Part shown: positions 1 through 64,000 of the stretch, one piece after another
How the letters are laid out: each line of letters opens with the position of its first letter
How positions within the stretch are numbered: position 1 is the stretch's first letter
Notes under the pieces: generated by a model
Told to the model about the DNA's origin: nothing
Databases searched by the model: none
Seen by the model: the letters and a program-made list of their open reading frames with translations, nothing else
Origin: Gammaproteobacteria bacterium
Lineage (GTDB): Bacteria; Pseudomonadota; Gammaproteobacteria; Acidiferrobacterales; UBA6901
Direction: 5' to 3'
Assembly (NCBI GenBank): GCA_028068195.1
Contig: JAPTTX010000030.1
Span: 26,231 to 90,230, forward strand
Length of the DNA stretch: 64,000 nucleotides
Position numbers and translations under genes: made by a program

Positions 1-37049: not shown

Positions 37050-37871
37050 TTAGTCCTCACGATCCCGCGGCCGGACCGTCTGCGCCGACGGAGCTGCCCC
37101 GGCGCCCGGCTCCAGGTGCAGTGGCCGGGTGATGAAATGCGCAATCCGTCTCCCGGCACGATAGACCCGGAGCTCGCCTGGTTCGAAGGCCGACCATGTG
37201 CTTGCGTCGGTGAGCGGCTCAGTGGCGACCACCGCAATCTCGGTCGTGCCCTCGCTGTTGGCGGCGGAGCCATCAGCCAGACTCCATAGCCGGTCGTGGC
37301 CGTAGGCGATGAGGTGCAGGCCATCGGACATCAGGAAATTGAATCGACCGTGCGAAGCCAGCATCTCGGCAGCAGCAGCAAGCGTGTCTAGCCACTGTCC
37401 CGTGTGTACCGCATGCGGTACGGAAAGCGAAGTGGCGATGCGCTCCAGCACCAGGCAGAAGGCGTGCTCGGAATCGGTGTCGCCACCGGGCACGCACGGA
37501 GATATGCTGTCCGCCGCTCCCAACTTGGCGTGGTCGGGGATGACGCCATTGTGGGCAAACACCCACTCGCGCCCACAACAGACGCGCCGGAAGGGATGGG
37601 TGTTGGCGGCGACGCGCGCCGTCGGGGGATTGGCTTTGCGCACGTGTCCCAAAATGAGCGGTGCGCGGGCGCTTGCACAAAGTTCGCGGAAGCGGGCGCT
37701 GTGCGCCGCCGCCCGTGGTTCCTTTTCAATATGGAACGATGCGCCCTCGATCCAGGCAAGTCCCCAGCCGTCCGGGTTGTCGGCGACACCGCCGCCGTGC
37801 GCGCCGAAGCGGCACAGGAGTTCCCGTGGCTGCAGCGCCTGATTGCTGCTCAGTCCGAATAGTTCGCACAT
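37050..37871 (-). CDS. Class II (Ntn) glutamine amidotransferase (YafJ/EgtC-like)
   Basis: 'MCELFG' gives the N-terminal nucleophile Cys2. 'NPDGWGLAW' and 'HVRKANPP...NTHPF' are typical of the GATase_4/6 family. Confidence 0.85.
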   Translation of the reverse strand: MCELFGLSSNQALQPRELLCRFGAHGGGVADNPDGWGLAWIEGASFHIEKEPRAAAHSARFRELCASARAPLILGHVRKANPPTARVAANTHPFRRVCCGREWVFAHNGVIPDHAKLGAADSISPCVPGGDTDSEHAFCLVLERIATSLSVPHAVHTGQWLDTLAAAAEMLASHGRFNFLMSDGLHLIAYGHDRLWSLADGSAANSEGTTEIAVVATEPLTDASTWSAFEPGELRVYRAGRRIAHFITRPLHLEPGAGAAPSAQTVRPRDRED

Positions 37872-37903
37872 GGCATCCTCAATGCGTCAGGTCTGCCCTT
37901 CGT

Positions 37904-38989
37904 CTAATCCGCCTTCCGACCGGGCCCGGTCCGATCATCGGACTCGCCCCGCTTCTGCAACCGGGCGGCGCCGTTCAATCTCTTGCCGAGGCCGGCCGCG
38001 GTGCCTTCCAGCGCCACGTTGAACCCGTGGCGCTTCCAGCCCACCATGCCGTCGCCAACGAGCAATGCCTGGGTGAAGCCCGCCGCACGCAGCAGTTCCA
38101 CGGCTTTCCCGGACATGCGGTTGGTGCGGCAGATGACGGCGAGCGGGTATTCCCGCCGCTGCTCGAGCTCGAGCAAACGCCGCGGCAGGTCATCGAGCGG
38201 GATATTGATCGAGCCGGCGATGTGGCCGAGATCACCGGTAAAGTCCGCGACCGGCCGTACGTCTAACACCGGGAGTTCTTCGTTCCGGTCGAGACGTTGC
38301 TTGAGTTCAGCGCTCGAAATTGTCCCGGTGGGCGCACCGGGCCTGGCGCGAAGCCGCTTTAGCAGGTTTGGCAGGAAGGCGGCAATGCCGATCAGCGTTA
38401 TTGCCATCAGCCCCTTATGGATCAGGCCCTGGCCGCCGGATGCAGCTTCCCGGCCGGCATAGCCGAGATAGGTGTAGGCGAGCGCCCCGGGAAGCATGAA
38501 CACATAAGTGCCGACCACGTAAGCCAGCAGACCGATGCGGGTGAGTCCCAGCGCATAGTTGAGCAGATTGAACGGGAACAGAGGCACCAGGCGCACAAAC
38601 GCGACGAAGCGCCAGCCCTCCTGCTCCACGCCCTGAATGAGCTGCCTGGTCCAGCCGCCGGCGCGGCGATGTATCCAGCCGGATGCCAGGTAGCGCGCAA
38701 CCAGAAATGCAATTGTGGCGCCGACAGTAGCGCCGGTGAGGCTGTACAATGTACCCCACACGGGCCCGAAGAGCGCGCCGCCCGCCAGTGACAGCACGGC
38801 GCCAGGCAGGAAGAGCACGGCCGCGGCGGCATATGCCGCCATGAAGAGGAACGGCGCGAAAGTGCCGCTGGCGGCGATGCGTGAGCGCAGCGCCGCTGTA
38901 TCGAGCCAGCCATGATGAAGGAATGCAATCGCGATCGCCGCCAAGAGCGCGGCAAAGAGGGCAGTGCGTGCAACGATCCGGCGTGTCAT
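37904..38989 (-). CDS. TVP38/TMEM64 (DedA-type) membrane protein fused to a C-terminal rhodanese domain
   Basis: The N-terminal multi-TM region has the SNARE-associated pattern. The C-terminal 'LPVLDVRP...GHIAGSINIP...AVICRTNRMSGKA' is rhodanese with an active-site Cys. There is an ATGA overlap with the upstream gene. Confidence 0.8.
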   Translation of the reverse strand: MTRRIVARTALFAALLAAIAIAFLHHGWLDTAALRSRIAASGTFAPFLFMAAYAAAAVLFLPGAVLSLAGGALFGPVWGTLYSLTGATVGATIAFLVARYLASGWIHRRAGGWTRQLIQGVEQEGWRFVAFVRLVPLFPFNLLNYALGLTRIGLLAYVVGTYVFMLPGALAYTYLGYAGREAASGGQGLIHKGLMAITLIGIAAFLPNLLKRLRARPGAPTGTISSAELKQRLDRNEELPVLDVRPVADFTGDLGHIAGSINIPLDDLPRRLLELEQRREYPLAVICRTNRMSGKAVELLRAAGFTQALLVGDGMVGWKRHGFNVALEGTAAGLGKRLNGAARLQKRGESDDRTGPGRKAD

Positions 38990-39837
38990 GAGGGACGGTT
39001 CCATGCGCGGCGGTTGATGGCGTAGCCGGTGATACGTCCGAGGAATGGCAGGACCAACATGCCCGGCAGGTCGTTCACGAGCCTCGGCGCGCGGTAATCC
39101 CGGATGCCGAGGGTCATGGCCTCGTGGCCGGCGTCGGGCTGCGCCATGTAGGTGCCGAGCAGCCGGTCCCAGAGCGAGAGGTTGAAGCCGAAGTTGCTGT
39201 TCGCCTCTCGGTCCTCGACCGAATGATGCACCCGGTGCATGTCGGGGGTGACGATGAACAGGCGCAACGCGCGATCAAGCGCGATCGGCAGACGCAGGTT
39301 GCCGTGGTTGAACATGGCCGTCGCATTCAATACCACCTCGAAGATCACCACCGCCACGGCCGGCGCACCGATGACCGCGATGACCGCGAATTTGATGAGC
39401 ATCGATAGCAGGATCTCGATCGGATGAAAACGCGCACCGGTCGTGACGTCATAGTCGAGGTCGGCGTGGTGCATGCGGTGCAGCCGCCAGAGGATAGGCA
39501 CGGCATGAAACATGACGTGCTGCAGGTAGATGGCAAGATCAAGGATGACGATCGACCCGAGGACGGCGACCCAGAAGGGTGCTGCGACCAGGTTGAAGAG
39601 GCCCCAACCATGGGCTGTCGCGCTCATCGCGCAGCCCACCGCGGCTGCCGGGAACAGCAGCCGCAACACAACGCTGTTGAGGAACACGATCCCGAGGTTG
39701 CTGGTCCAGCGGCGTACCCTCGACACACTGAGTGTCCGCCTCGGCGCCGCCAGCTCGAGGAATATCATAACGATCAATACCCCGAAAAATGCCCCCAGCC
39801 GGATAACCTGCGCCTGATCCATGATTATTTCCGACAT
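38986..39837 (-). CDS. Fatty acid hydroxylase / sterol desaturase superfamily membrane di-iron oxygenase
   Basis: His boxes 'HVMFH', 'HRMHHAD' and 'HRVHHS' are present. GGAG lies 7 nt upstream of the ATG at 39837. Confidence 0.85.
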   Translation of the reverse strand: MSEIIMDQAQVIRLGAFFGVLIVMIFLELAAPRRTLSVSRVRRWTSNLGIVFLNSVVLRLLFPAAAVGCAMSATAHGWGLFNLVAAPFWVAVLGSIVILDLAIYLQHVMFHAVPILWRLHRMHHADLDYDVTTGARFHPIEILLSMLIKFAVIAVIGAPAVAVVIFEVVLNATAMFNHGNLRLPIALDRALRLFIVTPDMHRVHHSVEDREANSNFGFNLSLWDRLLGTYMAQPDAGHEAMTLGIRDYRAPRLVNDLPGMLVLPFLGRITGYAINRRAWNRPS

Positions 39838-39895
39838 AAAGATCTCCAAACTTGGAAAGAATACGCGATCGATTGGTAATGCGGCGGCCGATCTG

Positions 39896-39925
39896 CTAGT
39901 ATTCAATAATTCAATTGAATACTAG
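39896..39925. promoter_or_regulatory. Perfect 12-6-12 inverted repeat, candidate ArsR-family operator
   Basis: CTAGTATTCAAT-aattca-ATTGAATACTAG lies in the 104-nt divergent intergenic region between the hydroxylase gene and the ArsR-rhodanese gene. Confidence 0.55.
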
Positions 39926-39941
39926 TTATATCGTGAGCGTC

Positions 39942-40616
39942 ATGTCAAGCCCGGATGTGAAGCAACGGCTCTACGGCGAGATCGCCCGGATCGGGAAAGC
40001 AGTGTGTCATGGCTACCGCCTGGAGTTGCTGGAGTACCTTGCGCAAGGGGAGCGGACCGTAGAGTCACTAGCCAGGCTCGCAGGTCTTTCGGTTGCGAAC
40101 ACCTCCCAGCATCTTCGCAGCCTGCGCCAAGGCGGGCTGGTATCCGCGCGCAAGGATGGCCAGTACGTGTACTACATGCTGGCGGACGACGAAGTCATCC
40201 GCCTGCTCGCGAGCATGCGCAAACTGGCCGAAGCACACCTTGCGGAAGTCGAGCGGCTGGTCCGCTCCTACCTGACCGTCAAGGACGATCTCGAGCCCGT
40301 CCCGCGCGCCGAGTTGCTCGACCGTGCACGGCAAGGGCTCGTGACCGTCGTGGATGTTCGACCCGAAGAAGAATATGCGTCCGGCCACGTTCCGGGCGCC
40401 ATGAATTTGCCGATCAGGAATCTTGAGCAGAAACTCCGGGATTTGCCACATGACCAGGAAATCGTCGCCTATTGCCGCGGCCCGCACTGCGTGCTCGCCT
40501 ATGACGCGGTAGCGCGGCTGCGTCGGGAGGGGTTCCAGGCGCGGCGCCTGGAGGGTGGCTTCCCGGAATGGCGTGAAGCGGGCATGCCGGTGGAAATCGC
40601 AAGTTCCAGGAAATGA
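39942..40616 (+). CDS. ArsR/SmtB-family transcriptional regulator fused to a rhodanese domain
   Basis: Winged HTH 'RLELLEYLAQGERTVESLARLAGLSVANTSQHLRSLRQGGLV'. The C-terminal rhodanese domain is 'VVDVRPEEEYASGHVPGAMNLP...AYCRGPHC'. The ATG at 39942 is preferred because the TTG at 39915 sits inside the palindrome. Confidence 0.85.
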   Translation: MSSPDVKQRLYGEIARIGKAVCHGYRLELLEYLAQGERTVESLARLAGLSVANTSQHLRSLRQGGLVSARKDGQYVYYMLADDEVIRLLASMRKLAEAHLAEVERLVRSYLTVKDDLEPVPRAELLDRARQGLVTVVDVRPEEEYASGHVPGAMNLPIRNLEQKLRDLPHDQEIVAYCRGPHCVLAYDAVARLRREGFQARRLEGGFPEWREAGMPVEIASSRK

Positions 40617-40719
40617 ACGTGCCGCGAGCGTTGGGCGTAAGCCCGGGCACGCTGCTGTCCCAGGCGGCAGGACTCTTGAGCGGATATAAATGGTGGGATG
40701 CTTATCGGCAAGCAGCGAC

Positions 40720-41322
40720 ATGCATTCGAACCCAGTTTTTTCACGCCTTGCCATTGCGTTTCTCGCAGCAAGCCTGCTGCTCGGCTGGGTTCCCGCAGCT
40801 GCGGGCTCAGCGGGTCCGCAGCTGGCCCGGCGCTGGTCGCTTGTGACGCCCGAAGGGCTGGCGGTAGAGTTTGTCCAGCGTCCCCTGGACCTGACCGAGG
40901 CGTTCTTCCAGGGGCGCGGCTTCACTCCCGCCGTATCGCGGCAAATCGCCAATGCCTGCGTGCTGGCGGTCGTTGTCAGTAATCGCTCGGCTTCGACGAT
41001 CTTCCGGGTCGATCTCGGCGATTGGCGGGTACAGGGGCGGGACGTTCGGCCGCAGCAGCTGCGCCTCGACGCCGACTGGCAGCGAGCATGGAAGAGAATG
41101 CGGATCGCGCGGGCACAAAGGATTGCCTTCCGGTACGCTATGCTGCCGACCCGGCAAGTGCTTCGACCGGGGGACCGGTTGCAGGGAATGATCACTACCA
41201 ACCTCAGCACAGGCCAGCGCTTCGATATGAACATCCGGTGGGAGGCAAACGGCGAGCCCGGACAGGCCTGGCTGCGCGGTCTGGCCTGTGCGATGCCGTC
41301 ACAGCGGGGAAATCGGCCATGA
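40720..41322 (+). CDS. Secreted hypothetical protein
   Basis: Signal peptide 'MHSNPVFSRLAIAFLAASLLLGWVPAAAG'. The stop overlaps the tlpA-like start (ATGA). Confidence 0.55.
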   Translation: MHSNPVFSRLAIAFLAASLLLGWVPAAAGSAGPQLARRWSLVTPEGLAVEFVQRPLDLTEAFFQGRGFTPAVSRQIANACVLAVVVSNRSASTIFRVDLGDWRVQGRDVRPQQLRLDADWQRAWKRMRIARAQRIAFRYAMLPTRQVLRPGDRLQGMITTNLSTGQRFDMNIRWEANGEPGQAWLRGLACAMPSQRGNRP

Positions 41323-41876
41323 TAGCCCGTTATGTCGCGGCCCTAGCGGCGGCGGTTTGGCTGACAGCCGTGCCCGGCTCCTCTGCCGCCGTGGTAGGTC
41401 CGAATGCACAGCCCGTCGCCGCAAATTTCTCGCTCAAGGATCTCAACGGGAAGGTGCGCCGGCTCTCCGATTACCGTGGCAAGCTGGTCATCGTCAACTT
41501 CTGGGCGACATGGTGTCCGCCTTGCGAACGGGAGATACCATCGATGGAGCGAACGTATCGGAAATTCAAACATCGCGGCCTTGTGATTCTGGGCATCGAG
41601 GAAGGTGAGGGCTGGGAGACGGTGGAGCCGGTGGCAGAGCAGATGAAAATCACCTACCCGGTTCTGCTCGATCGTGATGCGTCGGTCAGCCGCAGGTACA
41701 AAATTATCGGGCTGCCTACCAGTTATCTGATCGATCCACGGGGACGCATCGTCGATGTTCTGGTCGGCGGCAGAAACTGGACGAACCCAGGTCTTCGTGC
41801 CCGCCTCGCCCGGCTGTTGCCGGGTCCGTCCCGGGAGCGCGCAGGGCTCCACGCCAAACCGCCACGCCGACCCTGA
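41319..41876 (+). CDS. TlpA/ResA-family periplasmic thiol:disulfide oxidoreductase
   Basis: Signal/anchor sequence plus 'VNFWATWCPPCEREIP' (thioredoxin CxxC). Confidence 0.85.
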   Translation: MIARYVAALAAAVWLTAVPGSSAAVVGPNAQPVAANFSLKDLNGKVRRLSDYRGKLVIVNFWATWCPPCEREIPSMERTYRKFKHRGLVILGIEEGEGWETVEPVAEQMKITYPVLLDRDASVSRRYKIIGLPTSYLIDPRGRIVDVLVGGRNWTNPGLRARLARLLPGPSRERAGLHAKPPRRP

Positions 41877-42089
41877 CCCGCCCAGGTTCGCATCCGCCCG
41901 GCCCCGGGTTGCCGCGCCGGCTCATTGTCACGATTTCCCCGATATGTGGATGGCCCGCCTCACCCGCGACCTGTCGGACGGCTTCGGCGTCGGCCCGCCA
42001 CGTGCCTGCAGCAGGGACAGACTCCAGCGCCTCCCCGGTCCTCTCCCGGTCTTTGCTATAACTATCGGTATACGGAACAATAAAAAGAC

Positions 42090-45000
42090 ATGTCCTCCTC
42101 GGTCGAAGTCATCATCATAGGAGCCGGACCCGCTGGGGTTTCGGCGGCGCTGCGACTGGCGCGTGCTGGTGTATCCGTGATGCTGATCGAGGGCGCGGAG
42201 TATGCCGGCGCGGAGAACTGGTCCGGCTGCGTCTACCATGCCGAAGGCCTGCTGCGTGAAGATGTGCTGGGGCAGGAGCTGTGGCGTCAGGCACCGAAGG
42301 AGCGCCGCATTATTGGCCGCAGCCTGTTCCTGCATGACGGCATCAACGCGGGCGGATTCGAGGCGCGGGCCCATGCCGGCAATGATTTTGGCGAGGCGTG
42401 GACGGTCCTGCGTCCCAAGCTCGACCGCTGGCTGGCAAGCCGCGCCGTCGACTTCGGCGTTACGCTGATCACTGCCACGACCGCAACCGGCCTACGCTAT
42501 CGCGGGGACCGCGTCATTGGTGTCAATACTGACCGCGGACCGATCAGCGCCGATGTGGTATTTATCGCGGAAGGCGATGCGGCCGGGCTCCTGGCCCGTG
42601 AAGGGCTGGAGCGGAGCCGGAATCCGCATTACGCCCAGGGCATCATGGCGCTATTCCGTCTGTCGCCGGCGGAGATTGAGAGGCGCTTCCGGCTGAATCC
42701 TGGAGAGGGGGTGGCGCAGGAATGGATGGTGCGTAACGGCCAGTTTGCCGGCCGCACGGTTCGGGTCAACATGACTGCCTTCCTGTACACGAACGAGGAC
42801 TCTCTGTCCCTGGGCCTGGTGCTTCCGCTCGAGCGCCTCGCGCAAGAGGCGGTTGCCGATCATCCGCACCTGTTCGAGCGCGTACGCAAGCTGCCCGTCA
42901 TTGCATCGTACCTCGAAGGCGCACAGCAGATCGCCTATGGTGCCAAGGTGATCCGCTCCGGCGGAATTGACGAGACTCCGCAATGGGTGCGGGACGGGCT
43001 GGCTGTCGGCGGCGGCAGCCTCGGCCTGGGACAGGAGGTGCCCTATCCAAACTTCATCGCCCCCGCCATTACCAGCGCCCTGACTTTTGCTGACGCGGTT
43101 TTGCGCATTCGCGGCAAGGGGGCTGACTACACCCGTGCGGAGCTGGAAATCGAGTACGCCGAGGCCCTGCGCCGAACCACAGATTTTCGAAACGCCACGC
43201 TGATACGGCGCTGGCCGCGCGCGATTCATGGCGGGCCAGCCCTGTTCGACCACCTGCCTGCCATTCTGGGCCAGATGATAGATGCTAGCCATCTGGCGCC
43301 CAGTGCGGCGCGCGCTCAGCGGCGGCGCGCGTTGGGCGTGGAGCTGGCCCGCTTGCGCCGCGATTCCGCCCAGCTGCTGCGCCTGGCGCGCGGTTTTGGC
43401 CCGCGCCTGCATGCGGACCAAGCGGCACCGCCCCTGCACGTGCAATTCCTGGTGGCCCGCGCTGGCGCCAAGCCGGCCCCGGCCGCATCCCAAGAGGATC
43501 CTCTGATGGCGCTGGCCGGTGAGGTGATCGGCCATTTCTACGGTCGGCGGCTACCGGCATTCGCCGACCGTGTGGCGATGGTCTGGCGCAGCATGGCGCG
43601 CCTGCCGCTTTTGGTGCCTCGGGTGGCGGGTCTGGGACTAAGTGCGCTCTATGGCGGCGCGGCGCTGCTCGGCGACCTCGCGGCGTATCGCATGGGCCAC
43701 GTGCGCCTGCGGGCACTGCAGCAGCGACCCTATTACCGCTATGACGAAAGCGCGCGCATCGGGCTCGACTGGGGCGATGCACGCCGAAGCGCCGCATCGC
43801 CAACGACCTGGATCGCCCCGCTCGTGCGTTATCGGCCCGACCTGCGGCATGTGACCGTTTCCCTGGACCTGGGCGCTACTGCCAAGCAGCTGCGCAACGT
43901 CTGTCCGGCAGAGGTCTATGGTCTGGCCGGCCAATTCGGCGGTGTATCGAGCCAGCACGAAAACTGCATAAAGTGCGAATCCTGTCGCGTGACTGTGCCC
44001 GGCGTGGACTGGAACCGAACCAGTGGCCACCGGTTTGCCTACCGCGTGCCGGGAGACGGGCGCAGTGGCCCGGATTCCTCCGTGACCTCGACGCTCGATC
44101 CGCTTCCGGAAAAGCCGCTGATCCTGGCCGAATCCGAGGGCAGCCGCTGGCAGCGTCTGTACCAGTCGCTGCGGGCACGGCCGTCGACGGTGAGCGCGGA
44201 ATGGCCACGTGTATGGGCGGGGCTCCTGAAGGAGATGTCCGATAGTGAGCTGACACGCCCGACAGTCGTGCGCCTCGAGTCCTGGCTGCAGCGCCATGCC
44301 TACGGTTGGATGGAAGCCGAAGTGCGCGCGCTGCTTGAGCAGGCGCACATGGTACCCGCCGACTGGCCCAGCGTGCGTACCAGGCAGTCGCACGCCCTCC
44401 TGCGCAGCATCCACGGTTGGGAGCGGCTGAAGGAGGATTTTCCGGAAAAAAAACTCAAGGCGCTCGCACTTACGACCTGGGACCCCGGTAGCCGGCGCGT
44501 GCTCCACGCCTGGATCGCCGCGGCCCGCAGCCACCGCGTGGCTGCCGTGGAGTGGCTGGCTGCCTGGTCGGGTGCCCTGGCATGGATCACTGCCGGGCAC
44601 TACCTGGCCGAAGCCGTCGCCGGACACCCGATCACGGATGTCCTGGCTGCACCACTGTGGCGTGAGCAAGACGGGGCTTCAAACTGGATACCGGCTGTCG
44701 CCGAGCAGCTTATCGATGCCCGCGGCGATGTCTGGCCCGCCGGCGAAATTATCGCGCACGGTGCCGGCGCCGACGCCGCCCAGCCCGTGCGCCGACGTGT
44801 CGACAAGGGTCTAGGCGAATTCTGTGCGACGACCGTGGTTGCCGAGTTGATCCTGGCGCTGGCGCGTGGACAGGCGGCGGTTTTGCGCCGCAGAGCGCTG
44901 GACTATGCCTCCGCGCGCGTGCAGTTCCGTGGCGACCTACGCGACAGCGAGGGGCGCGAGAGCATCGCCAAATTCGGTGCCGTGAAACAGATGCTGGCAG

Positions 45001-52863: not shown

Positions 52864-54600
52864 ATGCGGATTTCGGTCGCCGCGCACACGACTTTGTCAC
52901 AGATGTTCCTGGCGCGTATCGAGGATACGCCGCATAAGCCGGCCTACCGCCAGTATTACCCCGATCCCGGCGCCCTCCGGGACACCAGCCGCGGCCATTG
53001 GCGGGATATCACCTGGGAACAGGCGGGGCATGAAGTGGGACGCTGGCGGGCGGCACTGCGTAGCGAGGGGCTCAGGCCCGGAGACCGGGTGGCGCTGTGT
53101 ATGCGAAACCGGGTCGAGTGGGTCCTGTTTGATCAGGCGGCCCTAGGCCTCGGGCTGGTCGTGGTGCCGCTGTTCTACAATGACAGGCCAGACAACATGG
53201 CCTGGTGCATGAATGATGCTGGCGTGCGCCTTTTGCTCCTGGAGGACGGCCAGCTGTGGCGCGTCCTGCACAACCAGGTGCCGATGCTGGCGCGTGTAGT
53301 CTGTATCCACAGCGCCCCGGCGGACGATGGCACCGCAGTTGCGGTATCCTCCTGGCTACCGGCGCAGGGCGAGTCGCTGGATCCCGGTCCCGCGCGCGCC
53401 GCAGACTTGGCAACCCTGGTCTACACCTCGGGCACAACCGGGCGGCCGAAAGGTGTGATGCTGAGTCACCGCAATGTCGCAAGCAACGTCAGCGCCAGCC
53501 TCGATGCCGTGCCTACCGTAAATGCGGATGACATCTTCCTGTCCTTCCTGCCGCTGTCGCACATGTTCGAACGTACTGTCGGTTATTATCTGTCTCTCTG
53601 CATCGGAGCCCGCACCGTTTTTGCGCGCGGTATACCGGAACTGTCGGAAGATTTGCTGAGCCAGCGTCCGACGGTGCTAGTATGCGTACCGCGCATCTTC
53701 GAGCGCATCTACGCGCGCATGCAGGAGAGCCTGCCGCCATACTCGCTCCGGCGCCGTCTTTTCGATTTGTCGGTGGACATCGGGTGGCGGCGGTTTACTG
53801 GGCAGGTGCGGGTCCGAGACAGACTGCTGTGGCCCGTGCTTGACATACTCGTTGCACGCAAACTGCGACAACGCCTCGGGGGGCGCATGCGGCTGGCAGT
53901 CTCGGGCGCTGCTGCGCTCGCGCCACAGCTGTCGCGCACATTTCTGGGGCTCGGATTGCCTCTGCTCCAGGGGTATGGCCTTACCGAGTTTTCGCCCGTC
54001 GTGAGCTGCAACCGCCTCGGTGACAACGACCCCTTGTCGGTTGGACGACCGGTCACCGGAATCGAGGCCAGAACCCTCGACAACGGCGAACTTGTGGTGC
54101 GCGGTCCGGCAGTAATGCTCGGTTACTGGAACAATACGGCCGCCACATCCGCCGTGATCGACGGCGACGGCTGGTTGCATACGGGAGATATTGCGCGCAT
54201 CGAAGGCGGGCGAATTTATATCGTCGGACGTGCCAAGGAGATTATCGTGCTCAGCAATGGCGAGAAAGTGCCGCCGGCGGATGCCGAACAGATGATCATG
54301 CTCGATCCGATCTTCCAGCAGGTAATGGTGGTGGGTGAAGGCCGTCCCCATCTGGGTCTTCTGGTAGTGAGCGCGCTTGCCGACGAACGCGCCCTGTGCC
54401 AGAGAGCCAATGACCAGCTTCGGTCCTTTCCGGGATATGCGCGTGTGCGCCACATTGCGCGAATCTCCGAGCCGTGGACGGTCGAGAATCATCTGCTCAC
54501 GCCGACGCTTAAGCTGCGCAGGAACAAGATCGAAGAGCGTTTTTCCAGGGAAATCGAGGAAATGTACCGCGATCGGGATCTATGCCACGACTCCCGGTGA
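52864..54600 (+). CDS. Long-chain acyl-CoA synthetase (AMP-forming)
   Basis: 'LVYTSGTTGRPKGVMLSHRN' is the AMP-binding motif. 'GYGLTE' and 'GWLHTGDIA' are present. The gene starts 3 nt after the fadJ stop. Confidence 0.9.
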   Translation: MRISVAAHTTLSQMFLARIEDTPHKPAYRQYYPDPGALRDTSRGHWRDITWEQAGHEVGRWRAALRSEGLRPGDRVALCMRNRVEWVLFDQAALGLGLVVVPLFYNDRPDNMAWCMNDAGVRLLLLEDGQLWRVLHNQVPMLARVVCIHSAPADDGTAVAVSSWLPAQGESLDPGPARAADLATLVYTSGTTGRPKGVMLSHRNVASNVSASLDAVPTVNADDIFLSFLPLSHMFERTVGYYLSLCIGARTVFARGIPELSEDLLSQRPTVLVCVPRIFERIYARMQESLPPYSLRRRLFDLSVDIGWRRFTGQVRVRDRLLWPVLDILVARKLRQRLGGRMRLAVSGAAALAPQLSRTFLGLGLPLLQGYGLTEFSPVVSCNRLGDNDPLSVGRPVTGIEARTLDNGELVVRGPAVMLGYWNNTAATSAVIDGDGWLHTGDIARIEGGRIYIVGRAKEIIVLSNGEKVPPADAEQMIMLDPIFQQVMVVGEGRPHLGLLVVSALADERALCQRANDQLRSFPGYARVRHIARISEPWTVENHLLTPTLKLRRNKIEERFSREIEEMYRDRDLCHDSR

Positions 54601-54635
54601 AGCGGGTGCCTGAAATTAGGATGCCGCCGGGCGGC

Positions 54636-55616
54636 TCAGTCTGCATCGTGGTTTCGCGCGGATTCGCGAAACATCATCTGGTGCCGCACCAGCTCCGCCT
54701 GGTCCAGCAGGAATACGCTTTCGTCGCCGCTGCGCGTGCAAAGCCACAGGAACGGCACGCGCGGAAAGCGTTGTTCCAGCGCCTCGCGGCTGTTTCCCAC
54801 TTCCACGACCAAGATTCCGCCGGGCGCGAGGTGCTCATCGGCTTGCGCTAGAATGCGGGCGATCGCATCGAGACCATCGGGTCCCGAGGCGAGCGCGAGC
54901 CCCGGTTCGTGGCGGTACTCCTCCGGCAGCGACGCCAGCTCACCGGCCGGTACGTATGGCGGATTGCTGACGATGAGGTCATATCGTTCTCCGGCAAGAC
55001 TGCCAAACAGGTCTGAACGTACCAGGCGTATCCTTCCCTCCAGGCTGTAGGCGGCGACGTTGATCCGGGCCACCTCCAGGGCGTCCACCGAAACATCCGC
55101 CGCATCCAGCGTTGCGTGTGGGAAGGCCTTCGCAACTGCTACCGCGATGCAGCCACTGCCGGTACACAGGTCCAGCGCCCGGCGCACATTGACTGCCTCG
55201 ATCCACGGCTGGAATTGTTCCAGGACGAATTCTCCGATCAGGGATCGCGGCACGATGACGCGTTCGTCCACGTAAAATCTGAGGCCCGCGAACCATGCCT
55301 CACGCAACAGGTATGCCGCCGGCTTGCGCGTGCTGATGCGCATTTCAACGATCCGCCGCGCAGCGGCAACGCGGGAAGGATCCGCAATGCGATCGAGTTC
55401 GCTGTCGAGGTCGGCCGGCGCCACGCCGATAGCCGAGCCAACGAGCCACGCTGCCTCATCGAGGGCGTTGTCGGTACCGTGTCCGTATGCGACGCCAGCC
55501 TTGAGCAGCTGGCGTTCACTCCAAAGCACCAGCTGGCGCACGGTTGTAGATTGCCGGTGGGATCGTGTGCTCATGACGAGCGCGGATTGTACGGCATCGG
55601 CCGGTGGGTTTGCCAT
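54636..55616 (-). CDS. prmB: Ribosomal protein L3 N5-glutamine methyltransferase
   Basis: 'DLCTGSGCIAVA' is the SAM motif, and 'IVSNPPYVP' (NPPY) is present with a PrmB-type N-terminal domain. The start could instead be the internal ATG at 55574. Confidence 0.85.
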   Translation of the reverse strand: MANPPADAVQSALVMSTRSHRQSTTVRQLVLWSERQLLKAGVAYGHGTDNALDEAAWLVGSAIGVAPADLDSELDRIADPSRVAAARRIVEMRISTRKPAAYLLREAWFAGLRFYVDERVIVPRSLIGEFVLEQFQPWIEAVNVRRALDLCTGSGCIAVAVAKAFPHATLDAADVSVDALEVARINVAAYSLEGRIRLVRSDLFGSLAGERYDLIVSNPPYVPAGELASLPEEYRHEPGLALASGPDGLDAIARILAQADEHLAPGGILVVEVGNSREALEQRFPRVPFLWLCTRSGDESVFLLDQAELVRHQMMFRESARNHDAD

Positions 55617-55708
55617 TGCGGTGTCCTCTCAAAGCTGCTGAAATTCCTTCCGACCGCGCCCAATCAGGCTGCGGGCGTAGCGGGTGGTTACCATAGGGGG
55701 CGCATTCG

Positions 55709-56776
55709 ATGAGCGAGCTGTTTTCGTTTTTGGAGTTACGTGGATTGCGGTTAAAGAACCGCATCTTCGTTTCACCCATGTGTCAGTACTCGGCGCCAGA
55801 GGGGCTCGCCAACTCCTGGCATCTGGTGCACCTTGGCAGTCGTGCGGTCGGTGGTGCAGCCCTGGTTATGACAGAAGCCGCGGCAGTAAGCCCGGCTGGC
55901 CGCATTTCGCCGCAGGACCTCGGAATCTGGTCGCGGTCGCACGCCGACGCGCTAGCCCCGGTTGCACGCTTTATCAGTGAGCACGGTGCGGTGCCTGCCA
56001 TACAGCTTGCGCATGCCGGGCGCAAGGCGTCGACCGATGAACCGTGGCGGGGGGGCGGACCGGTGCGCCCGGACGGAGGCGGGTGGCAGCCCCTGGCGCC
56101 CAGCCCGGTATCCTTTGCGCCGAATTCACCGGTACCCGCAGCGCTCACCATCGCCGATATCGACCGCGTTGTCGGAGAGTTTGCCGATGCGGCGCGCCTC
56201 AGCCTGCACGCCGGATTCAGGGTAGCGGAAATACACATGGCGCATGGCTACCTGCTGCATGAATTTTTGTCGCCGATCAGCAACCGGCGGGACGACGAAT
56301 ATGGTGGCAGCCTGGATAACCGGATGCGGTTCCCGTTGCGCGTCGCACGCGCAGTGCGTGAGGCGTGGCCCGAGGACCTGCCGGTGTTCGTGCGCATATC
56401 CGCCACGGACTGGGTCGATGGCGGATGGGATCTTGGCCAGTCGATACAGTTGGCGCTCCGCCTCAAAAGGGCCGGAATCGACTTCATTGACTGTTCCAGC
56501 GGCGGTCTGGTGCCGGACGCGCGAGTTCCCGCAGGTCCTGGATTCCAGGTTCCGTTTGCGACCGCGGTCAAGAGCGGGGCCGGGATTTCCGTCGGCGCGG
56601 TGGGGCTAGTTACTGGCGCATTCCAGGCCGAGCAGATTGTCGCGACCGGCCTCGCTGATGCGGTACTGCTCGCGCGGCAACTGTTGCGCGATCCGTATTG
56701 GCCGCTGCATGCTGCGCGTTCCCTTGGTGTCGATCTGCCTTGGCCGGTGCAGTACGAGAGGGCGAAGCTTCGCTGA
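55709..56776 (+). CDS. NADH:flavin oxidoreductase, Old Yellow Enzyme family (NamA/YqjM-like)
   Basis: 'LKNRIFVSPMCQYS', 'IQLAHAGRKAS' and 'EIHMAHGYLLHEFLSP' are OYE hallmarks. Confidence 0.9.
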   Translation: MSELFSFLELRGLRLKNRIFVSPMCQYSAPEGLANSWHLVHLGSRAVGGAALVMTEAAAVSPAGRISPQDLGIWSRSHADALAPVARFISEHGAVPAIQLAHAGRKASTDEPWRGGGPVRPDGGGWQPLAPSPVSFAPNSPVPAALTIADIDRVVGEFADAARLSLHAGFRVAEIHMAHGYLLHEFLSPISNRRDDEYGGSLDNRMRFPLRVARAVREAWPEDLPVFVRISATDWVDGGWDLGQSIQLALRLKRAGIDFIDCSSGGLVPDARVPAGPGFQVPFATAVKSGAGISVGAVGLVTGAFQAEQIVATGLADAVLLARQLLRDPYWPLHAARSLGVDLPWPVQYERAKLR

Positions 56777-56883
56777 AAAGCGGGTCCTGGCAAGTCGCGC
56801 GCGGCCGGCCAGGTCCTCGGGCTTTCGGCCAGCCTGGCCCGGTCGTGTGCATACGCTCCCCGAGCAACCGCCGGATTCTCCCC

Positions 56884-57510
56884 TTAGGGCTGCCCGGCCG
56901 GCCGAACGAGCATTGGACTCAGCACGCGCCATACGTTGTCGAGCACCTTCGGTTCCCCCACCGCCCGCGGGTGCAGACCGTCTGATTGCATCAGCTGCGG
57001 TTTCATGGCTACGCCCTGGAGCAGAAACGGAACAAGAGGTACGTGGTATTTGCGGGCAAGGTCGACGTAGACCTGGTGAAAGCCATCGGAGTAGACCTGG
57101 CCGTAATTGACAGGCAGATACATGCCGACCAACAGCACGCGAGCCTGGTGACGCAGCGCCATTGCGATCATGGCCGAGAGGTTGGCGCGCATCTCCGTCA
57201 GCGGGAGCCCGCGCAGGCCGTCATTTGCTCCGAGCTCGATAATGACGATGCGGGGCCGGTAGCGCGCCAGGGCGGCGGGAAGGCGGGCGCGTCCGCCGCT
57301 GGTCGTATCGCCGCTTATACTGGCATTCACTACATGGTAGGAATAGCCTTGACGCGCAAGACGCTGCTGGAGCAGGACCGGCCAGGCCGAGTGCAGCGCC
57401 AGGCCATAGCCTGCGCTCAGGCTGTCACCAATGACCAGGACGACGGACGACGCTGCGGCGGCGGTTCCCGCATACAGCAAGAGCACTAGCAAAAGGAATC
57501 GTCGGGTCAC
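56884..57510 (-). CDS. tesA: SGNH arylesterase / acyl-CoA thioesterase I
   Basis: Signal peptide plus 'LVIGDSLSAGYG' (GDSL Ser) and 'DGLHP'. The gene is divergent from ybbA, as in E. coli. Confidence 0.85.
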   Translation of the reverse strand: MTRRFLLLVLLLYAGTAAAASSVVLVIGDSLSAGYGLALHSAWPVLLQQRLARQGYSYHVVNASISGDTTSGGRARLPAALARYRPRIVIIELGANDGLRGLPLTEMRANLSAMIAMALRHQARVLLVGMYLPVNYGQVYSDGFHQVYVDLARKYHVPLVPFLLQGVAMKPQLMQSDGLHPRAVGEPKVLDNVWRVLSPMLVRPAGQP

Positions 57511-57524
57511 GGAGGTATTACATC

Positions 57525-58250
57525 ATGTACATGGTGCAGGCGCAAAAGCTCTGCAAGCGCGTGGTGAGTCCGGAAGGAACGCTGACGCTTCTCGACGCAG
57601 TTGATCTGCAGATTGCTGCCGGGGAGACCTGCGCCATCGTGGGCGCGTCCGGGTCCGGCAAATCGACCTTGCTGGGATTGCTCGCCGGACTTGACGTGCC
57701 AAGTTCCGGGCGTGTGCTTCTGGATGGCGTCGACCTCGGTACGCTCGACGAGGATGGGCGTGCGCGTTTGCGTGCTGGACGGGTCGGCTTCGTATTCCAG
57801 TCGTTTCAGCTTCTGCCCGCCCTTACCGCGCTGGAAAATGTCATGCTACCGCTGGAACTGGTCGGGCGCCCGGCGCCGGGCCGCACCGCGCGTGAAGTCC
57901 TGGCCCGCGTCGGGCTCACTGAACGCCTGCGCCACTACCCGAACCAGCTGTCCGGCGGCGAGCAGCAGCGGGTCGCGATCGCGCGCGCATTTGCGTCAAG
58001 CCCGAAGATTCTGTTTGCCGATGAACCAACCGGGAATCTCGATCGGGCCAGCGGCGAACGCGTGATCGAGCTCATGTTTTCGCTCAATCGCGAGCACGCA
58101 ACCACCATACTGCTTGTCACCCACGACCAAGCGGTGGCTGCACATTGCCGGCGCTTTCTGCGCCTTGCTGACGGGCGGCTGCGCGACGAGTCTGCAGACG
58201 GTCAGAATGGCCTGATCGGGATGCCGGAGGTTGCCGGTGAGGATATTTAG
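57525..58250 (+). CDS. ybbA: ABC transporter ATP-binding protein (YbbA/LolD-like)
   Basis: 'GASGSGKSTLLGLLAGLD', 'LSGGEQQRVAIARAF' and 'LFADEPTGNLD'. Confidence 0.9.
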   Translation: MYMVQAQKLCKRVVSPEGTLTLLDAVDLQIAAGETCAIVGASGSGKSTLLGLLAGLDVPSSGRVLLDGVDLGTLDEDGRARLRAGRVGFVFQSFQLLPALTALENVMLPLELVGRPAPGRTAREVLARVGLTERLRHYPNQLSGGEQQRVAIARAFASSPKILFADEPTGNLDRASGERVIELMFSLNREHATTILLVTHDQAVAAHCRRFLRLADGRLRDESADGQNGLIGMPEVAGEDI

Positions 58251-60729
58251 GCTCTCACTCCTCGGCTTGTTGCGGGACTGGCGGGCCGGTGAGCTGCGGG
58301 TCCTGGCTCTGGCGCTTGTTATTGCCGTCGCCAGCACAACCGCGGTGGGATTCTTCACAAATCGGGTCAACCAGCTCATGGAACGCCAGGCCTCCACACT
58401 TCTCGGCGCAGATCTTGCGGTAATTTCCTCAGACCCGGTCAACCCCCTGTTTTCCACGAGAGCCCGCAACCTCGGACTGGAAACCGCGGAAACGATCAGC
58501 TTTCCAAGCGTCGTGCTCGCCAATGGCAAGACCGAACTGATGGAAGTGAAGTCGGTGAGCGCCGGCTATCCACTGCGCGGAGTGCTGCGGGTTTCCCATG
58601 TGCCCTATGGAACGGAGTCCCCGACGCGAGCCATCCCGGTGCGCGGTACGGTTTGGTTGGGTCCGCATGCGATCAGCCGTCTCGGGCTGCGCGCAGGTGA
58701 CCGGATCCGGCTTGGTTCCTCGGTCCTGACAATCGCCGAAATTCTCAGTTACGAACCTGACCGCGGCGGCGACCTGTTCAGCATCGCGCCACGGTTGCTC
58801 ATGAACCTAAAGGACCTGTCGGCCACCGGTTTGATCGGTCCGGGCAGCCGCGCCACTTACCGGCTGCTTATCGCCGGTCCGGCCCCGGCGCTCGCGAAGT
58901 TCCAGAGATGGATTAGGCCACACCTGCAGCCCGGGGCGCGCCTCGAAAATGTGCGCGATGCGCGCCCGCAGCTGCGTGAAGCGCTCGACCGGGCGCGAAA
59001 ATTTCTCGGTCTTGCGGCGCTGGTCAGCGTACTGCTCGCCGGTGTCGCAATTGCCACGGCGACCAGGCGGTACGCGGCGCGACACCTAGACAGCACCGCC
59101 GTGATGCGCTGTTTCGGCGCGACACAGGGCTTTGTCGTGTCGCTTCATGTCCTGCAGATGTTGTGGCTCGGCCTGGGAGCCAGCTTGGCCGGTTGCGCTG
59201 TCGGTTACCTGGCCCAGCAGGTGCTCGTGCGCCTGCTTTCCGTTCTGGTCGCAGCGTCGCTGCCTCCGCCGTCCTGGCTGCCGGTAGTCACCGGACTGCT
59301 TACGGGTCTGGTCGTCCTGCTCGGGTTTGCGCTCCCCCCGATGTTGCGGTTGCGAGATGTGTCCCCGGTGCGGGTGTTGAGGCGTGACCTCGGACAGCTT
59401 CCGGCGCGGACCGGAATGGTTTACCTCGCCGCGCTGGCCGTTGGTGCGGCGCTCATGTTATGGCAGACGCGCGATCTGCGGCTTACGCTCTACTTGCTTG
59501 CTGTCACGGCCGCTGCGCTCGTGGGTCTCGGCGCCGTGGCGTTTGGCCTCGTGCGCCTGCTAAAATTGCTGCGCGTGCACTCCGGAGTGTCCTGGCACCT
59601 CGGACTTGCAGGCATTGCGCGGAGGGCAGGCGCGAGTGTGGTGCAGGTGGTCGCATTCGGCGTCGGCATCATGCTGCTCCTGCTGCTGTCTCTGGTGCGC
59701 AGTGATCTGCTCAGCACCTGGCAGCACAGCCTCCCACCGGATATCCCAGACCAGTTTGTCATCAACGTCCAGCCTGGCCAGGTCGCCGCGCTGCGGCGGT
59801 TCTTCGTCGACAATGGCCTGAAAGGCGCGGTGCTCTATCCTATGGTGCGGGGGCGTCTTCTGGCGATCAACGGCAGGCCGGTGCACGCATCAAGCTATTC
59901 CGATATTCGTGCCCGACACCTAGTTGAGCGGGATTTCAATCTGTCGTGGGCGGCGCGACCGCAGCGTGACAACCGAATCGTCGCCGGGCGATGGTGGACT
60001 GATGAGCAGTATGGCAAGCCCCTTGCCTCGGTTGAACAGGGTCTGGCGAAGACTCTGGGAATCAAGCTCGGCGATGAGCTCGAGTACCGCATCGCCGACC
60101 GCGACATTTCCGTCCGGGTCGAGAGCCTGCGGCGCGTCGAGTGGGACTCGTTTCGCGTGAATTTCTTCGTCGTGACTCCGCCCGGTCTTCTCAACGGTTA
60201 CCCGGCTACCTACATCACCAGCTTTCACCTCGCCGCCGACCGGCACGGACTGATGGAGAGAATGATGCAGCGTTTTCCCAATCTCACAGTCATTGACGTG
60301 CAGGCCTTGATGGCCCAGGTACGCAGCATCATGCACCGCGTGAACTTGTCCCTTGAGTACGTGTTCATGTTTACCTTGTTGGCGGGGTTGACCGTGCTTT
60401 ATGCGGCGGTCCAGGCCACCCAGGACGAGCGCAAGCGTGAGGCTGCCCTAATGCGGGCAATGGGGGCGACCACGCGCCAGCTGATGAAAAGCCTGGCAGT
60501 CGAGTTTACGGTGCTCGGTCTGATCGCCGGATTCCTGGCCGCCCTGGGAGCGACCGTTTCTGGCTACCTCATCGCGCTGCAGCTTTTTCATCTTCGCTAC
60601 CATTTCGATCCCAGGCTGTGGATTGCGGGGCTGGCTGTCGGCGGAATCGGTGTCGGATTTTTCGGGGTGTGGGGTACCCGCTTCGTTTTTACGCGCCCGC
60701 CTCTGGAGACTTTGCGCGAGTTCTCTTAA
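58237..60729 (+). CDS. ybbP: FtsX-family ABC transporter permease (YbbP-like, duplicated FtsX domains)
   Basis: About 830 aa with two 4-TM FtsX-like blocks. The GTG at 58237 is preceded by GGAGG at a 6-nt spacing. The gene overlaps the ybbA stop. Confidence 0.85.
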   Translation: MRIFRLSLLGLLRDWRAGELRVLALALVIAVASTTAVGFFTNRVNQLMERQASTLLGADLAVISSDPVNPLFSTRARNLGLETAETISFPSVVLANGKTELMEVKSVSAGYPLRGVLRVSHVPYGTESPTRAIPVRGTVWLGPHAISRLGLRAGDRIRLGSSVLTIAEILSYEPDRGGDLFSIAPRLLMNLKDLSATGLIGPGSRATYRLLIAGPAPALAKFQRWIRPHLQPGARLENVRDARPQLREALDRARKFLGLAALVSVLLAGVAIATATRRYAARHLDSTAVMRCFGATQGFVVSLHVLQMLWLGLGASLAGCAVGYLAQQVLVRLLSVLVAASLPPPSWLPVVTGLLTGLVVLLGFALPPMLRLRDVSPVRVLRRDLGQLPARTGMVYLAALAVGAALMLWQTRDLRLTLYLLAVTAAALVGLGAVAFGLVRLLKLLRVHSGVSWHLGLAGIARRAGASVVQVVAFGVGIMLLLLLSLVRSDLLSTWQHSLPPDIPDQFVINVQPGQVAALRRFFVDNGLKGAVLYPMVRGRLLAINGRPVHASSYSDIRARHLVERDFNLSWAARPQRDNRIVAGRWWTDEQYGKPLASVEQGLAKTLGIKLGDELEYRIADRDISVRVESLRRVEWDSFRVNFFVVTPPGLLNGYPATYITSFHLAADRHGLMERMMQRFPNLTVIDVQALMAQVRSIMHRVNLSLEYVFMFTLLAGLTVLYAAVQATQDERKREAALMRAMGATTRQLMKSLAVEFTVLGLIAGFLAALGATVSGYLIALQLFHLRYHFDPRLWIAGLAVGGIGVGFFGVWGTRFVFTRPPLETLREFS

Positions 60730-60958
60730 AGAGGGCAGGATGCCTTGCGCTGAGCAGGGGGGCCGTCGCCTGCCGTCGCAGCGGTTCATCGGGACGTAAC
60801 GCTGGCGTCATATTCCTGGTTTAAATTTCCGTGCGGCTCCGGGACCATCCGTGCCGGCAATGCCGGCTGAGGACAGCCGCGCGGCGTTTGCGCCGCTGTC
60901 TCCGTCCCCCCGCTGTGTCCGGACAGCCGCCGGACATCTCATCGACCCGGACAAATAC

Positions 60959-61654
60959 ATGAACTTCGATACCTTTCTGCAGGCGGCAAACTCGACCGGC
61001 GACATCGTTTATCTGCTGGCGGCGTTGCTCTTTATTGGCCTTACGATAGCACTGGAACGGACCTGGTATCTCAAGCGCGCCCTGGTAGCGGGAAACCGGA
61101 TCATCGTCGATCTTGATCCGGTAAACCGGCTCGAGGCGCAGCAGCTTCGGGATCTTGCCGAGCGCAGCGGAAACTTGCCGTCCGCACGGGTGCTCACCGC
61201 CACTCTGCGGCACGATCTCGATCACGATTTTGAACGCCTCTCGGACCGCATCGAAGAGGCGATATTGCGGGAAGCGCCCCGTATTGACCGACTTCTCTGG
61301 GTGCTCGACACGATTGTCACGCTTGCACCCCTGCTCGGTCTTCTGGGAACGATTCTGGGCATGTTTAGCACGTTCCATGTGCTGTCGGGCAGTGCCGGGG
61401 CATCTCCCAAGGTGACCGGCGGCGTGGCCGAGGCGCTGCTCGCCACAGCCACCGGACTGTTTGTGGCCATCATCGGGCTCGTACTGTTCAACGGTCTCAA
61501 CAATCGCGTGCGCACCATACTGCATCAGCTCGAAATTCTGAGAGTGATGATCATTAACCGGATGTATCCGCACTACCGGGTTCCGCTGCAACCGAGCTCC
61601 CATGGTCGTGAACGCTCCAACGCGCCACGCGCCATCAGGGCCGGGGAAATCTGA
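60959..61654 (+). CDS. exbB: MotA/TolQ/ExbB proton-channel family protein
   Basis: 'LAPLLGLLGTILGMFSTF' and 'GGVAEALLATATGLFVAIIGLVLFN' are the family signature. Start chosen at the ATG at 60959. Confidence 0.8.
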   Translation: MNFDTFLQAANSTGDIVYLLAALLFIGLTIALERTWYLKRALVAGNRIIVDLDPVNRLEAQQLRDLAERSGNLPSARVLTATLRHDLDHDFERLSDRIEEAILREAPRIDRLLWVLDTIVTLAPLLGLLGTILGMFSTFHVLSGSAGASPKVTGGVAEALLATATGLFVAIIGLVLFNGLNNRVRTILHQLEILRVMIINRMYPHYRVPLQPSSHGRERSNAPRAIRAGEI

Positions 61655-61655
61655 C

Positions 61656-62048
61656 GTGCGCTACTTCGAGAGGAAGAAGGCCCGGATCGAAATAATTCCG
61701 ATGATCGACATCATGTTTTTCCTGTTGGTCTTCTTCATCATGATCACGCTGCGCATGATTCCTTCATCCGGGCTCCCGACAAACCTTCCGCGCAGCTCCA
61801 CAGCTACCTCGCTGCCCCATCCCAAAGTGCTGGTGGCACTGAGTCCGGACGGCACCATCAGCGTGCATGGCCGTACACTCACGGCAGCAATGCTTACCGC
61901 ATTTCTGGAGAGTCGTGATCCCACCCATGCAGTAGTCACGATCGAGGGCGCCAAACAGGCCTCTATCCAAAGTCTTATGGTGGTGATGGACGCCTGTCGC
62001 CACGCAGGAGTCATCCACATCGGTCTGGCAGCCCAGTCGAGCCACTGA
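61656..62048 (+). CDS. exbD: ExbD/TolR family protein
   Basis: 'IEIIPMIDIMFFLLVFFI' is the conserved TM segment (with Asp), followed by a periplasmic domain. The GTG at 61656 lies just after the exbB stop. Confidence 0.8.
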   Translation: MRYFERKKARIEIIPMIDIMFFLLVFFIMITLRMIPSSGLPTNLPRSSTATSLPHPKVLVALSPDGTISVHGRTLTAAMLTAFLESRDPTHAVVTIEGAKQASIQSLMVVMDACRHAGVIHIGLAAQSSH

Positions 62049-62196
62049 CCCGGCGGCGCCTGTTTCCCCGGCGGGAACGGCCCACATTTCAGGACCTGAG
62101 GCCGACCATTTAAAGTCGTCGTCCCGCCAGCGCGGCTCCCAGGAGATGGCAAGCCGGATGCCTTTCGGCTCGCCGCGAGAGTTTCGATGCGGCGCG

Positions 62197-62850
62197 TCAC
62201 AGCGCACCTACTTTGAAAGCGGACGCGGGCCGTGCGGGGTTGCCGCGCCGCTCGCGGGCGGTGATTAGGGCTGTGATGGCTGAAGGGCATGTTTCAGCTG
62301 TTCCGGCTCCTGTAGGTTTTGCGGCGGCAGTGGACAAGCGGGAGATGTCCTGCGGTGGGAGCGCGGGATAAGCTTTCTTCACTGCAGTCCGCCCTCGGGA
62401 AGGTCTCCAGCCAAGCTTCCAGACAACGACCTCTCTCCCTCCCTCCGGCGCCCTCCCGTTGGGTGTTCCAGTGGCCGCGAGGTTGCGCGCAGACCACAAT
62501 ATCGACGCCACCTGCTGTTCAAGACCTTTTACCGACCCGGCGGCTTCCGGGGGGGCAGGCCCGAGATAGGGAACGATCCGTTGCAGGATGAGGATGGCGC
62601 GCACGCCGGTGGCGGGATCCCTCCCGGGGTTTCTGCTGTAGCGGCGCAACAGGGCATGAACGAAGGCAATAAACGCCCGATCGACCGCCTTGCGGATGTC
62701 CGCACGCAGGCGGTTGCCCTGCTCCAGTTGTGCATGCAGGACCGCACCGTCCGTTGTCTGGCGCAATGTGCCCGGTACGGACACCCGGGAAACGAGCCGC
62801 TGCGCTAATCCAGGGCCATGTCCCATCTGGCTAACGTAAAAACCCAGCAA
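62197..62850 (-). CDS. Hypothetical protein (weak call)
   Basis: This is the longest ORF in an otherwise unassigned 1-kb stretch. Codon bias is acceptable in the 5' half only, and I recognise no motif. Confidence 0.3.
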   Translation of the reverse strand: MLGFYVSQMGHGPGLAQRLVSRVSVPGTLRQTTDGAVLHAQLEQGNRLRADIRKAVDRAFIAFVHALLRRYSRNPGRDPATGVRAILILQRIVPYLGPAPPEAAGSVKGLEQQVASILWSARNLAATGTPNGRAPEGGREVVVWKLGWRPSRGRTAVKKAYPALPPQDISRLSTAAAKPTGAGTAETCPSAITALITARERRGNPARPASAFKVGAL

Positions 62851-63111
62851 TTCGGCCCCAAATCCTGGTCAGACGCGATCCACCAAGCCTCCCGGGCTAA
62901 TTTGTGGTGCCGAAATGAACCCTAATCATCAAAGGGTGGCGTTGGGCATGGATCTTGCTGCTTTCTAGGATTGCCAGCCGGGAGATGCGAATACGTGCCC
63001 GAGACAGGCTGGGCCCGAGGTGTTTGGGGCACGGGAACCTTGCCGGCGCCGGCGAGGTGTCGCTGCATTTGTCCTGGGCAATACCAAATTCAAATTGAAG
63101 AAGGAAACATC

Positions 63112-64000
63112 TTGCAGCAGATTTCCTCAAGCAAGGCGGGCCGGGCTGACGCAGAGGCGATCTTCATCACGGCCGGCGCGGGGACATCAGTGACTGCTCA
63201 TCCCGACCGCCCACAAGGGTCGGGCGGCGTCACGTCTTCCGGACTTGTCATGCGGCTTTGGCTGCTAGGCGTGGTCTTGATGTTGGCGATCCTGGCCGCT
63301 TCAGGCTGGAACGAATGGGGAGCAGTCCAGCGTAACGCCTGGTCCCTGCTGCAAGCCTATGCCGGCGAGTATGCTGCTGGCTTCCGCAGCCTTCTGATGA
63401 TTCGCGCCGACGAGCTTCACAATGCCGATCAGGAGCTGCGCAAGGCGGCGCCAGCGCAGCGAAGCCGGATTCTCAGGAGCCTGTTGCAAGCAAGCCCCAA
63501 TGCGCGCAATGTCCTGCTGGTCAATGGCGACGGCCATCCCGTCGCTGAGGTCGGTGTGCCGTGGACATATCCGGCCCTCGACGCGCGACTCACGCGAAAA
63601 ACCCGATCTGCCTGGACCAGCTGTGCCCCGGGTGTGATCGACTGCCTGGCCCCTCCTGTGCCGGACCCGGATCATCCCGACCGCTACCTTGTTGCCGACA
63701 TGCATCATCTTATGCGGCCTCTGGGTACCGCACAGTGGTTGGTACTGGTGCATCCGCAGAATTTTCCCCTGCCGGTCACAAGTTTGCGACGCGTGTATCC
63801 ACGAGCAGTCGTGGCGCTGCTGCGCACATCTGATCACCTTCTGCAGATGCGGAATCCGGTGCCAACCAAGGTCGGCTATGGTTACCCCCAAACGGGCATC
63901 GTGGTAAAGATGTTGCGCCGCGATTCCGATGCCTCGGTGGTTACATACTCAGGAAGCCAGACCGCTACCGGCAGCCGGGTTGTCGGCGCATTTGCCCGAG
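63112..64000 (+). CDS. Membrane-anchored periplasmic sensor-domain protein, N-terminal part (3' end outside the window)
   Basis: I read this frame by hand as open from 63112 to the window end. It is absent from the ORF track, presumably because it has no stop. The TM helix is 'MRLWLLGVVLMLAILAAS', and G/C is favoured at third positions. The TTG at 63112 is preceded by AAGGAA; the alternative start is the ATG at 63250. Confidence 0.55.
   Translation, partial: MQQISSSKAGRADAEAIFITAGAGTSVTAHPDRPQGSGGVTSSGLVMRLWLLGVVLMLAILAASGWNEWGAVQRNAWSLLQAYAGEYAAGFRSLLMIRADELHNADQELRKAAPAQRSRILRSLLQASPNARNVLLVNGDGHPVAEVGVPWTYPALDARLTRKTRSAWTSCAPGVIDCLAPPVPDPDHPDRYLVADMHHLMRPLGTAQWLVLVHPQNFPLPVTSLRRVYPRAVVALLRTSDHLLQMRNPVPTKVGYGYPQTGIVVKMLRRDSDASVVTYSGSQTATGSRVVGAFAR

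Follow-up and report, generated by a model that had tools for sequence, protein, structure and literature searches.

A six-module fusion protein predicted to be a single-chain acyl-CoA:quinone oxidoreductase in Acidiferrobacterales

One gene in a 64,000-nucleotide stretch of gammaproteobacterial DNA (the window) encodes a polypeptide in which six modules follow one another in the order FixC-FixX-ACAD'-ACAD-EtfB-EtfA. The order in one chain was confirmed by the reading frame, motifs, and profile and structure searches, which all agree with the single uninterrupted ORF claimed in a preliminary description of the window. Judged from its sequence, the protein is probably a non-bifurcating, self-contained acyl-CoA:quinone oxidoreductase (probability about 0.7), with three FAD and one [4Fe-4S] cluster predicted per chain.

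Results

An uninterrupted reading frame with relatives in several phyla

The fusion ORF is by far the longest of the region (other-frame ORFs inside it reach at most 398 aa), and its product is identical to GenBank entry MDA8363115.1, annotated only as "FAD-binding protein". The GC contents of the three codon positions (GC1 ~0.7, GC2 ~0.5, GC3 ~0.75) are kept in every run of 100 codons, all module junctions included.

The homologue search proposed in the preliminary description recovered full-length co-linear relatives from several phyla. Approximately 60 of them, with 41-75% identity, are found in Acidiferrobacterales, and a wider family of 2300-2900 aa extends to Nitrospirota, Leptospirillia, Verrucomicrobiota and Betaproteobacteria. 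With ~50 clusters in a set of 1.84 billion representatives it is a rare family, and the members found all come from metagenome-assembled genomes or metagenomes. A genome scan was dominated by the generic ACAD pattern IYEGTNE; among the matches listed, only eight (L001-L008) are family loci.

The window itself originates from a metagenome-assembled genome, a source in which an assembly, binning or frameshift artefact could have joined separate genes into one giant ORF. The probability of such an artefact is negligible. The identical protein is present on 3 contigs and one family cluster alone on 13, coding periodicity is unbroken through every junction, and the ~60 close homologues together with dozens at ~30% identity, from independent samples and phyla, share the module order and conserved linkers. 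The artefact is effectively refuted because numerous assemblies made independently, from several phyla, repeat the co-linear arrangement.

Mapping of the modules

On the window protein, FixX, ACAD' and EtfB are invisible to Pfam, and their detection needed family profiles and structure prediction (from 30-row alignments). Residue invariance was scored over 31 family sequences. All six modules named in the preliminary description were verified; its EtfB and EtfA borders were somewhat short and are better drawn as in Table 1. All invariant residues of cofactor binding and catalysis fall within the FixC, FeS, ACAD' and ACAD modules and EtfA domain II, and the conserved Cys columns of the whole protein number exactly four, all in the FeS module. 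No credible transmembrane helix was found in the protein (maximum 19-aa Kyte-Doolittle mean 1.65, within globular domains). Three features are additional to the preliminary description: the ~160-aa linker, the ~130-aa insertion in the ACAD and the helical domain at aa 1721-1840.

Table 1. Modules of the fusion protein and genes downstream of it (nucleotide positions are those of the window)
Feature	Residues (aa)	Position (nt)	Strand	Basis or remarks
Whole fusion gene	2434 aa, 264.1 kDa	42090..49394	+	ATG start, no internal stop
Module 1, FixC/YdiS-type FAD-dependent ETF:quinone oxidoreductase (predicted)	1-425	42090..43364	+	PRK10015, 7koe_C matches
Family-specific linker, FixC to FeS module (~160 aa)	426-582	43365..43835	+	invariant Y484
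Module 2, FixX/ETF-QO-type ferredoxin with one predicted [4Fe-4S] site	583-650	43836..44039	+	C605, C626, C629, C632
Module 3, ACAD', non-catalytic ACAD-like pseudo-subunit	~700-1050	44187..45239	+	R-QF-G and AGQxFGGxAYSE...YRDA kept
Module 4, catalytic VLCAD-like ACAD (predicted)	~1110-1712	45417..47225	+	TEPAAGSD 1385-1392, WITNGS 1502-1507, E1695 in IYEGTNEVQ
All-helical insertion (~130 aa) between ACAD N-domain and beta-domain	~1243-1380	45816..46229	+	DSSP helices 539-676 of model; family-specific
Extra helical domain after ACAD, VLCAD-like	1721-1840	47250..47609	+	weak likeness to repeated ACAD C-terminal domain
Module 5, EtfB-like scaffold (ETF domain III)	~1850-2160	47637..48569	+	family HMM, AF2/Foldseek
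Module 6, EtfA-like (domain I + FAD-binding domain II)	~2165-2425	48582..49364	+	T2331/R2332, QIGQTG 2346-2351, SGAPQH 2365-2370
Thiolase (acetyl-CoA C-acyl/acetyltransferase, closest to FadI type)		49521..50819	+	127 nt downstream of fusion; PRK08170 650.8 bits vs cutoff 593
FadJ/FadB-like enoyl-CoA hydratase / 3-hydroxyacyl-CoA dehydrogenase		50759..52861	+	closest to FadJ type
Fatty-acid--CoA ligase, FadD-like		52813..54600	+	part of the operon

A FixC-type flavoprotein followed by a single-cluster ferredoxin segment

The N-terminal module has the features of the FixC/YdiS-type FAD oxidoreductase with a Rossmann motif that had been proposed for it. The motif IIIGAGPAG occupies aa 8-16, and the three glycines of its GxGxxG core (aa 11-16; G11, G13 and G16) are invariant. 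The NCBIfam model PRK10015 spans aa 5-398 at E 3e-42 and the FixC model matches at E 5e-40, all NCBIfam scores of the fusion protein being far under the equivalog cutoffs. The Thermotoga maritima FixC structure (7koe_C) matches aa 4-349 at E 3e-23, or positions 1-425 at E 1e-53 with the family profile, and pig ETF-QO (2gmh) matches aa 234-329 only (E 1e-8). A putative quinone site is assigned only by the FixC homology and a weak match to ETFQO_UQ-bd at aa 230-288 (E 1e-3; 20.1 bits vs the Pfam cutoff of 27.7).

The linker that follows (HMM of aa 400-585) found no match among ~3200 ORFs of the loci. Beyond it, the four-Cys ferredoxin segment of the preliminary description was located exactly, at nt 43902-43985; its cysteines (CPAxxY ... 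CxxCxxC, spacing C-x20-C-x2-C-x2-C) are invariant in 31/31 sequences. Pfam Fer4_ETF_QO hits of distant family members map to aa 583-642. The only significant solved relative of the segment is FixX of T. maritima EtfABCX (7koe_D, E 1e-3).

These two relatives bear on whether the enzyme bifurcates. Among solved structures, the N-terminal module is closest to FixC from T. maritima EtfABCX, a bifurcating complex to which the FixX match also belongs; both favour flavin-based bifurcation or confurcation as in FixABCX/EtfABCX or Bcd-EtfAB, in which NADH and ferredoxin or flavodoxin would be coupled to enoyl-CoA/acyl-CoA and quinone chemistry. However, FixX of bifurcating Fix systems has two [4Fe-4S] motifs (PMC6085437), whereas the whole fusion protein has just four conserved cysteines, and the Cys of the second motif is replaced in its FeS segment (CRVTVP vs CRIVCP).

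A catalytic ACAD preceded by a non-catalytic one

The preliminary description had named a full ACAD with three signatures, and we recovered it with Pfam Acyl-CoA_dh_M and _1 at aa 1487-1707, with ACAD_N mapped via homologues to 1165-1242, and with TEPAAGSD, WITNGS and IYEGTNEVQ invariant (E1695 being the catalytic Glu). Its best solved matches are VLCAD and ACAD9, and Foldseek TM(target) is 0.72-0.80 against ACADs of ~380 aa. A repeated ACAD C-terminal domain is found in VLCAD and in bacterial ACADs of ~580 aa; in the fusion, matches to 2z1q and 3owa reach profile positions ~1840, and the "cterm" HMM matches the extra helical domain at E ~1e-5.

ACAD' also bears out its earlier description as an ACAD-like module without the catalytic signature: its HMM matches canonical ACADs (E 5e-10 to 1e-6), the YEGT catalytic Glu is missing, and the beta-domain is much reduced. 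Aligning the ACAD' profile directly to that of the catalytic ACAD with hhalign gave no significant match (E 0.16, over the GG-Y...RRD motif only), and ACAD' was therefore compared with canonical ACADs instead. Aligned in this way, the two modules have lost complementary motifs, the catalytic ACAD lacking the trans-acting motifs RxQFG and QxxGGxGY. From MCAD structures, we take the motifs lost or kept to be contacts to the FAD of the partner subunit.

Rather than as a dead duplicate, ACAD' is best read as a pseudo-subunit that would complete the FAD site of its catalytic neighbour. We favour this pseudo-dimeric, single-FAD arrangement because complementary motif loss is typical of CasC and ChsE. 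In that logic the catalytic Glu resides in one partner only and one FAD lies at the interface, and in CasC from Rhodococcus jostii a non-catalytic N-terminal domain precedes the catalytic C-terminal one (PMC8399759). For this putative intramolecular pseudo-dimer, AF2 modelling of aa 700-1720 gave a pTM of 0.83, consistent with a defined ACAD'/ACAD packing.

A whole ETF with an intact EtfA head and a degenerate EtfB site

The C-terminal EtfA-like module has the FAD-binding character claimed for it. Pfam ETF_alpha matches aa 2288-2371 (E 4.5e-17), the EtfA-segment HMM matches stand-alone EtfA (E 8e-36), and the ET-FAD motifs are intact, with S2365 through H2370 invariant. The EtfB-like module has no Pfam match in the window protein, and phmmer of aa 1721-2167 alone against the PDB returned nothing. 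Its identity was upheld by the family HMM of the segment (E 1e-23 to 4e-13 vs stand-alone EtfBs) and by an AF2 model (pLDDT 87.8), which in Foldseek matches alpha chains of ETF at E 1e-17 and its beta chains at E 1e-8 to 1e-6.

We take the nucleotide loop of EtfB to be the Bf-FAD-binding signature and compared it with that of stand-alone EtfBs from the loci examined. One of these (L042) has the loop GRQAIDGDTAQVGP (for AMP or the Bf-FAD nucleotide), which is unrecognisable in the fusion; the fusion loop reads FGCAAASTRDHIFVAGM and is degenerate against the conserved GRQAIDGDTAQVG-like loop. Two family members (P0061 and P0085) have a 7-residue deletion there, and not one residue is invariant across aa 1778-2295, which cover the EtfB-like module and EtfA domain I. 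The EtfB-like module has thus apparently lost its cofactor.

The same observations count against bifurcation: the Bf-FAD loop is degenerate, with part of it deleted in P0061 and P0085, and the stretch around it is without invariant residues. Bit scores of the family EtfA profile are also slightly higher for canonical ETF alpha chains than for bifurcating ones (among solved chains the human one leads with 126 bits, vs 92.7-108.9 for chains of bifurcating complexes), and the operon is without any ferredoxin or flavodoxin gene. A bifurcating or confurcating mechanism, which the preliminary description had thought conceivable, is very unlikely because the EtfB loop is degenerate or deleted and only four cysteines, enough for one FeS cluster and not two, are conserved.

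Gene neighbourhood and the direction of the reaction

In Acidiferrobacterales, the fusion gene is the first gene of a beta-oxidation operon with thiolase, FadJ-like and FadD-like genes. The layout is repeated at L001 (73% identity) and in an Acidiferrobacteraceae member (P0036, 44% identity), where stop and start overlap. At L004, FadA-FadB lie directly upstream of the fusion gene, and at a Verrucomicrobiae locus FadB-FadA lie 6 kb from it. Nothing above chance emerged from a promoter and terminator scan around the operon. No fad genes occur near the Nitrospirota/Leptospirillia copies or on the contig bearing P0061. At L082 and L085 the gene stands alone among housekeeping genes whose arrangement is conserved (obg-proB ... 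pgi, cbb3 oxidase), and at L081 it is likewise stand-alone.

The stand-alone copies (L082, L085 and L081), together with the large family-specific insertions in the ACAD, lend some weight to a relay that runs in reverse or uses a substrate other than fatty acyl-CoA, for example as an enoyl-CoA reductase fed by (mena)quinol, or as a dehydrogenase acting on other acyl-CoA or acyl-carrier thioesters. This would apply above all to Nitrospirota/Leptospirillia, which are chemolithoautotrophic. For the related E. coli ydiO/ydiQRST-type systems, both directions have been discussed. Such a role is unlikely, though less so than bifurcation: the ligase, thiolase and hydratase/dehydrogenase of the Acidiferrobacterales operon point to catabolism, the top structural and sequence matches (VLCAD, ACAD9 and others) are bona fide dehydrogenases, the catalytic Glu is of the MCAD type, and established redox potentials make it thermodynamically unfavourable for ubiquinol to reduce enoyl-CoA.

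Discussion

Proposed electron path

The self-contained acyl-CoA:quinone relay put forward in the preliminary description agrees with what we found: one chain holds all the modules needed, the cofactor and catalytic signatures are intact where the relay needs them, and in Acidiferrobacterales the gene opens a fad operon. The function itself is inferred, and the first oxidative step of beta-oxidation would be wired straight to the quinone pool. The VLCAD-like ACAD, with Glu1695 as base, would oxidise an acyl-CoA, probably of medium or long chain, and so reduce the ACAD FAD, whose site ACAD' would complete in trans to give a pseudo-dimer with a single active site. Single electrons would then pass to the FAD of the EtfA-like head domain, resting on a base of the EtfB-like module and the EtfA N-terminal part that apparently carries no second flavin. 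The usual swing of the ETF head domain would bring the electrons to the single FixX-like [4Fe-4S] cluster, from which they would reach the FixC FAD and finally a membrane quinone. Computation establishes the modules and their order, the motifs kept and lost, the spread of the family and the operon context; we infer the electron direction, the quinone identity, the substrate range and the route of transfer, be it inside a single chain or across the chains of an oligomer.

Comparison with known systems

The E. coli-type YdiO and YdiQRST/FixABCX sets draw on the same five protein families, PRK10015 and FixC being the best NCBIfam models of the N-terminal module, and have FadI/FadJ/FadK-type partners, of which the downstream genes here are closest to the FadI and FadJ types. 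Those sets are five separate proteins, whereas the fusion is one chain with an extra pseudo-ACAD and a degenerate EtfB site. T. maritima EtfABCX (7koe), whose FixC and FixX are the nearest solved structures to modules 1 and 2, displays an ETF docked on a FixCX quinone reductase. It consists of four separate subunits without an ACAD and has two clusters and Bf-FAD, in contrast to the single Cys4 set and unrecognisable Bf-FAD loop of the fusion.

The mitochondrial VLCAD/ACAD9, ETF and ETF-QO system would share the flow of electrons (from the ACAD FAD via the ETF FAD, one [4Fe-4S] and a further FAD to quinone). VLCAD has the extra C-terminal helical domain, human ETF alpha is the best alpha match, and the Cys layout of the fusion resembles that of ETF-QO. 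The mitochondrial relay, however, is made of three diffusible or membrane-bound proteins with VLCAD as a homodimer, and the quinone reductase of the fusion is FixC-type, not of the eukaryotic ETF-QO type.

ACAD'-ACAD has the domain order of CasC and resembles both CasC and the alpha2beta2 ACADs ChsE/FadE in complementary motif loss, a likeness of motif pattern; those enzymes act on steroid side chains with a separate ETF, and the beta-domain of ACAD' is much reduced by comparison. In SaETF of Sulfolobus acidocaldarius, EtfB and EtfA form a single bifurcating chain with two FAD, and ACAD and FixCX/ETF-QO genes adjoin (PMC12042025); the EtfB-then-EtfA order is that of the fusion, but SaETF is not fused to its partners. 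BCR of Fusobacterium nucleatum is a fusion of Bcd, the EtfA C-terminal domain and rubredoxin in a butyryl-CoA:O2 oxidoreductase (PMC12288474). It shares with our protein an ACAD fused to the ETF FAD domain and a downstream FeS carrier, with an intramolecular relay as the implied logic, and this architecture also occurs at two of our loci (L044 and L047). BCR differs in having ETF domain II only, without EtfB, the domain I base or a pseudo-ACAD (~650-720 aa), and in passing electrons to rubredoxin and a flavodiiron protein (O2), vs FixCX and quinone in the fusion. The EtfB-EtfA order and ACAD-EtfA fusions are thus functional in characterised enzymes (PMC12042025, PMC12288474), which supports the proposed acyl-CoA:quinone relay.

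Novelty and implications

The statement in the preliminary description that these functions are normally separate proteins has partial exceptions in print: EtfB-EtfA (PMC12042025), Bcd-EtfA-rubredoxin (PMC12288474) and the tandem ACAD CasC (PMC8399759). In the full-text literature accessible without subscription, we found no description of the complete fusion, in line with the earlier novelty claim. On balance, the protein would be the first natural enzyme recognised to carry the complete three-protein electron relay of beta-oxidation on one polypeptide, in which an ACAD with its pseudo-subunit, an entire ETF and an ETF:quinone reductase of FixCX type stand at a fixed 1:1:1 ratio.

In that case the base of the ETF would have shrunk to a scaffold without cofactor, and the protein would be a ready-made single particle in which to watch the ETF head domain shuttle between dehydrogenase and quinone reductase. 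To our knowledge, the alternation of ETF between donor and acceptor is known only from binary complexes and the bifurcating EtfABCX structure, and we know of no structure with donor, ETF and quinone reductase together. A single-chain relay of fixed stoichiometry would be a tractable object for studying this alternation by cryo-EM and kinetics. In strain engineering it could serve as a compact one-gene part that couples (reverse) beta-oxidation to the quinone pool, and as a Rosetta-stone fusion it would confirm FixCX-type proteins as the physiological acceptors of bacterial ACAD-ETF pairs. The complementary decay of ACAD' and ACAD and the apparent loss of the EtfB site suggest that fusion relaxes constraints on subunits that once folded and docked independently.

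Acidiferrobacterales and Nitrospirota/Leptospirillia are lineages known mostly as chemolithoautotrophs, and the stand-alone gene in the latter raises the question of what role acyl-CoA oxidation has in presumed autotrophs. The family, rare yet present in several phyla, is concentrated in these mostly chemolithoautotrophic lineages.

Integrity and distribution of the fusion gene

The fusion gene of the window consists of one ATG-initiated reading frame whose product has a computed mass of 264.1 kDa. An ORF scan found other-frame ORFs of at most 398 aa inside the gene, and GC1/GC2/GC3 coding periodicity was unbroken across all module junctions (every 100-codon window of the gene). The single uninterrupted 2434-aa ORF claimed in the preliminary description is therefore upheld. 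A GenBank entry [MDA8363115.1, "MAG: FAD-binding protein [Gammaproteobacteria bacterium]"] has 100% the same sequence; database names of fusion-family proteins are generic.

A word-indexed search found an identical copy of the protein on three contigs, approximately 60 full-length co-linear homologues (41–75% identity) in MAGs named Acidiferrobacterales, Acidiferrobacteraceae or Acidiferrobacter, and, at ~30% identity, many relatives of 2300–2800 aa labelled Nitrospirae, Leptospirillia, Verrucomicrobiae or Betaproteobacteria. Among the matches listed for reference-genome loci, full-length fusion genes also occur in Proteobacteria, Verrucomicrobiia and Nitrospirota MAGs, and a single cluster of the family is present on 13 contigs. 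The recurrence of the fusion on three contigs, in ~60 co-linear homologues and in several phyla excludes an assembly artefact. An exhaustive HMMER search of 1.84 billion cluster representatives with the family-specific middle of the protein (aa 700–1480) gave 147 matches, 54 of them with E ≤ 1e-30; about 45 are 2000–2900 aa long and the remainder look like truncated fragments. The family is rare yet spread over several phyla.

Module composition

Pfam and NCBIfam recognised three regions in the fusion protein itself (FixC-type, ACAD middle/C-terminal and EtfA FAD domain). The FixX-like, ACAD' and EtfB-like modules were unseen by these profiles on the fusion sequence and were therefore examined one by one. 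The N-terminal module matched the FixC chain of Thermotoga maritima EtfABCX (7koe_C) with E 3e-23 over aa 4–349 and pig ETF-QO with E 1e-8 only (aa 234–329), indicating by sequence similarity a FixC-type rather than a eukaryote-type ETF-QO module. Residues C605, C626, C629 and C632 are invariant in the 31-sequence family alignment and form the only Cys columns conserved in the whole protein; this segment matches T. maritima FixX (7koe_D, E 1e-3) over CPAxVY...CxxCxxC, and Pfam Fer4_ETF_QO of distant family members projects onto aa 583–642. An HMM of ACAD' (aa 700–1060) matched ordinary ACADs of unrelated loci (E 5e-10 to 1e-6) across their middle and C-terminal domains. The best solved relatives of the catalytic ACAD by family profile are VLCAD and ACAD9 (E 1e-58), and a model of aa 700–1720 (pLDDT 85.6, pTM 0.83) aligned with ~380-aa ACADs at TM(target) 0.72–0.80. 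Stand-alone EtfB proteins (~260 aa) were matched by an HMM of aa 1850–2165 (E 1e-23 to 4e-13), and Pfam ETF (PF01012) of distant family members projects onto aa 1878–2024. For the AlphaFold2 model of aa 1721–2434 (pLDDT 87.8, pTM 0.76), the structural matches were ETF alpha chains (E ~1e-17) and, more weakly, ETF beta chains (E 1e-8 to 1e-6). These module-by-module results confirm the six-module single-chain fusion, in the order FixC-FixX-ACAD'-ACAD-EtfB-EtfA that had been proposed.

Three features lie beyond the six modules: a linker, a helical insertion in the ACAD and a VLCAD-like extra domain. The linker, for which a homologue search detected none, is kept family-wide, is moderately hydrophobic without a clear transmembrane helix and contains the invariant Y484; another invariant residue, H587, follows shortly after it, where the FeS module begins. 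The helical insertion is family-specific; it and an enlarged beta-domain of the catalytic ACAD (aa ~1400–1480) are conserved family-wide. These elements may possibly offer the ETF head or FixCX a surface to dock on.

Features of the fusion protein, its surroundings in the window and BCR-type ORFs at two compared loci (L)
Feature	Nucleotides	aa	Strand	Remarks
Multi-PAS/GAF/GGDEF/EAL signalling protein	1789–6195	1468 in total	+	
VTT(DedA)-domain/rhodanese fusion	37904–39004		-	after fatty-acid-hydroxylase-family gene
Fatty-acid-hydroxylase-family gene	38986–39906		-	
ORF	40068–41234	388 in total	-	no Pfam match
ResA/TlpA-like thiol:disulfide oxidoreductase	41022–41876		+	AhpC/TSA fold; N-terminal extension ~110 aa
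Fusion gene	42090–49394	2434 codons	+	single ATG-initiated ORF, uninterrupted
FixC/YdiS-type flavoprotein		5–398		NCBIfam E 3e-42, far below equivalog cutoffs
Linker between FixC and FeS modules	43365–43835	426–582	+	~160 aa
All-helical insertion in catalytic ACAD	45816–46229	~1243–1380	+	~130 aa, between N-domain and TEPAAGSD
ACAD middle + C-terminal domains		1487–1707		Pfam
Extra helical domain after ACAD		1721–1840		weakly resembles repeated ACAD C-terminal domain of VLCAD-type enzymes
EtfA FAD domain		2288–2371		Pfam
Thiolase			+	starts 127 nt past fusion stop; passes PRK08170 cutoff; closest to FadI type
FadJ/FadB-like hydratase/dehydrogenase			+	downstream of thiolase, overlapping
FadD-like fatty-acid--CoA ligase			+	downstream of FadJ/FadB-like gene, overlapping
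Small methyltransferase	54636–55616		-	divergent; between operon and OYE/NamA-like gene
OYE/NamA-like NADH:flavin oxidoreductase	55709–56776	355 in total	+	just beyond operon
BCR-type ORFs	L044:9302–11467; L047:9518–11455	646–722 in total		ACAD (N, M, C) + ETF_alpha FAD domain + rubredoxin

A putative ACAD'-ACAD pseudo-dimer

Invariant residues were read from the family alignment. They comprise FixC FAD-site residues (G11, G13, G16 and others), the Cys4 site, the ACAD' motifs R943-x-Q945-F946 and A1012-G-Q-x-x-G1017-G1018...S-E...Y1031-R-D1033, the catalytic-ACAD motifs TEPxAGSD, WITNG and ...RRDxRxLNIYE1695GTNExQ, and the EtfA ET-FAD site (T2331/R2332, QIGQTG, SGAPQH2370, N2384, D2386). In an alignment with canonical ACADs, ACAD' keeps R-x-QFG and Q-x-x-GG-x-G-Y without the YEGT glutamate; the catalytic ACAD keeps YEGT and has lost the other two motifs, which read "VWLKDSQL" and "ENLYGPDAA". 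In ACAD dimers R-x-QFG and Q-x-x-GG-x-G-Y touch the FAD of the partner subunit, as seen in MCAD structures. A complementary decay like that of ACAD' and ACAD is found in CasC and ChsE-type ACADs, which have the catalytic Glu in one partner only and one FAD per pair, the non-catalytic domain of CasC being the N-terminal one (PMC8399759). From the complementary motif loss, the partner-FAD contacts and this precedent we read ACAD'-ACAD as a probable pseudo-dimer formed within one chain, its two halves sharing one FAD and one active site. The predicted structure of the two modules, with pTM 0.83, is consistent with this arrangement.

Proposed relay and the case against bifurcation

In the proposed relay, electrons would pass from acyl-CoA to the ACAD-FAD, then to the ET-FAD, which the mobile head domain of EtfA would carry, on to the [4Fe-4S] cluster and through the FixC-FAD to quinone, with 3 FAD and one [4Fe-4S] predicted per chain. 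The analysis shows the modules, the motifs, the family and the operon; we infer which way electrons flow, which quinone accepts them, how long the substrate chain is and whether they move within one chain or between chains. ETF-QO and FixC associate peripherally with membranes. A whole-sequence scan found no transmembrane helix in the fusion protein; if it contacts a membrane, it could do so only peripherally.

The preliminary description also entertained a bifurcating or confurcating variant. The EtfB loop, GRQAIDGDTAQVGP in stand-alone EtfB, is unrecognisable in the fusion protein and seven residues shorter in other family members, and the family alignment has no invariant residue between aa 1778 and 2295; on both counts the ETF base looks cofactor-free. 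The fusion has a single Cys4 set, whereas FixX of bifurcating Fix has two [4Fe-4S] motifs (PMC6085437), and canonical human ETF alpha scores slightly above the alpha chains of bifurcating complexes. Taken together, these observations make a bifurcating enzyme improbable. A single-chain acyl-CoA:quinone relay, the self-contained oxidoreductase of the preliminary description, is the best computational reading of the predicted function (probability roughly 0.7), and the modules, motifs and operon fit it.

Relation to known systems

The ACAD/ETF/ETF-QO relay is the functional equivalent of the fusion protein, and the components match those of E. coli-type YdiO plus YdiQRST and FixABCX sets. Partial fusions are published: SaETF carries EtfB then EtfA in one chain (PMC12042025), BCR of F. 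nucleatum is a Bcd-EtfA(C-terminal domain)-rubredoxin fusion (PMC12288474) and CasC is a tandem ACAD (PMC8399759). BCR-type ORFs were also present in a Fusobacteriaceae MAG and Allobaculum mucilyticum (L044, L047). In full-text literature covering few subscription journals we found no description of a protein uniting ACAD, complete ETF and FixCX, in keeping with the novelty first suggested. The protein is not a new category: it unites a known relay in full, and two of its modules have degenerated. This degeneration is instructive, and the main interest for flavoenzyme and bioenergetics specialists lies in the prospect of studying the donor-ETF-acceptor problem in a single-particle system and in the occurrence in lineages regarded as lithoautotrophs.

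Gene neighbourhood

Conservation of the context differs between lineages. In the syntenic locus L001 the fusion gene (73% identity) is followed by the same beta-oxidation operon as in the window; an Acidiferrobacteraceae homologue (P0036, 44% identity only) has this operon 3' of the fusion gene with stop/start overlap and a different upstream region. At L004, FadA-FadB lies directly upstream. In a Verrucomicrobiae locus FadB-FadA is 6 kb away, and GDPD and a GlpD-like gene adjoin. In Nitrospirota and Leptospirillia loci, and on an unassigned contig (P0061), the fusion gene stands alone among housekeeping genes.

The P0061 locus (L081) and the Verrucomicrobiae locus of P0085 (L084) share a divergent DUF4139 protein upstream and a glycerophosphodiester phosphodiesterase and GlpD-like (DAO+DAO_C) dehydrogenase downstream, which suggests a phospholipid-catabolism neighbourhood. 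In Leptospirillia (L082) and Nitrospirae (L085) the gene occupies one conserved slot after rplU-rpmA-obg-proB, with pgi and a cbb3-type oxidase nearby and no fad genes near the fusion gene. The hosts of these two loci are presumed lithoautotrophs, and a predicted acyl-CoA:quinone relay there raises the question of its role.

In the window, the ResA/TlpA-like gene lies on the same strand 214 nt 5' of the fusion gene and is upstream in L001 too, where the 388-aa ORF is also kept (45–65% identity). The minus-strand pair at 37904–39906 places lipid- or membrane-related genes near the beta-oxidation operon. L001 shows synteny for both the OYE/NamA-like gene and the methyltransferase; of the two, the methyltransferase alone is retained at that position in the Acidiferrobacteraceae locus L083.

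What the first reader, a model, noticed from the sequence alone, without database searches (positions are those of the whole stretch)
42090..54600. Compact four-gene operon resembling the E. coli anaerobic beta-oxidation set (ydiO/ydiQRST + fadI + fadJ + fadK) collapsed into one unit
Seen in the sequence:
- The giant fusion gene is followed by a FadI-type thiolase 126 nt downstream.
- The FadJ-type hydratase/dehydrogenase overlaps the fadI stop (ATGA).
- The acyl-CoA synthetase starts 3 nt after the fadJ stop.
- All four genes are on the plus strand.
- The operon is preceded by a locally AT-rich stretch with an imperfect palindrome (TATAACTATCGGTATA, about 42056-42071) and no obvious SD.

Established knowledge: in E. 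coli, anaerobic fatty-acid degradation uses FadI/FadJ, FadK (YdiD) and the ydiO/ydiQRST products. These are encoded at separate loci as separate proteins.

Inference: this locus encodes every step of a beta-oxidation cycle (activation, dehydrogenation with its own electron outlet, hydration/oxidation, thiolysis) as one transcription unit. That suggests a dedicated, possibly low-oxygen or reverse-running (chain-elongating) pathway.
Basis: partly seen in the sequence, partly recalled or inferred. Interest (0 to 1): 0.6.

Follow-up and report, generated by a model that had tools for sequence, protein, structure and literature searches.

The report
Beta-oxidation operon with fused electron chain
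This is a real, conserved four-gene fatty-acid breakdown operon whose first gene fuses the acyl-CoA dehydrogenase, its electron carrier and the enzyme that passes electrons to quinone into one 2,434-residue protein that I could not find described in the literature.

Summary
Four tightly packed plus-strand genes span 42090-54600: a 2,434-aa ORF, a thiolase, a hydratase/dehydrogenase and an acyl-CoA ligase.

The giant ORF reads, in order: FixC/YdiS-like flavoprotein, FixX/YdiT-like 4-Cys iron-sulfur motif, a degenerate ACAD-like module, a VLCAD-like acyl-CoA dehydrogenase with its catalytic Glu, then EtfB-like and EtfA-like modules. It is a conserved family of about 2,270-2,890 aa found in metagenome-assembled genomes of at least eight lineages.

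The same four-gene order recurs in 10 Acidiferrobacter-like loci. Elsewhere the giant gene usually stands alone.

The link to the E. coli anaerobic set is only a domain-level analogy:
- The thiolase and alpha subunit are only marginally closer to FadI/FadJ than to FadA/FadB.
- The ligase is not FadK-like, and the ACAD is not YdiO-like.
- The arginine required for ETF electron bifurcation is absent.

The best reading is an oxidative, quinone-linked beta-oxidation module. I found no evidence that it is reversed or specific to anaerobic growth. The upstream "palindrome" is at chance level; the conserved block there looks like a promoter. Co-transcription could not be tested. I rate it a new variant of a known kind, of moderate to high interest.

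The parts
42053..42089 (+). Conserved AT-rich upstream block (CTTTGCTATAACTA-N5-ATACGGAAcAATAAAA), a putative promoter and leader. Two readings fit: an extended -10 (TGcTATAAC, 42055-42062) with a leader of about 20 nt lacking an SD, or TTGCTA-17-AACAAT giving a near-leaderless mRNA.
   Evidence: This is the only alignable part of the intergenic region among the window, L001 and L012. The Acidiferrobacter clade has TATACT plus AGGAGG at the same place. GC is 32.5% and there is no SD. The promoter assignment is an inference.
42090..43289 (+). Giant gene, residues 1-400: FixC/YdiS-like FAD quinone-reductase domain (GAGPAG at residues 11-16).
   Evidence: NCBIfam PRK10015 (2.9e-42) and FixC PRK10157 (4.8e-40) are the best hits, both below full-length cut-offs. 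PDB sequence match to 7koe_C FixC at 1.7e-22. BLASTP to E. coli YdiS: 29% over 396 aa, E 2e-36. The AF2 model's best Foldseek hit is 7koe_C (E 3e-22, TM 0.80); second is porcine ETF-QO 2gmh.
43290..43859 (+). Residues 401-590: helical extension and linker with one moderately hydrophobic stretch (residues 512-530). No transmembrane helix is predicted.
   Evidence: The highest Kyte-Doolittle 19-residue mean in this segment is 1.40, and the highest anywhere in the protein is 1.65. The AF2 model is helical here with pLDDT of about 75-89. Conservation across the family is low.
43860..44069 (+). Residues 591-660: FixX/YdiT-like ferredoxin motif VCPAxVY-x15-C-IK-C-ES-C (Cys605, 626, 629, 632), a putative single [4Fe-4S] site.
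   Evidence: The four cysteines, P606, V609, Y610 and W641 are invariant in 27 diverse homologues. The pattern is the same as in E. coli YdiT: CPAGLY...CLECGTC. AF2 confidence here is low. BLASTP to YdiT finds no hit.
44187..45224 (+). Residues ~700-1045: degenerate ACAD-like module (pseudo-ACAD). It has an ACAD-like helical/beta/helical layout but lacks the YEGT catalytic-Glu motif (YRDAILFSQWPG instead).
   Evidence: Profile A2 against PDB matches only ACADs (1buc 7e-8, 2z1q 9e-7, VLCAD 2e-6). The motifs RVQF and AGQxFGGxAYSE are invariant. An exhaustive HMMER search finds only 72 cluster representatives; about half are 1,800-2,900 aa proteins and the rest are shorter, apparently fragments. 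AF2 pLDDT is about 80-90.
45447..47219 (+). Residues ~1120-1710: catalytic acyl-CoA dehydrogenase of VLCAD type, with large insertions in the N-terminal and beta domains. The catalytic base is Glu1695 in the invariant IYEGTNE.
   Evidence: Pfam Acyl-CoA_dh_M 5e-15 and Acyl-CoA_dh_1 1.4e-14. PDB best match is human VLCAD 3b96/2uxw at about 6e-30. Invariant residues are listed. Foldseek top hits are VLCAD, ACAD9, 2z1q and 3owa.
47262..47624 (+). Residues ~1725-1845: helical C-terminal extension of the ACAD, as in the VLCAD/ACAD9 subgroup.
   Evidence: The AF2 model has helices at model residues 1035-1152. Foldseek alignments to 554-589-residue VLCAD chains span 740-790 columns with target TM 0.66-0.73.
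47658..48389 (+). Residues ~1857-2100: EtfB-like module (ETF domain III), strongly diverged.
   Evidence: Profile A3 positions 17-254 match EtfB chains: CarD 6fah_B 1.6e-25, 4kpu_B 8e-24, human ETF-beta 1.3e-17. It is not detected with the single sequence.
48447..49394 (+). Residues ~2120-2434: EtfA-like module. Domain I is diverged with a deleted loop where bifurcating ETFs carry TRPxFGGN. Domain II has an intact ET-FAD site (R2332, QIGQTG 2346-2351, SGAPQH 2365-2370). Stop codon at 49392-49394.
   Evidence: Pfam ETF_alpha at 62 bits against a cut-off of 27. Profile A3 matches CarE at 1.3e-38, FixB 7koe_B at 5.5e-38 and human ETF-alpha at 1.2e-33. Column inspection is and invariant residues.
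49395..49520 (+). 126-nt spacer with an AGGAGG SD at 49510-49515.
   Evidence: No terminator or promoter match. The fold is no more stable than shuffles, z +1.4. Only the SD and start are conserved with L001, L012 and L014. No Rfam family matches.
49521..50819 (+). 3-ketoacyl-CoA thiolase (432 aa), of FadI/TFE-beta length class, NCBIfam PRK08170.
   Evidence: Pfam Thiolase_N and Thiolase_C. NF006030 scores 650.8 against a cut-off of 593; the FadI models are below cut-off. PDB best is E. coli FadI 8bnu_A at 267 bits. BLASTP: FadI 37% (246 bits) against FadA 36% (198 bits).
50816..52861 (+). Multifunctional enoyl-CoA hydratase / 3-hydroxyacyl-CoA dehydrogenase (681 aa), a TFE alpha subunit. Its start overlaps the thiolase stop (ATGA).
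   Evidence: Pfam ECH_1, 3HCDH_N and 3HCDH. FadJ models are the best hits but below cut-off. PDB: FadJ 8bnu_C/6ysv 395 bits > human TFP-alpha 359 > EcFadB 350. BLASTP: FadJ 35% (372 bits) against FadB 33% (332 bits).
52864..54600 (+). AMP-forming acyl-CoA synthetase (578 aa), long-chain ACSL/FadD11-like. It starts 2 nt after the alpha-subunit stop.
   Evidence: Pfam AMP-binding 2.7e-78 plus AMP-binding_C_3. NCBIfam best hits are FadD11 and PRK06187; PRK06087, the model whose product name matches the MG1655 annotation of FadK, scores 140 against a cut-off of 736. BLASTP: FadD 128 bits against FadK 118 bits.

Best explanation
This is a dedicated, oxidatively running fatty-acid beta-oxidation operon. 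It belongs to an Acidiferrobacterales-like gammaproteobacterium from mine drainage.

Proposed pathway:
1. The last gene, a long-chain-type AMP-forming ligase, activates a free fatty acid to acyl-CoA.
2. The first gene encodes a single-chain acyl-CoA:quinone oxidoreductase. Its VLCAD-like ACAD module (catalytic Glu1695) makes the 2-enoyl-CoA.
3. Electrons pass to the ET-FAD of the ETF module tethered in the same chain. They then pass through the FixX-like [4Fe-4S] site to the FixC-like FAD, and on to membrane quinone. This is the same high-potential path seen in EtfABCX.
4. The FadJ/FadB-type alpha subunit hydrates and oxidises the enoyl-CoA.
5. The FadI-length thiolase cleaves the product. The thiolase and alpha subunit probably form a trifunctional-enzyme complex.

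The degenerate ACAD-like module in front of the true ACAD most likely takes the place of the second subunit of an ACAD dimer.

Shown here: gene order, domain identities, conserved cofactor and catalytic residues, synteny, and absence of the bifurcation arginine. Inferred: electron path, direction, quinone as acceptor, the pseudo-dimer, a single transcript, and the substrate chain length.
For: - Domain identities.
- Invariant cofactor and catalytic residues across 27 homologues from several phyla: FAD GxGxxG, four FixX cysteines, IYEGTNE, ET-FAD motifs.
- AF2 models are confident: residues 690-1860 give pLDDT 81.8 and pTM 0.79; residues 20-700 give pTM 0.79. VLCAD and FixC (7koe_C, TM 0.80) are the top structural matches.
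- The order giant-thiolase-alpha-ligase is kept in 10 loci whose giant proteins are only 42-74% identical, with overlapping or 1-2-nt junctions.
- In other phyla the giant gene is sometimes next to thiolase + alpha genes (L027, L041, L081).
- No terminator, promoter or Rfam signal lies between the genes. Each downstream gene has an SD.
- The Arg of TRPxFGGN (R140 in T. maritima, R146 in A. fermentans), whose mutation abolishes bifurcation (PMC10734219; PMC12042025), aligns to an unconserved Thr in the family and to a deleted loop in the window clade.
- The FeS clusters of EtfX lie on the path to quinone in EtfABCX (PMC10734219).
Against: - There are no expression or biochemical data. Metatranscriptome contigs from the same study gave nothing usable.
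- EtfB-like and EtfA domain I are detectable only with a family profile, so they may be structural remnants.
- The FixX region is modelled with low confidence.
- No membrane anchor is evident, so quinone access is assumed by analogy with FixC/ETF-QO.
- The 126-nt spacer could hide an internal promoter.
- The rest of the genome was not available, so I could not check whether free ETF, ETF-QO or FadE genes also exist.
- The pseudo-dimer idea rests on conserved motifs and my recollection of ACAD dimer contacts, not on inspected coordinates.
Confidence: 0.68

Rival explanations
1. The locus is the orthologous, fused counterpart of the E. coli anaerobic set (ydiO/ydiQRST + fadK + fadIJ) and serves beta-oxidation specifically under anoxic or low-oxygen conditions.
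For: The N-terminal domain's best NCBIfam hits are the FAD-dependent-oxidoreductase subfamily model PRK10015 and FixC PRK10157, and it is 29% identical to YdiS by BLASTP. The FixX/YdiT cysteine motif is present. FadI and FadJ are the best solved-structure matches of the thiolase and alpha subunit.
Against: - All equivalog cut-offs are missed by wide margins.
- The margin over FadA/FadB is small: 246 vs 198 bits and 372 vs 332 bits.
- Human mitochondrial TFP-alpha, an aerobic enzyme, scores nearly as well.
- The ACAD is VLCAD-like, not YdiO-like: 23% over 203 aa.
- The ligase is no closer to FadK than to FadD.
- The ETF lacks the bifurcation Arg typical of the Fix/Ydi group.
- Nothing in the sequence speaks to oxygen regulation.
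Confidence: 0.1
2. The module runs in reverse, as chain elongation or enoyl-CoA reduction, or the ETF part is electron-bifurcating. In that case it would couple NADH, ferredoxin/flavodoxin and enoyl-CoA or quinone.
For: The top profile matches of the ETF part are bifurcating-type ETFs: CarE 1.3e-38 and FixB 5.5e-38, slightly better than human ETF-alpha at 1.2e-33. FixC/FixX partners are typical of bifurcating EtfABCX. Thiolase and the alpha subunit are reversible enzymes.
Against: - The arginine essential for bifurcation is missing, and the loop is deleted in this clade (PMC10734219).
- No ferredoxin, flavodoxin or thioesterase gene is in the conserved block.
- An ATP-consuming acyl-CoA ligase fits catabolic entry, not product release.
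- From general redox knowledge, reduction of enoyl-CoA by ubiquinol is uphill.
Confidence: 0.07
3. The four genes are a beta-oxidation-type pathway for a special CoA thioester (branched, hydroxylated, isoprenoid-derived or dicarboxylic acids, or internal lipid turnover) rather than general fatty-acid catabolism.
For: - The closest relatives carry Acidiferrobacter/Acidiferrobacterales labels, and related giant genes occur in Nitrospirota and Leptospirillia genomes. From my own knowledge these groups are known mainly as chemolithoautotrophs.
- The ACAD has unusually large insertions.
- The ligase belongs to no characterised equivalog.
- A fatty-acid hydroxylase-family gene lies about 2 kb upstream on the other strand.
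Against: The VLCAD/ACAD9 affinity, the ACSL-type ligase and the classical TFE pair are what one expects for straight long chains. The upstream hydroxylase gene is not part of the conserved block in L001 or L002.
Confidence: 0.15
4. The block is not one transcription unit. The giant gene and the thiolase-alpha-ligase trio are transcribed from separate promoters.
For: A 126-nt non-coding spacer lies before the thiolase in this clade, and 112 nt in L001. In most phyla the giant gene stands alone. One Acidiferrobacterales relative (L007) has no thiolase after it.
Against: No promoter-like or terminator-like site lies in the spacer, and it has no stable structure. In the sister clade the giant gene and the thiolase overlap by 8 nt. 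The order is conserved in 10 loci.
Confidence: 0.2

Closest known systems
E. coli ydiO-ydiQRST-fadK plus fadIJ (anaerobic beta-oxidation candidates)
   Same: The same list of functions is present: ACAD, EtfB/EtfA, FixC-like YdiS, FixX-like YdiT, acyl-CoA ligase, and a FadI/FadJ-type thiolase and alpha subunit. The YdiS-like domain is 29% identical. The CPAxxY...CxxCxxC motif is shared with YdiT.
   Different: E. coli has nine separate proteins at two loci; here there are four genes, five of the functions in one chain. The ACAD is VLCAD-like rather than YdiO-like. The ligase is not FadK-like. An extra pseudo-ACAD module is present. No NCBIfam cut-off is met for any named or E. coli-type model tested (FadI, FadJ, FixC, FixB, and the models I attribute to YdiS, YdiO, YdiR and FadK).
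FixABCX / EtfABCX (T. maritima, PDB 7KOE)
   Same: The N-terminal domain is the best structural match to EtfC/FixC (TM 0.80). The EtfA part matches FixB at 5.5e-38. The cofactor chain ET-FAD -> FeS -> QR-FAD -> quinone is the proposed outlet (PMC10734219).
   Different: EtfABCX is a four-subunit NADH-oxidising, bifurcating enzyme with two [4Fe-4S] clusters. Here there is one chain, only four cysteines (one cluster), no R140 equivalent, and an ACAD as the electron source instead of NADH.
Mitochondrial VLCAD - ETF - ETF-QO relay with the trifunctional protein (TFP alpha/beta)
   Same: The ACAD is VLCAD/ACAD9-like including the C-terminal extension. It has an ETF with one conserved ET-FAD site and an ETF-QO-type quinone reductase with a single 4-Cys cluster (2gmh is the second-best fold match). 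TFP alpha and beta score nearly as well as FadJ and FadI. The logic is non-bifurcating and oxidative.
   Different: In mitochondria these are three freely diffusing or membrane-bound proteins that serve many dehydrogenases. Here they are covalently linked and dedicated to one ACAD, and the quinone reductase is of the FixC/FixX type rather than canonical ETF-QO.
Stable ACAD-ETF complexes (Bcd-EtfAB of C. difficile 5OL2, CarCDE 6FAH)
   Same: An ACAD is held in permanent contact with its ETF. These chains are among the best sequence and fold matches.
   Different: Those are non-covalent, bifurcating and reductive (enoyl-CoA reduction with NADH and ferredoxin), and they lack a quinone reductase.
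Monomeric fused EtfB-EtfA (SaETF, PMC12042025)
   Same: The module order EtfB then EtfA in one chain is the same.
   Different: SaETF is a 600-residue bifurcating ETF alone, with its partners encoded nearby as separate genes. Here the fusion also includes the ACAD and FixCX partners, and the bifurcation signature is missing.

Membership tests
FadI (E. coli anaerobic thiolase, NCBIfam equivalog) | Score at or above the curated cut-off of NF006516 (560) or TIGR02446 (711.55) | tested here: not met
   Scores are 358.5 and 301.5 bits. The protein instead passes NF006030/PRK08170 (650.8 > 593). FadI is still the best solved-structure match. Identity is 37% against 36% for FadA.
FadJ (E. coli anaerobic alpha subunit, NCBIfam equivalog) | Score at or above the cut-off of NF008363 (869) or TIGR02440 (968) | tested here: not met
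   Scores are 533.9 and 463.3 bits; the FadB model scores 461.8. BLASTP gives FadJ 372 bits against FadB 332 bits.
FadK (E. coli medium-chain acyl-CoA ligase) | Specific similarity to FadK above that to other acyl-CoA ligases | tested here: not met
   PRK06087, the model whose product name matches the MG1655 annotation of FadK, scores 139.8 against a cut-off of 736. BLASTP gives FadK 118 bits, below FadD at 128 bits. The best models are FadD11 and PRK06187.
YdiO-type ACAD | Closest ACAD relatives are YdiO/CaiA-like | tested here: not met
   BLASTP to YdiO gives 23% over 203 aa, E 2e-6. NF008997, which I recall to be the YdiO-type model, scores 28 bits against a cut-off of 537. The best matches are VLCAD, ACAD9 and Bacillus FadE.
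Acyl-CoA dehydrogenase superfamily | Middle beta domain and C-terminal helical domain, with the catalytic Glu in the YEGT motif | tested here: met
   PF02770 scores 55.8 (> 33.3) and PF00441 scores 54.9 (> 22.4). IYEGTNE with Glu1695 is invariant in 27 sequences.
VLCAD/ACAD9 subgroup | An additional C-terminal helical domain of about 180 residues after the ACAD core | tested here: met
   The AF2 model has helices after the core. Foldseek aligns 740-790 columns to full-length VLCAD/ACAD9 chains with target TM 0.66-0.73.
FixC/YdiS/ETF-QO flavoprotein quinone reductases | FixC-type FAD fold with the GxGxxG motif | tested here: met
   Foldseek best hit is 7koe_C at E 3e-22, TM 0.80, rmsd 3.4; second is 2gmh ETF-QO. 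G11, G13 and G16 are invariant. The full-length NCBIfam cut-offs are not reached (145 < 466), as expected for one domain of a fusion. Quinone binding itself is not testable here.
FixX/YdiT ferredoxin-like proteins | CPAxxY ... CxxCxxC cysteine set for a [4Fe-4S] cluster | tested here: met
   C605, C626, C629 and C632 are invariant and the pattern matches E. coli YdiT. Cluster content is not testable. No BLASTP hit was found because the motif is short.
Electron transfer flavoprotein (EtfB + EtfA) | Three-domain ETF with an ET-FAD-binding domain II | tested here: met
   PF00766 scores 62.2 (> 27). The family profile matches EtfB chains (1.6e-25) and full-length EtfA chains (1.3e-38) in the order B then A. 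R2332, QIGQTG and SGAPQH are conserved.
Bifurcating (group 2) ETF | Conserved Arg of the TRPxFGGN loop that bonds N5 of the Bf-FAD (R140 in T. maritima, R146 in A. fermentans) | tested here: not met
   The Arg aligns to an unconserved 't' in the family profile. The window clade has a deletion of about 12 residues there, and no listed sequence has an Arg immediately before the PAFGG-like motif where that motif is recognisable. The functional role of the Arg is taken from PMC10734219 and PMC12042025.
Trifunctional enzyme (TFE/TFP) alpha-beta complex | Adjacent, translationally coupled genes for an ECH+HACD alpha subunit and a thiolase beta subunit; a physical complex | tested here: inconclusive
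   Gene adjacency with the ATGA overlap is met and conserved. Complex formation cannot be tested with these tools.
Operon (single transcription unit) | One transcript spanning all four genes | not testable with these tools
   No terminator or promoter signal lies between the genes. Junctions are 126, -4 and 2 nt. RNA contigs from the same study did not cover the locus.

The most novel reading that the evidence does not exclude
The 2,434-residue protein is a natural single-chain acyl-CoA:quinone oxidoreductase. The whole three-protein electron relay of beta-oxidation (ACAD -> ETF -> ETF:quinone oxidoreductase) is fused into one polypeptide. It includes a family-private pseudo-ACAD module that replaces the second subunit of the ACAD dimer. 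The family appears to be undescribed, although it occurs in Acidiferrobacterales, Nitrospirota, Leptospirillia, Verrucomicrobiota, Planctomycetota, Acidobacteriota, Gemmatimonadota and others.
Probability: 0.55. Interest if true: 0.72.

Novelty: new variant of a known kind. Interest (0 to 1): 0.6.

Why it matters
How ETF's mobile flavin domain shuttles between its dehydrogenase and the quinone reductase has had to be studied with transient, weakly bound complexes. A natural fusion of all three partners, with fixed stoichiometry, would be a ready-made object for cryo-EM and kinetics of the complete acyl-CoA-to-quinone path. It would also be a compact part for engineering beta-oxidation.

Ecologically, lineages labelled here as Acidiferrobacter, Nitrospirota and Leptospirillia, which I know mainly as chemolithoautotrophs, carry a self-contained fatty-acid oxidation module. 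This bears on lipid turnover or mixotrophy in mine drainage and similar habitats.

For annotation, these genes are currently labelled only 'acyl-CoA dehydrogenase family protein', 'FAD-binding protein' or 'ETF-QO'. Those labels hide the architecture.

Tried and rejected
- Palindrome as operator: 6 of 8 pairs, 1 observed against 1.2 expected in shuffles, and the symmetry is not conserved in L001 or L012. Rejected in favour of a conserved promoter/leader block.
- Consensus promoter/terminator scan of 41200-55800: 1 promoter-like and 7 terminator-like sites, both below the shuffle means, and none in the junctions.
- Spacer RNA structure: z +1.4. Rfam found no match.
- Transcript evidence: three metatranscriptome runs from the same mine-drainage study yielded only 20-60-nt chance pieces. 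This is uninformative, not negative.
- Transmembrane anchor: no 19-residue window exceeds 1.65 on the Kyte-Doolittle scale.
- Literature: six full-text searches found no description of an ACAD+ETF+FixCX fusion. The paper that defines the ETF groups is not in the held library.
It was redone with 15 admissible sequences.
- The bifurcation Arg is also present in human canonical ETF at the same alignment position. Its presence would therefore not prove bifurcation; only its absence is informative.
- Assembly chimera was considered and rejected.

Full report
**1. Observation**

The region holds four plus-strand ORFs:
- 42090-49394, 2,434 aa
- 49521-50819, 432 aa
- 50816-52861, 681 aa from the ATG that overlaps the preceding stop
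- 52864-54600, 578 aa

The block is bounded upstream by a peroxiredoxin-family gene ending at 41876. Downstream lies a convergent methyltransferase gene at 54636-55616.

The 40 nt before the giant ATG are 32.5% GC against 63.5% for the window, and they carry no SD. The other three genes have AGGAGG, GGGAGA and GGAG at normal spacing.

The 'imperfect palindrome' is at 42057-42072. It has 6 of 8 pairs and is at chance level: 1 observed against 1.2 expected in shuffles.

DNA contigs of a mine-drainage metagenome run tile the region at about 37x with no differences from the window in the five longest pieces. The long ORF is therefore not an assembly artefact.

**2. The giant gene**

Single-sequence searches detect three parts:
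- An N-terminal FAD oxidoreductase. Its best matches are the FAD-dependent-oxidoreductase model PRK10015 and FixC PRK10157.
- The ACAD middle and C-terminal domains at residues 1487-1707. Human VLCAD is the best solved relative, at about 6e-30.
- An ETF-alpha FAD domain at residues 2288-2371.

An alignment of 27 homologues sharing only 28-74% identity shows these invariant features:
- the GxGxxG motif
- four cysteines in a VCPAxVY-x15-CxxCxxC motif (C605, C626, C629, C632), the same pattern as in E. coli YdiT
- the ACAD signature IYEGTNE with the catalytic Glu1695
- the ET-FAD motifs R2332, QIGQTG and SGAPQH

Profiles of the two 'dark' stretches resolved them.
- Residues about 700-1045 match only ACADs, weakly (7e-8 to 1e-5). 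They lack the YEGT Glu, so I call this a pseudo-ACAD.
- Residues 1840-2434 match EtfB chains (1.6e-25) followed by full-length EtfA chains (1.3e-38).

AlphaFold2 models agree with this picture.
- Residues 690-1860 give pLDDT 81.8 and pTM 0.79. The top structural matches are VLCAD, ACAD9 and the long bacterial ACADs 2z1q and 3owa.
- Residues 20-700 give pTM 0.79. The best match is FixC/EtfC of T. maritima EtfABCX (7koe_C, TM 0.80) and the second is porcine ETF-QO.

The architecture is therefore FixC - FixX - pseudo-ACAD - ACAD (VLCAD type) - EtfB - EtfA. No transmembrane helix is predicted.

**3. Family and context**

The word-indexed protein search returned 294 relatives. Nearly all of the 120 listed are 2,270-2,800 aa long. 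Sources name them only 'acyl-CoA dehydrogenase family protein', 'FAD-binding protein' or 'ETF-QO'.

A scan of one genome per species found at least 576 encoding stretches. The best 80 are almost all labelled metagenome-assembled genomes. They come from Acidiferrobacterales and other Proteobacteria, Verrucomicrobiota, Nitrospirota, Leptospirillia, Planctomycetota, Acidobacteriota, Gemmatimonadota, Lentisphaeraceae and an Alcaligenaceae MAG.

The pseudo-ACAD segment was searched exhaustively against 1.84 billion cluster representatives. It hits only 72 proteins. About half are 1,800-2,900 aa and the rest are shorter, apparently fragments, so this module appears private to the family.

The closest relatives (73-74% identity) are unnamed 'Proteobacteria' or Acidiferrobacterales MAGs. 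The window itself is held by mine-drainage metagenome runs.

The order giant-thiolase-alpha-ligase is kept in 10 loci: L001, L002, L009, L011-L014 and L016-L018. Their giant proteins are 42-74% identical to the window's.
- In L001 the junctions are +112, -4 and +1 nt.
- In L002 they are -8, -1 and -11 nt, that is, overlapping.
- The convergent methyltransferase gene is conserved in seven of the ten loci (L001, L002, L012, L013, L016-L018).

In Nitrospirota, Leptospirillia, Verrucomicrobiota and most other lineages the giant gene stands alone. A thiolase + alpha pair does lie next to it in L027, L041 and L081. An alpha-subunit gene without a detected thiolase lies within a few hundred bases in L064 and L074, and about 6 kb away in L005, where a thiolase gene follows it. 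One Acidiferrobacterales relative (L007, 59% identity) lacks the trio.

The repeated association with beta-oxidation genes supports the functional assignment. The four-gene operon is a feature of the Acidiferrobacter-like clade.

**4. The other three genes and the E. coli comparison**

I fetched the MG1655 reference loci. ydiF-ydiO, ydiP and ydiQRST-fadK are contiguous; fadIJ, fadBA and fadD are elsewhere.

BLASTP results:

| Window protein | E. coli match | Identity | Score |
|---|---|---|---|
| Thiolase | FadI | 37% | 246 bits |
| Thiolase | FadA | 36% | 198 bits |
| Alpha subunit | FadJ | 35% | 372 bits |
| Alpha subunit | FadB | 33% | 332 bits |
| Ligase | FadD | 28% | 128 bits |
| Ligase | FadK | 26% | 118 bits |
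| Giant | YdiS | 29% over 396 aa | E 2e-36 |
| Giant | YdiR | 28% over 234 aa | E 5e-17 |
| Giant | YdiO | 23% over 203 aa | E 2e-6 |
| Giant | YdiQ, YdiT | no hit | - |

NCBIfam cut-offs for FadI, FadJ, FixC and FixB, and for the models I attribute to YdiS, YdiO, YdiR and FadK, are all missed. The thiolase instead passes PRK08170 (650.8 > 593).

Among solved structures FadI and FadJ are the top hits, but human TFP beta and alpha are close behind. 'FadI/FadJ-type' is therefore fair as a length and architecture class. It is not orthology, and the 'anaerobic' label does not transfer.

**5. Mechanism**

In T. maritima EtfABCX the FeS clusters of EtfX lie on the high-potential path ET-FAD -> FeS -> QR-FAD (EtfC) -> menaquinone. 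Arg140 of the TRPTFGGN loop is the key residue for bifurcation (PMC10734219). The same Arg is R146 in A. fermentans (PMC12042025).

In the giant family that position is an unconserved Thr in the profile. In the window clade the loop is deleted, and no listed sequence has an Arg at the position immediately before the PAFGG-like motif where that motif is recognisable. The ET-FAD site, by contrast, is intact.

I therefore read the protein as a non-bifurcating acyl-CoA:quinone oxidoreductase. The path would be ACAD-FAD -> ET-FAD -> [4Fe-4S] -> FixC-FAD -> quinone.

The operon would then cover a full cycle:
- the ACSL/FadD11-like ligase for entry
- the giant protein for dehydrogenation
- the alpha subunit for hydration and oxidation
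- the thiolase for cleavage

Three points argue against a reversed or bifurcating role. The Arg is absent. The conserved block has no ferredoxin, flavodoxin or thioesterase gene. An ATP-spending ligase is present.

The pseudo-ACAD keeps the RVQF and AGQxFGG motifs. As I recall from MCAD structures, the equivalent residues reach across the dimer to the partner's FAD. This suggests an intramolecular pseudo-dimer, but it is an inference that I could not check on coordinates.

**6. Regulation**

Only one block of the upstream intergenic region is conserved among the window, L001 and L012: CTTTGCTATAACTA-N5-ATACGGAAcAATAAAA, ending 2-5 nt before the ATG. It fits two readings:
- an extended -10 (TGcTATAAC) with a short A-rich leader lacking an SD
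- TTGCTA-17-AACAAT giving a near-leaderless mRNA

The Acidiferrobacter clade has TATACT plus AGGAGG at the same place.

Between the genes there is no promoter, terminator, stable fold or Rfam match. RNA data from the same study did not cover the locus, so a single transcript remains unproven.

**7. Novelty**

Six full-text searches found no description of a fusion of ACAD, ETF and FixCX. The nearest is a fused EtfB-EtfA whose partners are encoded as separate genes (PMC12042025). The library is incomplete, so prior description elsewhere cannot be excluded.

I rate the finding as a new variant of a known kind. It is an ordinary beta-oxidation pathway in content, with an unusual and apparently uncharacterised single-chain electron relay, and an operon form specific to one clade.

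Noticed in passing
window 44187-45224 (giant residues ~700-1045): A degenerate ACAD-like module sits in front of the true ACAD. It has invariant RVQF and AGQxFGGxAYSE motifs but no catalytic Glu. An exhaustive search finds it only in this family of giant proteins (72 cluster representatives).
   Followed up: partly
window 42053-42089; L001 ~8090-8126; L012 ~7964-8000: A conserved ~37-nt AT-rich block lies 2-5 nt before the start codon of a gene with no Shine-Dalgarno. This suggests a leaderless or A-rich-leader mode of initiation for the first gene only.
   Followed up: partly
L004 and L006 (Nitrospirae/Leptospirillia loci), 8001-16019: In these lineages the stand-alone giant gene keeps the same neighbours: upstream obg and an amino-acid-kinase/PUA gene (probably proB), ATP synthase genes further upstream, and cbb3-type oxidase and pgi genes downstream. 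In L004 it is followed by TusA and a Pyr_redox_2 gene.
   Followed up: no
window 34062-36477 (- strand): A radical-SAM protein with DUF3641 (from memory, the pattern of arsenosugar-synthesis ArsS) lies next to a 471-aa pyridine-nucleotide-disulfide oxidoreductase. This may be relevant to metal or metalloid handling in mine drainage.
   Followed up: no
window 37904-41234 (- strand): A VTT-domain/rhodanese fusion protein, a fatty-acid hydroxylase-family protein and a 388-aa ORF with no Pfam match lie just upstream of the operon. They are not part of the conserved block in L001 or L002.
   Followed up: partly
window 1789-6195 (+): A 1,468-aa PAS/GAF/GGDEF/EAL signalling protein. A second GGDEF protein lies at 28089-29441. 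UvrD, modC-like and GGDEF genes are syntenic with L001.
   Followed up: no
window 45746-45768 and 50984-51003: The metagenome run X1 carries minor-variant contigs with clustered substitutions inside the giant gene and the alpha-subunit gene. This indicates co-existing strains or close paralogues.
   Followed up: no
locus list: Almost all of the best 80 genomic loci encoding the giant protein are labelled metagenome-assembled genomes, and no named cultured isolate appears among them.
   Followed up: no
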